Origin: Promethearchaeia archaeon
Lineage (GTDB): Archaea; Asgardarchaeota; Lokiarchaeia; Sigyniarchaeales; SOKP01
Reading direction: 5' to 3'
Assembly: GCA_029856155.1 (NCBI GenBank)
Contig: JAHQWL010000072.1
Span: 32,001 to 96,000 of the forward strand
Length of the DNA: 64,000 nt
Below are positions 1 through 64,000 of this stretch, piece after piece. The stretch's first letter is position 1; the number at the start of each line of letters is the position of its first letter. The notes under the pieces are model-generated. The model was not told where the DNA came from. It searched no databases and worked only from the letters and a program-made list of their open reading frames with translations. A program made the translations under genes and the position numbers.

Positions 1-2
1 AA

Positions 3-128
3 GAAATTTTCCATAAAAACGCAAAATTAAATAAGAGGACCACCCCATTATTAGAATGTACTGAATGTGGGAAAAAACAATATGCCAAATCATATCGTGT
101 TAAGCGGTTTGAAGTCCAGGAAGTATAA
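3..128 (+). CDS. rpl44e: 50S ribosomal protein L44e (eL42), 5'-partial
   Basis: Frame 3 reads [41 protein letters not shown], matching the eL42 C-terminal half (FHK.AK...LEC..C); directly upstream of rps27e as is usual in archaea. Confidence 0.93.
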
Positions 129-133
129 AAGAA

Positions 134-349
134 GTGAAAGATATGGTACATAAAAGAAAAAAAAAAGAGCTTATTCCACAACCAAAAAGCAGGTTTTTAC
201 GCGTAAAGTGTTTGAATTGTGGAAATCAACAGATCATATTTGGTTGTTCAGCAACAGATGTGGAATGTTTAGTGTGTGGAAAAAAATTGCTTCAATCAAC
301 AGGTGGGAAAGCAAGAATTCTTACCAAGATTTTAGAAGTTCTTTCTTAA
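134..349 (+). CDS. rps27e: 30S ribosomal protein S27e
   Basis: [17 protein letters not shown]...[18 protein letters not shown] zinc-finger signature of eS27. Confidence 0.97.
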
Positions 350-474
350 AGAAATTTTTAGCACATTACATCTTAGTTAAGTAAAATCTCATCTTAGCTA
401 TTCTTTTAATCGTAAAATAATGAATGGAAATGTTAGACTGAAAAAATAATCTATTGAATCTATTCATTTTTTAT

Positions 475-505
475 TTTTTCGTGAAACTGTTCTTTCACGT
501 AAAAA
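475..505. terminator. Hairpin flanked by T/A runs between convergent genes
   Basis: CGTGAAA-ctgttc-TTTCACG (480-499) with T-run on the left and A-run on the right, between rps27e and the convergent membrane gene. Confidence 0.35.
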
Positions 506-558
506 TCTCAATACCCAAGTAATATAATTATTTAATTTGAATTCAGAAAATGCTAACG

Positions 559-1677
559 TTATTTATAATTAGATTTATTCATAACCCATTTTGTCGCTCC
601 CGCTGCTAATCTTCCGATCTGTATCTTTAGAGATAATTTTGGTCCCCATTTATTATAGGAAAACCTCAAAAAAAGATAATAGATTATAACCATTATAAGA
701 ATAAAAAACCAAATATTATAAAAATGTAAAGATTGATAGAAAAAGAAATAATTAATATTCTGCAATAAAAAAACTGTTAGGGAATAGTAAGAAAAATAAT
801 ATAAGAACTTATAGCTCTTTTCTGGTTTAAAAAATTCATATATATCAATAGTTATAAACACAGAAATTAGAATTACTTCAATACCTAAGGAATACATTAA
901 CCACCATATATTTGATTTTATTGACAACATTGCTTCTGTAAATAATAAAGGTAACAAAAAATTAAATCCAACCACAATAAGAATAGTACCTATTAACAAC
1001 GAGGGTATCAATAATTTACTTTTTACTGTTTTCCTCTTCTCTAAATCATTATCAATAAGAGAGATGTCATAGATTACATCACCTATAACTGTTCCTATTA
1101 AAAAAAACGTGAAAAATGATAATATAATATTTTGGTCTATAGGATTATACAAAATATGATATAAGATTCCAAATAAGTTAAACTGTCCTTTATATGGTAT
1201 TAACACAATTAACAATATTTGATTAATTATCCAAATTAATACTCCCACTAGTATTCTAAATATCTTTGATCTTTTTAATAGTGGCCATGACATTAAAAGA
1301 CATACACCTAAAGTTAATAAAATGAACCACCCCCAAATTTCTGAAGGATCCATATACAATATCGCCACAAATATATTATAGATTAAACCAAGAATTACAA
1401 TAAACACCGCTCTAAATAAATATTCATATTTAACTTGAGTAAATCTATAATTTTCATTTTTATCTACTTTTATGAGCCGATTTCTATAAGATATCATAGT
1501 ACTTATTCCTGATATAAAAGTAAATCCGACGGCACCTAAAGTAGAAAGAATGGATATATAACTACTCATCAAAATCAATTTTATTTCAGGAACAGGCCAC
1601 CATGTAATCATGTGGCCTACAATCATATATAACATTGCTAATCCTCGAAACGTATCTAGGCTTTTTAACCGTTTCAT
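559..1677 (-). CDS. Multi-TM acyltransferase-like membrane protein (DUF1624/HGSNAT-like)
   Basis: N-terminal RLKSLDTFRGLAMLYMIVGH motif, F.FISG, about 10 hydrophobic segments. Confidence 0.75.
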   Translation of the reverse strand: MKRLKSLDTFRGLAMLYMIVGHMITWWPVPEIKLILMSSYISILSTLGAVGFTFISGISTMISYRNRLIKVDKNENYRFTQVKYEYLFRAVFIVILGLIYNIFVAILYMDPSEIWGWFILLTLGVCLLMSWPLLKRSKIFRILVGVLIWIINQILLIVLIPYKGQFNLFGILYHILYNPIDQNIILSFFTFFLIGTVIGDVIYDISLIDNDLEKRKTVKSKLLIPSLLIGTILIVVGFNFLLPLLFTEAMLSIKSNIWWLMYSLGIEVILISVFITIDIYEFFKPEKSYKFLYYFSYYSLTVFLLQNINYFFFYQSLHFYNIWFFILIMVIIYYLFLRFSYNKWGPKLSLKIQIGRLAAGATKWVMNKSNYK

Positions 1678-1812
1678 ATAATTCTGGTGAAAATTAGAGA
1701 TTATCTGATAAATTTAATGTTAAATACCAGAACTAGTACAATTTTTTATTTTTTTTAAATTGTAAGGTTTTAATTAATTTAAAGGAAATTCTATTCCTTA
1801 TATAATGAGAAA

Positions 1813-2148
1813 TTATTCCCGCCATGTATATCTGCAATTAGTACATTTAAAAAAGTGAGTACTTGGTTCATCAGAACTCCTTATTTGCACTTGCCAGGTT
1901 TCGGCTTCAAGATTCCCACATTTAGGACATTCTTTTCTTGTCCTAGGGTTTGCTGAGATTTTATCTTCTTCAGAAAGTATAACTAGGTTCTTTTTTAAAT
2001 ATTTTTTCTTTTTATGGATACTTTCTTTTATTTTATTAGTATCAGACTCCATCTCCCTTTCATAACCACACTTACATGCTAAAAATGACTTTTCATTTAC
2101 TTTTTTTTTGCGTAAGAGGTTTGAGCATTCGGGGCAAAATTCAACCAT
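1813..2148 (-). CDS. tfs: Transcription factor S (TFS)
   Basis: Two Zn ribbons (FCPECSN; CPKC...CTNC) and QIRSSDEPSTHFF acidic hairpin. Confidence 0.93.
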   Translation of the reverse strand: MVEFCPECSNLLRKKKVNEKSFLACKCGYEREMESDTNKIKESIHKKKKYLKKNLVILSEEDKISANPRTRKECPKCGNLEAETWQVQIRSSDEPSTHFFKCTNCRYTWRE

Positions 2149-2271
2149 ATCAATTACTCTAAGATAAAATATTAAATATATAGATTAAAAATAATAATAT
2201 TTAAAAAATCTTACCTTATCTATTAATGTACACAAAAAAGTGAATTATTTGAAATAATCAATTACGTAAAA

Positions 2272-2637
2272 ATGAATTTTATGAAGTTTAAGGAATTTAT
2301 TACTTTTTTAGGAACAAAGGATCTTATTAAAACATCACATTTTTATCAAAATATCCTAGGAATGACTATATATAAAGATCAAGATGTTTGTTTAATTTTT
2401 AATATTAATAATCAGAGTAAAATCGGCTTTTGCAAACATATGGCAGTTATTCATGAAGATAAAAATCCAATCCTCACTTTTGTTACAGAAAAGGTTGATG
2501 AAATATATCACAAATTGATTAAATTTAGGGTGGAGAGCGTAGAACAACCTAAAATTAATGAAAAATTTAATATTTATCACTTTTTCTTTAAAGATCCTAA
2601 CGGATATACGATTGAGATACAAAAATTTTTGGATTAA
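2272..2637 (+). CDS. VOC/glyoxalase family protein
   Basis: FYQNILG and C-terminal FFFKDPNGYTIEIQ motif. Confidence 0.88.
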   Translation: MNFMKFKEFITFLGTKDLIKTSHFYQNILGMTIYKDQDVCLIFNINNQSKIGFCKHMAVIHEDKNPILTFVTEKVDEIYHKLIKFRVESVEQPKINEKFNIYHFFFKDPNGYTIEIQKFLD

Positions 2638-2668
2638 AAGAAGGATATTAAAAAATAGATTATTAAAT

Positions 2669-2989
2669 CTAATCTAATTCTTTCTTCATTTGATATAATT
2701 TTTGATAATATTTAAAATTCAATTTCTTCATATCTTGGATAATATCTGCATTAATCCGTTTTTCTCCCGTAGATTGAAACTCTAAGTCGCCAATTACATT
2801 AATTAAATCATTCTCTTTAAAATTAAAATCATCGATTTTAATAATGCTAACATTAATTTGGTCTGTTTGATCATCTAAAACAAAAAGCTCATCATTGATT
2901 CTGCTTTTTATATATCCTGTAACTTGGATTCGCTCATCATCGATAGTGATATCTTTAATCATTCTTTGTTTTGCGTGCTGAAATGACAT
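2669..2989 (-). CDS. Small OB-fold protein, RPA small-subunit (RPA14/RPA3)-like
   Basis: IQVTGYI...FVLDDQTDQINV...DLINVIG pattern plus C-terminal helix; divergent from PCNA. Confidence 0.6.
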   Translation of the reverse strand: MSFQHAKQRMIKDITIDDERIQVTGYIKSRINDELFVLDDQTDQINVSIIKIDDFNFKENDLINVIGDLEFQSTGEKRINADIIQDMKKLNFKYYQKLYQMKKELD

Positions 2990-3168
2990 TTTTTTTTAAA
3001 TAAGAATCATTTAATTATCTAGTACAAATTTGAAAATTTAAGATAAGTATAAATAATTAATTTAAAACCTAAAATTGATATTATTAAAAGACTAATATCA
3101 ACCATTATTAATAATGCGAATTACACAATATTATCTTATTTATAATTGAATAATTGTACTGAAAGATT

Positions 3169-3972
3169 ATGACCTTCAAATTAAAATTAGAAAATAGTCG
3201 GATATTGAAAGGAATTGTTGAAACTCTTTCAAGCATTATCGATGAAACAGAGTTTCGAGTCACTCCTAAAGAGTTTACAATTTCAGCGATGGATCCTAGT
3301 AGAATTTGTTTATTAAAATTATCTGTTAAAAAGGATAATTTTGATGAATATCAATGTGCCAAAGAATCAAAAGTTGGACTGAATTTAGATGATTTAGATA
3401 AAATTTTAAAAAGATGCGCGGCGACTGATTCTGTTGAAATTGATTTTAATGAAGCTGATCAGAAAATAAAAATCAAAATGCAACGTGAGGGCATGACTCG
3501 CACTAGAACTTTTAGCTTAGCTTTATTAGATATTGATATTGAAGAAATTCCTATGGATAATTTATTAAAGATAGAATATCCTTCAAAATGGGTTATTGAG
3601 CCAGATTTTTTAGTTGAAGCAATAAAGGATGCTGAAATTTATTCCGAAATCCTTAACATGATTTCAACAGAAGGACAAGGATTAATTTTTAGTTCTACGG
3701 GGCAAATTGGTGAAATGGAATATAATCTTAGTGAAGATGATTTAATAGAAACAGATCTTAATGGAACTAGTAGTGGTGCATATTCCTTAACATTTTTAAA
3801 AGCAATTTTAAAAATAGCTTCAATCACAGAAAAGCTAGAAATATCTCTAAAAACTGATCATCCCTTAAAAATGATATTCAATCTTCTTGAAGGTGGCGAA
3901 TTAAGTTACTTCTTAGCTCCTAGAGTCGAAGAAGCTGAATTTGAAGAAGATGAAGATATGGATGAATTTTAA
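3169..3972 (+). CDS. pcn: DNA sliding clamp PCNA
   Basis: AMDPSRICL, YSLTFL, YFLAPRVE motifs; acidic tail. Confidence 0.98.
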   Translation: MTFKLKLENSRILKGIVETLSSIIDETEFRVTPKEFTISAMDPSRICLLKLSVKKDNFDEYQCAKESKVGLNLDDLDKILKRCAATDSVEIDFNEADQKIKIKMQREGMTRTRTFSLALLDIDIEEIPMDNLLKIEYPSKWVIEPDFLVEAIKDAEIYSEILNMISTEGQGLIFSSTGQIGEMEYNLSEDDLIETDLNGTSSGAYSLTFLKAILKIASITEKLEISLKTDHPLKMIFNLLEGGELSYFLAPRVEEAEFEEDEDMDEF

Positions 3973-3990
3973 TCAATTAAATGTAATTTT

Positions 3991-4322
3991 TGTAACTACG
4001 ATGAAATAATTAAAAATACGATTAAATAATGAAAAAACATTTTATAATTTTAAATTATTTAATCATCCATTTTTAATGTTTCTTGAATCTCCTCAACTCC
4101 CTTTCTTATTAAATTCAAAATTTCCGATATATCATAGACTCGAATTATTTCTTAAATAAATCTCGAAAAATTAATGATTTCTTTATAGATAGGGAACTTT
4201 TTTTCATTTATTTTCCAATCTTTTTTTAATTTAATTATCGTATAAAAATTATAGATTATCAGAGAATGCTTGGATCATCGAAATTTCAAAGATAAATTTT
4301 TCATTAATTCGTCGTAGTTACA
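3991..4322. mobile_element. Non-autonomous IS relic/MITE with 27-bp terminal inverted repeats
   Basis: Left end TGTAACTACGATGAAATAATTAAAAAT (3991-4017) vs reverse complement of 4296-4322 TGTAACTACGACGAATTAATGAAAAAT (24/27 identical); interior has a stop-interrupted minus-strand frame. Confidence 0.65.
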
Positions 4323-4469
4323 TACCTCTTTTCTTATTATTTATTATTTTATTAATAGAATAATTAAAATTATCAGTAAATTAATTTACTCTTAATCTAT
4401 TAAAATATAGTCCCATCATTTTTTTTAGACTTATATTATTTAGATTTAAATGAAGAGAACTTTTGAGCT

Positions 4470-5657
4470 ATGAGCGACATCTATGACTTGGTAAAGCGGT
4501 ATCCATGGCTTCCTTCTTTAAAAACATACTATTCGGATATGGCTTCAAAGGATCCTTTAAATTTTATTAAAGAAATCTTTACCTCAGATAATTTTAAAAA
4601 TCTGAAGATTAAAACATTAAATATATTCAATGATGCGTTTAATAACATTGAGGAGATATCAGATTATGATTTTGATGAAACCAATATTTATATATATCTA
4701 ATATTAAGAATTTTGCTTTATATTTTGAATAACAAAATTCTCTCCAATCGTGTTGCTAACATATACTCTAAAACCACCTACAATGAATTAAATAAAGAAA
4801 ATGAATATAACTTATATTATATTTATAAGGATTTAGATTTAGAGGTATTATATGAAGATTTTCAAACAATATATAAGAAGATAGTTGTAAAAGGTCAACA
4901 AGAAATATATAAAACAAATTTTAAGATTTCTTATATAGATTATTTAAAATTAGCATCTAACTTGAAGGATGATTATAGAAAATTAGTGAATAATGCTCTT
5001 CGGCAGGGCTATGTATATATTAAACCAGAAAATCTAAATAGATTGTTACAAGAACATGTACGGATGAAATTGTTGGCTCAAAAAATCGTTGACTCTACTA
5101 ATTTAAACAAATTTAAAGAGAAATTATTTGAAGTTCAAGAATTTAAAGATTTATATGATTCTATATCAGAGATTTGGGAATCAAAAAAAGAAGAATTTGA
5201 ATACTCATTAGATATCACCTATAAAGAAGGAAAAGATATTTCGAAATCATTCCCTCCCTGTATTAAAGAAGTTATAACTAAAGCACAAGAAGGCCAGAAT
5301 TTAATACATACTGAGAGATTGTTTATTTTATGGGTTTTAAATGCACTTAAATATCCTGAAGAGAAAATAGTCAATGTTTTTTCAACTTTGCCTGATTTTG
5401 ATAGAGAAAAAACTGCTTATCAAGTCAAATATGCAATTAAAAAAGGATATACTCCTTATTCATGTAAATCATTAAAATCTTACACTTTATGCATGGCGAA
5501 TAAATATAAAGATAAGTTATGTTTAGAGGGTTATTTTTCTAAGAAATTGCAAGAACAACGACAAATAACTCATCCAATGTTTTATATTAATCTTAAGCAA
5601 AATAAATCTACAACAAAAAAAAATCCAGAAAAAAAATTGAATGAAAAAGATGGCTGA
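4470..5657 (+). CDS. priL: DNA primase large subunit PriL
   Basis: YPWL start, KLVN..L.QGYVY, FPPCI, H.ERL, PDFD..KT.YQV, Cys-rich YSCKSLKSYTLC Fe-S region. Confidence 0.93.
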   Translation: MSDIYDLVKRYPWLPSLKTYYSDMASKDPLNFIKEIFTSDNFKNLKIKTLNIFNDAFNNIEEISDYDFDETNIYIYLILRILLYILNNKILSNRVANIYSKTTYNELNKENEYNLYYIYKDLDLEVLYEDFQTIYKKIVVKGQQEIYKTNFKISYIDYLKLASNLKDDYRKLVNNALRQGYVYIKPENLNRLLQEHVRMKLLAQKIVDSTNLNKFKEKLFEVQEFKDLYDSISEIWESKKEEFEYSLDITYKEGKDISKSFPPCIKEVITKAQEGQNLIHTERLFILWVLNALKYPEEKIVNVFSTLPDFDREKTAYQVKYAIKKGYTPYSCKSLKSYTLCMANKYKDKLCLEGYFSKKLQEQRQITHPMFYINLKQNKSTTKKNPEKKLNEKDG

Positions 5658-6930
5658 TGAGAAATATTTAAAAAGGATTTTCCAAGCATACTATAAAGAA
5701 AAACAATCTGAAATTCCATTAGTTAATCTTTATGAACAAAGAGAATTTGGATTCATTCCTTGGGAGAAATTAATAATGATAAGGCATATAGGATTTAATT
5801 CTTCTGTGAATTTGAAAAAATATTTCATAGCTAATACTCCAAAACATGCTTATGCGAGTGGTTCACTGTATCTTCAACCTGAAAATCAGGATATGCTAGG
5901 GAAAGGGTATCAAGGATGTGATTTGATTTTTGATATTGATGTTGATCACTTCTATACGCCTTGTAAAGAGGATCATGATATCTGGTATTGTAAAGAATGT
6001 GGAGAGAATGGAAGAGGTATGGTACAGAAGTGCCCAAAATGTGGTAAATTAAAATTAAAGAAAATTACTTGGATTTGTGAAGATTGTTTAGATGCTGCTA
6101 AAAATGAGATTATTAAGTTAATTTATAACTTTTTAATTCCCGATTTTAATATTGATATCGAAAAGATGAAAATTGCATTTTCAGGACACCGAGGGTATCA
6201 TTTGAAAATTGAAGATGAAAAAATGAGAACCCTGACTAGTGATGAAAGGAGGGAAATTGTTGATTATATGACAGGAGAGAATATTTCATTCGAGATCTTA
6301 GGTTTGCAGGAAAAAGGAGGAAATATATTTGGATTTTCAAGAAAAACAATTGGATGGCCTCAAAAAATAATTAATAAAATTGAAAACATATTAAAAAAAT
6401 CTAACATTGAAATAGAAACTCTGCTATCAGAAAAAAGAACATATAATTTAAGTCAAAATCTAATAGAAAATTTCTTAAACTTTAAGGAAAACTTCCTTAA
6501 AATAATTGAAAATAATAATAATAACAATTGGACCTTAGTCGGCTTTACTTTAAATGCTTGGATTAAATTTTTAAGAACAATAGTTACAGAACTTGGAATC
6601 GAAGTTGATATCCCTGTTACAATCGATACTCACAGATTAATTCGATATCCTGGATCATTACACGGTACTACAGGATTTAAAGTTCAAGAAATATATCATG
6701 ATGATCTCGATCTTTTCAATCCGTTAGACGAATCGAATGAAAAATTAGATCCAATCGTCTTTAAAAGTGAAAAGATAATTACTCAAAAAATCGAAATTAT
6801 TGAAACTAAGATACCAGCAACAAAAATTAAAGGAGAAACATTTGGACCTTACACCCAAGGAGAGAAAATTGAAGTACCTCACCATATTGCTGTTTTTTTA
6901 CTATGTAAAGGAGTAGCTAAAACCATTTAA
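5641..6930 (+). CDS. priS: DNA primase small subunit PriS (start may be 5650)
   Basis: REFGF, DLIFDIDVD, FSGHRGYH, VTIDTHRLIRYPGSLH; Zn-finger insert; C-terminal GINS-B-like domain. Confidence 0.97.
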   Translation: MKKMADEKYLKRIFQAYYKEKQSEIPLVNLYEQREFGFIPWEKLIMIRHIGFNSSVNLKKYFIANTPKHAYASGSLYLQPENQDMLGKGYQGCDLIFDIDVDHFYTPCKEDHDIWYCKECGENGRGMVQKCPKCGKLKLKKITWICEDCLDAAKNEIIKLIYNFLIPDFNIDIEKMKIAFSGHRGYHLKIEDEKMRTLTSDERREIVDYMTGENISFEILGLQEKGGNIFGFSRKTIGWPQKIINKIENILKKSNIEIETLLSEKRTYNLSQNLIENFLNFKENFLKIIENNNNNNWTLVGFTLNAWIKFLRTIVTELGIEVDIPVTIDTHRLIRYPGSLHGTTGFKVQEIYHDDLDLFNPLDESNEKLDPIVFKSEKIITQKIEIIETKIPATKIKGETFGPYTQGEKIEVPHHIAVFLLCKGVAKTI

Positions 6931-6990
6931 GTTAAAAAATTTAAACTCACAACACTTTTTTATTATATAAATCTTAAAAATTCGATATTT

Positions 6991-7656
6991 ATGGAATTGC
7001 AAAAAGAATATGAAAAACTCTATCAACATTGGCTCAAAGAGTTCCAAAATACAGATATAACTGAATTAAGGCAAGAACATTTCAATGATTACATAAAGAT
7101 TTTGAATTTTATTAATGAGCATAAAGAAAAAGAAAGGGATGTAATAAAACAACAAATATTTGAATCCTACAAAGATAATATAAATTATTTATTTAATGAT
7201 CTATTGAAGATTAGAGAACTCAAGATAATAAACTCAGCATTAGCTCTAAATGAAATTAGTATTGATAATCTTATTGAATCTGAGAGATTGCTTTATGAAA
7301 ATTTAGTAAGTTCTATTAAAGGGTATAAAAAAGTAAAAGCTATATCAATATATAATGAACGCCAAGTTCCATCAGAGATCTTGATTGAACCAAAAGCAGA
7401 AGTACACTCTGTTGTTGAAGAGGAACCAATCTTGAAAGAAGAGAACCTTTCTAGAATTCTTGATTATAAAAATAAAGGTGACCTAGAAAAAATCAACTTT
7501 ACACTTATAAGATTTTTAAGGGCTACTCCTCCATTAGTAGGTGTTGACCTTATAAATTATGGACCTTTCGAAAAGGAAGATATTGCAAATCTCCCCCAAG
7601 AAAACGCCAAAATTCTAATAATTGAAAAATTTGCTGAAAAAATAGAGCTTCCTTAA
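6991..7656 (+). CDS. GINS complex subunit (Gins51/GINS15 type)
   Basis: LLKIRELKII A-domain; C-terminal LIRFL..PPLVGVDLINYGPFEKEDIANLP B-domain; follows priS. Confidence 0.88.
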   Translation: MELQKEYEKLYQHWLKEFQNTDITELRQEHFNDYIKILNFINEHKEKERDVIKQQIFESYKDNINYLFNDLLKIRELKIINSALALNEISIDNLIESERLLYENLVSSIKGYKKVKAISIYNERQVPSEILIEPKAEVHSVVEEEPILKEENLSRILDYKNKGDLEKINFTLIRFLRATPPLVGVDLINYGPFEKEDIANLPQENAKILIIEKFAEKIELP

Positions 7657-7658
7657 CT

Positions 7659-7844
7659 TTATTTAAACTTCTTATCAAAATCTTCTTTAAAATATTCTAA
7701 TCGATACTTTCCATATTTGTCTATCAAAGAAAACTTTGGAGGTCTTGGATTCATTAACATCCCTCCACAATAACGACACTTTGATTCAGGATTCTGTAAT
7801 CCATATTTATTACAATTATTACATTTTTGGAGGTATTTTGTCAT
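7659..7844 (-). CDS. nop10: H/ACA RNP protein Nop10
   Basis: Zn ribbon plus PRPPKFSLIDKYGKYR; downstream of aIF2-alpha; likely start MTKY at 7844 (ORF open to 7862). Confidence 0.92.
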   Translation of the reverse strand: MTKYLQKCNNCNKYGLQNPESKCRYCGGMLMNPRPPKFSLIDKYGKYRLEYFKEDFDKKFK

Positions 7845-7873
7845 TGTTAATAATACTTTCATATTATAAATTT

Positions 7874-8695
7874 TTAATCTCGAATAAACTCAAACGTCCC
7901 ATTATATTTTTCTGCATTTTGTTCTATAATTTCTAATGCATCAGATAAAATATTTTCTGCATCAAGATAATCTTTTGAAACTATTTCTAATCGATAAAAT
8001 GGTGCTGCAATATAATGGATATTAATATTTCTTGTTTCCTTTGGTTGAATTATTTTTAAGGCTTTTATTAGGGATTCTTTGATATGGTCTACCCCATTTT
8101 CTGAAGTAAATGAAAGTTTTACCTTACCAGATATATTTACAGTTGAAATACTTACATTTTCATTAATGATTCTTATTAAAGCTTTCTTTGTATCCTCTGT
8201 AATTCCTTCTAAGTCAGATAAAATTTCCTCTCCATTTTCTTTAAGGCTTTCAATAGCTTCTTGATATGTCTCGAAACGATCTAAAACTGGAAACCCAATT
8301 AATTCATACGTTTCATCCAAAGTTATATCAATCCCTTCTGTTTCTGTTAGAAATTGTAGTAAATTTTCAAACTTTAAGGCATATTTCCATTCCTTCATTC
8401 GATTCTCTTTTTGAGCTGAATTTACTCTTCGCAAGGACAAGTCCACATGCCCTTTCTCTACATCTACTCTTAGTACTCGTAGAACTACTCTTTGACCGAT
8501 ACGAACATAATTACGTATATTTTTAATCCAACGAGAACTTATTTCAGAAATATGGATCATACCTCTAGCATATTCCTCAGAATCCAAACCCTCGAAATCA
8601 ATTAAATCAACATAAACATATTGGTTTTGAACCTCAGTTACTTTAGCAATTACAAATTTACCTTCCTTTGGAAACGCACTTTTACTTTTTACCAT
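7874..8695 (-). CDS. eif2a: Translation initiation factor aIF2 alpha
   Basis: S1 domain GMIHISEISSRWIKNIR...GHVDLSLRRV; AAPFYRL. Confidence 0.97.
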   Translation of the reverse strand: MVKSKSAFPKEGKFVIAKVTEVQNQYVYVDLIDFEGLDSEEYARGMIHISEISSRWIKNIRNYVRIGQRVVLRVLRVDVEKGHVDLSLRRVNSAQKENRMKEWKYALKFENLLQFLTETEGIDITLDETYELIGFPVLDRFETYQEAIESLKENGEEILSDLEGITEDTKKALIRIINENVSISTVNISGKVKLSFTSENGVDHIKESLIKALKIIQPKETRNINIHYIAAPFYRLEIVSKDYLDAENILSDALEIIEQNAEKYNGTFEFIRD

Positions 8696-8818
8696 TGTTT
8701 TGACAAAACTTTAGTTAGTTATTTAATTTTTATGAATTCTTAATTTTATTTAACGAACTATAATTTTTTATTTTTATTATCTTTCAAGAAAAAAAAGTAT
8801 ATAAAAAGTGATTAAGAA

Positions 8819-9265
8819 ATTCCTAATTGGTTTATTCATAATAAGTGGGCAAAAAAAGCGGGAATTAAAAAAAATGTTTCAGATTTGGTAAATAGAGCCC
8901 TAGATTATGGATTTAATTGGGCTTATTATAAACAAGATCAAATAGAATTTGAAATAAACAACGAGAGTATAATTTTCCGTCAACTAAAATATTTTTATGA
9001 GAAAAATAAAAATAAAAAAGGCTATATTAAAGCACTTTATCTACATCATATTTTAGATTTCTTTAAGGAAACGCATGTTAATATCTATGATATCAATTTA
9101 GTTTTCGAAAAATTTCTACAAAATAAAGTTATACTTGAAATTCCCGATGCTGAAGGTAAGAAAATAAGCTTCCAAGAAGATTTGCAAGAAATATTCAAAC
9201 TATTAAAAGATAATAAAAAAGAATTGTATGAGGATTTAAAAGGAGAATATTTGGCTGATTTATAA
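8819..9265 (+). CDS. Hypothetical protein, possible metal-dependent hydrolase; probable ATT start
   Basis: Frame open from TAA at 8813: (I)PNWFIHNKWAKKAGIKKNVSDLVNRALD...LYLHHILDF; the track's TTG start at 8885 cuts off this N-terminus. Confidence 0.55.
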   Translation: MPNWFIHNKWAKKAGIKKNVSDLVNRALDYGFNWAYYKQDQIEFEINNESIIFRQLKYFYEKNKNKKGYIKALYLHHILDFFKETHVNIYDINLVFEKFLQNKVILEIPDAEGKKISFQEDLQEIFKLLKDNKKELYEDLKGEYLADL

Positions 9266-9291
9266 AATGCTAAAATCATAAAATAATGAAT

Positions 9292-11157
9292 TCAAAGATA
9301 TTGAGAAACCCAATCTATATCTAATTCTTCTAATTTTGATTTTGTTGGGATTCCATCCTCATCCCAGCCCATCATCTTATAATAATTAATTATCGCATTT
9401 TTAAGCTCATCTGGTTTAATTGCTGTTTCTACGAGGGCTCCTGATGTATGAGGTTTGAAAAATCTTTCAGGTAACCAATCATCCTTTTTTGTAAGCCCTT
9501 CTCTCATATTAAAAACTCTTGCCATCGTTGTAATCCTCTCTCCTACTTTCATTAATTCCCAAGTTGAAGTATGCCATCCAGTCACAGCTCTTACAATTTC
9601 AGGTATATCCACATAATCCCACGGTACGAAATAGCACATTAATAAAGCATTCAACGAGTTCTGCCAATTAGTATAATAAACCAATGCTCGAACCTTCTTT
9701 ATTCCTAAATCATCGATCTTGAGAGGCTCTAAAATCCCAATAGCACTATGAGAAGCCATCGCTCTTTCACTAGCAATTGATGTATCATGCAAATTTGCCA
9801 TATGTTCTGCTCCTGTAGGTGAAACTGTATAACCAACCCCTAATCCCTGCTTTAATCGAGGTTCATGCATTGGAATCTCTTGTCCTTTAACATGCATAGC
9901 ATACTTATCTGCTCCATTTTTTATCTTTTCAGCAGCTCTTTTAACACCTTCTGCTAAAATATCCCCTAAACCTTCACGTTTCGCAATCATTTCAACCATC
10001 TTAACTACGGCTTCAGCGTTTCCAAAATTTAATTTTATTCCATTTGTATCCTCATCTGTTAAGATTCCATTCTCATAACATTCTATCGCAAACCCAATTG
10101 AAACACCAGTAGATATGACATCTAAAGAATATTTATTACAAAGTTCATTTGCTTTACACACAGCTTTTAAATCATCTACTCCACAATTTGAACCAAACGC
10201 ACCAATTGACTCATATTCCGGACCCCCATATATTGGATTTACATTCCATGGTTCTCCAATTTCTACTACTTTTTTACAACGAATTGAACAAGCATAACAC
10301 GCTTCCATTTTAAGACCAATTTCTTCTTTCATTATCCCAGGATCTAAAGCTTCTGCACCCTTAAAATCACCATCTCTAAAATTACGTGTTGGAAGATTGC
10401 CAGATGCCGCAAATGCTTTCATTATACCATATCCTGTGCCATACTTAAAATAACCCGAAACGGCTTTATAAGCAACTTCGTTAAATTCTTTTATTTTCGC
10501 TCTTAATTTTTCTTTATTACTAACCTCTAGTCTTTTATGACCTCTAACAGCAATAGCTTTTAAATTCTTGGATCCCATGACAGCACCCATCCCAGTACGA
10601 CCAGCAGCATTTCTTAAATCATTTATAATACAAGCATAACGTACTAAATGTTCTCCTCCCGGTCCAATTTGGGCTACTCGGATAAATTTATCTCCCAGCT
10701 CTTTTTTAATTATTGCCTCCGCTTCCCCTGTGACCTTGCCCCAAAGATGACTCGCATCCTTTATTTCTGCTTTACCATCATTTATCCATAGATAAACAGG
10801 ATTTTTAGCTTTTCCTTCTATTATTATCGCATCTAATCCTGCATGCTTTAACTCGGCACCCCAATGCCCACCAACTTCAGCTTCACCAAAACCCCCCGTT
10901 AAAGGGGATTTAGCACCAACACTATTTCTCCCCGTCCCAGGTATCGCAAACCCAGTTAATGGACCTGTAGCAAATATTAATTTATTTTCTGGACTTAATG
11001 GGTCAATACCTACTTTTAATTCCTTTAAGAGGTAATAGGCTACAAAACCCTCACCTCCAATATATCGACGGTAGAAAATTTCCTCAGGATTTTCTATTAA
11101 GGTCTTCCCATTTGTTAAATTTACTCTAAGAATATTTCCAGTATATCCATTTACCAT
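9292..11157 (-). CDS. aor: Tungsten-dependent aldehyde:ferredoxin oxidoreductase family protein
   Basis: AKSPLTGG, AGRTGMGAVMGSKNLKAIAV, C..C.IRC, GPEYE, D.LPERF. Confidence 0.95.
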   Translation of the reverse strand: MVNGYTGNILRVNLTNGKTLIENPEEIFYRRYIGGEGFVAYYLLKELKVGIDPLSPENKLIFATGPLTGFAIPGTGRNSVGAKSPLTGGFGEAEVGGHWGAELKHAGLDAIIIEGKAKNPVYLWINDGKAEIKDASHLWGKVTGEAEAIIKKELGDKFIRVAQIGPGGEHLVRYACIINDLRNAAGRTGMGAVMGSKNLKAIAVRGHKRLEVSNKEKLRAKIKEFNEVAYKAVSGYFKYGTGYGIMKAFAASGNLPTRNFRDGDFKGAEALDPGIMKEEIGLKMEACYACSIRCKKVVEIGEPWNVNPIYGGPEYESIGAFGSNCGVDDLKAVCKANELCNKYSLDVISTGVSIGFAIECYENGILTDEDTNGIKLNFGNAEAVVKMVEMIAKREGLGDILAEGVKRAAEKIKNGADKYAMHVKGQEIPMHEPRLKQGLGVGYTVSPTGAEHMANLHDTSIASERAMASHSAIGILEPLKIDDLGIKKVRALVYYTNWQNSLNALLMCYFVPWDYVDIPEIVRAVTGWHTSTWELMKVGERITTMARVFNMREGLTKKDDWLPERFFKPHTSGALVETAIKPDELKNAIINYYKMMGWDEDGIPTKSKLEELDIDWVSQYL

Positions 11158-11309
11158 ATGAATCCCCTATTTTTTAAATAATTTTAATTGTTATTTAGTT
11201 AAATTTCATGTCATTTATATTTCTTATCTGAATCATATCTCTGTTTTCCAAATAATGTTTAAAATGATATTGGGTAATTTTCCAACGATTGAATAAAAAA
11301 TTATAAACT

Positions 11310-11400
11310 CAATAACTTTCCCACCAAGACTTTTTGGATTACTTTCCTCAAAAACACTTCCGAATTTTGTGGCAATCACAACATCATCCCTATATTGACC
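11310..11400 (-). pseudogene. Aldo/keto reductase fragment
   Basis: Minus strand reads GQYRDDVVIATKFGSVFEE, the AKR catalytic-Lys motif; no start codon or full ORF. Confidence 0.6.
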
Positions 11401-11692
11401 GTATACAAATATATGTTTTCCTTTTTATTTACATAGACCATAATTTATAATTTAATCGAATAAAAACAGTTTATAATCAGATGAAAATATTCGAACTCTT
11501 AAGTAATAATTATCAATCTAAGGATCGATATTTTATGATTACTATACTTATTAAAACACGATAATTTAGCTGAAATATAGTAAAAAATATAAACTCAACA
11601 ACATTTACAATTAACATCTAATAAAAATAATTTTATTTGATAATTAAAAATTAGAAAATTTTATTCAAAATAAATTAAAGAAATTGATGAAA

Positions 11693-12991
11693 ATGGCCGA
11701 TAAGGAACATTTAAATCTCGTAATAATAGGGCATATAGACCACGGAAAATCTACTATGATGGGAGCGATGCTCATTGAGACAGGAGCAGTAACCGATAGA
11801 GAAGCTCGTGAATTGGACAAACTCGCAAAAGAATACGACCGAGATTCATGGTCATACGCTTTTGTTTTTGACAGATTAAAAGAGGAGAGACAGCGAGGCA
11901 TTACAATTGACTTAGCATTTAGAAAATTTGAAACTAAATCAAAATACTTCACAATCATCGACGCACCAGGCCACGCAGATTTTGTCAAGAACATGATAAC
12001 TGGCGCGAGCCAAGCTGATGCTGCCATTTTAGTTGTTTCTGGCAAGAAAGGTGAAATGGAAGTTGGGATCGCCGCTAATGGACAAACTCGTGAACATGCT
12101 TATTTAGCTCAAACTTTAGGCGTAAAACAACTAGTTGTAGCTATCAATAAAGCTGATGTTTATGAGTATTCTGAGGCAAGATTTAATGAATGTAAGGAAT
12201 CAGTTGGAGATCTTCTAAAAAACATCGGTTTTAAGCTCAAAGATGTACCTTTTGTCCCTACTTCTGGCATGCAAATGGAAAATCTTTCAAAGAAAAGCGA
12301 TAAAATGCCATGGTATAATGGTCCAACCTTGATTGAAGCTATTGATCAATTCGTCCTTCCAGAAAAACCAACTGGTAAGCCTTTGAGATTACCTATCCAA
12401 GATTGCTATAAAATTAAGGGAACTGGTGTAGTCCCTGTTGGTCGAGTAGAGACTGGAATTTTAAAGAAAAATGATAAAATTATTATCATGCCATCTGGAT
12501 TTCAAGGTGAAATCCGAAGTATCGAAATGCATCATGAAGAAATTCCACAAGCTATCCCTGGAGATAACATAGGATTTAGTATTAGGGGTATTACAATGGC
12601 AGATGCAAGCAGAGGAGATTGTTTAGGACATCCTAAAGATCCACCAACTGTAATTACTCCAAAAGGAAAATGGACAGGACAAATCATTGTTATTTGGCAT
12701 CCTACAGCAATAGCACAAGGTTATACTCCGGTAATTCATGCACATACAGCACAAGTAGCTGCAAAGTTTTCGAGTTTACTTAAAAAATTAGACCAAAAGA
12801 CAGGTGCCGTGATTGAGGATAATCCTAAGTTTCTCAAGAAAAATGAATCGGCAATTGTTGAACTCACTCCAATCAAAAAAATGTGTCTTGAAAAATATGA
12901 GGCATTCCCTGAAATGGGCCGATTCGCAGTACGCGATATGGGTAGAACTGTTTGTGTAGGGATCGTAAAGGATATAGTTACAGGCGCATAA
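11693..12991 (+). CDS. tuf: Elongation factor 1-alpha
   Basis: GHIDHGKST, RGITID, DAPGHADF, NKAD, GRFAVRDMG (ORF open from 11684). Confidence 0.99.
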   Translation: MADKEHLNLVIIGHIDHGKSTMMGAMLIETGAVTDREARELDKLAKEYDRDSWSYAFVFDRLKEERQRGITIDLAFRKFETKSKYFTIIDAPGHADFVKNMITGASQADAAILVVSGKKGEMEVGIAANGQTREHAYLAQTLGVKQLVVAINKADVYEYSEARFNECKESVGDLLKNIGFKLKDVPFVPTSGMQMENLSKKSDKMPWYNGPTLIEAIDQFVLPEKPTGKPLRLPIQDCYKIKGTGVVPVGRVETGILKKNDKIIIMPSGFQGEIRSIEMHHEEIPQAIPGDNIGFSIRGITMADASRGDCLGHPKDPPTVITPKGKWTGQIIVIWHPTAIAQGYTPVIHAHTAQVAAKFSSLLKKLDQKTGAVIEDNPKFLKKNESAIVELTPIKKMCLEKYEAFPEMGRFAVRDMGRTVCVGIVKDIVTGA

Positions 12992-13207
12992 TACGCATAT
13001 ATTTTTGATTTTTTTTTCAATATAATTTATATCTTTATTTGTTTTTTTAAATACTCTATTTTTATTTAGAATCAATTTAGTTCAAAACTAAAATTTCTAT
13101 ATATTCTCATAGGATATTCCCATGATACACGAATAATATTTTCTTTTTTGAAGCTTAATTTGCCTTTTCTACTTAAGAAGGTTCTATTTAGAAAAGGTTG
13201 ATTTAAA

Positions 13208-13681
13208 GTTCTTTCGACTAAAACAAAAATTTGTGTATTAGGGTTGAGCAGTGTTGGAAAATCATCACTCTTAAGCTTACTTCAAGGTCGTGAAATAGCG
13301 AAAGGTGCAAATCCAACAGTAGGATTAGAAATCGAGGATTCAATTCTTAATGGGAAAAAGGTTAATATATGGGATTTTGGAGGACAGGAACGGTTTAGAT
13401 TCATGTGGGAGGACTTTCTAAGAGGAACGGGCTTGACTGTTTTAGTATGTGATTCTACAGAAGATAACATAACAAAAACAAAAGAAATTTACAAAAAATT
13501 TTCACGCTATATGAATACTAAAATTATTGCTATAGCAAATAAACAAGATCTTCCTTCTGCCTTAAGTGCAAAGAAAGTTCAAAAGAAGTTAGGTATTCAA
13601 ACATATGGAATGTCTGCGATAAGGCCAGATTTACGGGATAGAATTCGTGAAATTTTAGAGTATGAAATTGAAACCGAGTAA
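13208..13681 (+). CDS. Small GTPase, Arf/Rab-like; start uncertain
   Basis: KICVLGLSSVGKSS (G1), PTVG, WDFGGQERFR (G3), NKQD (G4), MSA (G5); the G1 strand lies upstream of the first TTG (13244). Confidence 0.85.
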   Translation, partial: VLSTKTKICVLGLSSVGKSSLLSLLQGREIAKGANPTVGLEIEDSILNGKKVNIWDFGGQERFRFMWEDFLRGTGLTVLVCDSTEDNITKTKEIYKKFSRYMNTKIIAIANKQDLPSALSAKKVQKKLGIQTYGMSAIRPDLRDRIREILEYEIETE

Positions 13682-13697
13682 AAAAGGATTTAAAATA

Positions 13698-14258
13698 TTA
13701 AAATAATTTTCCAATTAAATGTGCTAATCTTACAGATTCCGGTAATTTGGAATCTATACAGATTTTTTTTAAGAGAGATTGAACTTCTTTAATTTCAATT
13801 CCTTTACAATGGAAATATAATTTTGACATTCCCCCTGCGGTATCAATTTCTGTTTCATATAAATTTCCCGCACTGAGAATATTTTTCAGTTTATTTTTAT
13901 ATGTATTTGGGAATTTATTAATAAGAGCTTTCTTTACAGAGTCAAAATCTACTTCTCTTTCTGTTATAGCAATAATAGGTTTATGGATTTCTGAATATAT
14001 TTTATCTAAATTTACTAAATTAAACCCCCCAAAAGTTATTGAATGAGTAAGAACATATTGTACTTGCTTTTCGTTTTCTTTGACTAATTTTATTAATTTT
14101 TCAGTAGCATCCTCACCATCTATCATGATTTTATCTCGAGTAACACCTACCATTCTTGTTCCTTGACATATAACCCCAATTAGTTGGGTATGCTTTATCT
14201 CTGAGTGTAGTTCAAAAGCTGCATCATCGAATCCAATTGTTATGGGGTTATCTTTCAT
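13698..14258 (-). CDS. DUF99 family protein (RNase H-fold, EndoV-like)
   Basis: IGFDDA, DGEDAT, ITFGGFN, LPESVRLAHLIG. Confidence 0.88.
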   Translation of the reverse strand: MKDNPITIGFDDAAFELHSEIKHTQLIGVICQGTRMVGVTRDKIMIDGEDATEKLIKLVKENEKQVQYVLTHSITFGGFNLVNLDKIYSEIHKPIIAITEREVDFDSVKKALINKFPNTYKNKLKNILSAGNLYETEIDTAGGMSKLYFHCKGIEIKEVQSLLKKICIDSKLPESVRLAHLIGKLF

Positions 14259-14262
14259 CTTT

Positions 14263-14715
14263 TTATTTTTCTGGTAAAAATTCTTTAATATAATTTAAAA
14301 GATTAGTAAATGCGATAGTTGCACTTTTAATTTCTTCGTTTCTATTATATAGATCCCCAGAAAGATTATCTGCTAAAAAATTAGCCAACTCCTTTAAAGT
14401 CATTTTGTTACTAAACCACACATAAGCTACTAGCGCTTCAACTGTATCCGCAAGATCATGAGCATCAGCTCTAGTTTTTGCGAAATTTTTCATATTTGCT
14501 TTTTTTAAAGCTGTTTCTAAGACAGTTTTACTTACTTTTTTTCCTGTTCTAATAATTTTTTCATTAGGATTATTTTTCGTTAAAAAAATAGATTTTGCAA
14601 CGGAATAAGCTAAGTTTACAATAGCATCTCCAATTTTAGCTAAACCTTTATCGGTTCCGATAATTTTTTGCGATTTATTAAGAATTAAATCTGAAATTAA
14701 AAACTCGTAATCCAT
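14263..14715 (-). CDS. Archaeal mini-RNase III-like protein
   Basis: DKGLAKIGDAIVNL and ADTVEAL motifs. Confidence 0.8.
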   Translation of the reverse strand: MDYEFLISDLILNKSQKIIGTDKGLAKIGDAIVNLAYSVAKSIFLTKNNPNEKIIRTGKKVSKTVLETALKKANMKNFAKTRADAHDLADTVEALVAYVWFSNKMTLKELANFLADNLSGDLYNRNEEIKSATIAFTNLLNYIKEFLPEK

Positions 14716-14772
14716 TAAGATAAATATGAATTAAGACTTCTTTAAAGTTTTCATAAAAAAGAGAATAATGCC

Positions 14773-15267
14773 TTAGGTTAGTTTTTTGAATAATTTTTGA
14801 ACTTTGACTACTTCTTCTCTTAATAATTCAATTCCTTTATGTAAAACATCTTTAATTTGGTAATTTTTTTCAAGACGGATGTATATAGTTGCGGGTTCTA
14901 ATTTAGTATATTTATATGCCGCTATATTAACTCCCTCGATATTTAATAAATGCTTTACAAGTATATTGCATAATCCATGTGATTGTCCTTCAATAAATAA
15001 TTCATAATCATTTATACCTCGCCCTTTTTTTATTTTGATATTGAGATATTTATAGTCAGGAAATCTAGCTTCTTCTTCAAGTTCAAACTCAAATTCTTCC
15101 TCTTCTATAGGTTCTTCAAGCGACATGGGTTTTGTTTCCGTTTCATTTTTTTCTTTTAATTTAGGATAAATGCTCTCAATTTCATCATCTTCTAAAAATT
15201 CATCCCCAAAATCATCGATTTCATCTTCATCTGTTTCTTCTTTTTTGACCGCTTTTTTTTTTCCCAT
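14773..15267 (-). CDS. rpoL: RNA polymerase subunit Rpo11 (RpoL) with acidic N-terminal extension
   Basis: IEGQSHGLCNILVKHL...VNIAAY; located in the Csl4/DUF99 neighbourhood. Confidence 0.85.
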   Translation of the reverse strand: MGKKKAVKKEETDEDEIDDFGDEFLEDDEIESIYPKLKEKNETETKPMSLEEPIEEEEFEFELEEEARFPDYKYLNIKIKKGRGINDYELFIEGQSHGLCNILVKHLLNIEGVNIAAYKYTKLEPATIYIRLEKNYQIKDVLHKGIELLREEVVKVQKLFKKLT

Positions 15268-15362
15268 TCTTATTACTCCTACTGCTAAGGATTTGATAAC
15301 CTTAATAAAGAATATATAAAATATAATAAATTTTTTATGGTTTTATAAAAAAAACTGATTTC

Positions 15363-15581
15363 TTACAAATATTGATTTGCTAAATCTTTTAATCTTTCAG
15401 ACGCTAATTGTTGAAGGTCTCTTGAGCCGAAAAGGGTGACTTTTATGTTTTTTCCTTCAACAGAGACATTTAAATTAAGATAATTCACTTTTTTCTGAAT
15501 ATTTTCAAGAAATTGAACTACATTTTCCAGTGAACCACTATTATTATAGAAATGAATTACTTTTTTCCCGACTTTTCTCAC
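15363..15581 (-). CDS. Small hypothetical protein (DUF2067 N-terminus-like)
   Basis: 72 aa alpha/beta pattern; lies between csl4 and rpoL, where DUF2067 is found in other archaea. Confidence 0.5.
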   Translation of the reverse strand: MRKVGKKVIHFYNNSGSLENVVQFLENIQKKVNYLNLNVSVEGKNIKVTLFGSRDLQQLASERLKDLANQYL

Positions 15582-15620
15582 TAATACACACTTAAATTTG
15601 TCTAAAAATAAAAAATACTT

Positions 15621-16232
15621 TTAAAATCTTAGATTATTACTTACATTTCCATAATCATTAGCGAGTTTTCTGCTCTCTACGTTTCCACACCGTTCACACT
15701 TTAATTTATTATATCCTATTTTTATAAGGGGATTTCCACAGATTACACAATCTGCATAAATGACACCAAGATTTTTCCCAGTGGTGCTTAATTTATATTC
15801 ATTATACTCTTGTTCTACAACACGAGCGCGAACGATGTCTGTTATCTGAAAAGCATCATGTATCTTTTCAACATACTTATCTGAAATCTGTGATACATGG
15901 ATGTTTCCAAAATAATTTGAATTAAAATGTATTTTTTTATTTATTGTATAAAAACTAATCCCGACTGAATACAGACGTAAAAAAAGAATAGCTCCTATAA
16001 CAGTATCTCCAATTTTAACAACTTTACGATCTTTTTCTTGATGAGTGCTTATTTCAATTTTCCTTTCTTTATTATTGACAGTAATCATACCCGTTTTGGT
16101 TGCAAAAATTTTTCCGTCTTTAACAAATGTAGATTGTTTATCAGGGAGGAATTCCTCCACTACTCCGAGATATTGACCAGTCAAGACAATATCTTCATCA
16201 TCTAAAGACTTTTTACTCAATAATATCAACAA
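15621..16232 (-). CDS. csl4: Exosome RNA-binding subunit Csl4
   Basis: LG..EEF, IHVSQI, DIVRARV, LGVIYA.C..C...C..CGNVESRKLA. Confidence 0.95.
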   Translation of the reverse strand: MLILLSKKSLDDEDIVLTGQYLGVVEEFLPDKQSTFVKDGKIFATKTGMITVNNKERKIEISTHQEKDRKVVKIGDTVIGAILFLRLYSVGISFYTINKKIHFNSNYFGNIHVSQISDKYVEKIHDAFQITDIVRARVVEQEYNEYKLSTTGKNLGVIYADCVICGNPLIKIGYNKLKCERCGNVESRKLANDYGNVSNNLRF

Positions 16233-16334
16233 TAGTTTTTTAATTTCTCAAACTCTTTCTAACTTAAATATATATTATTAAATAAGATAAATAAATTTAA
16301 TGTATTAATTTTAAAAGAGTAAACATTTTTTCGG

Positions 16335-16979
16335 ATGAAATTTAGCAAAAAAAATTTGGTTTCTGTAATTCAAAACACCGAATCATATAGTAATCCTATA
16401 ATTGAATTAGAACAATACTGTATCGATGCATCTAGTGCAGTGGACATTATTTATTACGCAGGGTTTGAATATAATGATATCAAGAATGCATTTATTATTG
16501 ATTTAGGTGCCGGAACAGGAAGATTATCCATTGCAAGTGCTTTTTTCAATGCTAATTATGTTCTAAGTGTTGATATTGATATAAACGCGTTAAAAATCTT
16601 GAAAAGAAATGTTCTTACTCTAGATTTGAATCAGGTAATTTTTCCTATATGTGCTGATATTGAATATTTCGAAATTTCACACAAAAACATACCTACGAGT
16701 ATGAAAGTAACAACAATAATGAATCCTCCATTTGGAGTACAAACTAAATATGCAGATAGAATTTTTTTAGATAGAGCCTTTAATTTTTCAGATATTGTAT
16801 ATTCCATTCATCTAGCAAATGAGAAAACTCAAAATTTTATTTCAAACTACATTAAGAAACACAATTGGAAAATAGATAATATAATCCCCTTTAGTATGGT
16901 TCTAGAAAGAAATTTTCCTTTTCATACTCAAAAGACTAAAAAAATCAATGTTCACGTGTATAGATTTATTAAAAAATAA
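16335..16979 (+). CDS. METTL5-family N6-adenine RNA methyltransferase
   Basis: LEQY, DLGAGTGRL, MNPPFG, YSIH, F.FH. Confidence 0.9.
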   Translation: MKFSKKNLVSVIQNTESYSNPIIELEQYCIDASSAVDIIYYAGFEYNDIKNAFIIDLGAGTGRLSIASAFFNANYVLSVDIDINALKILKRNVLTLDLNQVIFPICADIEYFEISHKNIPTSMKVTTIMNPPFGVQTKYADRIFLDRAFNFSDIVYSIHLANEKTQNFISNYIKKHNWKIDNIIPFSMVLERNFPFHTQKTKKINVHVYRFIKK

Positions 16980-17001
16980 TAAAAGAAATTGAAAATTAGA
17001 A

Positions 17002-18306
17002 TTAGATATAATTTTTCCACGAATCAAAATTTTCTGGATATTTTGCATTTTCCCCTAGCACTTCTTCTATTCTTAGAAGTTGATTAAATTTAGCACAACG
17101 ATCACTTCTACATGTAGCACCAGTCTTCAGTTGACCTGTACATAATCCAACAGCTAAATCTGCGATAAATGTGTCTTCAGTTTCACCAGAACGATGTGAA
17201 ACCATAACATTAAACCCATTATCAAAAGACATTTTAGCAGCTTTAATAGCTTCAGTCAAAGAGCCGATTTGATTCACCTTTAGTAATAAAGCATTTCCTG
17301 CTTTTTCCTTTATAGCTTTTTCAAGAATTTTAATATTTGTTACTGTTATATCATCATCAACAATTTGAATAGATTTATCGATTTTAGCAGTTAAATTGGA
17401 GAAGTTCCTAAAATCTTTTTCATCAAAAGGATCCTCAATTGACTTGAAAGGATATTCATGGATTAGATCCATATAATACTCTAGTAATTCTTCTTCAGAG
17501 AGTCTTTTACCGTCAATATTGTAAGACTCTTCATCAAAAAATTCACTCGCAGCGGCATCCATACCCAATACAAAATCAGTACCTATTAGAAATCCCGCAG
17601 TTTCAATTGCTTCAATTATTATATCCACTGCTTCAGAGGTTAAAGATAAATTTGGAGCAAATCCTCCCTCATCACCTACATTAATCGCAGAAGGACCATA
17701 CTTTTTTCCTAATAATCTTTTTAGTGTTTGATATACTTCAGCAACATTTTGTATTGCTTGGGAAAAAGAGGTTGCCCCTACAGGTAAAACCATAAACTCT
17801 TGAATCGATAAATTATTTCCTGCGTGCTCCCCTCCATTTATAATGTTACAGCATGGAAGAGGTAGTAAATAATCGTCTCTTGATTTTTTATGTGCTAAAT
17901 TATAGAGGTGTTCAAACAAGGGTATCTCAGATAATTGAGAAGCTAATTTTGCTACAGCCAATGAAACAGATAAAATTGCATTAGCCCCTAAATTGCTTTT
18001 ATTTTCTGTTCCATCGATAGAAATCATTTCTTCATCTATTTTTGTCTGTTCTCTCACATCAAATCCTAATAATTTTTTTCCCAATATTTCGTTTACATTA
18101 GCTACAGCTTTTAATACATGTTTTCCCATGAATGCTTTTCCACCATCTCGTAGTTCAAGGGCCTCTAAAACACCTGTTGATGCGCCAGAAGGAACCGCTG
18201 CTCTGGAGAAGCTTTTTCCCGCAAATACATCAGATTCAACAGTAGGGTTTCCTCTTGAATCTAAAATCCATCTAGATTTTATTTTGGTAATTTTAAAATC
18301 AGTCAT
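17002..18306 (-). CDS. eno: Enolase
   Basis: DSRGNPTVE, VPSGASTG, GDEGGF, LLKVNQIG, SHRSGETED. Confidence 0.99.
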   Translation of the reverse strand: MTDFKITKIKSRWILDSRGNPTVESDVFAGKSFSRAAVPSGASTGVLEALELRDGGKAFMGKHVLKAVANVNEILGKKLLGFDVREQTKIDEEMISIDGTENKSNLGANAILSVSLAVAKLASQLSEIPLFEHLYNLAHKKSRDDYLLPLPCCNIINGGEHAGNNLSIQEFMVLPVGATSFSQAIQNVAEVYQTLKRLLGKKYGPSAINVGDEGGFAPNLSLTSEAVDIIIEAIETAGFLIGTDFVLGMDAAASEFFDEESYNIDGKRLSEEELLEYYMDLIHEYPFKSIEDPFDEKDFRNFSNLTAKIDKSIQIVDDDITVTNIKILEKAIKEKAGNALLLKVNQIGSLTEAIKAAKMSFDNGFNVMVSHRSGETEDTFIADLAVGLCTGQLKTGATCRSDRCAKFNQLLRIEEVLGENAKYPENFDSWKNYI

Positions 18307-18405
18307 ATAAATCTTAATCTTTTTTATTAGATATGAATATTAATAAAGAATTAAGAAAATTTAATTCTTAATATAATTATAAAATCTAATTCACACTTTA
18401 AAAAT

Positions 18406-19377
18406 ATGTCCTATGAGAATAGACCTTGGGTAGAGAAATATCGACCAAGGGTATTAGCTGAAGTTGTAAATCAGAAGGGAATTCTAAGACGTTTAAAACA
18501 ATTTGTAAATAATGGATCTATGCCTCATCTCATCTTCGCAGGTCCTGCAGGAACAGGAAAAACAACTTCAGCGTTAGCAATGGTTAGAGAACTATACGGG
18601 CGAAACATGGCGGTTAATAGAACATATTTAGAATTAAATGCTAGTGACGCTAGGGGTATTGATGTTATTCGAACATATATAAAAGATTTTGCAAAAGCGC
18701 GTCCTCCCATGAATGTTCACTTCAAGGTATTGATTTTAGATGAAGCGGATAATATGACGGCACCCGCTCAACAAGCTTTAAGGAGAACCATGGAAAAATA
18801 TACTAAAAACTGTAGAATGATTTTAATTTGCAATTATTCTAATAAAATAATCCCTCCGATTCAATCAAGGTGTGTAGTATTTAGATTTGCTTTTCTAAAT
18901 AATGATGATATAAAAAGTAGAGTAAACTATGTAGCAAAGCAAGAAAATGTTGGTCTATCTCCTGGAGGTTTAAATGCTATAGTAGATGTTTCTCGTGGGG
19001 ATTGTAGAAGAGCGATCAATTATTTACAATCATGTGGCACAATATCTAAAAAAATTGATCAAGAGCTTGTTTTTCGCGTTGCTGGAGAAGTTCCTCCCGA
19101 TAAAATAAAAGATATTTTAAATACAGCAATTAAAGGACAATTGCAATTATCTATCAAGCTTTTAGATGACTTAATCATAGAATATGGTCTTTCTGGGCAA
19201 AACATTATTAAGAATTTGCATCGAGAGATCTATGATCTTAAAATTCCTGAAGAAATTAAAATTGAATTATCGAAATTATTAGCTGAATTTGAATATAGAT
19301 TAAGCCAAGGAGGAACAGAGATAATTCAACTTCAAGCTTTGCTAGCTAAAATTGTCTTGTTGCAAAGTTCTGAATAA
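18406..19377 (+). CDS. rfcS: Replication factor C small subunit
   Basis: PWVEKYRP, GPAGTGKT, ELNASD, DEAD, QSRC; no intein. Confidence 0.98.
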   Translation: MSYENRPWVEKYRPRVLAEVVNQKGILRRLKQFVNNGSMPHLIFAGPAGTGKTTSALAMVRELYGRNMAVNRTYLELNASDARGIDVIRTYIKDFAKARPPMNVHFKVLILDEADNMTAPAQQALRRTMEKYTKNCRMILICNYSNKIIPPIQSRCVVFRFAFLNNDDIKSRVNYVAKQENVGLSPGGLNAIVDVSRGDCRRAINYLQSCGTISKKIDQELVFRVAGEVPPDKIKDILNTAIKGQLQLSIKLLDDLIIEYGLSGQNIIKNLHREIYDLKIPEEIKIELSKLLAEFEYRLSQGGTEIIQLQALLAKIVLLQSSE

Positions 19378-20187
19378 TTGATATCTTAGACCATAATCAA
19401 ACTCTTTTGTTAGGAAAAAATTATTTCTTCTTTCTTTAGCTTTTGGATCTTCTATAAACTTAATTTTATCATCAAATTTTATATCCCATAAAATTAATCC
19501 TCTAGGATCTGCTGGTTGATAGGAAATGACTTTTGATTTATCAAATAGATCTAAGAAATCATCATAAGTAATTTCATTTTTTCCTAACTCTAAAATCTTT
19601 TTAACCATTCGTCTGATCTGTTGTCTAAGAAACGATCTACTTTTAAATTGGAAAATTAAATAATCGTTTTGTATTGATAGTGTTGCAGAATCCATATCTC
19701 TTATCGACTTTATCAAATCCCCTTCTCTTTTAAAGAAATTTACAAAATCATGGCGACCTTCTAGCTGTTTACAAGCTTTCCTCATTACGTCTACGTTTAT
19801 ATCAGATATTTTTTGAAAATAGGACATTGGAGTAGAAACTATATATATATAATGACGAAAAATAGCATTATGCCTTGAAGAGAACTCTAATGGCACTTCA
19901 GTATATGCCCAAATACCTATTTCTCTTGGTAAAATACTATTAATTTCCATCAATATTGGTTCTTTTTGAGTTATACACGTAAAACAAGCTCCTCTTGCAG
20001 AAACAAATCGATCTGTTCGACTGGCAAATTCAAAATCACCATCTTTAAGTTTTTGAATGTAATTCCTTTTTTCTAACGCTTTTAGAATAGTATGCTCAAT
20101 TGTTAAAATATCCCCTTGCCGTTGAGATCCATAATACTTTTGGGTCCCAATATAATAGAATTTAAAGAGAAATTTTGATTTTGTCAT
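19342..20187 (-). CDS. truA: tRNA pseudouridine(38-40) synthase TruA
   Basis: ASRTDRFVSA, G.HDF, FLRQQIRRMV, GLILWD. Confidence 0.92.
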   Translation of the reverse strand: MTKSKFLFKFYYIGTQKYYGSQRQGDILTIEHTILKALEKRNYIQKLKDGDFEFASRTDRFVSARGACFTCITQKEPILMEINSILPREIGIWAYTEVPLEFSSRHNAIFRHYIYIVSTPMSYFQKISDINVDVMRKACKQLEGRHDFVNFFKREGDLIKSIRDMDSATLSIQNDYLIFQFKSRSFLRQQIRRMVKKILELGKNEITYDDFLDLFDKSKVISYQPADPRGLILWDIKFDDKIKFIEDPKAKERRNNFFLTKEFDYGLRYQLFRTLQQDNFS

Positions 20188-20366
20188 ATATATGTAACTC
20201 CATTTTATTATTCATATCCAATTTTTACTATCTCTTTTCACATTATTTTGAATTTTACAAAATGTTAGATTAAAGAAAAACATTTTAATCTTAAGGATTT
20301 TTTTTATAAACAAAATTAAATTATGGTTATTAAATTAGTTAGTAATTAAGCTTTGATTGATAAATT

Positions 20367-23300
20367 ATGGTTAAGATCCTCACCTCAATAAGAAATTTCC
20401 GTGATCGTCTCAGAACATCAATATCTGTGAAAGTAAGTAATATTTTATTTTTTCTGGCAATTTTTTTACTTGTAACTCTAGCCATAATTATTAGATGCAG
20501 CCCTCTTATCAGAGGTGTAAATTTAATAAAAGCTTTTGATCCATGGATTCAATGGTATAATGCAGAATACTTAAATACTCATTCTCTTTATGAATATTTT
20601 AATTGGCACGATCTTAAAAGTTGGTATCCTCAAGGAGTCAATCGTGGAGGTTTACGACCGGGATTAACTTTTACTGTGGTAATACTCTATAATATTTTTC
20701 ACTTTTTTGGGTTACCTATTTCATTATATAATATCTGTTTTTTCTTCCCTGCATTTATGGGTGGGATAACGGTATTAGTGATATATTTTCTGGGAAAAGA
20801 AATCAATAATCGCGCAACTGGATTATTTGCAGCCTTTTTCCTAGCGTTTAACCCCGGTTATTTACAACGAACCACCGCAGGATTTTTTGATAATGAAACT
20901 ATTGGTGTTTTTGCGGCTTTAATGACATTCTTATTCTTTTTAAAGGCAATAAAGACGGGAAAATTTTCACATTCTGTAATTGGTGGAATTTTCCTTGGTT
21001 ATTTATCCCTCAGCTGGGGAGGATATCAATTTGTTTTCTTATTGATCCCTCTTATCTGTGTTATAGTAATTTTAACTAGCAAATATAATGAAAATATTTT
21101 AATTTCTTATGCGGGGATTGAAGGAACTGGTTTATTGATATTTTCTTTATATTTGAAATTTAACTATCAAAACTTCTTCTCAGATTTAGCTTTAGGGGGA
21201 ATTTTTCTTTTAACAATTATTTTGTTAGTTTTCCACATAATTTATACAAAAAAGAGTGAGCATCCCAACCTGTATAATAATTTGATAAATTTCATAAAGT
21301 GGGGTTTTATTCCAATTGTTTTAATAGTTGCTGTAATAATATGGGTCGCTCCTGAAATTATACCCTTTGGTTTTGGTTTACGGTTTTGGACAATACTAAA
21401 TCCTTTACTTCGTGGAGAAGTAGCTCTTGTTGCTTCAGTAGCAGAACAGATGCCCAGTGCATGGAGTGTTTTTTATTATAATACATTAATTCCGTTAATG
21501 CTTGTACCTTTAGGTATATATTTCTGTTTTAAGAGATTAAATGCCGCAGATATCTTTGTAATTGCGTTTATTATTCTGATGTATTATTTTACAGGAAGTA
21601 TGATTCGTATAATTTTAATTTTTGCTCCAGCAGCAGCATTAGCGGGAGCATATGGATTAGTTAATGTGTTAAAAATTTTCGGTAGTTTCATAGGGGAAAA
21701 AAAAGTTGGAGTCAGTAGAAAAAGAAGAAGACAGTTAAAGGGAACATTGGGAAGTTCAGAAGCTCTTGCTGTGTATCTTATTGTTGGGGTATTGTGTGTT
21801 GCTCAAGTTACTCATACTAGTCAGATTGCTATTTCACAGATGTCATTTGCACAAATGTCGCCTGGCGGCATAATTCATGATTGGGAGGAGACTTTAACTT
21901 GGATGAAATATAATTTAAAAGGAACAGACGTAGTGGTTTCATGGTGGGATTACGGTTATTGGCTTACTCCAGTGGGGAATGTCACAACGGTAAATGACAA
22001 TAATACGAAAAATGCAACAAGAATAGGTTTGACAGGAATGGCATTGATGCAGACCAATGAGATTTATAGTGCTAAAGCATTTCGTGCTTTAAAAGCTGAT
22101 TATGTATTAGTCTATTTTGGATTTCTTTATACAGGATTAGGTGGTGACGAAGGAAAGTGGACTTGGATGGTGGATATATGCAATGATAATTATGCGGGAT
22201 ATCTTAATATGGGATTGGAAGAAGATAATTGGGCAGAAAATGCGGTCTTTGATGTTAATGAATATCAAAATCAAAGCACTGGAGCTATGGGAGACAGTTG
22301 GTTTGACAGTCAATTAGTGAAGTTAATGTTTTGGGAAGAACCTACTTCAGATGATGGAAATTTAAACCAACTTGAGGAGAATTACGTTCGTGAGATAAAT
22401 AGGAGAACTGATGATGATGGTGACTTATGGAAAACTCATATTCCTGATAACGGTAAGTATAATTCTATCGTATTTATTCAAGAACATTACTCTATATCAA
22501 AATTAGTCAAGTTATACAGAATAGACTATACTGCCTTAGATTCTAGTTTTATAATTAAAAATCCAGAGGTTTTTGAAAATGGCTATGCTACATTTAAATT
22601 AGTAAACACTGGAACAAAGGATTTACTCATCAATAATGTAGATATCAATGGATTAGATTATCAATTTGCTATGGGTACTGAAGATTATACAGTTAAGGCG
22701 GGGAGTGAAGAATTAGTATGGGTAGATATGACAAACACAACTTTAAAAAAAGGGGATATCGCAAAATTAACCGCAACCGCTCAATCAAAAGCTTTATATG
22801 ACAGGACTTTTGAATTTACAAATTCGACGAGTAACTTATTTGTTAAAGAAGCAGTGGAAGGTGCCATTAAAATAAATAAGGAAAATAGTAGAGTTATTCA
22901 AAAAGATTCATCAAACGTCGATATATATCTTGAAGTGGAAAATGTTGGTAATTCAGTTGAAGTACTAGATAGATTTTACGCAATCGAAGATACTATAGAA
23001 AATAGATTTAGTCAAGAAACAATCACATATTTAGAAGGATCATCCATCCTTGGACCAACTGAGAAAGCTTATGTTATGATAGAAGATGCAGATATAAATT
23101 TCTTCCCTATTAAAAAATATAATAAATTAGGTGTGGCTACTCCAAATAATATATATGACGAAGTCTTATTCACATCAAATAAAGAAAACTTTTCTCTATC
23201 AATTTTAAGTGAAGATCGGATTGTATCACCTGAAGTCTTGGCCGCTCTTAATAATAATTTTAGGAACCATATTCCAATTGATTTCGATAACTCATATGCT

Positions 23301-24272
23301 TATACGTATGATAACGGGAGCACAATTTTAACTATAAAGGTAAAAAATACAGATGACTTCATATTTGGATTAGATTCTGTATATTTGAATGGTATTGATT
23401 CCGACCATGAAGTTGACTTCGAAGATTGGGATTATACTTCGATAAACTTAGAACCTAACACAGAAGAATTAATTATAATAGATGCAACTGATTATATAGT
23501 AGGAGATATAAACGAAGAAATATTGGTTTGCATCACTGGAAGTTTCGGAACAACAGTTGCTTCGGATATCGGATATATTTACACCATAAGAGATCAAGAG
23601 GATATTCAAATTATTGAAACTATTGACGGAACGGCAGTTTCATATATTAACGCAAATGAAACAGGCAGAATCTTGATTAAAAACACAGGAGATACTCCTA
23701 TAACGTTAGAAAATGTCATTCTTAATAATACTATTACGCTTGATTGCTCAAATCTTAATGAAATTGAATTTTTATATGGGGATACTTCACTAGATATTCA
23801 AGAATGTGCTTTGATTTCTTTTGATATTCCAACTTTTCAAATAAATAAATCCGATGATATTATGGTAAACATTACAACCATTTCCAATGTTTGGTATGCA
23901 ACAACACTTAGTGCAATAGTTGACAATGAATTTTTTAATATTACAATTAATCCTGACATAACTAGAATCGACCTTAGCGATGATGAAATCACAATAAAAA
24001 TAACAAATAATGGAAAGTTGAATGTGACGGTTGATTCAATTTATATAAATGATACTTATATTCCTCTTGACATTGGCACTTATTTTAGCTTTGAAGATGG
24101 AACATCGTATGAAATTGGTAATCTTGGAGGTTCGATTACCATTACTATGAGTGTTTCTGATCTAGAAACTTTCCCTGACATTGATCCTCTACTTGCTAAC
24201 GATAAATTAATAATTCTTGTACGTACTGTTGAAGGTGCTGAAGACATCCTAGAAGAATTGGTAAGAAACTAA
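20367..24272 (+). CDS. aglB: Oligosaccharyltransferase AglB/STT3 with long C-terminal Ig-like repeat extension
   Basis: FDPW, WYPQG, FFDNE, SVAE, WWDYG, DNNT, DEGK motifs; multi-TM N-terminal half. Confidence 0.95.
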   Translation: MVKILTSIRNFRDRLRTSISVKVSNILFFLAIFLLVTLAIIIRCSPLIRGVNLIKAFDPWIQWYNAEYLNTHSLYEYFNWHDLKSWYPQGVNRGGLRPGLTFTVVILYNIFHFFGLPISLYNICFFFPAFMGGITVLVIYFLGKEINNRATGLFAAFFLAFNPGYLQRTTAGFFDNETIGVFAALMTFLFFLKAIKTGKFSHSVIGGIFLGYLSLSWGGYQFVFLLIPLICVIVILTSKYNENILISYAGIEGTGLLIFSLYLKFNYQNFFSDLALGGIFLLTIILLVFHIIYTKKSEHPNLYNNLINFIKWGFIPIVLIVAVIIWVAPEIIPFGFGLRFWTILNPLLRGEVALVASVAEQMPSAWSVFYYNTLIPLMLVPLGIYFCFKRLNAADIFVIAFIILMYYFTGSMIRIILIFAPAAALAGAYGLVNVLKIFGSFIGEKKVGVSRKRRRQLKGTLGSSEALAVYLIVGVLCVAQVTHTSQIAISQMSFAQMSPGGIIHDWEETLTWMKYNLKGTDVVVSWWDYGYWLTPVGNVTTVNDNNTKNATRIGLTGMALMQTNEIYSAKAFRALKADYVLVYFGFLYTGLGGDEGKWTWMVDICNDNYAGYLNMGLEEDNWAENAVFDVNEYQNQSTGAMGDSWFDSQLVKLMFWEEPTSDDGNLNQLEENYVREINRRTDDDGDLWKTHIPDNGKYNSIVFIQEHYSISKLVKLYRIDYTALDSSFIIKNPEVFENGYATFKLVNTGTKDLLINNVDINGLDYQFAMGTEDYTVKAGSEELVWVDMTNTTLKKGDIAKLTATAQSKALYDRTFEFTNSTSNLFVKEAVEGAIKINKENSRVIQKDSSNVDIYLEVENVGNSVEVLDRFYAIEDTIENRFSQETITYLEGSSILGPTEKAYVMIEDADINFFPIKKYNKLGVATPNNIYDEVLFTSNKENFSLSILSEDRIVSPEVLAALNNNFRNHIPIDFDNSYAYTYDNGSTILTIKVKNTDDFIFGLDSVYLNGIDSDHEVDFEDWDYTSINLEPNTEELIIIDATDYIVGDINEEILVCITGSFGTTVASDIGYIYTIRDQEDIQIIETIDGTAVSYINANETGRILIKNTGDTPITLENVILNNTITLDCSNLNEIEFLYGDTSLDIQECALISFDIPTFQINKSDDIMVNITTISNVWYATTLSAIVDNEFFNITINPDITRIDLSDDEITIKITNNGKLNVTVDSIYINDTYIPLDIGTYFSFEDGTSYEIGNLGGSITITMSVSDLETFPDIDPLLANDKLIILVRTVEGAEDILEELVRN

Positions 24273-24402
24273 TTTTCTTATTTTTGATTTAACTATTAAT
24301 AAAAATCTTAAGTTATAGAATATTAGAATATCATAAGTCTTATCTTTAATAAATTGACTTTATTTTTATGTTAAATAAGTGTAAAATTTATCGTTTATAT
24401 TT

Positions 24403-26409
24403 ATGATCGTTGAATTCAAATTAGAATCACAATTTGTCCCAGCGGGAGATCAACCCGAGGCTATACAAGCTCTATCAAATAATATATCGAAAGGAAAAAG
24501 ATTTCAAACACTTTTAGGAGCTACTGGCACGGGAAAAACTTTTTCGATTGCTAATTTAATTCAAAAAATCCAAAACCCAACTTTGGTGATGGCTCCAAAT
24601 AAGACACTAGCCGCTCAATTATATAATGAATTAAAAGAGCTTTTTCCTCATAACGCTGTTCATTATTTTGTATCTTATTATGACTATTACCAACCAGAAG
24701 CATATATGCCAATTTCTGGGTTATATATAGAGAAAGATTTTAGTGTCAATGAAGAAATTGAACGTTTAAGACTTGCAGCTGCTCATGCTGTAAGAACTCG
24801 AAGAGATGTTATAGTTGTTGCAACTGTATCTTGCATATATGGTTTAGGAAATCCAGATCTCTGGGAAAAAATCGCTCTATATATAGAAGTAAATACAAAC
24901 GTTAAACGTTCTGAAATTTTAAAGAACCTAGTAAAAATGAATTACGAACGAAGTGAAATCGAATTTAAGCCAGGAAATATGAGAGTAAAAGGTGATATTA
25001 TTGATGTCTATCCAGCGTACTTAAACAATGCTGTTCGAATCTCCCTATTTGGGGATGAAATTGAATCAATCACAGAAATCCATCCTGTATCCAATAATCC
25101 AATAAAAAAAGTACCTAATTATAGAATATTCCCTGCCACGCATTTTATCATACCAGATGAAAATAAAACAAGAGCTTTAGAGTTAATTAAAGAAGAATTG
25201 GAAGAACGAATTGAATTTTTTAAAAGTCGAAAAAAATTTGCTGAAGCGAAATGGATTGAGAGAAGGGTTAAGTTTGATTTAGAAATGATGAAAGAGATGG
25301 GGTGGTGTAAAGGTATAGAAAATTATTCGAGACCTTTAGATGGCAGACCACCAGGAACACCTCCCATGACTTTAATGGATTACTTTCCAGATGATTTTCT
25401 AATAGTAGTTGATGAATCTCATATAACAATACCACAAATCCATGGAATGATTGGTGGAGATCGGTCTCGTAAAAAAAATCTTATAGATTATGGATGGCGT
25501 TTACCTAGCGCTTATGATAATAGACCACTTACATTTGAAGAATGGGAAAGTAAAATAGATAACATAATCTTTATGAGTGCTACACCAGGAAATTATGAGT
25601 TAGAAAAAAGTGGAGGGATTTCCGCAGAACAGATAATCAGGCCAACTGGTCTTGTTGATCCAAGAATAGAAATAAGGCCGGCAAAAAATCAAATTGATGA
25701 TTTATTAGGAGAAATTCGAAAAGTTATTGAAAATAATGGAAGAACTCTTATAACTACTCTAACTAAAAGAATGGCTGAAGATATCTCAGAATATTATAAT
25801 GAGCTAGGATTGAAAATAACGTATTTGCACTCAGAAGTAGATACAGTCGAAAGATTTGAAATTCTACGTCAATTGAGGGATGGAACATATGATGTTTTAG
25901 TTGGAATAAATCTCTTAAGAGAAGGGTTAGATCTCCCAGAAGTTCAATTAGTTGCGATATTAGATGCTGATAAATTAGGATTTTTAAGAGATACTCGGTC
26001 TTTAATTCAAACTATTGGGAGAGCTTCTAGAAATGTTGAAGGAAAAGCTATTTTGTATGCTGATAGGATTTCTCCAGCAATGAAAGCAGCAATTAACGAA
26101 ACAAATAGAAGAAGAAATAAACAAATGAGACATAACGAACAGAATAATATTACACCTCAAACCATTAAAAAAAATATCTTAAAGTCTCTATCAGAGGAGC
26201 AGGAGTTTAAAAATAGAGAAATTAAAAAGCTAAAAAGAAAAGTAAAAGATAAAATTAATGAATTGGAAAAAAAAGGAGATCTTGAAATAGTTATTGAGTA
26301 TTTGGAAAATAAAATGTTTTTGGCAGCAAGAGAATTAAGATTTGAAGATGCTGCTTACTTAAGAGATAAAATCAAGGAGATAAAGGAAACGAATAAAATA
26401 AAAGCATGA
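24403..26409 (+). CDS. uvrB: Excinuclease ABC subunit B
   Basis: GATGTGKT, YYDYYQPEAY, DESH, GINLLREGLDLPEV, C-terminal FEDAA.LRD. Confidence 0.99.
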   Translation: MIVEFKLESQFVPAGDQPEAIQALSNNISKGKRFQTLLGATGTGKTFSIANLIQKIQNPTLVMAPNKTLAAQLYNELKELFPHNAVHYFVSYYDYYQPEAYMPISGLYIEKDFSVNEEIERLRLAAAHAVRTRRDVIVVATVSCIYGLGNPDLWEKIALYIEVNTNVKRSEILKNLVKMNYERSEIEFKPGNMRVKGDIIDVYPAYLNNAVRISLFGDEIESITEIHPVSNNPIKKVPNYRIFPATHFIIPDENKTRALELIKEELEERIEFFKSRKKFAEAKWIERRVKFDLEMMKEMGWCKGIENYSRPLDGRPPGTPPMTLMDYFPDDFLIVVDESHITIPQIHGMIGGDRSRKKNLIDYGWRLPSAYDNRPLTFEEWESKIDNIIFMSATPGNYELEKSGGISAEQIIRPTGLVDPRIEIRPAKNQIDDLLGEIRKVIENNGRTLITTLTKRMAEDISEYYNELGLKITYLHSEVDTVERFEILRQLRDGTYDVLVGINLLREGLDLPEVQLVAILDADKLGFLRDTRSLIQTIGRASRNVEGKAILYADRISPAMKAAINETNRRRNKQMRHNEQNNITPQTIKKNILKSLSEEQEFKNREIKKLKRKVKDKINELEKKGDLEIVIEYLENKMFLAARELRFEDAAYLRDKIKEIKETNKIKA

Positions 26410-26451
26410 AGTTTTTGTAATATTTTTAATTGATAATATGTAGAATATAAG

Positions 26452-29325
26452 ATGAGCGATAACTCTATTATAATAAAAGGAGCAAGACAGAATAATCTTA
26501 AAAACATTGACGTAATTATTCCACGAAATAAATTAGTTGTTATTACAGGAATAAGTGGAAGTGGAAAGAGTAGTTTGGCAATGGATACATTATTCGCTGA
26601 AGGACAGCGAAGATTTCTTGAATCTTTATCAAGTTATGCAAGACAATTTTTAGGAGAGATGGATAAACCAGATGTAGATTCAATAGAAGGGTTATCTCCC
26701 GCAATCGCAATTGAGCAAAAACCACTTTCAAAGAACCCAAGAAGTACGGTTGGTACTGTAACTGAAATATACGATTACTACAGATTATTATATGCTAATA
26801 TTGGTATCCCTCATTGTCCTAATTGTAGGAAAGAAATAAGACCACAGACACCACAGCAAATCATTCAACAAGTATTAAATTCAATTGAAGAGAATAAAAA
26901 ATTTATGATTAAAGCTCCTGTTATACGAGATAGAAAAGGAGAATACAAAGAGCTTTTACAAGATTTAAAGAAGCAAGGATACGTAAGAGTAGAAGTCGAT
27001 GGGATTCAATATACATTAGATGAGGATATCTCTATGGAAAAAAACGTGAAGCACAATATCAATGTCATAATTGACAGATTAGTTATGCGCAAGGATATTA
27101 AGACACGACTAGCTGATTCTATAGAAAATGCATTAGAGTTAACAGATGGTTTAGTTATTGTTGATGTTATTGAAGATGAGCAGCATATTTTCTCCGAACA
27201 TCTCGCATGTATTGATTGTGGAATATCTTTTCCTCCCTTAGATCATAAAATGTTTTCATTTAACATTCCGCATGGAAGTTGTAAATATTGTAGTGGTTTA
27301 GGAAATGTTATGGAATTTGATTATGAATTACTTTTAGGAAATGATCTAGACATTCCACTTGAGGAGACCTCTATTAGAGATATTCCTGGTTTTGGATCTT
27401 CAAACGGCTATTCTTGGCAAACAATAGTGCAAGTTGCCAAACACTATGGATTTGACACGGATAAAACACCAATTAAAAATATCGACTCAACAAAACTTCA
27501 TAAAATATTATATGGTACTGAAAATGAATCAATTGATTTTCATTTTGAGAGTGAAAATAATGACTATAAAAACCATAATGGAGATTTCAAATCTTCTTGG
27601 CAAGTTGTAAGACCTTTCGAGGGAATAATTCCAATATTGCAAAGACGATACATGGAAACTCGTTCAGAGTGGGCTCGTGAAGTTTATGAAAGTTTTATGA
27701 ATAGGATAAATTGCCCACAGTGTGATGGACAAAGATTAAAACCAGAAAGTTTAGCAGTGACAATTAATAACCTCAATATTGCTGAATTATCTGCTTTATC
27801 TGTAAAAGATTCTTTAAAATTTTGTAAAGAATTAAATTTAACAGAAACTGAAAAGATAATCGTTAAAGAAGTGTTAAAAGAAATATTAGATAGATTATCT
27901 TTCCTTGAAAATGTAGGATTAGATTATATTTCATTAAACCGTCGATCTGATACATTATCCATTGGAGAAGCAGAAAGAATTCGACTAGCTACACAATTAG
28001 GGTCTAGCTTAGTAGGTGTATTATATGTTTTAGATGAACCTAGTATAGGACTTCATCAAAGAGATATTAATCGTCTTATCAATATGTTAAAAAAATTAAG
28101 AGATCTAGGGAATACTGTTATTGTAGTTGAACACGATGAGGCAATAATGCGTAGTGCAGATCATATTATTGATTTAGGGCCATTAGCAGGTGAGAAGGGG
28201 GGTGAAATAGTTGCTGAAGGACCAATTGATTTTATAATCAATTCCAGGACTTTAACTGGAGATTATCTATCAGGAAAAAAGAAAATAATAATTCCCAAAA
28301 ATAGACGGGAAATACACAAAGATTTTATTGAAATAAAAGGAGCAAACGAGAATAATTTAAAACATATCGATGTAAAAATTCCTTTAGGAGTATTTACTTG
28401 TATAACAGGAGTTTCTGGAGCAGGAAAAACTAGTCTAATTATTGATTGTTTATATAAAGGACTCCATAATCTAATAAATACACGGAGTTCAAAAATTAGT
28501 GAAGGAAAGTATGATAAGATTATAGGTTATGAAAAAATTGATAAAATTATTAATATAGACCAATCCCCAATAGGAAGAACTCCCAGATCGGTTCCAGCAA
28601 CATATACAAAAGCGTTAGACTATATTAGAGAAATCTTTGCTGGATTACCCGAAGCAAGAGAAAGAGGTTATAAAAAGGGGCGATTTAGTTTTAATACTAA
28701 AGATGGACATTGCAAAAAGTGTAAAGGAACGGGATATATACTTAAAGAAATGTATTTCTTACCTGATGTGTATATAAAATGTGATTTATGTAAAGGAAAA
28801 AGATATAATACTGAAACATTGGAGGTTAAATATCGAGGGAAATCAATCTATGAGATTTTGAGGATGACTTTTCATCAAGCATTAGAATTTTTTGATAGTT
28901 ATCCTAATTTAAAAAGAACTCTAAAGACAGTAGTAGATGTTGGATTGGGTTATTTAGAATTAGGGCAGTCGTCTACAACTTTAAGTGGAGGAGAATCTCA
29001 ACGCTTAAAGATTGCGAGGGAATTGAGAAAAACAAGCACGGGAAACACCCTTTATATCTTAGATGAACCAACTACGGGTTTATCTTCTTATGACATAAAT
29101 TTCTTGCTTAAAGTACTTCAAAAACTTGTAAATAAAGGAAATACTGCTATTATTATTGAACATAACATGGATATTATAAAGTCAGTTGATTATATTATTG
29201 ATCTTGGACCTGAAGGAGGAGAGAAAGGAGGAAATGTTATAGTAAAAGGAACTCCAGAAGAAATAATAAGCAATAATTCATCTTTCACAGCTAAATATTT
29301 AAAAAAATATCTTAATAATAATTAA
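26452..29325 (+). CDS. uvrA: Excinuclease ABC subunit A
   Basis: Two ABC ATPase cassettes (GISGSGKSS, GVSGAGKTS, LSGGE), Zn fingers, EGQRR..ESLS. Confidence 0.99.
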   Translation: MSDNSIIIKGARQNNLKNIDVIIPRNKLVVITGISGSGKSSLAMDTLFAEGQRRFLESLSSYARQFLGEMDKPDVDSIEGLSPAIAIEQKPLSKNPRSTVGTVTEIYDYYRLLYANIGIPHCPNCRKEIRPQTPQQIIQQVLNSIEENKKFMIKAPVIRDRKGEYKELLQDLKKQGYVRVEVDGIQYTLDEDISMEKNVKHNINVIIDRLVMRKDIKTRLADSIENALELTDGLVIVDVIEDEQHIFSEHLACIDCGISFPPLDHKMFSFNIPHGSCKYCSGLGNVMEFDYELLLGNDLDIPLEETSIRDIPGFGSSNGYSWQTIVQVAKHYGFDTDKTPIKNIDSTKLHKILYGTENESIDFHFESENNDYKNHNGDFKSSWQVVRPFEGIIPILQRRYMETRSEWAREVYESFMNRINCPQCDGQRLKPESLAVTINNLNIAELSALSVKDSLKFCKELNLTETEKIIVKEVLKEILDRLSFLENVGLDYISLNRRSDTLSIGEAERIRLATQLGSSLVGVLYVLDEPSIGLHQRDINRLINMLKKLRDLGNTVIVVEHDEAIMRSADHIIDLGPLAGEKGGEIVAEGPIDFIINSRTLTGDYLSGKKKIIIPKNRREIHKDFIEIKGANENNLKHIDVKIPLGVFTCITGVSGAGKTSLIIDCLYKGLHNLINTRSSKISEGKYDKIIGYEKIDKIINIDQSPIGRTPRSVPATYTKALDYIREIFAGLPEARERGYKKGRFSFNTKDGHCKKCKGTGYILKEMYFLPDVYIKCDLCKGKRYNTETLEVKYRGKSIYEILRMTFHQALEFFDSYPNLKRTLKTVVDVGLGYLELGQSSTTLSGGESQRLKIARELRKTSTGNTLYILDEPTTGLSSYDINFLLKVLQKLVNKGNTAIIIEHNMDIIKSVDYIIDLGPEGGEKGGNVIVKGTPEEIISNNSSFTAKYLKKYLNNN

Positions 29326-29450
29326 TTCCTCTTTTGAATTCAAATATTACTATAATTTTAAAATAAAATTCTAAACCAAAGGAATATAATTTTATATTAA
29401 TAGTAATTATCAGATGGATTTAAATTTCTAAGTGAAATTCGTGATATAAA

Positions 29451-31256
29451 ATGACTGAAGTTGATAGTAAGATTATTCGAGCTCCAATTGTTTGTATTCT
29501 TGGTCATATAGACCACGGAAAAACCACTATACTAGATTATATAAGAGGTACAGTTGTACAACAAAGAGAAGCAGCAGGAATTACTCAACATATAGGTGCT
29601 TCTTATTTTCCAACTAAAGACATTAGAGAATTTTTAAGAAAATCTAGACAAGAATTCGCTGAAAAAGAAATTAAACTTCCAGGGATATTAGTTATAGATA
29701 CACCAGGTCATGCTGCTTTCTTGAACCTCCGAAGAAGAGGTGGTGCTGTTGCTGATATCGCAATTTTAGTAATAGATGTCACTGCTGGTACTATGCCTAT
29801 AACGTGGGAATCTGTGCGTATTTTAAAAGAGAGAAAAACACCCTTCGTGATTGCAGCCAATAAAATAGATAGAATTTCTGGATGGAAATCGACTAAAGAT
29901 GCTGATTTTTTAGATTCTTATAATTCTCAAAAGCCTCATGTTAAAGATTTCTTGGATGAGAAGATATTGCAAATAATAGGAAATTTCTTAGAAGAAGGGT
30001 TCAAAGGAATCGATCGCTATGATAAAATAAAAGATTTTACTAAGAAAATTGCAATTATACCGACAAGTGGTAAAACAGGAGAGGGTATTTCAACACTATT
30101 AATGATCTTGATGGGATTAGTTCAGCAATATTTAACCACAAATCTTCGATTCTCTGAGGGGGCTGCTAAAGGTGTTGTGCTTGAAGTTAAAAAGGAAAAA
30201 GGGCAAGGAAAGACCATGGATGTTCTTATATATGATGGCATAATTCATAAAGGAGATGAATTTATAGTAGGAGGGTTAGAAAAACCTATTAAATCGAAAG
30301 CAAGAGCTTTATTAATTCCAAAACCCTTAGATGAAATACGAGACCCTAGACAAAAATTTGATTCTGTTGATGTGATTAGTGCTGCAGCTGGTATTAAAAT
30401 CCTTGCTCCAAATATTGAGGATGTGGTAGCAGGGTCTCCATTCAGAGGTATTACAGATACTTCAGAAGTAGAATCAGTATTTAAGGAAATTGAATCTGAA
30501 GTAGAAAGTATTAGGATAAAAACTGATAAAGCGGGGGTAGTCTTAAAAGCAGATACTTTAGGTTCTCTTGAAGCCCTCGAAAACCACTTTACAAAAAGTG
30601 GTGTAAAAATCAGTATTGCAGATGTTGGACCAATAAAAAAAGAAGATATAATTAATGCTAACATCGTCAAACAATTGGACCCATATTCCGCCGCAGTCTT
30701 AGGTTTTAATGTTCCAATATTACCTGAAGCTAATGAACAAGCAATTAATGATAATATAAGAATTTTTACAAATAATGTTATATATCGTTTACTAGAAGAA
30801 TATATTGAGTATGCAGAAACAAGAAAAGCAGAAGATACTGCTAAAGGGTTAAGTGAACTAATTTTGCCGGCTAAGATGAAAATGTTTCCGGAATTTATAT
30901 TTCGAAATTCAGATCCCGCAGTATTTGGAGTACGTATTGAGGCAGGAACATTATATCCTAAAGTCCCACTAATTACAGACAAAGGCAAAAGAATCAGAAG
31001 GGTACATCAAATTCAAGATAAAGGTCAAACAATTGAGAAAGCCCCTAAAGATTCAGAAGTCGCAATTTCTATCCGTGGCATTGAGATAGGACGAGATTTA
31101 GAAAAAGATGAAACTCTTCATGTCAATATTCCAGAATCTCATGTTAGGCAATTAATGGGAAGATTTATTGATGAATTAACTTTAGATCAAAAACAAGCCT
31201 TAAAAGATTTTATTGATTTGATGCGAAAAATAAACCATCCCTGGTGGGGAATGTAG
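29451..31256 (+). CDS. infB: Translation initiation factor aIF5B
   Basis: GHIDHGKT, GITQHIGA, DTPGH, NKID, ADTLGSLEAL. Confidence 0.98.
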   Translation: MTEVDSKIIRAPIVCILGHIDHGKTTILDYIRGTVVQQREAAGITQHIGASYFPTKDIREFLRKSRQEFAEKEIKLPGILVIDTPGHAAFLNLRRRGGAVADIAILVIDVTAGTMPITWESVRILKERKTPFVIAANKIDRISGWKSTKDADFLDSYNSQKPHVKDFLDEKILQIIGNFLEEGFKGIDRYDKIKDFTKKIAIIPTSGKTGEGISTLLMILMGLVQQYLTTNLRFSEGAAKGVVLEVKKEKGQGKTMDVLIYDGIIHKGDEFIVGGLEKPIKSKARALLIPKPLDEIRDPRQKFDSVDVISAAAGIKILAPNIEDVVAGSPFRGITDTSEVESVFKEIESEVESIRIKTDKAGVVLKADTLGSLEALENHFTKSGVKISIADVGPIKKEDIINANIVKQLDPYSAAVLGFNVPILPEANEQAINDNIRIFTNNVIYRLLEEYIEYAETRKAEDTAKGLSELILPAKMKMFPEFIFRNSDPAVFGVRIEAGTLYPKVPLITDKGKRIRRVHQIQDKGQTIEKAPKDSEVAISIRGIEIGRDLEKDETLHVNIPESHVRQLMGRFIDELTLDQKQALKDFIDLMRKINHPWWGM

Positions 31257-31264
31257 ACAATTTT

Positions 31265-32722
31265 ATGTCCTCAATTAATGAAATCTTTTTCGAAGTGTTA
31301 AAGGAAATTATTCCAACTCAAAAAGAAATAGCTTTAATTAATGGTATAACTGAAAAATTAAAAAATCTATTAACTAATAAAGCAAATGAATTACAAATTA
31401 AATATACAACAATAGAACCTCAAGGTTCAACTGGAATCAAACAAACACAATTAAAAGATGATTTCGATATTGATCTTTTCATAGGTTTAGATTACAACCA
31501 ATATAAACCAAATTATAAAGGTCTAAGCAAAAATAAATTAAAAAAGGAATCCAAAAAAGATTTTTTAAAGTTGTGTAATAATTGGATTCTTCCAAGTTTA
31601 ACCTTACACGAATTTTATAAACCACGTCTTTTATATGCTGAACATCCATATATTACTGTAAATTATCTTTTAGATGATATAAAAGTCAAGATCGATATTG
31701 TTATGTATTTTGAGTTAGATTTGGAATACATTAATAAGAATGGTCCTATTACTGCGGTTGATAGATCTCCATTACATGGCTGTTTTGTTAGAGATGAGTT
31801 AAATTCTACCCAGAAAAATGAAGTAAGGCTTTTAAAGCAGTTCTTTAAATCTTGTTATTGTTATGGTGATAAGAGCCCAGTAGGAAAGGTAGGATTCATA
31901 GGTTATAGCGCAGAACTATTAATTTATTATTTTAAAAACCTAATCAATCTCTTTAAAAATTTTAATAAATTAAATTCAAATCCACTTGATTATTTTAAAA
32001 GAACTGAGGAAGAATTAAGTAATGTTACCCACTTTCAGAATGAATATCTTATTATCATAGATCCCATCGATAGAAATCGAAATGTTGCTTCGGCGATATC
32101 TGAAAGAGCATATAAATATTGTAATTATAAAATTGGTGAATTTCTAAAAAAGCCAAATTTAGAATTTTTTAAAATTAAACCAATTCCAAAAGCAGATTTA
32201 TCTAATAAACGAGATCCTCTACTCTTACTTATATATATCGTTGAATTACAAAATATTAACAAAGAAATTCATTATACAATTAATAGAGATAAATTATACT
32301 CTCTAAGCGAAAGTCTTAAAGCAAATGGAGAGAAAGAATTTTCACATGTTGAACGCTTTGGAAAGATAATTTATGAAGTCTATTTCGAAGAAGAGAATGA
32401 TCAATACAATGTGGCTATCTATTGCGAAAAACCTAAAATCTCCGAAACTTATATTCGTAAAGGACCACCCATTACAGAAGAAAAACACGTTGTTAATTTT
32501 AAGAAAAAAAATCCAGAATATTTTGAAAAAGAAGGTTATTTATGGGTAGAAACTACTAGAGAATTTATCGAATTTTCTGTTTTTCTAAAGAATTTTGTTA
32601 AAAATAAAATTCCTGATAATTTTAAGATATCTAATATCTCATCTGCATTTCACACGTTAAGTTCTTCAGGAAAAAAAGCAATATATATATTAAAAAATAT
32701 GATTTTACCTTTGTATTTATAA
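31265..32722 (+). CDS. cca: Class I CCA-adding tRNA nucleotidyltransferase
   Basis: GS...DFDIDLF, YAEHPY, TAVDRSPLH, DPIDRNRNVA. Confidence 0.93.
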   Translation: MSSINEIFFEVLKEIIPTQKEIALINGITEKLKNLLTNKANELQIKYTTIEPQGSTGIKQTQLKDDFDIDLFIGLDYNQYKPNYKGLSKNKLKKESKKDFLKLCNNWILPSLTLHEFYKPRLLYAEHPYITVNYLLDDIKVKIDIVMYFELDLEYINKNGPITAVDRSPLHGCFVRDELNSTQKNEVRLLKQFFKSCYCYGDKSPVGKVGFIGYSAELLIYYFKNLINLFKNFNKLNSNPLDYFKRTEEELSNVTHFQNEYLIIIDPIDRNRNVASAISERAYKYCNYKIGEFLKKPNLEFFKIKPIPKADLSNKRDPLLLLIYIVELQNINKEIHYTINRDKLYSLSESLKANGEKEFSHVERFGKIIYEVYFEEENDQYNVAIYCEKPKISETYIRKGPPITEEKHVVNFKKKNPEYFEKEGYLWVETTREFIEFSVFLKNFVKNKIPDNFKISNISSAFHTLSSSGKKAIYILKNMILPLYL

Positions 32723-32804
32723 TTTTAAAAATTAATTTATAGATGCAGATTCTTAATTTAATTAGTATAATTTTAAGATCTAATTGAAAATTGGTGTAAA
32801 GTAA

Positions 32805-33143
32805 ATGGTCTCTGTTATAGATCCTGAAAATTTAAGTGTTTTAAAAGAAATTGCTGGTTTCTTGAAAGTTACAGCCGACAAAATGCATAACTTTGGAAAA
32901 TCCTTAACTAAAGCTATAGAAAAAATAGAAAAATTTGAGACTCAAAAATCAGAAGAAAAAGATTTAACAATTAATAAAAAATTAATCCCGAAAATTGGAC
33001 CTCCTAAAAAAATAGAGTTGAAAGAACCCTTGCCCCCTAAACCTAAAGAAATCTCCTCATTAAAACCTCTGAATGAACAACTATTAAATCCACCTCAAAA
33101 AGAAGAAAAGTTTTTCTATTTTTGGAACTTTAGATCCGGATGA
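32805..33143 (+). CDS. Hypothetical protein (helical N-terminus, Pro/Lys-rich region)
   Basis: ORF with ATG; no recognisable family; 3' end may be frameshifted. Confidence 0.55.
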   Translation: MVSVIDPENLSVLKEIAGFLKVTADKMHNFGKSLTKAIEKIEKFETQKSEEKDLTINKKLIPKIGPPKKIELKEPLPPKPKEISSLKPLNEQLLNPPQKEEKFFYFWNFRSG

Positions 33144-33352
33144 ATTGTAAATCTGAATCATTAACTGATGTTACTCACTTCTAGAAATTGATATACTAAA
33201 AGCGCAAGATATTATAAATTTTGCAGCAATAGTGAAAAATTATAGAACTGTTGTTTTATTGCTGAAATTCATAAAATTTTTATGATTTCTCGTATTCATT
33301 TCTTTAACTATAACATAAGAATTAATTATAATTAGTAAGATGTGAACAATTA

Positions 33353-35605
33353 ATGGTTAAAGTGAAAAACCCAGACGAAATCGCTAAACTGGTTACTTCT
33401 GGCTCTTATGAAAAGAAAAGGATATTCAGTATCACAGCTCACATTGATCACGGTAAAACCACTGCTACAGACTACCTGCTTCGTAGAGCTGGACTTATGA
33501 GGCCTGAAGATGCAGGTCAACTTCAGATGACCGATTCAGACGATGAAGAACAAGAAAGAGGAATTACCATTTTTACCTCTGTAGTATTACTTGCGTTCCA
33601 AGATCCGAGAAAAACAGATGATGATGAACCATATATTATTCAGCTCAATGATACTCCAGGTCATATCTCTTTTACAGGAGAGGTCTCAAGAGCATTGAGA
33701 GGAAGTGATGGAGCAATAATATTAGTAGATGCTCTTGAGGGAGTTATGACTCAAACTGAAACGAATATTAGGTTATCCGTTGGTGAAGAATACTGTAAAC
33801 CTGTTCTTTTTATCAATAAAGTTGATAGATTAATCAGCGAATTAAAATTAAGTCCCCAAGATACTTTTGCAAAAATCGATAAAATTACACGAGAAGTCAA
33901 TGAGTTAATTAGAAGGGTCAGACCCGAGGGATCAGACTGGACAATTGATTTTGCAAAGAACTCCGTAGCGATAGGTTCCGCAAAGCATGGTTGGGGGTTT
34001 ACGTATGAGATTTTATTGGAGAAGGGGCTAAAACCTCAAGATGTTTTTGCTAAATATAATGAGGGAGATATACAATGGTTAAGGGATAACTTACCCTTAG
34101 ATGAGCCAATGTTAAGAATGATAGTTGATCATCTTCCGGATCCTATTACCGCTTCTAATTATAGAATCCCTCATATATGGGGAGGGGATTTAAAATCAGA
34201 GCTAGGACAAGCACTTCAAAAAAGCGATCCAAATGGTCCCCTATATGGAATGATTACTAAAATTTTCCTTGATCCTAAAAGAAATTATCAACCTACCCTT
34301 ATAGGTCGTGTTTTTTCGGGTACATTTGATCAAACTGATTCAATTTACCTAATAAATAGTGATTCAAGCAATCGAGTGAAAAGGTTAGGTGTTATGGAAA
34401 TCACCGACATTTTAGATATTCCTAAAATTCCAGCAGGAAATCTATTTGCATTATTTGGTTTTATTTGTCCTTCTGGCGAGACTTTTATGTTATCCAATGA
34501 TGTCCCTAAAGATAAAGAAGAAAAGAAGAGATTACCCTCTTTTGAAAAAATTCATTATGCTTGTGAAGCTGTTGTCTCAAGAAGTATAAAACCGAAGGAT
34601 CCACATGAAATTGATAAATTGGATGATATTGTAAGCAAATGGTTAAAAGCTGATCCTACTGCAGAATATAGGAGGGATCAAGAGTCGGGTGAATTTATCC
34701 TTTCAGGGATAGATCCCCTCCAAATCGAGATCCTTGTCAAGAGAATTAATAATCAAGTTCAAATTAATATTGGAGAACCAATTATCGTTTATCGAGAAAA
34801 AATAACACAAAAGAGTCCAGATTATTATACTAAATCTGCAAACACTCACAATCGGATATTATTGTATATTGAACCACTGGATGAAACAACTGAAAGATTA
34901 ATTGAAACTGGTAAAGTAAATGATTTACAAAATGATAAAGATAGAGCAACAATACTTAGGGAAGAAGCGGGATGGGATGCAAAAGAAGCAAGACGTATCG
35001 TCGATGTATATCATGGAAGTGCTCTTGTAAACGGTACTAGTGGATTACAGAGATTTGACCGTGTTAAATCCTATTTGAGTGCTGCTTTTAGGGATTGGCT
35101 TGGAGATTGTATTATTGCAAAAGAACCTGCTACTGGAATTAAAGTAGTATTTACAGATATGACAATCCATGAAGATCCGAGACATACGTCCTATGGACAG
35201 ATTGCAGGAATGGCGTTTTCAGCGATGTCCTTAGCTATGTTAGACGCAAAACCTCATCTCTTTGAACCGATTCAGAAGATCGACATAAAAACACCCCAAG
35301 GAAGTGAAGGAGGTGTAACAGCAGTCATAACTAAGCGAAGAGGTCGAATTACTAATGTCATCCCTGAAGGAGAATATGTAAGAATTCAAGGGCAAATTCC
35401 TGCTGCTGAAACAATTGGAATTGCAGACGATATTAGAGGTTCAACTCAAGGAAGGGCATTTTTCGGATATGAATTCAAGGGATTTGAAAAGGTTCCTCCC
35501 TCTTTAGAAGAAGATCTTATTATGGAAATTCGTAGAAGAAAGGGAATGCCTGAAGAAATGCCTTCCAGAAAGAGTTGGGAGCGATTTATTTACAAAAGAA
35601 CCTAA
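33353..35605 (+). CDS. fusA: Elongation factor 2 family GTPase (divergent aEF-2)
   Basis: AHIDHGKT, ERGITI, DTPGH, NKVD, domain IV HEDPRH, EP..IR..TQGR. Confidence 0.93.
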   Translation: MVKVKNPDEIAKLVTSGSYEKKRIFSITAHIDHGKTTATDYLLRRAGLMRPEDAGQLQMTDSDDEEQERGITIFTSVVLLAFQDPRKTDDDEPYIIQLNDTPGHISFTGEVSRALRGSDGAIILVDALEGVMTQTETNIRLSVGEEYCKPVLFINKVDRLISELKLSPQDTFAKIDKITREVNELIRRVRPEGSDWTIDFAKNSVAIGSAKHGWGFTYEILLEKGLKPQDVFAKYNEGDIQWLRDNLPLDEPMLRMIVDHLPDPITASNYRIPHIWGGDLKSELGQALQKSDPNGPLYGMITKIFLDPKRNYQPTLIGRVFSGTFDQTDSIYLINSDSSNRVKRLGVMEITDILDIPKIPAGNLFALFGFICPSGETFMLSNDVPKDKEEKKRLPSFEKIHYACEAVVSRSIKPKDPHEIDKLDDIVSKWLKADPTAEYRRDQESGEFILSGIDPLQIEILVKRINNQVQINIGEPIIVYREKITQKSPDYYTKSANTHNRILLYIEPLDETTERLIETGKVNDLQNDKDRATILREEAGWDAKEARRIVDVYHGSALVNGTSGLQRFDRVKSYLSAAFRDWLGDCIIAKEPATGIKVVFTDMTIHEDPRHTSYGQIAGMAFSAMSLAMLDAKPHLFEPIQKIDIKTPQGSEGGVTAVITKRRGRITNVIPEGEYVRIQGQIPAAETIGIADDIRGSTQGRAFFGYEFKGFEKVPPSLEEDLIMEIRRRKGMPEEMPSRKSWERFIYKRT

Positions 35606-35680
35606 ATTCTTTTTTCTATTGTTATTTTTTTATTAAATTATAAATAAGTTCTATTAATTGTTTATAATCAGATTCAAAAT

Positions 35681-35952
35681 TCAAACTTTATCCTCTATAA
35701 TGACCACTATTCCACTGTAAAATTGAAATTCACCTATAAATGCAAATCGAGCACCAGTGATAGTATTAGGCCCTAACTTTCATACAATTTTCTTCAATTT
35801 ATTTGGAATATAAAAGGCTCATTATGCATGTTTTTGAAAACCGGATGGAGCATCATGTTCGATTTTTACCCTCCCTATTTTTTTGATAATCCTCTTTCCT
35901 AGAATATTGTCAGTATCACTAATTAAAAGATCATCCACCTTTTTTTTTCCAT
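35681..35952 (-). pseudogene. Decayed YbjQ/UPF0145-like gene
   Basis: Fragments LLISDTDNILGKRIIK / IGRV / KLGPNTITGARF...SGIVVIIEDKV* broken by frameshifts and stops. Confidence 0.55.
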
Positions 35953-36061
35953 CTTAATATAAATAGCTTAATGTCAAAGAGAGTGTTTCAAAGAAAAAGT
36001 ATAATAAAAAATCATGCGAAAAAAACCGACAACAAGAGTGATAGAGCGGTTTAAGTTAAGA

Positions 36062-36634
36062 TTAAGAAAAGTCTGAAATTTTAGCAATTGTATATAACTT
36101 CTTGACAAGTACCTTAAAGGCATCAGTCACTCCTTGCCCTGTCAATGCACTCGTTTTATAATACCCAACAAATCTATTATCCTTCGTATATTGTTCCACA
36201 TTTACATCAGAAGTAGATAAACCCGGATTTGAGCTTAAAGCTGCCGCAGCAACTAAATCTACTTTATTTCCAAATAAAACCATTGGAATATTTCCACAAT
36301 GCTTTTTTAGATCATCAAGCCATCGAGCAACATGGTCATAACTCTGAACTTGTTCTGGAGCGTGAGAAAAGACAATTATGGCCCCACTACTCCCTGTATA
36401 GAACCTTTGACGTAATGCTTGAAACTGATCTTGACCTGCAATGTCCCAAAGATACAATTCAACTTTTTCTCCATCAACATTTTCTTCATATTTAGAGAAT
36501 TGTGTACCTAAAGTTGCTATATACTCCTTTTGAAAAGACCCTTGAGTATATCTTTTAATTAATGAGGTTTTACCAACTGCTCCATCCCCTACAACTGTGA
36601 TTTTAAATCCATATCCTTTCTCGTCAGCACTCAT
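36062..36634 (-). CDS. Rab-like small GTPase
   Basis: FKITVVGDGAVGKT, WDIAGQ, NKVD, TSAL; no C-terminal Cys. Confidence 0.95.
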   Translation of the reverse strand: MSADEKGYGFKITVVGDGAVGKTSLIKRYTQGSFQKEYIATLGTQFSKYEENVDGEKVELYLWDIAGQDQFQALRQRFYTGSSGAIIVFSHAPEQVQSYDHVARWLDDLKKHCGNIPMVLFGNKVDLVAAAALSSNPGLSTSDVNVEQYTKDNRFVGYYKTSALTGQGVTDAFKVLVKKLYTIAKISDFS

Positions 36635-36951
36635 TTGATTAAACCATCCATCTAAATTTAATATCCCTTTTTTATATAGTAATGGTCAGATATTTTAAAT
36701 TTTTACAATAGAATATCCCATTCAAATTATTATCAATCATATCAAGTATCTAAAATTAAAATATTTATGTTATCTCTATATTTTAAAAGAATTTTTAGTC
36801 TGAATCTAGAAATTAATTCGTATAATAGGATATTGATAACATAGTGTATGCAAAAATAAGAATTTGATTATTATTAATTCTTTATTTTAGTAAATATGAT
36901 AAAAATATATAGTAATTTTCATAGAGTTGCTCGTTGATATAATTTCTTAAC

Positions 36952-37473
36952 TTAACTCTGAAAGGCATCTTTTACCCCTTGACGCGTTAAAGCACTTGTT
37001 CTGTAGTATTCCATAATGTTATGATCTTGGGCAAATTGCTGAACATGAATATCTGAAGTTTTATAATTTGGACTAGTCTCTAATGCATTTTGATCAACTA
37101 AATCCGCTTTATTTCCAAGTAATACTATGGGTATTCTCCCACAGGTGTCTTTTATGTTTGATAACCACTTATGAATATTATGATAAGTCTCAATTTCTTC
37201 GGGAGCAAGAGAAAATACAATAATAGCTCCACTACTTCCTAGATAAAATTTTTCACGTAAGGATATAAATGATTCTTGGCCCGCTAAATCCCATAAAAAT
37301 AATTCAACCATTTCGATCTGTATTTTTTCTTCATATCTCGAAAATTGCATACCTAATGTAGAAATATAATCTCTTTCAAATGTATTTGTTGTATATCTTT
37401 TAATTAGCGAAGTTTTCCCGACAGCACCATCACCAACAACGGTTATTTTAAAACCAAAAGCTTTATCGCTCAT
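36952..37473 (-). CDS. Rab-like small GTPase paralog with premature stop in last helix
   Basis: GDGAVGKT, WDLAGQ, NKAD, TSAL; in-frame TAA is followed by VKKLYQRATL* ending at 36919. Confidence 0.88.
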   Translation of the reverse strand: MSDKAFGFKITVVGDGAVGKTSLIKRYTTNTFERDYISTLGMQFSRYEEKIQIEMVELFLWDLAGQESFISLREKFYLGSSGAIIVFSLAPEEIETYHNIHKWLSNIKDTCGRIPIVLLGNKADLVDQNALETSPNYKTSDIHVQQFAQDHNIMEYYRTSALTRQGVKDAFQS

Positions 37474-37629
37474 TATTTACCATTATTTTTTTTTCTTTTT
37501 TTCTTAATAGTATAAATATGATTTTTTAAGCCTTGCTAAAACGTCAATTATTAGGTAATATAATAAAACGATTACTACTTTAAAAAAGCTTAAAATGAAT
37601 AAAGGCTTCAAATCATCTAAGTTTCTTAA

Positions 37630-38340
37630 TTAGATGTTAAAGAGTTTAATCAACTGTTCGGTATTCTCTACTAAGATATCGGGGTTATGCTTTTTCAAAG
37701 TTTCTTTTTGAGCTAGTCCACTTGCGACACAAATAATTGAAACTTTTGCTGCCTTACCTGCTTCGATATCAGTTGTCATATCACCAATAAAAATTGCTTC
37801 TGAAGGTTTTAGATTCCATTTATTAAGAATTTTTATTATTCCTTCAGGACTAGGTTTAACTTCTGTAACATCGTTAAAACCGATAATAGTTTTAAAATAT
37901 TCCGAAAGGTTAAATTTTTCTAGAACCTCTTCGGCATATTGACTTTTATTATTTGTCAAAATTGCTAATTTCACATGTTTAGCCAATTTCGAAATTAATG
38001 CATCAATACCTTTGAAAATTGTAGATTCTGCTTCTTTATATTTATTAAATTGGTTAAACATAAAGATTGCGATTCGAAGTTTCTTAAAGAAACTAAGTCC
38101 TTCTAAAAATTTCACTTTTAATAAATCGTATGAATTTAGAAGGATTTTAGGTACGGGATAATTTTGGATTTCTTCAATTAGTAGGGCTATTTCTTCCATG
38201 ACATCATCTGGGTTGACGTTCATATCATACTTTTCTACTGAATCATTAACTGCCTTTTTAATTGCTTCAGAAATATCATAAATAACACCATCCATATCAA
38301 AGATAATCCCTTTATATTTTCCCAAATTAATTTTTTCCAT
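37630..38340 (-). CDS. HAD-superfamily phosphatase
   Basis: FDMDG, LTN, KPSP, IGD..D motifs. Confidence 0.92.
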   Translation of the reverse strand: MEKINLGKYKGIIFDMDGVIYDISEAIKKAVNDSVEKYDMNVNPDDVMEEIALLIEEIQNYPVPKILLNSYDLLKVKFLEGLSFFKKLRIAIFMFNQFNKYKEAESTIFKGIDALISKLAKHVKLAILTNNKSQYAEEVLEKFNLSEYFKTIIGFNDVTEVKPSPEGIIKILNKWNLKPSEAIFIGDMTTDIEAGKAAKVSIICVASGLAQKETLKKHNPDILVENTEQLIKLFNI

Positions 38341-38444
38341 ACTAAAGTCTATTAATATTTAGAACAATTTATAATTATACGAATATCAATAATTTAATTA
38401 TATAACTATTAAAAATTTTATTTAATATCTCATTTTAGTTAAAA

Positions 38445-39335
38445 ATGAACGAAAACCAAGAAGAAAAAAGCGAAGAATTAGGAATGGATGAAAATGAAGT
38501 GGAAGATGATGATTTAGAAGCGTATCTTAGAGATATGAAAGCGTTGGAAACTGACTTTTCAGATATTGAAGATTTAGACATGGAAGAACTTCAAGAAATC
38601 CAAGATGCAATTGAGAAGGTTAAGGAAGGTGAAGAATTACCTGAAAATGACTTAATTAGTGAAGAAAGCTCGGAAGACGGAGAAATCTTTGATGAAATTA
38701 AAGAAGAACAAGAATTAAAAGAGATAATGGTTTCAGATTTTTCTGATATGGATGAAATTGATTTTGATGAATTAAGAGAAATGAAAGAAGCCATAGAAAC
38801 TGTAAAACATGAGGAAGTTGAAGTTTTAGGTGATAAAGAAGGTGAAATTCAATCAACACCAGCAATTTCAAGTGAATTGCAGCAACGAATAAAAGAAGAA
38901 CTCTTAAAAAGAAAAGAAGCAGAAGTAGAGGAAGTTATAACTCCAGAAATGTTTTTAGATTATATTAAAGAAAAACGTGATAAGATTTGGTATCATGCCC
39001 TCTATTATTTAGTGTTTAATGTTGAAGACCATACTGCTTCGAAATCTTTATTATATGATGTTTTAAAAGAAGTAACAAGTAAAAGTCCCATTGATCCAAT
39101 ACCAGAACATCAATTTTATTTTGGATTAGGGTATATATTAAGATTAAATTATAATGATAAACAAGTAGTACGATTTCTTAGAAATGGAACGCTTAAAATA
39201 AATATAAATATTAGCACTCTGAAAGAACTTTTAGAGGAATCGGGAGAACCTATAAGTACAAGACCAGTTATTAAACCCGAAGAGAAAAAAAGAATGTTTA
39301 AGGATTTTCTTAATGAGGATTTTCTTGATATTTAA
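38445..39335 (+). CDS. Acidic hypothetical protein with internal 24-aa repeat
   Basis: D/E-rich N-terminal half and a globular-looking C-terminal domain. Confidence 0.75.
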   Translation: MNENQEEKSEELGMDENEVEDDDLEAYLRDMKALETDFSDIEDLDMEELQEIQDAIEKVKEGEELPENDLISEESSEDGEIFDEIKEEQELKEIMVSDFSDMDEIDFDELREMKEAIETVKHEEVEVLGDKEGEIQSTPAISSELQQRIKEELLKRKEAEVEEVITPEMFLDYIKEKRDKIWYHALYYLVFNVEDHTASKSLLYDVLKEVTSKSPIDPIPEHQFYFGLGYILRLNYNDKQVVRFLRNGTLKININISTLKELLEESGEPISTRPVIKPEEKKRMFKDFLNEDFLDI

Positions 39336-39359
39336 ATTTTGATTTAAATAAGAGATAAA

Positions 39360-40007
39360 ATGAATCAAAAGCCTTTACTTTTAATTATTGGAAATTCAAA
39401 TGTAGGAAAAAGCTCAATAACTAGATTACTGATGCCAAATCCTAGAAAATTTAAGGGTAAAATTGGAAAATCTCCGGGTAGTACGCTATTGATAAAACCA
39501 ATTACTCAAAATAGTTTACCCTATAAAATAGTTGATCTTCCAGGATTTGGATATGTAAGTCACTCCAGCCGTAGACGAGGAGCCCATATTAAAAAACAAA
39601 TTGTTGTTCATATCGAAAAACACTATGAGGAATATTTTTTCGGGTTAGTAGTAATAAATATTTTAAGAATCGAAGATGAAATAGAGAAGTATTACATTCA
39701 AAATAAGAGAACTATACCATTAAGTTTTGAATTAATTCAATTTTTAAGCGAGTTTAAAATCCCTTTTCTCATAATTTTTAATAAAATTGATAAAATTTCT
39801 AATCTGAATAAAAAAGAAAAAATTAACTTGTTTATTGAATCAGCAAAAGAATACGGTTTAGATCTGATTAAATTGAATGATTATAGTGTTGAAAAAAATT
39901 CAGAAATACCATATTTGGAATTTTCAGCTTTAAAAAAGATAAATATCATAAAATTAAAAAGCATAATTCAAAAATCTTTAAATAATTTTATGAAAAAATG
40001 TCCCTAG
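39360..40007 (+). CDS. engB: EngB/YihA-family GTPase
   Basis: GNSNVGKSS, PGST, DLPGFG, NKID, SA. Confidence 0.85.
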   Translation: MNQKPLLLIIGNSNVGKSSITRLLMPNPRKFKGKIGKSPGSTLLIKPITQNSLPYKIVDLPGFGYVSHSSRRRGAHIKKQIVVHIEKHYEEYFFGLVVINILRIEDEIEKYYIQNKRTIPLSFELIQFLSEFKIPFLIIFNKIDKISNLNKKEKINLFIESAKEYGLDLIKLNDYSVEKNSEIPYLEFSALKKINIIKLKSIIQKSLNNFMKKCP

Positions 40008-40065
40008 GATTCACATTTGTTCTTGAATTATTATAGATTTCTTCTTCCTTATTAACGTAATATTT

Positions 40066-40593
40066 CTATTTGTGTTTTATATATTTAATTAATCCTAATA
40101 TTAAATTTAATCTAGGGACTTTTTGTTTATATCTCTTGTAATCTTCACCAAATTTATCAATAAGATTTTTATCCTCTACGAATGTCCATTGATATGTTAA
40201 AATTATAATAATGATGCTAAGAATTAAGCTCAACCATATTTGAGTCCAGAATGTAATACTTGTACTAAATAATATACCTCCTAAATATTGTGGATGACGG
40301 ATAATAGCATATGGACCTCTTTCTACTACCTTTGTCGTATGCATATAGCTTTTACCCTTTTCTACACCCCCTCTTTTCTTAAAAGTCCAAAAAGAAATCA
40401 AACCAAAATATAGACTAAATACCCAAATTACATATCCTATATATACTAAAATGATTATATTTAATTCATTAAAGAATAGGAACATTAAGATTATTTGAAT
40501 TATAAATGACAATGTAAATATTGATGTAAATATTACATCTGTAATTCTAACTTTTTTCTTCTTTTCCTTAATAATATCCTGATTTTTCTCCAT
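40066..40593 (-). CDS. ICMT/PEMT-family membrane methyltransferase
   Basis: GPYAIIRHPQY, ED..L...FGEDY..YK.KVPR. Confidence 0.88.
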   Translation of the reverse strand: MEKNQDIIKEKKKKVRITDVIFTSIFTLSFIIQIILMFLFFNELNIIILVYIGYVIWVFSLYFGLISFWTFKKRGGVEKGKSYMHTTKVVERGPYAIIRHPQYLGGILFSTSITFWTQIWLSLILSIIIIILTYQWTFVEDKNLIDKFGEDYKRYKQKVPRLNLILGLIKYIKHK

Positions 40594-40732
40594 ATTTCAA
40601 GTGACCCCCTAGATTATTCTCTTCAAAATATTAATTACTTAGTAAATTTCTTTTTTTATTAGAAATTAAATCATTCTCTAACATTCCTAAAGTTTCACCT
40701 AAAATCTTAAATATTTAAAGTTACTAGATATA

Positions 40733-40758
40733 ATTAAGTTTGAATATTTAAACTTAAT
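40733..40758. promoter_or_regulatory. 26-bp palindrome, candidate PadR operator
   Basis: ATTAAGTTTGAAT|ATTTAAACTTAAT, 12 of 13 pairs, between divergent ICMT and padR genes. Confidence 0.5.
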
Positions 40759-40826
40759 CATTCAAAGTTAACCATAATATTTAACATTAAATTTAGTATT
40801 TCCTGTCTAAGATATGAATAAAATTC

Positions 40827-41456
40827 ATGCCGAAAAAGAGATATACTCCCCTTAAAACATTTATATTAGGTGTAATGAATACAATTCCAAGACCCATGAG
40901 CGGTTATGAGTTAATTTCATTAGCAAAAGAATGGCGATATGATCATTATATCAAAGCTACAAAAGCATCATTCTATTATGCATTAAAAAATCTAGAAGAT
41001 GATGATCTTATCAAAGAAGTAGGTTCTAAACAAAAAGGTAATCGACCTGAGCAAATAACCTATAAAATGTTGAATAAAGGCAAGCATGAATTCCAAGAAC
41101 AAATTTCTTATTTCCTTAATTATCCCCAGGAAATGTATTTCGATATTGATGCTTCAACACCTTTTATTATTCTATTTGGTATGTTTAAGGGAAAACAATT
41201 CATATTGGATTCTATTGATAATCAAATTAAAGAAAGACAAAAAATGTTAAAGATCGCCGATGATGGGGAGCAATTTGTTAAATCTCATTTTCTTTATGAA
41301 TTAAGTCCTTTCTATATACTACCTTTGAAACACTGGAGGCTTCATAATGAAGCAGAGATAAAATGGTTAGAACTATTTAAGGAAATGGTAGAAAGTATTG
41401 ATGATTTTAAAGAACAATATAATGAAATGATAAAACGCGCAATTACGAAGGGATAA
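40827..41456 (+). CDS. PadR-family transcriptional regulator
   Basis: ILG..PMSGYEL, Y.ALKNLE, RPE..Y...KG, C-terminal AEIKWL. Confidence 0.9.
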   Translation: MPKKRYTPLKTFILGVMNTIPRPMSGYELISLAKEWRYDHYIKATKASFYYALKNLEDDDLIKEVGSKQKGNRPEQITYKMLNKGKHEFQEQISYFLNYPQEMYFDIDASTPFIILFGMFKGKQFILDSIDNQIKERQKMLKIADDGEQFVKSHFLYELSPFYILPLKHWRLHNEAEIKWLELFKEMVESIDDFKEQYNEMIKRAITKG

Positions 41457-41489
41457 TTTAATATAAAGAGAAAATAATATTAAACGGGA

Positions 41490-42785
41490 CTATTCAGTGG
41501 GAGTTATTTTTGGATCCTTATCAGGATCCCAATTTACTGTAAATAAGAAATCTCTGCTTGTTTCATTTTTATAAATTAACGGAAATCCGCTAACTTTTTC
41601 GAATTTTAAGGCAAAATCTTCTAAATAATCATAATCAGGAAAGTAATCTTTAACTTGATTTTTACTTTTCAGTCTTTCGTTTATCAATAAAGCTTTTGCT
41701 TGTAATGTAAATCCTTTAATTTCAAAAAAATTCGGATTTGTTTTTTCAATTATTTTAGCATATTCAGTTATATACTTATCTTCTATGTTCAAGTTTTTTA
41801 CTGCAGTCAACCTGACTAGAGTTCTACAAGATAAAGATTCTACCAAATCTAAACTATTTAATACTTGATTCCAACCATTTCTAATCATTGGACGACAAGT
41901 AGTCTTATAAATTTGTTCGTTTGGAGCAGCTAATGTAATATATAACTGCGTAGGTAAATGTTCCAACTTTTCAATCTTTTCTGTTAGAGTTCCATTAGTG
42001 ACAATAAATGTCGTCATATTACGACTTTTAAATTCATGAACAAATTCAGAAATTCTTGGATATAGAAGTGGTTCTCCATCTAGAGAAATAGCTGCATGAT
42101 TTGGTGTCATTGCTTCATTATGAGCTTGCATTATTTCATCAGGTGATGTCAATTCTCTATTAATTAAAACTTCTAACTCTTCTCTGGAGCCAATGCAACA
42201 ATTAATATCATCATCTAATCTAAACTTATTGAATAGGCGATCAGTTGATTTAATAAATTTTTGATTCTTTAGAAGAGTGACTGCCCGTTCAATTTTATTT
42301 TTCGAAATGTGAATACTATTTGCAATGGAATTTACACTGTGGATTCGTTGACTATTTAAAAGCATATAATAGAGGATGTCAATCATTATTTCATAATTAT
42401 CAAGGTATCGTCTCAGAGGTAAGTGATTCTTAATGATGTCTTTATGATGTCGCAGCATTTCATCGATAAGTAATTTAGGGTTATCAGGTTCAACAATAAA
42501 TTCACTCCCTAGTGATCCAGACTCTATATCCCTCCAACAAAAAACACATTGATGGTTACAAAAGGGTAGTGAAGGGGTATTTTGCATGCACCTATGGCTT
42601 TCTATTCCAAATACACCCTTATAGCAATTACGATTATTTCTTCCAGTTGAAAGTCTTTGCTCAAGCCAATGACAAGGTTTAATAGAAGAATGTTTATTTT
42701 CTCCAACGATTCTATAAGTAGTTTTAGTGTAGTTTTCTACAAATTCATTTGTGATTTTGTTTTCAACGATAAATCTATTTTTCAT
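41490..42785 (-). CDS. taw1: 4-demethylwyosine synthase Taw1/TYW1 (radical SAM) with wHTH insertion
   Basis: HS.IK.CHW, CYK..FGI.SHRC, CNHQCVFCWR, HAAISL.GEP, VTNG, TQLY. Confidence 0.93.
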   Translation of the reverse strand: MKNRFIVENKITNEFVENYTKTTYRIVGENKHSSIKPCHWLEQRLSTGRNNRNCYKGVFGIESHRCMQNTPSLPFCNHQCVFCWRDIESGSLGSEFIVEPDNPKLLIDEMLRHHKDIIKNHLPLRRYLDNYEIMIDILYYMLLNSQRIHSVNSIANSIHISKNKIERAVTLLKNQKFIKSTDRLFNKFRLDDDINCCIGSREELEVLINRELTSPDEIMQAHNEAMTPNHAAISLDGEPLLYPRISEFVHEFKSRNMTTFIVTNGTLTEKIEKLEHLPTQLYITLAAPNEQIYKTTCRPMIRNGWNQVLNSLDLVESLSCRTLVRLTAVKNLNIEDKYITEYAKIIEKTNPNFFEIKGFTLQAKALLINERLKSKNQVKDYFPDYDYLEDFALKFEKVSGFPLIYKNETSRDFLFTVNWDPDKDPKITPTE

Positions 42786-42871
42786 TAAGGAACCACTTTA
42801 ACCAAGAAATTCTCACTAGTTTATATAAATAATTGTATCTTATTAAGATATTAAATAATATTCTTTAAAAT

Positions 42872-42905
42872 TATAAGTACTTAAATAATTATTGCAGTAC
42901 TTATA
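42872..42905. promoter_or_regulatory. 34-bp imperfect palindrome in divergent promoter region
   Basis: TATAAGTACT-ta-AATAATTATT-gc-AGTACTTATA, 15 of 17 pairs. Confidence 0.45.
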
Positions 42906-42962
42906 GAATATAACTAAAATTATGGTTTTAGTTAATTAAGATAAATTAAAAAATGGTTCAAA

Positions 42963-43838
42963 ATGCTAAATAGAATGAAAAGCGAGTTGTTAAATTTAGG
43001 CTTAAAATTTATTGATGTTGATGAGAAAATCGTTCGAATGATACTAGAAACTAGCCCTTCAAATGTAAATGAAATAGTAATACTCCCAGCTATTAAAATT
43101 GTAATGAAAAAATTATTGAAGAAATTAGAGAATAAAAGGATTTATGGAAGAGTATATAACGGAGAGCTAAATAATGTTAAAGTCAGTATTGTTCGTTCTT
43201 TAGTTGGATCACCTAATTGTGCAATGGCGGTAGAGTCCTTAAGACGTTGTAAAACTAAGGTTATTATACGAATTGATGTATGTGGAGGAATTGAAAATGA
43301 AAATGTACCAATTAATATTGGAGACATTATAATCCCAAAATTAGCTTTTTGTGATGAAGGAACAAGTCCTCAATATATTAGAGAACACCCTTCTTTAGTA
43401 AATGAATTAGAGTCCATTTCTAATCCAATGGGAAAATTTCAAAACTTATTCACAGGAAATCAAACTATTTTTATATCTAAACCTAATGAGAAACTAAGAG
43501 AATTGTTTTCAAGCAAAGCTACCGAACTTTTTCCAAATAACTTTAAGGAAACTAATTTATGGACCACTGATGCTCTATTTTGTGAAAGTTTAGATTTCAT
43601 AAGGGCTCTAACTTCGATTAATGTACATACTATTGATATGGAATCATCTATATTATTTTTATTAGGGAAGATTTACAATTTAAAAACAGTATCCATTCTC
43701 TCTGTTTCGGATTTACCGGGGCATCCAAAGTATGATTTACTAAATTCGAATGAGATTCATCCGAATATGGAGAATGGAATTGATAATGCGATTAAATTAT
43801 TAATCCAACTCTTATCTAGTGTTAAGAAAGAAATTTAA
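42963..43838 (+). CDS. Nucleoside phosphorylase (PNP/UDP family)
   Basis: GSPNCAMAVE, IIRI..CGG, DEGTS, WTTDA, DMESS, VSD. Confidence 0.85.
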   Translation: MLNRMKSELLNLGLKFIDVDEKIVRMILETSPSNVNEIVILPAIKIVMKKLLKKLENKRIYGRVYNGELNNVKVSIVRSLVGSPNCAMAVESLRRCKTKVIIRIDVCGGIENENVPINIGDIIIPKLAFCDEGTSPQYIREHPSLVNELESISNPMGKFQNLFTGNQTIFISKPNEKLRELFSSKATELFPNNFKETNLWTTDALFCESLDFIRALTSINVHTIDMESSILFLLGKIYNLKTVSILSVSDLPGHPKYDLLNSNEIHPNMENGIDNAIKLLIQLLSSVKKEI

Positions 43839-43864
43839 TACCGATAAAAGAAACTAAAATTTAC

Positions 43865-44749
43865 TTAAAGTCCTTTTAGGAGTGAGCTAAAATCAGGTTC
43901 ATCAAAAAATTCATTATATAATTTAAGGAGCTCAATATTAACTAAATGAATTTTCTTACCTGACTGGTTTTTAGTAGATTTTACAAGATTAAGTTCTTTT
44001 AATTTTTTAATGTGATATAAAATTGTTCCTGAATACATATCAAGGATTTCAGCCATTTTTGAGACAGTTACTAATTCATCCTTAAATATCTGTTCTAATA
44101 GTTTAGGAATCAAGGGATTTAAAAAGATAATTTTGTATTTATCATAATCCTCTGGCACATCACGAAGAAAATAATGAAGAGATTTCCCAATTTTCTTGGA
44201 TCTTATTAACTTAAAACGTTCAAGAGTCATCACATGTTTTAAAAATGGGGTTCTAGTAATATCTAATTCTTCTTCGATTTTTTCATCTCTAGCATGAATC
44301 CCTGGATTTTCTTTTATGAAATCAAGTATTTTTACCAGTCTTTCATTAGTAAGTATCTCTAATTTAGTACGTCTTTCATTGGTTACAATCCAATTTTTCT
44401 CTTCTAAACTTCGAATAGCAATAAAAATTTCTTCCTTGCTATAACCTTTTCTGTATGATAATTTTGCGATGCATTTAGCATATAATTTTTCGATTATTGG
44501 ATACTTTTGGATTTGACTTTCTGATTCAATTTCAAATTCACTTTCATATCGCTTTAATTTCAATATATCCGTAGCAATATCTAATACATCTTTTTCAATT
44601 TCGTTAAGTTCATCAACAATTTCTTCTTGTTTTTCTTCTTCTTTCTCCACTTCTTGTAAAGGTCTAAAATCAAGGCGCCTATATGAACTATCCTGTAGAT
44701 TTTCTTCTTCCTTGCCTCGTTTGGGTTCTCTTCTTCTTTCAAGCGACAT
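43865..44749 (-). CDS. Multi-winged-helix transcriptional regulator
   Basis: ILDFIKENPGIH...H..TLE...IRSKK.G...YF and second HTH VSKMAEILDMYSGTILYHIKKLKELNLV. Confidence 0.8.
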   Translation of the reverse strand: MSLERRREPKRGKEEENLQDSSYRRLDFRPLQEVEKEEEKQEEIVDELNEIEKDVLDIATDILKLKRYESEFEIESESQIQKYPIIEKLYAKCIAKLSYRKGYSKEEIFIAIRSLEEKNWIVTNERRTKLEILTNERLVKILDFIKENPGIHARDEKIEEELDITRTPFLKHVMTLERFKLIRSKKIGKSLHYFLRDVPEDYDKYKIIFLNPLIPKLLEQIFKDELVTVSKMAEILDMYSGTILYHIKKLKELNLVKSTKNQSGKKIHLVNIELLKLYNEFFDEPDFSSLLKGL

Positions 44750-44751
44750 AT

Positions 44752-46365
44752 TTAGGCGTTTTCCTCTAAAAATTGAACAAATTTTATTTGTTCTTCAACA
44801 TCCATATATTTTAATTGTTCTACAATCTTATCATAATGTTTAGGTTTAACATTTTGAAGTTTTCGAATTCTATTGATTAATTTTTTAGGTATTTCTCTAT
44901 AAAGTCTTACAATTGCATCAATATATTTAACTTGTTCCTCTTTTGTTAGGAAAGCAAGTTCTTCTAACAACTCCCTCTTTTCTTTTTTAGAAACTTTTAA
45001 ATCTGTTATCTGCTTCCTTAAATCTTTGGATAACAGAACAAAAATTTTAGAGAAATATTCTTTTACCAACTTCTTATCTTTTTCATCCTTTACTGGTAGA
45101 AGGGATTCATGCAATTTTAAATTGTATTCTATTTCTCTTTTTGCCCTTTCTTCTTTATCTATTTTTAACGGGATCTCCTCAAGCTCCTTTATAGTAATTT
45201 CCTCTATTTTTTCTGGTTCACTGCCAATTTTTTCTTCTTCAGGACTAATTGGTGCTTGAGTTTCGATCGGTTTTTCTACGAGTTTTATTTTAATTTCTTT
45301 TTCTTCAAGGGATACCCTCTCTGGATGTTCTATTTTTCTATGCACGAGAATTGGAGGTGTGGGCGGAATTGGAGGAGTTGGGGCGATATATGCTGGTTTT
45401 GTGACTGTTGATTCTATTCGGGATTTTTCTTTTGGTTTTCCAAGAAATAAGAAAAATAACAACACACCTTTCAGTAAGATAAAGATTCCTGCAGCATAAA
45501 ATATTATACCAAAAATCCCAAGAAAGAAAAATTTGGCCGAATCTTTAAATTTAAATTGTTGTTTTTCTTTAATTTCATTTTTTGTTCTACTATCAATAAG
45601 TAGAACTGATAAAGCAATTAATAGAAAACCGAAATAAAATAATAGTATTGACGGAATTTCGATATTAAACGGTAAAATTATTCTCCAATCACTCATCCTG
45701 GGGATATAAATTCCATCTGAATATATTCTAAATATTCCAAATAGAATTATTAAAAAACCCGCTTTTGCAGAAAAATAATTCAAAGAATTTTTTGCAAGTA
45801 AACCAAGATCATATTTTTTAAGGTCCTTATTTTTTGAATCTGTAATAACATAGATTATAATAAAGATACCTTTAATAAGGATTATAACTCCAAGCCCATA
45901 TAAGATACAACCTAAAATCCCAAAGACAAATGAGTCTAGAAAAATCTCATTATACTTTTTCTCCTTTACTTTGTGAGAAATATATGCTCTATCATAGATT
46001 AAGAGAAATAACCCCATCAAACCTTGAGAAATTTGTTCAAATAGAATCCCTGCATCCCAATAAATAGCAATTTGAGATATCAATCCAAAAGCAACAAATG
46101 TAAAAATAAATAGTGGAATAAAGGATATTTTATTTAAAAATTGTATTAGTTTCTCTAAATTAGATGATTTTTTTTCTGAAATTGCTTGATATGGTTTTTT
46201 CTTCCTCATATATGGAGTTTGAGCTGGTTTGAATACAACTCCTTCCAAAATAAAGGGAGATCCACATCTTTCACAATAAACTTGAACGTTACTTTCAATT
46301 AAGTGGGATAATTCATCAGGAAACGCATAATTACATTCCCTACATACATACATCTTCTTTGACAT
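44752..46365 (-). CDS. Zn-ribbon multi-TM protein with Pro-rich linker and helical C-terminal repeats
   Basis: N-terminal CxxC-x19-CxxC, duplicated TM unit, PTPPIPPTPP, duplicated helical tail. Confidence 0.75.
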   Translation of the reverse strand: MSKKMYVCRECNYAFPDELSHLIESNVQVYCERCGSPFILEGVVFKPAQTPYMRKKKPYQAISEKKSSNLEKLIQFLNKISFIPLFIFTFVAFGLISQIAIYWDAGILFEQISQGLMGLFLLIYDRAYISHKVKEKKYNEIFLDSFVFGILGCILYGLGVIILIKGIFIIIYVITDSKNKDLKKYDLGLLAKNSLNYFSAKAGFLIILFGIFRIYSDGIYIPRMSDWRIILPFNIEIPSILLFYFGFLLIALSVLLIDSRTKNEIKEKQQFKFKDSAKFFFLGIFGIIFYAAGIFILLKGVLLFFLFLGKPKEKSRIESTVTKPAYIAPTPPIPPTPPILVHRKIEHPERVSLEEKEIKIKLVEKPIETQAPISPEEEKIGSEPEKIEEITIKELEEIPLKIDKEERAKREIEYNLKLHESLLPVKDEKDKKLVKEYFSKIFVLLSKDLRKQITDLKVSKKEKRELLEELAFLTKEEQVKYIDAIVRLYREIPKKLINRIRKLQNVKPKHYDKIVEQLKYMDVEEQIKFVQFLEENA

Positions 46366-46444
46366 ATACTTTTACTACACCTATATAATTATATTCTTGA
46401 TCGTTTACTTTAATGTTTTTTGCTTAAAAACGTATAAAAATTAA

Positions 46445-46930
46445 TTAAGGAGAGACAGATAGAGCCCTAAGGGCGTTACTTAGAGTAAGAAGCTTTCCAC
46501 AATTCTCACAAAAAGCCATTCCATTCTTTTCAAAATGTATTTTCATTTTTTCAGAGATCTTTCTCCCACATTCACTACAATATTCTAAAATGTAAATATT
46601 ATCATTTGTCATATTATTCTGAATATCTACATCTTCAACCTTTTGTTTGGAGGGCTTTTTTTTACCAGAAACTAGGAAGTAGAATCCTTCAAATAGTTTA
46701 TAGAAACCAAATCCGACACCTTTAAGAAGATAGTATATTCCTTTTAAAACATAATATACTAAATATGCTATTCCTTTAATGGTGTAATATACAAGAGTTA
46801 TAGCTAATACCAGCACAGTAATTAGTCCAATTATTGTTAAAACTTGCCCATAAATAGGCTGTACTAAATACCATTCGACAAATACATTATACCAGAAACC
46901 AATAGTATCAAAAAAATTCTCCCAATCCAA
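46445..46930 (-). CDS. Membrane protein with C-terminal Zn ribbon
   Basis: TM helix, LVYYxxKGIxY repeats, CxxC-x19-CxxC; TTG start. Confidence 0.7.
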   Translation of the reverse strand: MDWENFFDTIGFWYNVFVEWYLVQPIYGQVLTIIGLITVLVLAITLVYYTIKGIAYLVYYVLKGIYYLLKGVGFGFYKLFEGFYFLVSGKKKPSKQKVEDVDIQNNMTNDNIYILEYCSECGRKISEKMKIHFEKNGMAFCENCGKLLTLSNALRALSVSP

Positions 46931-47035
46931 TTTTAATTCACCAATTTTATCTATTTTTATTCCTACTAAAAAGAAGTTTAAAGTTGATTTTAAAAAAAAT
47001 GGAGTCCAATTTTTAAAATAATGGAAAATGAAATA

Positions 47036-47536
47036 TTAATAAATTATTTTTTTCCACTCTAAAGCTTGAACTGTTTTTTGAAGGGAATGATCATCATCTA
47101 CTATATTATACACAAGATTTGTGAATAATTTTTCAGCACGAACCCGAGATAGATTAATTGGAACGACTCTATCCTGGTTACCATGAAAAACTATAACCGG
47201 GACGTCTACAGGGGTATACTTATTAGGATCTAGTTCCTGGCATGACAAATAAGGTGCGAGTAGAATTAATTTAGATACTTTTGATGGATTTTTTAGAGTG
47301 AAAAGGGTTCCTAATAGCGCTCCAAAACTACTAGCTATAATACTCCAATTTGCTTTATCCTTCATAATGGGAATTAATTGCGCCATACGTTCTTTTAATA
47401 AATTTATAATTGGAATTTTTGGAGTATATGGAGTAAAATTTGGAGTCAAACAACCAGGTAATGCTTTCCTTAATAATTGTCCCTTAAATCCTTCACCAGA
47501 ACTCTCAAGTCCATGAATAAAAATTATGTTTGACAT
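47036..47536 (-). CDS. Small alpha/beta hydrolase (YqiA-like esterase)
   Basis: FIHGLES, ASSFG nucleophile elbow, HG.QD.VVP, DDHSL. Confidence 0.88.
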   Translation of the reverse strand: MSNIIFIHGLESSGEGFKGQLLRKALPGCLTPNFTPYTPKIPIINLLKERMAQLIPIMKDKANWSIIASSFGALLGTLFTLKNPSKVSKLILLAPYLSCQELDPNKYTPVDVPVIVFHGNQDRVVPINLSRVRAEKLFTNLVYNIVDDDHSLQKTVQALEWKKIIY

Positions 47537-47553
47537 ATTTTTATAATTCTTTT

Positions 47554-48612
47554 TTACTTTTCTACTGTTGATGGAAAATTCTCATTTTCCTCTTTCCATA
47601 ATCTCATTTCCTTCTTATGCCCAAAAAATACAAGAACAAAAAAAATTGAAAAATAAATTGTTAAAATTAATAATGTAAAAAAATAATATTTGTATGTAAA
47701 ACTCATAAAATGTAAAGCCAACCCTATTATAAAACCAGTAAATAACCTCGATCCTGTAGTACTTTTTCTTAATAAAAGCCTTTGGGTCCCCCAATCTATA
47801 AGCCCTGGTATTGGCAGGATTATACACATAAGTAATGCTATTTCTGCACTAAATTCCACTTGGAAGATTTTAGCAGTTAAATATGTCGTGAACATTGCAG
47901 ACAATCCCCCAAGTATTACACCCGAACATCTTGTGCAAAAATATATTTTAGTTCTTCCAAATTGGAGATAAAAAGTATGATCACTCGCTGAAAGAGGATG
48001 ATGTGTTAAGATCATATAATACAAATGTTTTTCCTCTTTAGCAAGAATTCTATCATAGATGAGGAGAAATACTGGTATTACAAATATTACTGAAATAATT
48101 GCTTGAAGAAAGAATTTAAAACCATAATTTATCACGATAACTTCGATTGTGTTTTGATTAGGATAAATGAAAAATTGAAAAACAATAATGAGACTAAAGA
48201 CTATAAAGGATGCAATGATAAGAGCAATAAACGTATAATATACTTTAATCCCATCATGATATTTTAAAGGGTGATATTTATAGATTCCATATAAAAACCC
48301 TAATGCGCCTATAATAATACACCATTCAATATAAAAAGTATGATAAAAAGCTAATTGATATAGCAATTCTCCTAGAAAACCTGATATTAATCCTTGAATT
48401 GGACCTGCTAATATTGAAAAAAATGTAAAAATCAGAAGAGTTATGCCAAATTGTATTGAAAATTCCTGATTCGTTATATAAATTGTAGAAATGGAGCCAA
48501 AGGGTTCAGAAATATACACATAAGAAATTATAATAAAAGCTATAATTAAAAGATTTAAAAAAATGACCCGTACAATATTATTTTGCTCCTTTTTCTGAGC
48601 AGGTTCAGTCAA
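47554..48612 (-). CDS. Membrane fusion protein: ECF S-component-like + DUF2085-like domain
   Basis: LAGPIQGLISGFLGELL (S-component-like); HHP...HT, FCTRCSG, IDWGTQ, R..TG (DUF2085-like); probable TTG start at 48612 (ORF open to 48687). Confidence 0.65.
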   Translation of the reverse strand: MTEPAQKKEQNNIVRVIFLNLLIIAFIIISYVYISEPFGSISTIYITNQEFSIQFGITLLIFTFFSILAGPIQGLISGFLGELLYQLAFYHTFYIEWCIIIGALGFLYGIYKYHPLKYHDGIKVYYTFIALIIASFIVFSLIIVFQFFIYPNQNTIEVIVINYGFKFFLQAIISVIFVIPVFLLIYDRILAKEEKHLYYMILTHHPLSASDHTFYLQFGRTKIYFCTRCSGVILGGLSAMFTTYLTAKIFQVEFSAEIALLMCIILPIPGLIDWGTQRLLLRKSTTGSRLFTGFIIGLALHFMSFTYKYYFFTLLILTIYFSIFFVLVFFGHKKEMRLWKEENENFPSTVEK

Positions 48613-48667
48613 GGTAAACCCATACTTTTTATTTATGTGTCTTTCAAATATTAAATGTGAAGAGATC

Positions 48668-49327
48668 TTAATTAAAAATCTCGTCAAGGTCTTCGATTAA
48701 CTTCTTCTTTGTCATTTCAAAACCCAATCGCAGTACTTTCAGGATAATATTCCTTCCTAGGAACACCTTTAAAATAGTATCATCCTTTTCCACAACTGCA
48801 ATTCCTTCATCATTATAATCAAGCTGACGTTTTAAAGCTTCATATGCTTTTTCTTTTGTTTTAAAAGTTGCTCTAGATAACTCACTGTATCCTTTAACAT
48901 CATCAGTTACTTTTAGAAAAAGGATACTTTCTTCTATTTGCGTTATAAAGCATTTCTTAGTTACTTCCTTTAATTTTCTATAGTTTTGGTGAGTATTTTT
49001 ACACTGACGATCTGTCTGATCGTTTTCTAAATATATAGGAAAATTCTTATTGACAATATGATCAAATTTCTCTTTTGAGATCTCTCCATTTTGAACTAAT
49101 TCTTTCGCGGAATCAAGTGTAACTCGAATTTGTTCTAATGTACCAATTGTTGCTTCCTTGTCGCTCCAGTATTTATAAAATGCTTTAATTATTGGTTTAA
49201 CTACAAAATTTAAAGTGCCAGCATCTAATTCAGTATCAATGAGATTTTTTCCATAATTAAGGCTTGTCTCCATTTGCTCAATCATCCTTTTCTCTAAGAT
49301 CTTATAGTTTCTTTCTATGTAATCCAT
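48668..49327 (-). CDS. Hypothetical helical protein, tandem paralog 2
   Basis: Colinear homolog of 49438..50100 (MDYIERNY..., DQT.RQC). Confidence 0.8.
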   Translation of the reverse strand: MDYIERNYKILEKRMIEQMETSLNYGKNLIDTELDAGTLNFVVKPIIKAFYKYWSDKEATIGTLEQIRVTLDSAKELVQNGEISKEKFDHIVNKNFPIYLENDQTDRQCKNTHQNYRKLKEVTKKCFITQIEESILFLKVTDDVKGYSELSRATFKTKEKAYEALKRQLDYNDEGIAVVEKDDTILKVFLGRNIILKVLRLGFEMTKKKLIEDLDEIFN

Positions 49328-49437
49328 TATTAAGCCCAAATCTCATTAATATTATAATAATTTTAAATTTCTAAAATTTAATCAAAAACAACCTACAAAC
49401 TTTATTTGTAAAATCTATCATTAAATTAATATTTTAA

Positions 49438-50100
49438 TTATTTATTGTTATATGTCTCATTGAGTGCTTTAATAAACTCTTCCCTAGTCTGATCAAAACC
49501 TTTCCTTAATGCTTTTACAATTATCTTTCTCCCAACGGGGAGTTTAAGAATGGATGGATCGTTTTCAACTATTTTAACACCTTGATCAGTAAAATCTAAT
49601 TGTTTCATTAAATTTTTTTTAGCTATTTCTTTTGAAGGAAATGCTATTCGACATAAATCTCCATAATTATCTACTTCATCCGTTATCCCTAATAGTTTTA
49701 CTACTTCTTTTAAATAATTGATAAATGTTTCTTTACTAACATGCTTTAATTTTTCATAATTTTTATGTTGTCTCGAGCATTGGCGTGTTGTTTGATCGGC
49801 CTCCAGGTATTTAGGAAAAGATTCATTAAGAATTTTATTGAAAACATCATTAGAATTACCCTTTAATAATAATTTCTTACCTGCATCTAATGTGAGGTTA
49901 ATCTGTTTAAGTGTGCCATCTCGAGCATCATGTTGAGCCCAATAATCGTAGAAGGATTTTACGATTGGTTTGATAATGAAGTTTAAAAGACCTGTATCTA
50001 ATTCTGTTTCCACGAGATTTCTTCCTCTAATAAGGGAATTTTCCATTTGTTCCATCATTCGTTGTTTTATAAGTTGATAATTCCTTTCAATGTAATCCAA
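49438..50100 (-). CDS. Hypothetical helical protein, tandem paralog 1
   Basis: Colinear homolog of the downstream gene; TTG start preceded by GGAG. Confidence 0.8.
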   Translation of the reverse strand: MDYIERNYQLIKQRMMEQMENSLIRGRNLVETELDTGLLNFIIKPIVKSFYDYWAQHDARDGTLKQINLTLDAGKKLLLKGNSNDVFNKILNESFPKYLEADQTTRQCSRQHKNYEKLKHVSKETFINYLKEVVKLLGITDEVDNYGDLCRIAFPSKEIAKKNLMKQLDFTDQGVKIVENDPSILKLPVGRKIIVKALRKGFDQTREEFIKALNETYNNK

Positions 50101-50295
50101 TGTTTATACTCCTTTTAAGTCTGAAAAAAAATTTATATTAGCACACTCAATTAATTATAATTAAAAGAGTTTATTTCTTTTAAAAGAATTTCATAAGTTT
50201 TATACTATTATTTTTATGTGTTTATATGAATAATTTAAGTTTTATAATGAAAAAGAAAAAATATTAAACAATTAAAAATCATAAAAGTTAATTAA

Positions 50296-53200
50296 ATGAC
50301 AACCTATTATTTTAAAATCTTAATTCTGGGTGAAACTGACACAATCCATTTTTATGTCTCAAGAGCTTTTGGTGAGCCCGGGGAAGACCAAGAAACACAT
50401 TTCAAATGGTATAAAGAAACTAAAGTTTTTGATGATATATGCGATTTAGAAATTGATGCAATTACAAGTATCTCTGCAGATTTAGATGAAATAATTCCCA
50501 TGGTAGACGGGATTATATATTTTTTGAATCCTGTAAACGAGGAAGAATCTGAGCTATTTGAAATGATACTTCCTGATATCTTTTCAGTAAAACGCGATAT
50601 CCCTACAGTTGTTATGTTTTATGATCAGAACGGAATCCTCCCTGTTTCTGTGAATGATTTATTACAACATATATGGGTGAATTTTCCAAGTTTGGAGGCA
50701 TTTGCGAACCTCGCTCCCAATAATTTTCATCAAGCACTCCAATCTTTATGTTTGGCAATGATTAACGGCGATACACCATTAAATATTGAAAATGCATGGA
50801 TGAGATTTCCAATATTTATACAAATGGCCAATATCTATTTTAATAACCAAAATTATTATTATGCTGCTCAAGCTATTAGAAAAGCAGCACTCATAGCAGA
50901 AATATACAATAAAGAAGAGTTTTTTATAATTAGTGAACAAGCTGCTTATCTATATTCTAAAATGAATCTATATTTAGAAGCGAGTAAAATTTTAGAAAAA
51001 ATAGATAAAAGAAAAGCGATAAATTTTAAAAAATTATATGCGGATGCGATAATACGAGAAGGTAATTTATTCTTTAATAAGAATGAGTTTGAACAAGCTG
51101 CAAGAAACTACGAGAGAGCAGCTCAATGGTCGAGCATCGAATTATTAGATAAAACATTTATTTATGAGGCTTTTAGATTAGCAATTAATTCTTGGATTTC
51201 AGCTTGTAGAATTGATGATGCATTAAGGATCTTAGATAGTTTACCACATCAAGGTGTTATTCTTTTATTAAAAGAAATCTCAGATAAAATTGGTGCTGCT
51301 GCTGATTATTTAGTAAATATTAATAATTTTGAATCAGCAAGAGAACAGCTTTACCTTGCAATCAATAAATATCAACGTGAAGCTCTTTCCGATGAATTAA
51401 AAGAATTAACTAATAAACTTACAGAAGTATTAATTACATTTTTTAAACAACAGGTAAATGAGGAAAAAAAGCACGCTGCTAAAAATACATATGATGAGCT
51501 TGAAAATATGTGGAGCTCCTATAAAGTGAAAAAAGCAAATTTAGATTCAACTTTAGAAGAATTAATTAACCAGTTTTTTGAGGCTAATAATTTTGGAACA
51601 GCAACTATTTTGATTGACAAATTAAATTCAAGAAAATTAAAACAACAGTTAGCAAAAAATAGAGATGAATTTGAAGATAAATATGAAGCATTAAAAAAGA
51701 AAGAAGTAGAAGATTATATTAATAGGGGTGTGGCAATAATAAGAAGTTTTGTCGAAACTGAAATAGATCTCATAGCAGAAATGAATACAAAGAAAATAAC
51801 AGAAGCAAATGAATACGTTCAGCAAAACAATTATATTAGAGCAGCAAACATCTTAAAAAAACAGGCAGAATACCTTAAAAAAATTGGTAAAGAAGATATA
51901 AAGGATCAAATCCTCACAAAATCATTAGATGTATTATTAGAAGGTATGGAATTTGAAAGTTTTTTTGTTTTTTTTAATGAAATCTCAGCGGATATAAAAA
52001 AAAAATATTTAACTAGAATCTTTCCGAGATATTTTCAGAAATTACAAGATCTTCGAAATGTAGAAGATTTTGCAAGTAATGAAAAAATATTTGAAAAATC
52101 GATTAGAATTTATCGAAATCAAATGCTTTATGATCAATCTAAGGAAATTAGTTTAATTTTTATTAAAGTAATTAAAAGTGAAGCCTTAAGAATATTAGAA
52201 AGCGAGGGAGATCTTTCAGCAATTAATAAAGCAGAAATGTCTGTTAAAAAAGTTTTAAATATAGCATCAGCATATTTAGAGAAAGAAGAGAGCATAAATA
52301 TCACATTTAACAAGATCTACAAGAAAGTATCTGAAATTTACATTGAACTGAATGACTTACATTTAGCTCAAGTTTATAATGATAAAATTGAAAATAAAGA
52401 ATACAAAATTGAAATACATAAGAAAATCGAGTCATTGGAAGCTGAACAAAGTGCTATTAGAGCTAAAAAAGCTATTGAAACTCGAAAAGGAGAGGTATTA
52501 AAAGAAAAAGGTTCTATTATTGAAAAAAGAGCACAAGAAGCGAAGTTAGATAAAGAAAATCAAATGAGGGAAAGAAGAGGGTTAAAAAGAGGTTACTTTA
52601 ATAATGGGTTAACTCATTTGAGAAATCAACAATATGATAAAGCTTTTGAAGTATATAAAAGCACAATTAATCGATTAAGTTTAATAAAGAAATATAATCT
52701 AGCAGGAGTATCCTTAGTTGTTGCAATTCTAATATTTATGAAACAAAATAAATTTGGAGATATCAATGAGTTACTGAATGAGACAAAAACAATATTATCT
52801 GGCTTAGGAAAATCTTTTTCTGAGACATTTCCAGTAACTCTCATAGAATATATAAATGATTTAAAAAATCTTCAAGAAGAGCAAAAATTCAAAGAATCCT
52901 TAAAGTTCTTAGAAAGTATTCCATTATTTGATGAGGAGTTGGAGTTATTAGAAGATTATTTAGGTGCAGATTATCAAAAAGAAGAAAAAGTAGAAAAAGT
53001 TAAAGATGAAGAACCTTCAAAAGAACCAGTAAAAGAAATATTATCACGAGCAGAAGTTGGGGAATTATCTAAAAAACAAGTGGAAATGGATCAGAGGTTT
53101 GGAAAAATCCACTCTAAAAAAGGAGATGCTAGAAGAGATAAAGAAAGAATCTTTATGAAAAGAAAACCAATGAGAAAAAGATACTATTCACCTATATTAG

Positions 53201-53556
53201 ATATGCTAGAATCACAAAAATATGAAAAAGCAGCAATTAAATACTTAGAATTAGCAAATATACTTTTAAAAAGAAAAGACCTCGAAACCAGTTCTTTAAT
53301 GGTCAATTTGCATTGTTTAGCTCTATTAAAGGTAGGAGATTCAATAAGTGAAATTAAAAATAATATTAATGATTATTTAAATAGCTTAGGAGTTAATAAA
53401 AAAGTAGTTGAAGAAACATTCTATATAATGCTTATCTTGTTTCTAATTGACAGTAAACTATATAATTTTAAGAATTATCTCCATAAAATTAAAGAAATGT
53501 TGGAAATCCTTCCCTTATTTGAAGAAGAGAAATTTTTGATAGATATTGAAGAATAA
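50296..53556 (+). CDS. Large protein: degenerate Ras/Rab-fold domain + TPR/SNAP-like alpha-solenoid
   Basis: N-terminal YYFKILILG...DGIIYFLN...IPTVVM without G motifs; A..Y..AA helical repeats; duplicated C-terminal unit. Confidence 0.7.
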   Translation: MTTYYFKILILGETDTIHFYVSRAFGEPGEDQETHFKWYKETKVFDDICDLEIDAITSISADLDEIIPMVDGIIYFLNPVNEEESELFEMILPDIFSVKRDIPTVVMFYDQNGILPVSVNDLLQHIWVNFPSLEAFANLAPNNFHQALQSLCLAMINGDTPLNIENAWMRFPIFIQMANIYFNNQNYYYAAQAIRKAALIAEIYNKEEFFIISEQAAYLYSKMNLYLEASKILEKIDKRKAINFKKLYADAIIREGNLFFNKNEFEQAARNYERAAQWSSIELLDKTFIYEAFRLAINSWISACRIDDALRILDSLPHQGVILLLKEISDKIGAAADYLVNINNFESAREQLYLAINKYQREALSDELKELTNKLTEVLITFFKQQVNEEKKHAAKNTYDELENMWSSYKVKKANLDSTLEELINQFFEANNFGTATILIDKLNSRKLKQQLAKNRDEFEDKYEALKKKEVEDYINRGVAIIRSFVETEIDLIAEMNTKKITEANEYVQQNNYIRAANILKKQAEYLKKIGKEDIKDQILTKSLDVLLEGMEFESFFVFFNEISADIKKKYLTRIFPRYFQKLQDLRNVEDFASNEKIFEKSIRIYRNQMLYDQSKEISLIFIKVIKSEALRILESEGDLSAINKAEMSVKKVLNIASAYLEKEESINITFNKIYKKVSEIYIELNDLHLAQVYNDKIENKEYKIEIHKKIESLEAEQSAIRAKKAIETRKGEVLKEKGSIIEKRAQEAKLDKENQMRERRGLKRGYFNNGLTHLRNQQYDKAFEVYKSTINRLSLIKKYNLAGVSLVVAILIFMKQNKFGDINELLNETKTILSGLGKSFSETFPVTLIEYINDLKNLQEEQKFKESLKFLESIPLFDEELELLEDYLGADYQKEEKVEKVKDEEPSKEPVKEILSRAEVGELSKKQVEMDQRFGKIHSKKGDARRDKERIFMKRKPMRKRYYSPILDMLESQKYEKAAIKYLELANILLKRKDLETSSLMVNLHCLALLKVGDSISEIKNNINDYLNSLGVNKKVVEETFYIMLILFLIDSKLYNFKNYLHKIKEMLEILPLFEEEKFLIDIEE

Positions 53557-53635
53557 ATTCATATTTCCCATAAAATTTACAATGAGAGAAATCTTAAGAA
53601 TCACTTTGAACTCTAAATAAAATTAACAAATCCTT

Positions 53636-54559
53636 TTAATCAACCATATTTACATACTTCTGCAAATCCTTTACTCGCATACGAAGGGTCACTTCAGTAA
53701 CTCGGGCTAGCTTACTTATTTCCTTCTGCGTTCTGTTTTCATTACATATTTTTGAACCAATATAAATAGCAGCAGCTGCAATTCCCTTAGGGTCCTTTCC
53801 AGCTGAATTAAATCCACTTTCTTTTGCTTTCTCGATTATTTTGACAGCAATATTCCGACATTTCATAGAAAGTTTTAACTCTTCATTGAATTTATCTACA
53901 TAGCGATCAGCTGAGAAATGCTGAACTTTAAGGTTTAATTTAGGTAATACTTCCATTAAAATTAGTCTATAACTTTTTATAACTTTCTTTTTAGGTATTT
54001 GTGCAACTTTAGTAATTTCTTCGGCGGTTCTAGGTATTCCATGAACTCTTAAAGCCGCAAAAATCGAAGCTGATAATAACGTATCAATGCTACGACCCAT
54101 AGTTAGCTTTTTTTTTACTGTTTGAGTATAAATTCGTAAAGCATCCTCCGCAACCGCATCAGGAATTCCTAACCTTTTTTGTAAACGTTGTAAATTTGGT
54201 AAAGCAATCCATAAATTTCTTTCATAGCTAGTAGTTAGTGATCTATGAATTTTAGCTAGTCTATTGAATTTTGATTTATACTTTGGGCTTAATAACGTGC
54301 CTCTGGCATCTCTGGATCCTCTGATAATGGTTCTAGGACCAATTGGGCTGTATACCCTTTCGTTACTCTTTCTTTTTTGTATTTCTTCTTGAGTAAAGGC
54401 TCTACGAGGACTATCATCAAGAATCCGGGAATAAACAAATCCACAATTTAAACAAACATAAAAACCATCCTCCTCGCTGATTTTTGGATTATCACAGCAG
54501 GAAGGCCCCTCCTCTGCATTATCCTCAAAAAAATCATTATCTTCAAAATGAGCTGGCAT
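53636..54559 (-). CDS. tfb: Transcription initiation factor B (TFB)
   Basis: Zn ribbon, ERNL, GRS, PRT..EI, GKDPKGIAAAAIY, TQKEIS..ARVTEVTLR. Confidence 0.96.
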   Translation of the reverse strand: MPAHFEDNDFFEDNAEEGPSCCDNPKISEEDGFYVCLNCGFVYSRILDDSPRRAFTQEEIQKRKSNERVYSPIGPRTIIRGSRDARGTLLSPKYKSKFNRLAKIHRSLTTSYERNLWIALPNLQRLQKRLGIPDAVAEDALRIYTQTVKKKLTMGRSIDTLLSASIFAALRVHGIPRTAEEITKVAQIPKKKVIKSYRLILMEVLPKLNLKVQHFSADRYVDKFNEELKLSMKCRNIAVKIIEKAKESGFNSAGKDPKGIAAAAIYIGSKICNENRTQKEISKLARVTEVTLRMRVKDLQKYVNMVD

Positions 54560-54755
54560 TATTAAAAAAAAGTAAAAGGATGATTATTGAATTTTAATAT
54601 TTTTCCTTAGCTTAGATTTACATAAATTAATAAATATATAAGTTTGATCTATTTGTAAGGTAGACTTGTGAAAATTTAAATCTTAATCTTTTTAACTAGT
54701 ATCTTAAAAGTTTAATAAATAACAATAAAAATTAAATCAACCTATTAATAATAGT

Positions 54756-55994
54756 ATGTCTTCAGAAGCTTCTAGTTTTATAAAAGTCTTTTCGAAATTC
54801 TTGGATCCAGAATCCGTGAAAATTGATAAATTACATAAGGTTGATGATATTATAAAATTACCAATTCTATCATACAAATTTATAGATAAAGAAGAATCGA
54901 CCATAATGAAGCAGCTACTAGAAATTTCTACAATTGGAGATGCTTCTAAGTTAAATAAAGATGATCCATTTGAAAGCTTAACTGAAATTGAAGAAACAGA
55001 TGATTCAATTGAATTAACAGCAAGTCTACAACAAAAACTTGAGGAATTAAAGGTCAAATACCCCACTCTTGAAGAAAAATTAAAGAAAACTATCACCATC
55101 AGCTCACTTATTGTGAGTGTTAAAGAAGAAAAAGAAGGAATTGACGAAACAGCACAAAAAGTACTTGTTGCGGGACTTGATAATGCTGGAAAAACAGCAA
55201 CACTATCAAAATTTGGCGGACGATTAGGAATAAGTGATATGATCTCAACACATCCCACGAAAGGAGTTGTTCGAATGAAATTTGGAAGCAGTCATTTAAA
55301 CTTATTTATCTGGGATTTAGGTGGGCAAGAAGAATATAGGGAGAGGTATTTAAAGAATCCAGAGCAATATTTTATGATGCTTGATTTGCTAATTTATGTA
55401 ATAGATGTACAAGATCCAGATAGATTTGATGATGCTCTTGAATATTTTGAGAAAATTATAAACTCAATAATTTTATTGGAAGAAAATCCGTATATATTAC
55501 TTTTTATCCATAAATATGACCCAGACTTGAAGAATAACCCTAAAATTCTCTTAAATATAGAACTTCTAAAGGATAATATTAATGAACTATTTAAAACCAA
55601 GAATTATGATCTTCATTTGGAGATTTATTTAACATCAATATACTCATTGATCTCACGCGAACCACAATTCGCAAAATACATAAAGAATCTTATGAGTGCT
55701 AGTTATTCTTTGAGTGATCCTACAGTTAGGAAAGTTGAAGGTCTTGGAAAAACATTAGAAGAAACATTAAATGCGGTTATTCGACTATCAGAAAGTATTT
55801 CCACACAACTCAATGAACTTGACAATCGTCTTAGAGCTATAGAATCAGGAGCATTTCAAATTGCTCAAAGTGGGTTCCCTATTGAAATTGCCAACCCAAA
55901 TCAACCTTCAGCAAGGCCTCAAGAAAGTGCAAGGCTACAAGTATTAAATGAACTAAAGGATTTATTTGGTAAGAGACGTAGATTGGATCTTTAA
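54756..55994 (+). CDS. Extended Arf/Rag-like small GTPase
   Basis: GLDNAGKT, PTKG, WDLGGQ, HKYD, TSI; N-terminal extension and C-terminal coiled coil. Confidence 0.88.
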   Translation: MSSEASSFIKVFSKFLDPESVKIDKLHKVDDIIKLPILSYKFIDKEESTIMKQLLEISTIGDASKLNKDDPFESLTEIEETDDSIELTASLQQKLEELKVKYPTLEEKLKKTITISSLIVSVKEEKEGIDETAQKVLVAGLDNAGKTATLSKFGGRLGISDMISTHPTKGVVRMKFGSSHLNLFIWDLGGQEEYRERYLKNPEQYFMMLDLLIYVIDVQDPDRFDDALEYFEKIINSIILLEENPYILLFIHKYDPDLKNNPKILLNIELLKDNINELFKTKNYDLHLEIYLTSIYSLISREPQFAKYIKNLMSASYSLSDPTVRKVEGLGKTLEETLNAVIRLSESISTQLNELDNRLRAIESGAFQIAQSGFPIEIANPNQPSARPQESARLQVLNELKDLFGKRRRLDL

Positions 55995-56722
55995 ACCTTT
56001 ACTCTCTTCTTTTTTAATAAGGCTTGAATTGTTTTATTAATAGCCAGTAAAAATATAATAAGGAATATACATAAAGAAAGCATTAAATAACCAATATTAT
56101 TCAATAACATTGGATTGATTTGTCGATACTGAATTTCAAATTCAATAAACTGTTCAAAGTAAATTAAAGTGTGTAAAATAAGTGGACCGGTTAGAAACAC
56201 TGTTATTAAAAAGCCTATAATCCCAATGATGCAACCAAATATGACATCTGAAGGGTAATGTACACCAAGCTGAATTCTTGAAAAAGAGACTAAAGCAGCG
56301 AAAAAAAACGCCAAAATACTTATAATTGGTGATTTTAAAAAGAATAATCCAAATATTAAACCATATGCCATAACATTATAAGAGTGCCAAGATGGAAAAC
56401 TTCTTGAGGTTGGTGTTCGCTCAAAAACAGTAATTTTATCTTTTTCAAATCTTTCAAACGGTCTTTTTCTTTTTACAATTTGTTTTATTAGTAAAATTAG
56501 AATTAACCCTGTAAGAAATATAGCAGAGATATAGGATAATAAAAAAGGATCATACCAAATAAATAAATAGAAGGCGATTAAAAAAAGCCATAGAGTTTCT
56601 CTTCCAAAAAAAGAAAAAACTCTTAAAATGAAGGTTATTGGTTTACCACCTAAACCATTATATTTTAAAATAATTTTTTGATCCCATTGATCGATTCTAT
56701 TTGAAAATTCTTTAAATTCCAT
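55991..56722 (-). CDS. PAP2-family membrane phosphatase
   Basis: K...KR.RP, SFPSWH, SRIQLGVHYPSDV. Confidence 0.92.
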   Translation of the reverse strand: MEFKEFSNRIDQWDQKIILKYNGLGGKPITFILRVFSFFGRETLWLFLIAFYLFIWYDPFLLSYISAIFLTGLILILLIKQIVKRKRPFERFEKDKITVFERTPTSRSFPSWHSYNVMAYGLIFGLFFLKSPIISILAFFFAALVSFSRIQLGVHYPSDVIFGCIIGIIGFLITVFLTGPLILHTLIYFEQFIEFEIQYRQINPMLLNNIGYLMLSLCIFLIIFLLAINKTIQALLKKKRVKV

Positions 56723-56745
56723 AATAAATTAAATATTATATTTTT

Positions 56746-57540
56746 TTAAATTTGGTTCAATAACTTATAGGCATCTATTAATTTGGGGATTTTATCTTTA
56801 AAATAGTCTAAAGAATGTGAATCGGATCCAACGAAAAATCCTGCTCCTTCTTTCTTTAACTGCTTCATAACATCCATAGATGGAAACGTTCTCTTTATTG
56901 GAAATCGCAATCCAGAAAGATTTAATTCTATTTTTATTCTATTTTTTATACATAAACGACCTAAATCTATTACGCGATCATGAGAGATATCACAATCATC
57001 TGTAGGTATGAATTCATTATTATTAATATAGCGAAAGATAGTATCAATATGACAGATATTTTTGAATATTTGTGAATTTATCATTTTAGTACTTAGTTCA
57101 AAATAATCATCTATAATTTGTCTCATCGGTAATTTTTCTAATAATTTAGTCAATCCAGCTTTTGTTGTAATGGGATAACCAATTATCCACTCATGAATAG
57201 ATCCTCCAATGAAATCTAATTCCTCCCCATAATCATCCATAAATTCCATTAGTTTAATTTCCTTATCCTTATAATAGTCAACTTCAAGTCCGCTTAAGAT
57301 AAAATCATACGTTTCTTTATATATATCAATCTCCTCAAGATAGTCATCTATTTTGCCATTATAGAAGGGATTAGTCTTATCATTTTCAACATAATGAAGT
57401 TCATAATGATCAAGAAAACAGACATTAATTTGTTGTTCTTCAGCAACTCTTATATAATCTTCAAAAGTGGGTCCTTCTTCTGCTACATCTACACTCCAAG
57501 GTTTGGTATGAACATGATAATCTGTAAACTTAAACCGCAT
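56746..57540 (-). CDS. PHP-domain phosphatase (histidinol-phosphatase-like)
   Basis: DYHVHT, DH, GLEVD, GSIH, HID, GSDSH. Confidence 0.88.
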   Translation of the reverse strand: MRFKFTDYHVHTKPWSVDVAEEGPTFEDYIRVAEEQQINVCFLDHYELHYVENDKTNPFYNGKIDDYLEEIDIYKETYDFILSGLEVDYYKDKEIKLMEFMDDYGEELDFIGGSIHEWIIGYPITTKAGLTKLLEKLPMRQIIDDYFELSTKMINSQIFKNICHIDTIFRYINNNEFIPTDDCDISHDRVIDLGRLCIKNRIKIELNLSGLRFPIKRTFPSMDVMKQLKKEGAGFFVGSDSHSLDYFKDKIPKLIDAYKLLNQI

Positions 57541-57589
57541 AAATCATCATATTTGATAATTAAAGAAGAAAGATAAAAATTTTGGATAT

Positions 57590-59479
57590 TTATTCCATAG
57601 AATCTTCTTTATCAAAAAAAACTTCATAAAACAATTCTTTTTCTCCAGCTTCGGGAGGAGTTATTTTTGTATATCCACCTGTTTGAATAATACGAACAGC
57701 TCTTTTATTTTGAATATGAATGTTTCCATATAATCCTTTTAATCCTTTCTCTTTTGCAATGATAATTATCTCTTGATATAGAAAAGCTCCAATTCCTTTT
57801 CCTCTATAATCTTCTCTCACAATGAAACTATATTCTCCCATATTTAATTTAGAGTTTAAATAGTAGGTTGCATTTCCAATCATTTTTTGATGTCCAATTT
57901 CACCTATAAAGGCACCAATCGAAAAAATGTTGTTATAATCAATATTAACTTCAAATTGAGTTTTGGAGTGAGTGAACTCTTTTTTTAGTTCAAAGAATCT
58001 TAAATATCTATCTCTCTCGCTCAAGGAGTAATATAAGTCTTTTAATAAGGGCTCATCAGTAGTTTTCACAGGACGGATTCTTACTTTTTCCTTTTCAATT
58101 GTAGTATAAACAGTCTCATATTCTGAAGGATAAATACAAATACGACCTTTCTCATCACAGGGTAATAATTGATCAGAATAAATATACTTCAAGTTTTTAG
58201 CAGCACTTAACAATAATTGCCTAAACTTCGGATGGGCTATACAAATTAGTTCGATTACTCTTTCGCGAATACTTTTTCCATGCAGATAAGCAACACCCCA
58301 TTCAGTCACTACATAATGTACATCTCCACGTGGAAACATTATCCCTGCTCCTTCATCTAAATGAGGTACGATACGTGATTTTTTCCCATCTCGTGAAGTA
58401 GATGGGATAATTATGATTGGTTTACCTCCCTTAGAAAAAGCAGCTCCTCTCATAAAATCAATTGTTTCACCAAGTCCGGAATAGAAACGATAACCCTCTG
58501 TTGAGGCATTTACTTGCCCTGTTAAATCAATCTGCCGAGCAGAATTTATAGAAACCATATTGTTATTCATTCCAATATTTCGAGGGTTGCATACATAATC
58601 GGATGGATGAAACTCAATGAAAGGATTGTTATCTACAAATTTATATAATTTTCTTGTACCCAAAGCAAAACTAGTAATAATTTTTTCAATGTGGAAATTC
58701 TTTTTTCGGCAAGTCAAAACACCTTCTTCTATAAGTGGTATTATATTATCTGTGATATAGTGAGAATGCATTCCTAAATGTTTTTTATCTCCTAGACACC
58801 TTAGTGCAGCATTTGGAAGATCTCCAAAACCTACATGAATTGTTGATTTGTTTTCTATTAGATTTGCTAAATTTTTACATATTCTAACAGCGATTTCGTC
58901 GGGTTCATCAAAGTGAAACTCTAGCAATGGAGTATCATTATATACAAAATAATCTATTTCTTTCATATGAATAAAACTATTTCCTAAAGTACGAGGCATC
59001 TGGGGATTAATTTCAGCAATAGTCATATAAGATGATTGTGCTATTGGTTTAGCAATGTCTACATTAATTCCTAAAGAACAAAAACCGTACGGATCAGGAG
59101 GAGAAACTTGAATGAGAGCGACATCAATATGCTTCCGACCAGTTAAAAATAATGGAGGAATTTCACTAGCATATATTGGTGTATAATCTGCCTGTCCCTT
59201 ATTAATTTCCTCACGAAGAGTCTTCCCTATAAAAAATGCATTATGTCTAAAAAGATCCTCTGCTTTATCTTTAAAATATTTTTCAGGACCTATAGTTAAA
59301 AAATGGAGAATTTCAGTATCTATTAGTTTTTCTGAATTTTTTATTAATTCCGAGGTTAAGAGCTGAGGTTCAGAGCATCCTGAGTCTATAAAAACCCTAT
59401 TCCCTGAAATAATTTTTCCTATTGCTTGTTGGGCAGTAATTTCCTTATTCTTCCACTTTTCTTTCCAAGTAAAATCCAT
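57590..59479 (-). CDS. Acetyl-CoA hydrolase/transferase-like domain fused to Pat-type GNAT acetyltransferase
   Basis: DVALIQVSPPD, SINSA..IDLTGQV, VVTEWG, IAHPKFR; C-terminal IRP..D...LS..RYLRFF, EYSF.V...RGKGIG. Confidence 0.88.
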   Translation of the reverse strand: MDFTWKEKWKNKEITAQQAIGKIISGNRVFIDSGCSEPQLLTSELIKNSEKLIDTEILHFLTIGPEKYFKDKAEDLFRHNAFFIGKTLREEINKGQADYTPIYASEIPPLFLTGRKHIDVALIQVSPPDPYGFCSLGINVDIAKPIAQSSYMTIAEINPQMPRTLGNSFIHMKEIDYFVYNDTPLLEFHFDEPDEIAVRICKNLANLIENKSTIHVGFGDLPNAALRCLGDKKHLGMHSHYITDNIIPLIEEGVLTCRKKNFHIEKIITSFALGTRKLYKFVDNNPFIEFHPSDYVCNPRNIGMNNNMVSINSARQIDLTGQVNASTEGYRFYSGLGETIDFMRGAAFSKGGKPIIIIPSTSRDGKKSRIVPHLDEGAGIMFPRGDVHYVVTEWGVAYLHGKSIRERVIELICIAHPKFRQLLLSAAKNLKYIYSDQLLPCDEKGRICIYPSEYETVYTTIEKEKVRIRPVKTTDEPLLKDLYYSLSERDRYLRFFELKKEFTHSKTQFEVNIDYNNIFSIGAFIGEIGHQKMIGNATYYLNSKLNMGEYSFIVREDYRGKGIGAFLYQEIIIIAKEKGLKGLYGNIHIQNKRAVRIIQTGGYTKITPPEAGEKELFYEVFFDKEDSME

Positions 59480-59745
59480 TGCATTTATTCACTCCATTGA
59501 GAATGCTCACACTCAAATATAAATTTATTTTTCATTAATTTTATATCTAATTAAACTGATATTTCTATTTTCACTCATTTATAATTTTTGAAATTATAAA
59601 TAAAATGTTTAAATTTCATTCATCTCTTTTTTGAATTAGAACATTTCTTTTGAAATGATATATTTTAAATGGTATCATTAAATAAAAATTAAAAGTATAC
59701 TAAATGAACTTCTAATTTAATGAAATTCAAAAATGTGAAGAAAAA

Positions 59746-61725
59746 ATGTCTAAAGAAGAAAGAATGGAAAGTATTCTAACGGAAAATCGAATTTTTAATC
59801 CCATTGATCTAAATCCTAAATTTGCAAAAACTGGGATGACAATGGATGAATATAAAAAACTTTATACACAATCAATAGAAGATATGGAAGGCTTCTGGGA
59901 TGAACAAGCAAAATCTATAGATTGGTTCAAACCCTACGATAAAGTTTGGGAAAAAACTGATCTATTTCCTGGTAAATGGTTTGTTGGTGGAAAACTTAAT
60001 GTAAGTTATAACGCTTTAGATAGGCATGTTAAAGCTGGAAAAGGAGATAAAATTGCGCTAATCTGGGAAGCAGACGAACCTGGAAATGTAAGAAAATTTA
60101 CTTATAAAGCCCTTTTGAAAGAAGTTAGTAAAGTTGCTAATAGAATGAAAAAGTTAGGATTGAAAAAAGGAGATCGAGTGACTATATGGTTACCTATGAT
60201 TCCTGAGCTTGCGATCATCATGCTAGCTTGCGCTCGAATAGGTGTGATTCATTCAATTGTATTTGGTGGATTCTCGAAAGAAGCTGTTAAAGGTAGAATT
60301 GAAGATTCTAATTCTCGAATACTATTCACGAGTGATGAAACCTTAAGAGCTGGGAAATTTTACCCAAAAATGGAAGATGTCGTTCAAATTATCAATGATG
60401 TTCCTACTATAGAACACGTTGTTGTTGTACAACGTTCTGGAAGAGAGATATCCCATACTGAAAAGGATATTTGGTATCATGACTTTATTGATGGTATGAG
60501 CGAAGAATGTGAACCCGAAGCTATGGATTCTGAAGATACATTATTTATTTTATATACAAGCGGAACAACTGGAAAACCCAAAGGAGTAAAACATACTACT
60601 GCAGGATATACACTATATACTTCATTTACTCACAGAGTTGTTTTTAATTATCATGAAAAAGATATCTGGTATTGTACTGCTGATATTGGATGGATAACGG
60701 GGCATTCTTACATAGTTTATGGGCCATTAGTAAATGGTGCTACATCATTAATGTTCGAAGGTGTTCCAACGTATCCAGATGTTGATCGATTTTGGGATAT
60801 TGTCGAACGTCATAAAGTAACTCATTTTTATACAGCACCCACTGCAATACGTGCTTTAATGAGATATGGTGATGAACCAGTAAAAAAACATAACTTAAGT
60901 TCATTAAAAGTGCTTGGAACTGTTGGTGAACCAATAAATCCAGAAGCTTGGACTTGGTATCATCGAGTAATAGGTAAAGAACGCTGTCCAATTGTTGATA
61001 CCTACTGGCAAACTGAAACTGGAGGATTTATTATGACTCCAATAGCTACTGCAACTCCTACAAAACCGGGATCTTGCTGTGTACCATTTTTGGGGATTAA
61101 ACCGGTGATCTTTGATTTAGAGGGTGAAGTGATTACAGAACCAAACGAAGGTGGATACTTAGCAATTGCTCAAAGTTGGCCGGGTATGTTACGCGATGTT
61201 TGGGGTGATACTGAGAGATTTAAATCAACTTATCTCGAAAAATATCCTGGGCATTATTACACAGGTGATGGAGCTCGACGAGATGAAGATGGATATTACT
61301 GGATTTTAGGTAGACTTGATGATGTTATTAAAGTGTCAGGACATAGAATAGGTACTATGGAAGTCGAGTCTGCTCTTGTAAGCCACCCTAATGTTGCAGA
61401 AGCTGCTGTTGCTCCTTTTCCTCACAAAATCAAAGGTCAAGCAATTTGGGCATTTGTGACTTTAATTCAGGGAGTCCAAAAATCAGCTAAATTAGCTAAT
61501 GAAATCAGGATGCATGTAAGAACAGAAATAGGACCTGTTTTCCAACCAGATGTAATTCAATTTGCTGATGACTTACCAAAAACTCGAAGTGGTAAGATAA
61601 TGAGGCGAATTTTAAAAGCAATTGCTGCAGGCACTGATATTGGAAATGTGACTACTTTAGCTGATCCTTCCGTTGTAGAATCTTTATTAGAGGAACGTAA
61701 AAAGATGGATGTAGAAATAGGTTAA
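59746..61725 (+). CDS. acs: AMP-forming acetyl-CoA synthetase
   Basis: YTSGTTGKPKG, VGEPINPEAW, DTYWQTETG, PKTRSGKIMRR. Confidence 0.98.
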   Translation: MSKEERMESILTENRIFNPIDLNPKFAKTGMTMDEYKKLYTQSIEDMEGFWDEQAKSIDWFKPYDKVWEKTDLFPGKWFVGGKLNVSYNALDRHVKAGKGDKIALIWEADEPGNVRKFTYKALLKEVSKVANRMKKLGLKKGDRVTIWLPMIPELAIIMLACARIGVIHSIVFGGFSKEAVKGRIEDSNSRILFTSDETLRAGKFYPKMEDVVQIINDVPTIEHVVVVQRSGREISHTEKDIWYHDFIDGMSEECEPEAMDSEDTLFILYTSGTTGKPKGVKHTTAGYTLYTSFTHRVVFNYHEKDIWYCTADIGWITGHSYIVYGPLVNGATSLMFEGVPTYPDVDRFWDIVERHKVTHFYTAPTAIRALMRYGDEPVKKHNLSSLKVLGTVGEPINPEAWTWYHRVIGKERCPIVDTYWQTETGGFIMTPIATATPTKPGSCCVPFLGIKPVIFDLEGEVITEPNEGGYLAIAQSWPGMLRDVWGDTERFKSTYLEKYPGHYYTGDGARRDEDGYYWILGRLDDVIKVSGHRIGTMEVESALVSHPNVAEAAVAPFPHKIKGQAIWAFVTLIQGVQKSAKLANEIRMHVRTEIGPVFQPDVIQFADDLPKTRSGKIMRRILKAIAAGTDIGNVTTLADPSVVESLLEERKKMDVEIG

Positions 61726-61976
61726 ATTTCTAATTTTTTATAATTTTTTTTTATTTTAATATCTATTTGTAACTTAGATATCGATAAATCTAATCATAAA
61801 TATAAACATGATAATTGAATTAGAAATTGATTCAACTAAAAAAAAGAATAAAAACGTTTTGAAAAGTAGTTAAAAATCAATTTAAAAATTATAAAGTAAA
61901 TTCCATTTCTTTATTATAACCTATGAGATAACATAATATTTTTAAATTAAAGGATTGAACTAATATTATATTGATT

Positions 61977-62612
61977 ATGAAAGAAGAAGAATTGTTAGAT
62001 AAATTAAAAAACGCAATTTTGAAAGGAGATCCACATGAAACAATTAATTTAGTTAATAATTCTATTAAAATGGGAATACAAGCCAAAGAGATTTTGAATA
62101 AAGCAATTCTTAAAGGTGCTGAAGAAGCTGGGAATTTATATGAAGAGGGTGAATATTTTCTTCCTGATTTGCTAATGACCGGTGATTCCATTACCGCCGC
62201 TACTGAAATATTAAAGAATTCATTAAATGAAAAATCTGAAATAGAATCTAAAGGTACTATTTTAATTGGAACAGTAGAAGGTGATATCCATGATATCGGC
62301 AAAAGTTTGGTAGTCTCACTATTAAAAGGGCAAGGTTTTGATGTTGTTGATTTAGGATCTGATGTTCCACCAGAAAAGTTTCTTCGAAAAGCAAAAGAAA
62401 TAAATCCCAAACTGATAGGATTGAGTGGATTAATGACAATGAGCATCTCTAAAATGGTGGAAACAGTTAATTTACTTAAGAATGAAAATATACAGTCTCG
62501 AATAATCATTGGTGGTGGGATATTATCAAAAGAATCATGTGAAATGATAGGAGCAGATGACTTTGCCAAAGATGGTTGGGAAGGAGTTAAAAAAATAAAT
62601 AATTTAATTTGA
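61977..62612 (+). CDS. Corrinoid (B12-binding) methyl-carrier protein
   Basis: Cap domain GEYFLPDL; GDIHDIGK, DLG.DVP, LSGL, IIGGG, IGAD. Confidence 0.93.
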   Translation: MKEEELLDKLKNAILKGDPHETINLVNNSIKMGIQAKEILNKAILKGAEEAGNLYEEGEYFLPDLLMTGDSITAATEILKNSLNEKSEIESKGTILIGTVEGDIHDIGKSLVVSLLKGQGFDVVDLGSDVPPEKFLRKAKEINPKLIGLSGLMTMSISKMVETVNLLKNENIQSRIIIGGGILSKESCEMIGADDFAKDGWEGVKKINNLI

Positions 62613-62634
62613 ATCTAAGAGGTGTAAGAATAAA

Positions 62635-63714
62635 TTGACTAAAGATTGGGCTGCTTCTGTAAATAGAATATTTAGGACAATATCTGGATCAAAAAGAGTT
62701 GATAAAGTTCCTTTTCTTGCATTCGCCGGGGAACAAATGATTTGTCGAGTAACTGGTAAAACGGTGAAAGAATTATATAGTTCCCCAAAGGTTTATGCTA
62801 ATGCTATTATAACCACTTTTGAGTTTTTAAATACCGATTCTATAAATGTTCCAAGTGCCTACGCAGGACCAAGCGAAGCTTTAGCATTTGCGGAAGCGAA
62901 CAACAAATTAGATACAATTAAATGGTTTGATTATCAACCTCCAATGTGTAATCAAGGAGCGATTTGTAAATCGGAAGAAGATATTGAAAAACTGGAAATT
63001 CCAGATCATAGTAAGAATAATCTATGGAAAAACTCCTTACTAGCTGCAAAAATGATTAATGAAAAAATTAAATTTCCCCAGGTAATAAGCTTAAGTATTT
63101 GGTCTGTTGTCCAGGAGTTGCGTGGCATAGAAGCCTATAAGGATATGCGCCGAAATCCGGATTTGTTATTAAAACTGTGCGAAAAAATTTATGAATCTCA
63201 AATGGATATTTATGAGAATTGGCTTGAAATTGTGGGTATGCCTCCTAATGTTTTTATTGCAGGATATGCATTTAACCGTCATATGATGAGTTTTCAAGAT
63301 TCTATGCGCTATGAAGGTCAGTTCATTAAAAGGATGATGAATAAAATAAATGTTCCTTTCATGCTTCATAATTGTGGAACTTCACCATATTTCACAGAAG
63401 TTGTTAAAGAAATTAATTTTATTGCCGTTAATGGTAGTCATCCGTTAGATATTGAATATTGGATTGATTTTAAAAAGAAATATCCAAAAATTGTAATTAT
63501 AGGTGCTAATATTGACGTAAGTCGAGAAATGCTCACAGGAACTCCTTCTGATGTTGAAAAAAAGGTAAAAGAAAACATCTTAAACTTAGCTCCTGGGGGT
63601 AGATATATTTGTTGCCCTGTTTGTAGCTTACCATGGGGAGTACCTATTCCAAATATCTTAGCAATTCCAAAAGCAATTGAGAAATATGGACATTATCCCA
63701 TAAAAATAAATTAA
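62635..63714 (+). CDS. UROD/MtaA (MT2)-family methyltransferase
   Basis: DKVP, LRG, HNCG Zn motif, GT..DV, PGGRYICCPVC; follows the corrinoid protein; GAGGTG upstream of TTG. Confidence 0.8.
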   Translation: MTKDWAASVNRIFRTISGSKRVDKVPFLAFAGEQMICRVTGKTVKELYSSPKVYANAIITTFEFLNTDSINVPSAYAGPSEALAFAEANNKLDTIKWFDYQPPMCNQGAICKSEEDIEKLEIPDHSKNNLWKNSLLAAKMINEKIKFPQVISLSIWSVVQELRGIEAYKDMRRNPDLLLKLCEKIYESQMDIYENWLEIVGMPPNVFIAGYAFNRHMMSFQDSMRYEGQFIKRMMNKINVPFMLHNCGTSPYFTEVVKEINFIAVNGSHPLDIEYWIDFKKKYPKIVIIGANIDVSREMLTGTPSDVEKKVKENILNLAPGGRYICCPVCSLPWGVPIPNILAIPKAIEKYGHYPIKIN

Positions 63715-63760
63715 AATTTAAAATTCATCTAAAAATAATTCTCTTCCATTATTTTTTTTT

Positions 63761-63910
63761 CCTTAGATCCAATATGGTAAGATAATGTGAAGAATATTAA
63801 AAGCTATTACCGCTACCACTGATTTTGGAAATATAAAAAAACTAGCAGATCCGTTTGTTGTAGATGCTCTATTAGAACAACGTAAGAAAATGGATATAGA
63901 GATGGGTTAA
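63761..63910 (+). pseudogene. Decayed copy of the acs 3' end
   Basis: GKIM*RILKAITATTDFGNIKKLADPFVVDALLEQRKKMDIEMG*, colinear with 61576-61725. Confidence 0.85.
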
Positions 63911-64000
63911 TTTTTTTTTAATTTTATTTTTAAAAAATTTGCTTTTTCCTCAACCTTTTGCAAAAGTACCTATTGCGTATAGTAAATCTAATTTTTCTTT

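What the first reader, a model, noticed from the sequence alone, without database searches (positions are those of the whole stretch)
50296..53556. Rab-fold pseudo-GTPase fused to a ~900-aa SNAP/TPR-like solenoid
Seen: residues 1-155 follow Rab secondary-structure order (YYFKILILG; WYKETKV; CDLEID; MVDGIIYFLN; SELFE...DIPTVVM) but lack GxxxxGK[ST], DxxG and NKxD. Then come helical repeats (YYYAAQAIRKAA, EQAAYLY, FEQAARNYERAA), a charged coiled coil, and a ~130-aa unit present twice (R...KR.Y...L......Y.KA...ETF...LI...LE.[IL]PLF.EE). Established: pseudo-GTPase scaffolds and alpha-solenoids are building blocks of eukaryotic trafficking machinery. Inference: an undescribed Asgard scaffold, adaptor or tether, possibly partnering the extended GTPase 1.2 kb away.
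Basis: partly seen in the sequence, partly recalled or inferred. Interest (0 to 1): 0.75.

Follow-up and report, generated by a model that had tools for sequence, protein, structure and literature searches.

The report
Lokiarchaeal dead-GTPase head on helical scaffold
This gene encodes a 1086-residue protein, kept as a single copy in nearly every searched genome of one order of Asgard (Loki-type) archaea, whose Ras/Rab-shaped head has lost its GTP-binding loops and is joined to TPR-like helical repeats and two copies of a new helical module; it is most likely a binding scaffold, and its partners and function are untested.

Summary
ORF 50296-53556 (+) is real and 1086 aa long.

The rest of the protein is helical:
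- two TPR-like blocks separated by a 64-residue helix;
- a roughly 170-aa module present twice (profile-profile E 5e-20), and three times in the 1245-aa form of other genomes.

- The family is confined to one order of Lokiarchaeia (39 of 40 high-quality genomes). It was not found in about 225 other Asgard genomes.
- Linkage to the neighbouring Arf/Rag-like GTPase holds only within the family. A divergent 220-aa + DUF2085 membrane-protein operon stays linked in the sister family too.

The closest architectural parallel is the TRAPP large subunits (GTPase-like fold plus alpha-solenoid), but membership is not supported. This scan has already found the family in several other genomes.

The parts
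50296..53556 (+). Whole gene, 1086 aa, single copy in the genome
50296..50775 (+). Residues 1-160: Ras/Rab-like G-domain fold without P-loop, G3 or G4 motifs (pseudo-GTPase head)
50776..50844 (+). Residues 161-183: junction and first solenoid helix (PLNIENAWMRFPIFIQMANIYF). This is the most conserved stretch of the protein, at 95% mean identity.
   Evidence: Invariant columns; per-region conservation. Low hydrophobic moment (0.21), so a buried helix rather than an amphipathic one.
50845..51630 (+). Residues 184-445: TPR-like helical-hairpin block 1. It contains the only Pfam match above cut-off (TPR_2, residues 249-277).
51631..51822 (+). Residues 446-509: a single long charged helix
51823..52395 (+). 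Residues 510-700: TPR-like helical block 2
52396..52971 (+). Residues 701-892: C-terminal unit 1. It is a long helix plus a bundle of about 7 helices with a hydrophobic central helix at 797-816, and it ends in LPLF[DE]EE.
52972..53043 (+). Residues 893-916: disordered acidic linker, the least conserved part (37% identity)
   Evidence: pLDDT below 50
53044..53553 (+). Residues 917-1086: C-terminal unit 2, a duplicate of unit 1
   Evidence: hhalign E 5e-20; hmmsearch domains
47554..50100 (-). Divergently transcribed neighbours: tandem 220-aa and 223-aa paralogues of an unnamed helical family, then a DUF2085 membrane protein. Their linkage to the gene is kept in two families of the order.
54756..55994 (+). 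Synteny holds only within the own family. tfb (53636-54559, minus strand) lies between it and the gene.

Best explanation
The gene encodes a cytosolic, non-enzymatic scaffold specific to one order of Lokiarchaeia.

Its head derives from a Ras/Rab-type small GTPase. It has lost the phosphate-binding loop through a five-residue deletion, and it has also lost the G3 glycine and the G4 guanine-specificity motif. It therefore most likely cannot bind or hydrolyse GTP, and works as a fixed protein-binding surface, like a class-i pseudo-GTPase.

An almost invariant hydrophobic junction helix locks the head onto about 530 residues of TPR-like repeats. Two copies of a family-specific helical module of about 170 aa follow, and other genomes have three. 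An acidic flexible linker separates the two copies.

Shown (with the fold predicted, not solved):
- the fold and the motif loss;
- the modular anatomy;
- single-copy, near-universal conservation within the order.

Inferred:
- that it assembles partner proteins;
- that the likeliest partners are the products of the divergently transcribed 220-aa paralogues and the DUF2085 membrane protein, which would place the scaffold at the membrane.
For: Fold:
- The N-domain model has pLDDT 79.6 and pTM 0.81.
- The same result comes from the independent full-length model and from Foldseek.

Sequence-level link to GTPases:
- hhalign against 36 Ras-family domains of this genome gives E 8.6e-4. Strands 1, 3, 4 and 5 are in register, with a 5-residue gap exactly at GxxxxGK.
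- The N-domain profile weakly hits ordinary Ras/Arf proteins of about 200 aa in related genomes.

Motif loss is ancestral: 0 of 70 homologues have a P-loop. The 20-38%-identical sister-family proteins also lack it.

Selection:
- Intact ORFs are found in 138 of 161 genomes of the class, nearly all in one order, and in 39 of 40 high-quality genomes.
- The gene is single copy.
- Identity is 73% in the head and 95% at the junction.

No enzymatic domain was detected.

Partner inference:
- The 220-aa gene lies immediately upstream and divergent in 66 of 68 loci.
- It is still 1.4-3.2 kb away in sister-family genomes, where the rest of the synteny is gone.
- Its phyletic profile nearly coincides with that of the scaffold (f1 67/68, f2 6/7).
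Against: - Every structural statement rests on AlphaFold2 models, not on a solved structure.
- Nucleotide binding was not measured, and some proteins that lack canonical motifs still bind nucleotides.
- Conserved residues at the C-terminal ends of the strands (G12, D54, N78-P79, Y109-D110, N138) sit where the nucleotide pocket would be. They could form a site for a different ligand.
- Gene-neighbourhood evidence is weak here. A roughly 13-kb block is syntenic throughout the own family, so adjacency may partly reflect relatedness.
- In the one divergent f32 ortholog, the 220-aa gene is on another contig.
- No interaction was modelled or measured.
Confidence: 0.6

Rival explanations
1. It is an archaeal counterpart of the TRAPP large subunits or of SNAP: a membrane-traffic-type adaptor. 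The dead-GTPase head plus solenoid would dock regulators of small GTPases. Alternatively, SNAP-like modules would bind helical-bundle cargo, homologous or analogous to the eukaryotic machinery.
For: [quoted passage not shown] The domain order is the same.
- The genome carries 82 Ras-family matches that would need regulators.
Against: - Pfam Trs85, Bet3/TRAPP and Sedlin_N models give no match in this genome. The Trs85 control rang nowhere, so that result is uninformative.
- No TRAPP subunit appears in the displayed structural hits.
- The helix between head and solenoid is not amphipathic (moment 0.21), unlike Trs85's membrane anchor.
- The SNAP HMM hits 22 other TPR loci of the genome but not this gene, and it is not among the 25 most frequently matched Pfam families for the 16 C-units (44 families matched).
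- The family is restricted to one order.
Confidence: 0.12
2. The head is still a working nucleotide- or ligand-binding switch with a non-canonical pocket, so the protein is a regulated signalling protein rather than a passive scaffold.
For: - The G3 aspartate equivalent (D54) and the glycine at the end of strand 1 (G12) are retained. Residues lining the former pocket are nearly invariant, as are the segments equivalent to switch I and switch II.
Against: - The P-loop is shortened by five residues in all 70 sequences, with no Lys or Ser/Thr. There is no NKxD or SAK equivalent.
- The Pfam GTPase models do not score it even at E <= 1.
- The Ras model did not list this locus in the genome search at the default E <= 0.001.
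Confidence: 0.12
3. It is a degenerate STAND/NLR-like NTPase-TPR sensor, of the defence or signalling type, that has lost its ATPase.
For: NTPase-plus-TPR is a common prokaryotic sensor architecture (established knowledge).
Against: - The head has the TRAFAC small-GTPase topology with the antiparallel b2-b3 hairpin, and it matches only GTPases structurally.
- There is no effector domain.
- The gene is a single-copy, near-universal, slowly evolving core gene of the order. Defence genes are not like that.
Confidence: 0.03

Closest known systems
Class-i pseudo-GTPase domains of eukaryotic scaffolds (CENP-M; pG1/pG2 of p190RhoGAP; fungal dynein light intermediate chain)
   Same: A Ras-like fold is kept while the nucleotide-binding motifs are lost, and the domain serves as a protein-interaction or assembly module (PMC10211241). 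Here the fold is predicted and the motifs are absent.
   Different: There is no detectable sequence relation. This one is archaeal, restricted to a single order, and fused to about 900 aa of helical modules. Lack of nucleotide binding is inferred, not measured.
TRAPP large subunits: Trs85/TRAPPC8, Trs120/TRAPPC9, Trs130/TRAPPC10, TRAPPC11
   Same: [quoted passage not shown]
   Different: - No sequence match to the Trs85 family model, and no Bet3 or sedlin core found in this genome.
- No amphipathic anchor helix between head and solenoid.
- No Ig-like C-terminal domains; instead there are 2-3 copies of a family-specific helical unit.
- No TRAPP chain among the displayed structural matches.
Rab/Ras small GTPases, including the many Asgard Rab-like GTPases
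   Different: G1, G3 and G4 are all absent. The domain is not recognised by the Pfam Ras, Arf or Roc models, and it always sits at the N-terminus of a 1070-1290-aa protein.
SNAP (alpha/gamma soluble NSF attachment proteins) and generic long TPR scaffolds (SKI3, CTR9, IFT-A TPR subunit)
   Different: The TM-scores are very low (below 0.2) and the SNAP superposition has rmsd 34 Å. The SNAP HMM does not match. The resemblance is at the level of repeat class.

Membership tests
Active Ras-superfamily small GTPase | Ras-like six-stranded alpha/beta G-domain fold | tested here: met
Active Ras-superfamily small GTPase | G1 P-loop GxxxxGK[ST] | tested here: not met
   0 of 70 homologues have it. There is a 5-residue deletion at this position.
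Active Ras-superfamily small GTPase | G3 DxxG and G4 [NT]KxD | tested here: not met
   After strand 3 the sequence reads DAIT. The G4 position reads FYDQ. NKxD occurs in 2 of 70.
Class-i pseudo-GTPase | G-domain fold retained with nucleotide-binding motifs lost | tested here: met
Class-i pseudo-GTPase | No nucleotide binding by the purified domain | not testable with these tools
   This needs a biochemical assay.
TPR repeat proteins | Match to a TPR family model above the curated cut-off, and a helical-hairpin solenoid | tested here: met
   TPR_2 scores 28.4 bits against a cut-off of 27, at residues 249-277. The model shows helix pairs of about 17 residues. Foldseek hits are to TPR scaffolds.
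SNAP (PF14938) | Match to the SNAP family model | tested here: not met
   No match at this locus at E <= 1, while 22 other loci of the genome match. SNAP is not among the 25 most frequently matched Pfam families for the 16 C-units; 44 families matched and only 25 are listed.
SNAP (PF14938) | SNAP fold: a twisted sheet of helical hairpins plus a C-terminal helical bundle | tested here: inconclusive
TRAPP large subunits (Trs85/TRAPPC8 type) | N-terminal nucleotide-free GTPase-like fold followed by an alpha-solenoid | tested here: met
   This is an architectural resemblance only (against PMC8204860).
TRAPP large subunits (Trs85/TRAPPC8 type) | Sequence membership (PF12739), and presence of the TRAPP core (Bet3 PF04051, sedlin PF04628) to dock on | tested here: inconclusive
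   None of the three models matches in this genome. The Trs85 model rang in no control genome, and distant archaeal relatives could escape Pfam.
TRAPP large subunits (Trs85/TRAPPC8 type) | [quoted passage not shown] | tested here: not met
   The junction helix 166-183 has hydrophobic moment 0.21 and mean hydrophobicity 0.32. It has invariant specific residues and is modelled as a packed solenoid helix.
STAND NTPase-TPR sensors | NACHT/NB-ARC-type P-loop NTPase core | tested here: not met
   The topology and all top structural hits are small-GTPase (TRAFAC) type, and there is no P-loop.

The most novel reading that the evidence does not exclude
The protein is the hub of a Lokiarchaeales-specific membrane-associated machine. 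Its dead-GTPase head would pair with one of the genome's many live small GTPases or with their regulators. Its SNAP/TRAPP-like helical modules would recruit the 220-aa paralogues and the DUF2085 membrane protein. That would make it a prokaryotic analogue, or a distant relative, of eukaryotic GTPase-regulating tether and adaptor complexes.
Probability: 0.12. Interest if true: 0.8.

Novelty: new variant of a known kind. Interest (0 to 1): 0.5.

Why it matters
To my knowledge, pseudo-GTPase scaffolds are described only in eukaryotes. My literature searches for pseudo-GTPases in archaea or Asgard returned nothing relevant.

A dead Ras-type domain fixed onto a large repeat scaffold is conserved as a core single-copy gene across the order. 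Earlier scan notes say, untested here, that this order includes the cultured Lokiarchaea. The finding shows that Asgard small-GTPase expansions also produced non-catalytic derivatives, as they did in eukaryotes. It also gives a concrete, testable candidate for cell-biological work such as pull-downs, localisation and co-folding.

Its restriction to one order, and the lack of specific similarity to eukaryotic machinery, limit what it says about eukaryogenesis.

Tried and rejected
- **Sequence searches for the whole protein.** Pfam and NCBIfam gave only one TPR repeat. PDB sequence searches with the whole-family profile and with the C-unit profile gave only noise, such as ribosomal protein bS20 and BrxL.
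- **N-domain profile against 1.84 billion representatives.** There were 47 hits. Nearly all are the same architecture or fragments of it, apart from one or two marginal short matches. No live GTPase relative was found, and those named are labelled Lokiarchaeota or Promethearchaeota.
- **ESM Atlas.** It returned only the family's own two clusters. A 646-aa GTPase cluster at 0.76 was a lead only. The corresponding 643-aa protein of this genome shows no similarity to the solenoid.
- **A 1142-aa Ras-domain protein on contig 84.** I checked it as a possible live paralogue. It is an Arf-like GTPase fused to a PAS/sensor region and is unrelated.
- **Internal repeats beyond the C-units.** The TPR blocks are not detectably related to each other or to the units.
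- **Stand-alone C-units.** There are none elsewhere in the genome. Shorter database hits are almost all contig-end fragments of the same family.
- **The 220-aa neighbour.** It has no Pfam, NCBIfam, PDB or Atlas match.
- **Literature.** I found nothing on Lokiarch_03720 or on archaeal pseudo-GTPases. The 2026 solenoid preprint does not treat this family.

Full report
**The gene.** The window is low-GC (about 29%) archaeal DNA, and a TFIIB gene lies next door. The ORF at 50296-53556 (+) exists exactly as stated and encodes 1086 aa. It is the only copy in the 4.1-Mb, 97%-complete assembly.

**Family and distribution.**
- A word-indexed search found 166 homologues. The 120 listed are 48-88% identical, mostly over the full length, and carry only Lokiarchaeota/Promethearchaeota-type labels or none. 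They come in two length classes, about 1080 aa and about 1245 aa.
- A profile of 70 of them matched 68/68 genomes of the own GTDB family and 7/7 of a sister family. Across 301 Asgard genomes in 30 families, nothing else matched except one generic TPR hit.
- An N-domain-only profile over the class gave f1 121/134, f2 13/14, f31 1/1 and f32 1/4. Among high-quality genomes it matched 39 of 40.
- The f32 hit is a 1106-aa divergent ortholog (hhalign E 7.5e-21 over the whole length).
- The remaining weak hits are ordinary Ras/Arf GTPases of 197-297 aa.
- HMMER read all 1.84 billion representatives with the N-domain profile. It found only 47 clusters, nearly all of this architecture or fragments of it.

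The family is therefore a near-universal core gene of one order. It is not an Asgard-wide protein.

**The head.**
- Full-length AF2 (pLDDT 81.8) and a separate 180-aa run (pLDDT 79.6, pTM 0.81) both give b1-a1-b2-b3-a2-b4-a3-b5-a4-b6-a5 over residues 3-157.
- Foldseek against the PDB returns at least 500 hits at E <= 0.001. They are led by KRAS, HRAS, Rab5, Rab4 and Rap1 (E about 1e-8, TM 0.65-0.75).
- The full-length model gives the same answer.
- At sequence level, hhalign against 36 Ras-family domains of this same genome gives E 8.6e-4. The strands are in register and there is a five-residue gap exactly where GxxxxGK[ST] should be.
- None of 70 homologues has a P-loop. The G3 position reads D-A-I-T, so the Asp is kept and the Gly is lost. 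The G4 position reads F-Y-D-Q.
- The sister-family proteins, at 20-38% identity in this domain, also lack the motifs, so the loss is ancestral.
- 'Rab-fold' is fair, but Rab, Ras, Rap and Gem are within 1-2 Z units of each other.

**The rest of the protein.**
- Residues 161-183 are the most conserved part, at 95% identity with ten invariant residues. They form a hydrophobic, non-amphipathic helix that starts the solenoid.
- TPR-like hairpin blocks at 184-445 and 510-700 flank a 64-residue charged helix.
- Residues 701-892 and 917-1086 are duplicates (BLASTP E 2e-12; hhalign E 5e-20). Each is a helix of about 60 residues, then a weak TPR-like hairpin, then a bundle with a very hydrophobic central helix, ending in LPLF[DE]EE.
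- A disordered acidic linker (893-916) separates the two units.
- The 1245-aa form has three units.
- The unit occurs nowhere else in this genome. Database hits shorter than the full protein are almost all fragments of the family.

**What the solenoid resembles.**
- Foldseek with the whole model lists long eukaryotic TPR scaffolds (SKI3, CTR9, IFT-A TPR subunit, Tom70), but at TM below 0.2.
- The SNAP Pfam model matches 22 TPR loci in this genome but not this gene at E <= 1.
'SNAP-like' therefore remains a lead.
- Earlier agents of this scan report SNAP-type units in orthologues. I did not reproduce that.

**The TRAPP parallel.** Earlier notes pointed me to the TRAPP large subunits, and I read the papers. 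[quoted passage not shown] Trs120, Trs130 and TRAPPC11 are built alike (PMC8204860, PMC10152722). The domain order is the same here. However, the junction helix is not amphipathic. The Trs85, Bet3 and Sedlin_N models find nothing in the genome (the Trs85 control is uninformative). No TRAPP chain appears among the displayed structural hits. The parallel holds for architecture but not for family membership.

**Genomic context.**
- In 68 loci from public MAGs the order is constant. A minus-strand run lies upstream and divergent: 537-aa protein, Zn-ribbon, esterase, DUF2085, 223-aa, 220-aa. Then comes this gene, then tfb convergent, then the 412-aa Arf/Rag-like GTPase.
- Counts across those loci: 220-aa 66/68, DUF2085 62/68, tfb 60/68, GTPase 52/68. 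The misses are mostly at truncated contigs.
- In the sister family only the 220-aa and DUF2085 genes stay near the gene, at 1.4-3.2 kb and still divergent. tfb and the GTPase are gone.
- The 220-aa family has almost the same phyletic range as the scaffold.
- This is modest guilt-by-association for a membrane-linked partner set. It gives no support for the neighbouring GTPase beyond family-level synteny.

**Verdict.** The most likely reading is a nucleotide-independent assembly scaffold headed by a pseudo-GTPase (confidence 0.6). It is a new variant of a known kind of protein. I found no paper describing it. This scan has already met the family in several other genomes, with concordant follow-ups.

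Noticed in passing
window 47554-50100 (-): Tandem 220-aa and 223-aa paralogues of an unnamed helical family are followed by a membrane protein. That protein's C-terminal half is DUF2085, and its N-terminal half weakly resembles an ECF-transporter S component (E 4e-4). The 220-aa family is confined to the same class. It stays divergently linked to the scaffold gene in two families.
   Followed up: partly
L016 2709-6821 (same region as L100): In another genus of the family, the Arf/Rag-like 412-aa GTPase downstream of tfb is present as three tandem copies. They are 43-57% identical to the window's copy.
   Followed up: no
G000 contig C84, ORF containing 2999-3472 (-), outside the window: A 1142-aa open frame begins with an Arf-like GTPase domain (LSLAGKT P-loop). 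By eye, this is followed by PAS-like repeats and a histidine-kinase-like C-terminus. That would be a small GTPase fused to a sensor kinase.
   Followed up: no
whole genome G000: The Pfam Ras model gives 82 matches in this 4.1-Mb genome, several of them in tandem clusters (contigs C28, C21, C88). None is at the scaffold's head.
   Followed up: partly
window 52684-52743 and 53416-53460 (residues 797-816 and 1041-1055): Each C-terminal unit has one strongly hydrophobic helix (mean Eisenberg hydrophobicity 0.54) inside an otherwise charged bundle. This layout is also seen in helical domains that can insert into membranes. It was not tested.
   Followed up: no
Yet they carry 73-90%-identical N-domain orthologues in the same synteny as the window. 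Those labels look unreliable.
   Followed up: no
G132:C1:157785-161036, G125:C82:797-1771, G198:C44:13246-14268: A few orthologues carry a single in-frame stop (TAA or TGA). This could be a sequencing error, a pseudogene or a split gene.
   Followed up: no
window 53636-54559 (-): The adjacent tfb gene is unusually conserved across the family, at 74-98% identity in loci where the scaffold is only 40-88% identical.
   Followed up: no

Follow-up and report, generated by a model that had tools for sequence, protein, structure and literature searches.

When lysine acetylation is discussed as a means of controlling metabolism, the standard example is the reversible acetylation of acetyl-CoA synthetase (Acs). 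Enzymes of the Pat/AcuA type inactivate Acs by acetylating its catalytic lysine. The known writers of this modification either have no sensor (AcuA) or carry an inactive ADP-forming synthetase domain or a domain binding cAMP, NADP or amino acids. To our knowledge, experiments have revealed almost nothing about how Asgard archaea control their carbon metabolism post-translationally. The classification of lysine acetyltransferases (KATs) into types I to V includes no CoA-transferase-type domain (PMC11254643). In Bacilli, acsA and acuABC are divergent (PMC13121692).

The locus described here belongs to an Asgard (Loki-type) archaeon and lies in a stretch of 64,000 nucleotides, the window. A gene for a fusion between a CoA-transferase-like domain and a GNAT stands head-to-head with the only acetyl-CoA synthetase gene of the genome (Table 1). 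Most likely, the fusion is a version, not described before, of the acetylation switch by which Acs is turned off.

Table 1. Features of the fusion-acs locus, with positions counted from the first nucleotide of the window
Feature	Position	Strand	Evidence
Fusion gene, predicted pseudo-CoA-transferase plus Pat-type GNAT, 629 aa	57590..59479	-	ORF list, translation, Pfam, NCBIfam, AF2 model
Residues 1-430, 4-hydroxybutyrate-CoA-transferase-like domain, predicted to be catalytically disabled or remodelled	58190..59479	-	phmmer, Foldseek, conserved columns, dN/dS
Residues 445-629, Pat-type GNAT domain	57593..58147	-	phmmer with the GNAT part alone
His215, where the LQxGxG motif has Gln (first pair in the alignment: AarC Gln267)	58835..58837	-	phmmer, conserved columns; AarC residue from PMC4876117
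His240, in place of the catalytic Glu nucleophile (RipA Glu249, AarC Glu294)	58760..58762	-	phmmer, codon verified; PMC3180442
Cys297, in place of conserved Asn (fits AarC Asn347, internal oxyanion hole)	58589..58591	-	alignment; PMC4876117
Gly337-Glu338-Thr339, in place of the GGQ loop (fits AarC Gly388, external oxyanion hole)	58463..58471	-	alignment
Glu549 of GEYSF, facing the catalytic Glu809 of Pat (9it0) in the alignment	57833..57835	-	phmmer alignment
RGKGIG, residues 559-564, acetyl-CoA pyrophosphate-binding motif (R/Q-x-x-G-x-G/A), intact	57788..57805	-	translation, clade alignment
Divergent intergenic region common to fusion and acs, 266 bp	59480..59745		ORF coordinates, alignment
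Block of ~58 bp, near-invariant in 12 relatives; candidate shared promoter/operator	59585..59642		alignment of 12 orthologous intergenic regions
acs, AMP-forming acetyl-CoA synthetase, 659 aa, sole bona fide copy in the genome	59746..61725	+	TIGR02188, 954 bits (cut-off 725); tblastn of own genome
Lys617 in PKTRSGK, catalytic Lys, acetylated by Pat/AcuA in other organisms	61594..61596	+	translation
HisJ-family PHP phosphatase-like gene directly downstream of the fusion	56746..57540	-	TIGR01856, 87.7 bits, under the cut-off of 90.2; synteny

Architecture of the fusion and state of its CoA-transferase domain

Pfam places PF02550 (6e-28) and PF13336 (2e-60) at residues 17-426 of the fusion and the GNAT family PF00583 (7.7e-9) at residues 504-597; it finds no CoA_binding, Succ_CoA_lig or ATP-grasp domain in the protein, the CoA-transferase fold occupying that place. 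The AF2 model has a pLDDT of 91.5 and a pTM of 0.88. In phmmer searches the N-terminal part matches the solved 4-hydroxybutyrate CoA-transferases 9vag (1.8e-115), 3eh7 and 2oas. Foldseek recovers the two-lobed alpha/beta fold of class I CoA-transferases (3gk7 and 2oas, TM 0.92-0.95), with the best superposition on CoA-bound 2oas (TM 0.95, rmsd 1.5 Å).

The earlier note on this DNA had read the two catalytic motifs as LGMHSHY, with the His codon at 58760-58762, and SGLGETIDF. Both are seen there, and in the phmmer alignments they face LG[VI]HTE[ML] and SG[FTV]GGQ[LVM]D[FY], respectively. His240 falls in the Glu column of 9vag, 3eh7 and 2oas, confirming the proposed loss of the glutamate. As to another Glu occupying the active site, a possibility the note had raised against its own reading, the nucleophile column is free of Glu but an acidic residue, Glu/Asp338, does sit in the former oxyanion loop beside Cys297 and His240. 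Seven family-conserved columns are altered (D210N, G211K, Q215H, E240H, N297C, G338E/D and Q339T) and 63 of 70 are kept; His215 (for Gln) and Cys297 (for Asn) are two active-site replacements beyond those noted earlier. In AarC, Glu294 is the nucleophile, Asn347 forms the internal oxyanion hole and Gly388, in the external hole, is described as "strictly conserved" (PMC4876117); positions 297 and 338 were matched to Asn347 and Gly388 by alignment offsets, the direct aligned pair being query 215 with AarC 267.

Since Glu is missing from the nucleophile column in all 120 clusters of the database with at least 73% identity, replacement at chance level is excluded; the same absence holds for 121/121 clusters of the clade. 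His occupies the column in 115 of the 120 clusters, Tyr or Leu in the other five, and G[ED]T replaces GGQ in all of them save one, which has GES. At the internal oxyanion position, 93% of intact enzymes have Asn, and every clade cluster (121/121) has Cys297. His215 is equally constant (121/121), His240 is present in 96% of the 121, and position 338 is always acidic. A domain lacking the nucleophile and both oxyanion-hole residues is predicted to have lost CoA-transferase activity. A decaying pseudogene or degenerating domain is ruled out by the retained columns and by a dN/dS of 0.04-0.08, which is as low as that of the GNAT and denotes strong purifying selection.

The solved structures nearest the GNAT part are the SlPatA GNAT (4nxy, 3e-11), Pat (9it0, 3.6e-11) and Sulfolobus Pat (3f8k, 2.7e-8). 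Mycobacterium Pat is matched at 3.9e-5, and all four outrank phosphinothricin-type enzymes among the PDB matches; NCBIfam adds NF058543 (4.9e-10). The Pat-like elements LS..DRYLRFF, GEYSF and RGKGIG, pointed out from the start, are all present, and Glu549 is kept across the whole clade.

Linkage to acs and distribution of related fusions

The limits of the two open reading frames agree with the 266-bp divergent region reported previously. Its near-invariant block contains a 7-bp inverted repeat (TGAAATT at 59589, AATTTCA at 59612) flanking TATA-like A/T boxes. The PKTRSGK motif attributed to Acs is there as well; because every Acs has this Lys (Lys617 here) for catalysis, it is uninformative on regulation. 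A tblastn search of the genome yields about 20 other AMP-binding paralogues.

Downstream of the fusion lie the HisJ-like phosphatase gene and a PAP2 gene, the former holding the same position in most clade members. The segment 56746-57540 was considered as the missing deacetylase and ruled out, its product being HisJ-family PHP phosphatase-like. No deacetylase gene and no equivalents of AcuB or AcuC are found in the window; five SIR2 (sirtuin) and four HDAC-type genes occur elsewhere in the genome.

The Glu-less variant forms one clade within one Lokiarchaeia-type family. Linkage to acs, proposed as a check in relatives, holds in 53 of the 56 clade genomes with enough flanking sequence (52 divergent, one convergent) and in nine genera; in the other three genomes acs is 5.8 kb off, 13 kb off or on another contig. 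An HDAC gene lies next to the fusion in one genus of the clade (g15). Around paralogous Asgard fusions, most of them catalytically intact, acs was found near 0 of 47 loci. The paralogous fusion of the same genome (contig C26) has intact motifs, R-x-x-G-x-T in its GNAT and no acs linkage; it neighbours genes for an HhH-GPD glycosylase, a radical SAM enzyme, TatD and UxuA, which give no hint of a target. A stand-alone intact CoA-transferase paralogue is encoded on contig C38.

Fusions of a CoA-transferase to a GNAT are spread over many phyla of bacteria and also occur in several lineages of archaea, the bacterial ones being nearly all intact. Within 5 kb of 70 loci outside the clade, mostly bacterial, an ADP-forming acetyl-CoA synthetase (ACD) gene was found at 28, an HDAC-type deacetylase gene at 19 and acs at 9, one gene order being ACD, fusion, HDAC. 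These figures rule out that acs linkage is confined to fusions with a dead domain. Because intact-motif relatives have similar neighbourhoods, a connection to Acs does not depend on the loss of catalysis. Among fusion cluster representatives, Glu is kept in 47/80 and GGQ in 21/80, versus 47/61 for GGQ in stand-alone enzymes; catalytic constraint is relaxed within the fusion family.

In the tree, the clade sits inside one monophyletic Asgard fusion group, and the His240/Cys297/acidic-338 combination was built up stepwise on one lineage. The sister clade has Phe/Ser/Asp at the altered positions, and elsewhere in the fusion family no lineage has converged on the set. Upstream of a sister-clade fusion (P0125 type, family f3), acs is absent from 1.4 kb, the whole flank on that short contig.

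A natural deletion is found in genus g12, where fusion residues about 46-449 have been lost and the GNAT kept. This GNAT groups with the clade (SH-aLRT 96), its gene is divergent from acs in 3/3 genomes, and an out-of-frame relic of residues 7-45 (the first ~40 codons) persists. Because the GNAT of g12 has stayed next to acs after losing its CoA-transferase domain, that domain is accessory rather than essential; being dispensable there, it could be a scaffold instead of a sensor.

Proposed mechanism and its alternatives

We propose, at a probability of roughly 0.6, that the fusion is a Pat/AcuA-like lysine acetyltransferase acting on the divergently encoded Acs, with the former CoA-transferase as its regulatory module. 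The partnership between GNAT and Acs is well supported. We infer that Acs is the substrate, that a ligand is bound and that regulation runs in the direction given here, and the N-terminal domain may be the allosteric acyl-CoA sensor. The GNAT would use acetyl-CoA to acetylate Lys617 and so shut down ATP-consuming acetate activation, with one of the sirtuins or HDAC-type enzymes of the genome performing the reversal. The N-terminal 430 residues would derive from a 4-hydroxybutyrate-type CoA-transferase that lost its Glu-dependent ping-pong reaction and was retained for regulation, probably through an old cleft that takes up CoA or short acyl-CoAs, and possibly through dimerisation. This would make the domain the counterpart of the inactive NDP-forming acyl-CoA-synthetase domain of bacterial Pat. 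It is the conservation of the domain that suggests ligand binding; the active site of class I CoA-transferases is known to shut differently on CoA and on acyl-CoA (PMC4876117).

A purely structural N-terminal domain, serving dimerisation as in 4-hydroxybutyrate CoA-transferases or docking of Acs while the GNAT still acetylates Acs, would need no ligand sensing. The deletion in g12 and the loss, around the thioester site, of the residues for catalysis and for the oxyanion holes fit such a role, as do the pTM of the model, which may indicate a fixed two-domain body, and the tight dimers formed by RipA and 4-hydroxybutyrate CoA-transferases (PMC3180442). However, the number of columns retained and the invariance of Cys297 and His215 exceed what a scaffold needs, and the domain's dN/dS matches the GNAT's; we regard this explanation as unlikely. 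Distinctly less probable is that the acetylated target is not Acs but another protein (a different acyl-CoA synthetase, ACD or a chromatin protein) or a small molecule, the two genes being merely co-regulated as parts of acetate or acyl-CoA metabolism. Divergent pairing with acs is kept in nine genera and outlives deletion of the N-terminal domain, and a Pat-type GNAT together with PKTRSGK fits the known Pat-Acs pair; on the other side stand the many AMP-binding paralogues and the fact that the commonest bacterial neighbour is the ADP-forming synthetase rather than Acs. Sulfolobus Pat, a close sequence relative of the GNAT, acetylates Alba, which also counts for a different target.

The altered residues might, alternatively, have been rebuilt into a new centre, catalytic or covalent-sensing, in which His240, Cys297, Glu/Asp338 and His215 gate or feed the GNAT, for instance through an acyl-Cys thioester made from acyl-CoA (as thioesterase, acyl relay or covalent sensor). 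Three of the altered positions match, by alignment offsets, the mutually contacting AarC residues Glu294, Asn347 and Gly388, and the near-constancy of the set and its stepwise origin in a single lineage could be read in this sense. Yet Glu and Asp swap freely at position 338 (65 versus 56 clusters), His240 gives way to Tyr or Leu in five clusters, the sister clade has other residues and the rest of the fusion family shows no convergence, all of which make a rebuilt site improbable. It is just as doubtful that Cys297 itself takes the acyl group (or CoA) covalently, turning the protein into a covalent acyl-CoA sensor or relay for a Pat-type GNAT; we know of no lysine acetyltransferase with such regulatory chemistry.

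Comparison with known systems

The earlier note knew of no characterised pseudo-enzyme version, and the literature searched, with subscription journals outside its coverage, likewise yielded no description of the CoA-transferase/acetyl-CoA-hydrolase-GNAT architecture. The locus draws attention to one more architecture, widespread and as yet uncharacterised, that combines a CoA-transferase fold with a Pat-type GNAT, and it gives a rare opening for studying how Asgard archaea regulate carbon metabolism post-translationally. With the natural graded series (intact, Glu-to-Asp, fully replaced, domain-deleted), the function of the accessory domain can be put directly to the test in recombinant proteins.

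By sequence, the closest solved relatives of the GNAT are Pat/PatZ of Salmonella enterica and E. coli (9it0, 9isq) and PatA of Streptomyces lividans (4nxy), with which it shares the aligned catalytic Glu (Pat E809) and the YP...RP...D...Y.RFF lead-in. As in Pat/PatZ, a large domain descended from a CoA-thioester enzyme, inactive in Pat and predicted to be so here, is joined to a GNAT, and the known target of Pat is Acs. Unlike in Pat/PatZ, the accessory domain has the family-I CoA-transferase fold (PF02550/PF13336) rather than that of an NDP-forming acyl-CoA synthetase, measures about 430 instead of 700-900 residues and belongs to an archaeon. The type III enzymes (Mycobacterium PatA, responding to cAMP, 4orf; MxKat, NADP; ACT-GNAT) likewise join a regulatory N-terminal domain of ~300-400 residues to a C-terminal Pat-type GNAT; effector binding is predicted in the fusion, whose N-terminal domain has no relationship to cNMP-binding, Rossmann or ACT domains.

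With the Bacillus subtilis AcuA locus, the archaeal one shares an acetyltransferase gene divergent from acs (PMC13121692), and the fusion has an HDAC-type (AcuC-like) gene at its side in genus g15 and in many of the bacterial relatives. AcuA itself is a single-domain GNAT and not the closest by sequence, and the window has no AcuB or AcuC equivalents. AbfT, RipA and AarC have the same fold as the N-terminal domain (TM 0.92-0.95), are 33-41% identical to it and agree with it at most of the residues conserved in the family, but the Glu nucleophile, the internal-hole Asn and the external-hole Gly are all replaced in the fusion. Finally, the paralogous and bacterial fusions, whose annotation goes no further than "GNAT family N-acetyltransferase" or "acyl-CoA hydrolase/GNAT", have the same two-domain architecture and recurrent clustering with acetyl-CoA synthetase and deacetylase genes, whereas, unlike the clade described here, most of them keep Glu, Asn and GGQ.

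The fusion gene, its acs neighbour and the replaced catalytic centre

The gene for the CoA-transferase-GNAT fusion and acs, the gene for the acetyl-CoA synthetase of AMP-forming type (Acs), lie on opposite strands and are separated by 266 bp. The source MAG (4.1 Mb, 97%-complete, ~30% G+C; the window is on its contig C72) comes from an uncultured Lokiarchaeia-type Asgard archaeon, as judged from near-identical proteins, which carry Promethearchaeota, Lokiarchaeota or Hermodarchaeota MAG labels, and from Lokiarchaeum ossiferum belonging to its order. The genome has no other bona fide acs, only ~20 distant AMP-binding paralogues besides. The encoded Acs has the PKTRSGK motif, containing Lys617. 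As the lysine of this motif is catalytic and universal in Acs, its presence is needed for the regulation proposed below but is not diagnostic of it. A ~58 bp block of the spacer is nearly invariant over 12 relatives, the remaining spacer being divergent. Within it, a 7-bp inverted repeat (TGAAATT and AATTTCA, 16 bp apart) flanks TATA-like boxes, making the block a candidate promoter or operator common to both genes. On the other side of the fusion gene, genes for a HisJ-family PHP phosphatase-like protein (TIGR01856, 87.7 bits; a Pfam search gave no hit) and a PAP2 phosphatase follow on the same strand, in an order kept in most genomes of the window's clade. Downstream of acs, beyond corrinoid-protein and URO-D/MtaA-like genes, the final ~50 acs codons recur as a duplicate (64% protein identity).

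The N-terminal domain aligns with 4-hydroxybutyrate CoA-transferases of solved structure at 1e-92 to 1e-115. His240 there falls in the column that holds the catalytic Glu, and G-E-T stands where these enzymes have G-G-Q, confirming both the Glu loss and the SGxGGQxDF loop change claimed in the earlier note. The ping-pong mechanism of class I CoA-transferases requires the catalytic Glu (PMC3180442). In AarC, the strictly conserved external oxyanion hole is the backbone NH of Gly388, and Asn347 forms the internal oxyanion hole while also buttressing Glu294 (PMC4876117). Fusion residue 215 and AarC residue 267 are the first aligned pair; fusion positions 240, 297 and 338 would correspond to AarC 294, 347 and 388, as judged from offsets of 50-54 rather than from a printed alignment. 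When 61 intact enzymes, defined by having both Glu and GGQ, were set against 121 clusters from the window's clade, 63 of the 70 columns with at least 85% conservation in the intact set proved unchanged; the seven altered ones are D210N, G211K, Q215H, E240H, N297C, G338E/D and Q339T. Pairwise dN/dS (NG86) is 0.04-0.08 for the transferase domain and 0.05-0.09 for the GNAT. In an AF2 model of the fusion (pLDDT 91.5, pTM 0.88) the N-domain can be superposed on the CoA-bound structure 2oas with TM 0.95 and 1.5 Å. Taken together, these data indicate that the fold and the bulk of the surface have been maintained while the catalytic apparatus was selectively replaced.

Searched alone (residues 439-629), the GNAT domain finds Streptomyces lividans PatA GNAT (3e-11), Pat 9it0/9isq (3.6e-11), Sulfolobus Pat (2.7e-8) and Mycobacterium Pat (3.9e-5), with small-molecule GNATs ranking below. 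Glu549 is the counterpart of Pat Glu809 and the acetyl-CoA motif reads RGKGIG, in agreement with the Pat-like character attributed to this domain from its motifs.

Features of the window and of related loci (L numbers denote loci; C26 is a contig of the window's own genome)
Feature	Position	Strand	Description
Fusion gene	57590-59479	-	ORF, 629 aa; PF02550 + PF13336 at residues 17-426, GNAT at 504-597 (Pfam)
acs	59746-61725	+	ORF, 659 aa; TIGR02188, 954 bits (cut-off 725)
Conserved spacer block	59585-59642		candidate promoter or operator
HisJ-like and PAP2 genes	55991-57540	-	downstream of fusion gene
acs 3′-end duplicate	63758-63907
Fused paralogue	L009:4608-6512		own genome, C26
Sirtuin and synthetase genes	C26:162700-166972		own genome
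Fusion relic, genus g12	L212:4748-4846; L217:3101-3217; L218:2502-2618		residues 7-45, out of frame
acs 30-nt insertions	L104:578-607; L137:2225-2254; L136:3405-3434		relatives' acs
acs 30-nt insertions	L110:1466-1495 and 1568-1597; L107:6306-6335 and 6201-6230; L108:36-65		relatives' acs
Bacterial cluster	L168:2819-8006		ACD-fusion-HDAC
Bacterial cluster	L170:3369-8093		fusion-(receiver-HDAC), then convergent acs; HDAC fused to response-regulator receiver
Gene order	L153		acs-MFS-fusion
Bacterial cluster	L165:1456-10246		acs-MFS-fusion
Bacterial cluster	L154:2777-6824

Linkage to acs and a natural domain deletion

The pairing with acs had been put forward from the window, and its relatives bear it out. 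Among 59 genomes carrying the window's clade, acs is adjacent and divergent in 52 (median ORF gap ~244 bp) and convergent in one; it lies elsewhere in three (5.8 kb off, 13 kb off and on another contig), and the last three lack enough flank. At none of 47 loci of other Asgard fusion clades does acs, or any AMP-binding gene, occur within ~3.5 kb. In one genus of the window's clade (g15), the gene next to the fusion encodes an HDAC.

Genus g12 belongs to the same family and has acs but no fusion. A stand-alone GNAT gene is divergent from acs in all three genomes examined; its product, which starts at the YP.QYET lead-in, shares 54-66% identity with the GNAT of the window's clade and groups with it (SH-aLRT 96), to the exclusion of the fused P0125 form (family f3). 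Here the pseudo-transferase domain has been removed by internal deletion, leaving the GNAT-acs pair intact. Just upstream of the GNAT lie remains of the fusion's first ~40 codons, out of frame and ending in a stop. Three species conserve this relic, which may be a present-day upstream ORF.

The acs genes of several relatives, unlike that of the window, carry exact 30-nt insertions at two conserved sites (within DTYWQ|TETGG and within GEPI|NPEAW), which explain the single TAA or TAG inside these ORFs. Inside each are an in-frame stop codon and a hairpin (stem of 8-9 bp, loop of 5 nt); the stem shows covariation between species. The insertions look like tRNA-type (BHB) mini-introns.

Descent and distribution of the fusion family

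FastTree on the transferase domain and IQ-TREE (LG+C20 PMSF, quick) on full-length sequences gave concordant trees. All Asgard fusions fall into a single group (support 96-98), whose earliest branches are intact forms. A Glu-to-Asp form with GGM or GGL (genera g6, g10 and g11) is sister (80-86) to a clade with support 100 that unites the Phe/Ser/Asp form typified by P0125 with the window's His/Cys/acidic form. Lokiarchaeum ossiferum, of the same order as the window's genome, carries the Glu-to-Asp motifs LGIHSDS and GGL at a locus (L144) outside the sequences placed in the trees. The His/Cys/acidic form occurs in nine genera of one family; each of the 53 genomes sampled from the window's genus has a match at E ≤ 1e-100, membership of the clade being confirmed only where loci were examined. 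The window's genome also encodes an intact stand-alone enzyme (contig C38) and a fused paralogue (52% identity) with Glu and GGQ intact. In this paralogue and its orthologues the GNAT loop reads R-x-x-G-x-T, not R-x-x-G-x-G/A, and is conserved across genera; the two paralogues thus diverged in opposite domains. Candidate erasers encoded outside the window comprise five SIR2 and four HDAC genes. A sirtuin gene directly adjoins a tandem pair of genes for AMP-binding acyl-CoA synthetase paralogues, suggesting that further synthetases of this genome are under reversible acylation.

Scanning one genome for each species gave at least 596 loci related to the fusion; among the 80 best are Planctomycetota, Anaerolineae, Myxococcota, Smithella, WOR-3, Acidobacteriota, Thermoplasmata and Methanobacteriota. 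Catalytic motifs are intact in nearly all of 70 loci outside the window's clade. Genes within 5 kb encode a bona fide Acs (49-64% identity) at 9 of these 70 loci, an ADP-forming acetyl-CoA synthetase (ACD; exemplars Pfam-checked for CoA_binding_2, Succ_CoA_lig and ATP-grasp_5) at 28 and an HDAC-family deacetylase (exemplars checked, PF00850, 1e-82) at 19; acs is expected in well under 1% of random 10-kb stretches. Since the N-domain of Pat is itself ACD-like, the ACD adjoining bacterial fusions could be their partner or an additional target. The bacterial clusters are tight and also hold MFS transporters and a DRTGG/AAA_26 protein.

In a motif survey of cluster representatives from a library of 1.8 billion proteins, Glu is kept in only 47 of 80 fusions, and GGQ in 21 of the 80 as against 47 of 61 stand-alone proteins. 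In one stand-alone subfamily (e.g., P0206, P0219, P0226, P0251) the column of the catalytic Glu holds Gly and that of the Asn holds His (LGIHSG[ML]), with GGQ kept; this subfamily may represent a further branch that is non-canonical or wired differently.

A proposed acetylation switch and its known counterparts

The mechanism with the best support is one in which the GNAT would acetylate Lys617 of Acs and the N-domain would act as its regulatory module. Of the acyl-CoA-sensing switch proposed in the earlier note, the lost Glu and GGQ, the Pat-type GNAT and the acs linkage stand; the sensor step is one that we infer. Ligand sensing in the old CoA cleft would be the most attractive option for the N-domain. 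CoA-transferase active sites tell CoA from acyl-CoA through open and closed states (PMC4876117). Two rivals are live. The N-domain might be purely a scaffold, or its centre might have been rebuilt as a His/Cys/acid site, an explanation kept alive by an invariant Cys297 and by a position 338 that is acidic without exception. Against a rebuilt site, position 338 switches between Glu and Asp, and five clusters have Tyr or Leu in place of His240. Taken as a whole, the family behaves like the writing half of a writer/eraser pair that goes with acetyl-CoA synthetases, and the window's protein is, judged from its residues, a member whose accessory domain gave up Glu-dependent catalysis.

A full-text search of the literature outside subscription journals found no paper on the CoA-transferase-GNAT architecture, and in databases such proteins go by no more than "GNAT family N-acetyltransferase" or "acyl-CoA hydrolase/GNAT". 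A 2024 review of acetyltransferases lists only types I/II (NDP-forming synthetase-like domain), III (cAMP, NADP, amino acids) and IV/V (PMC11254643). Overall, the sequence features noted earlier are confirmed and their interpretation is supported in part: the system would be a Pat-like switch for Acs whose accessory domain is undescribed. As a writer of this kind, the fusion family mirrors Pat/CobB and the divergent acsA-acuABC locus of Bacilli (PMC13121692).
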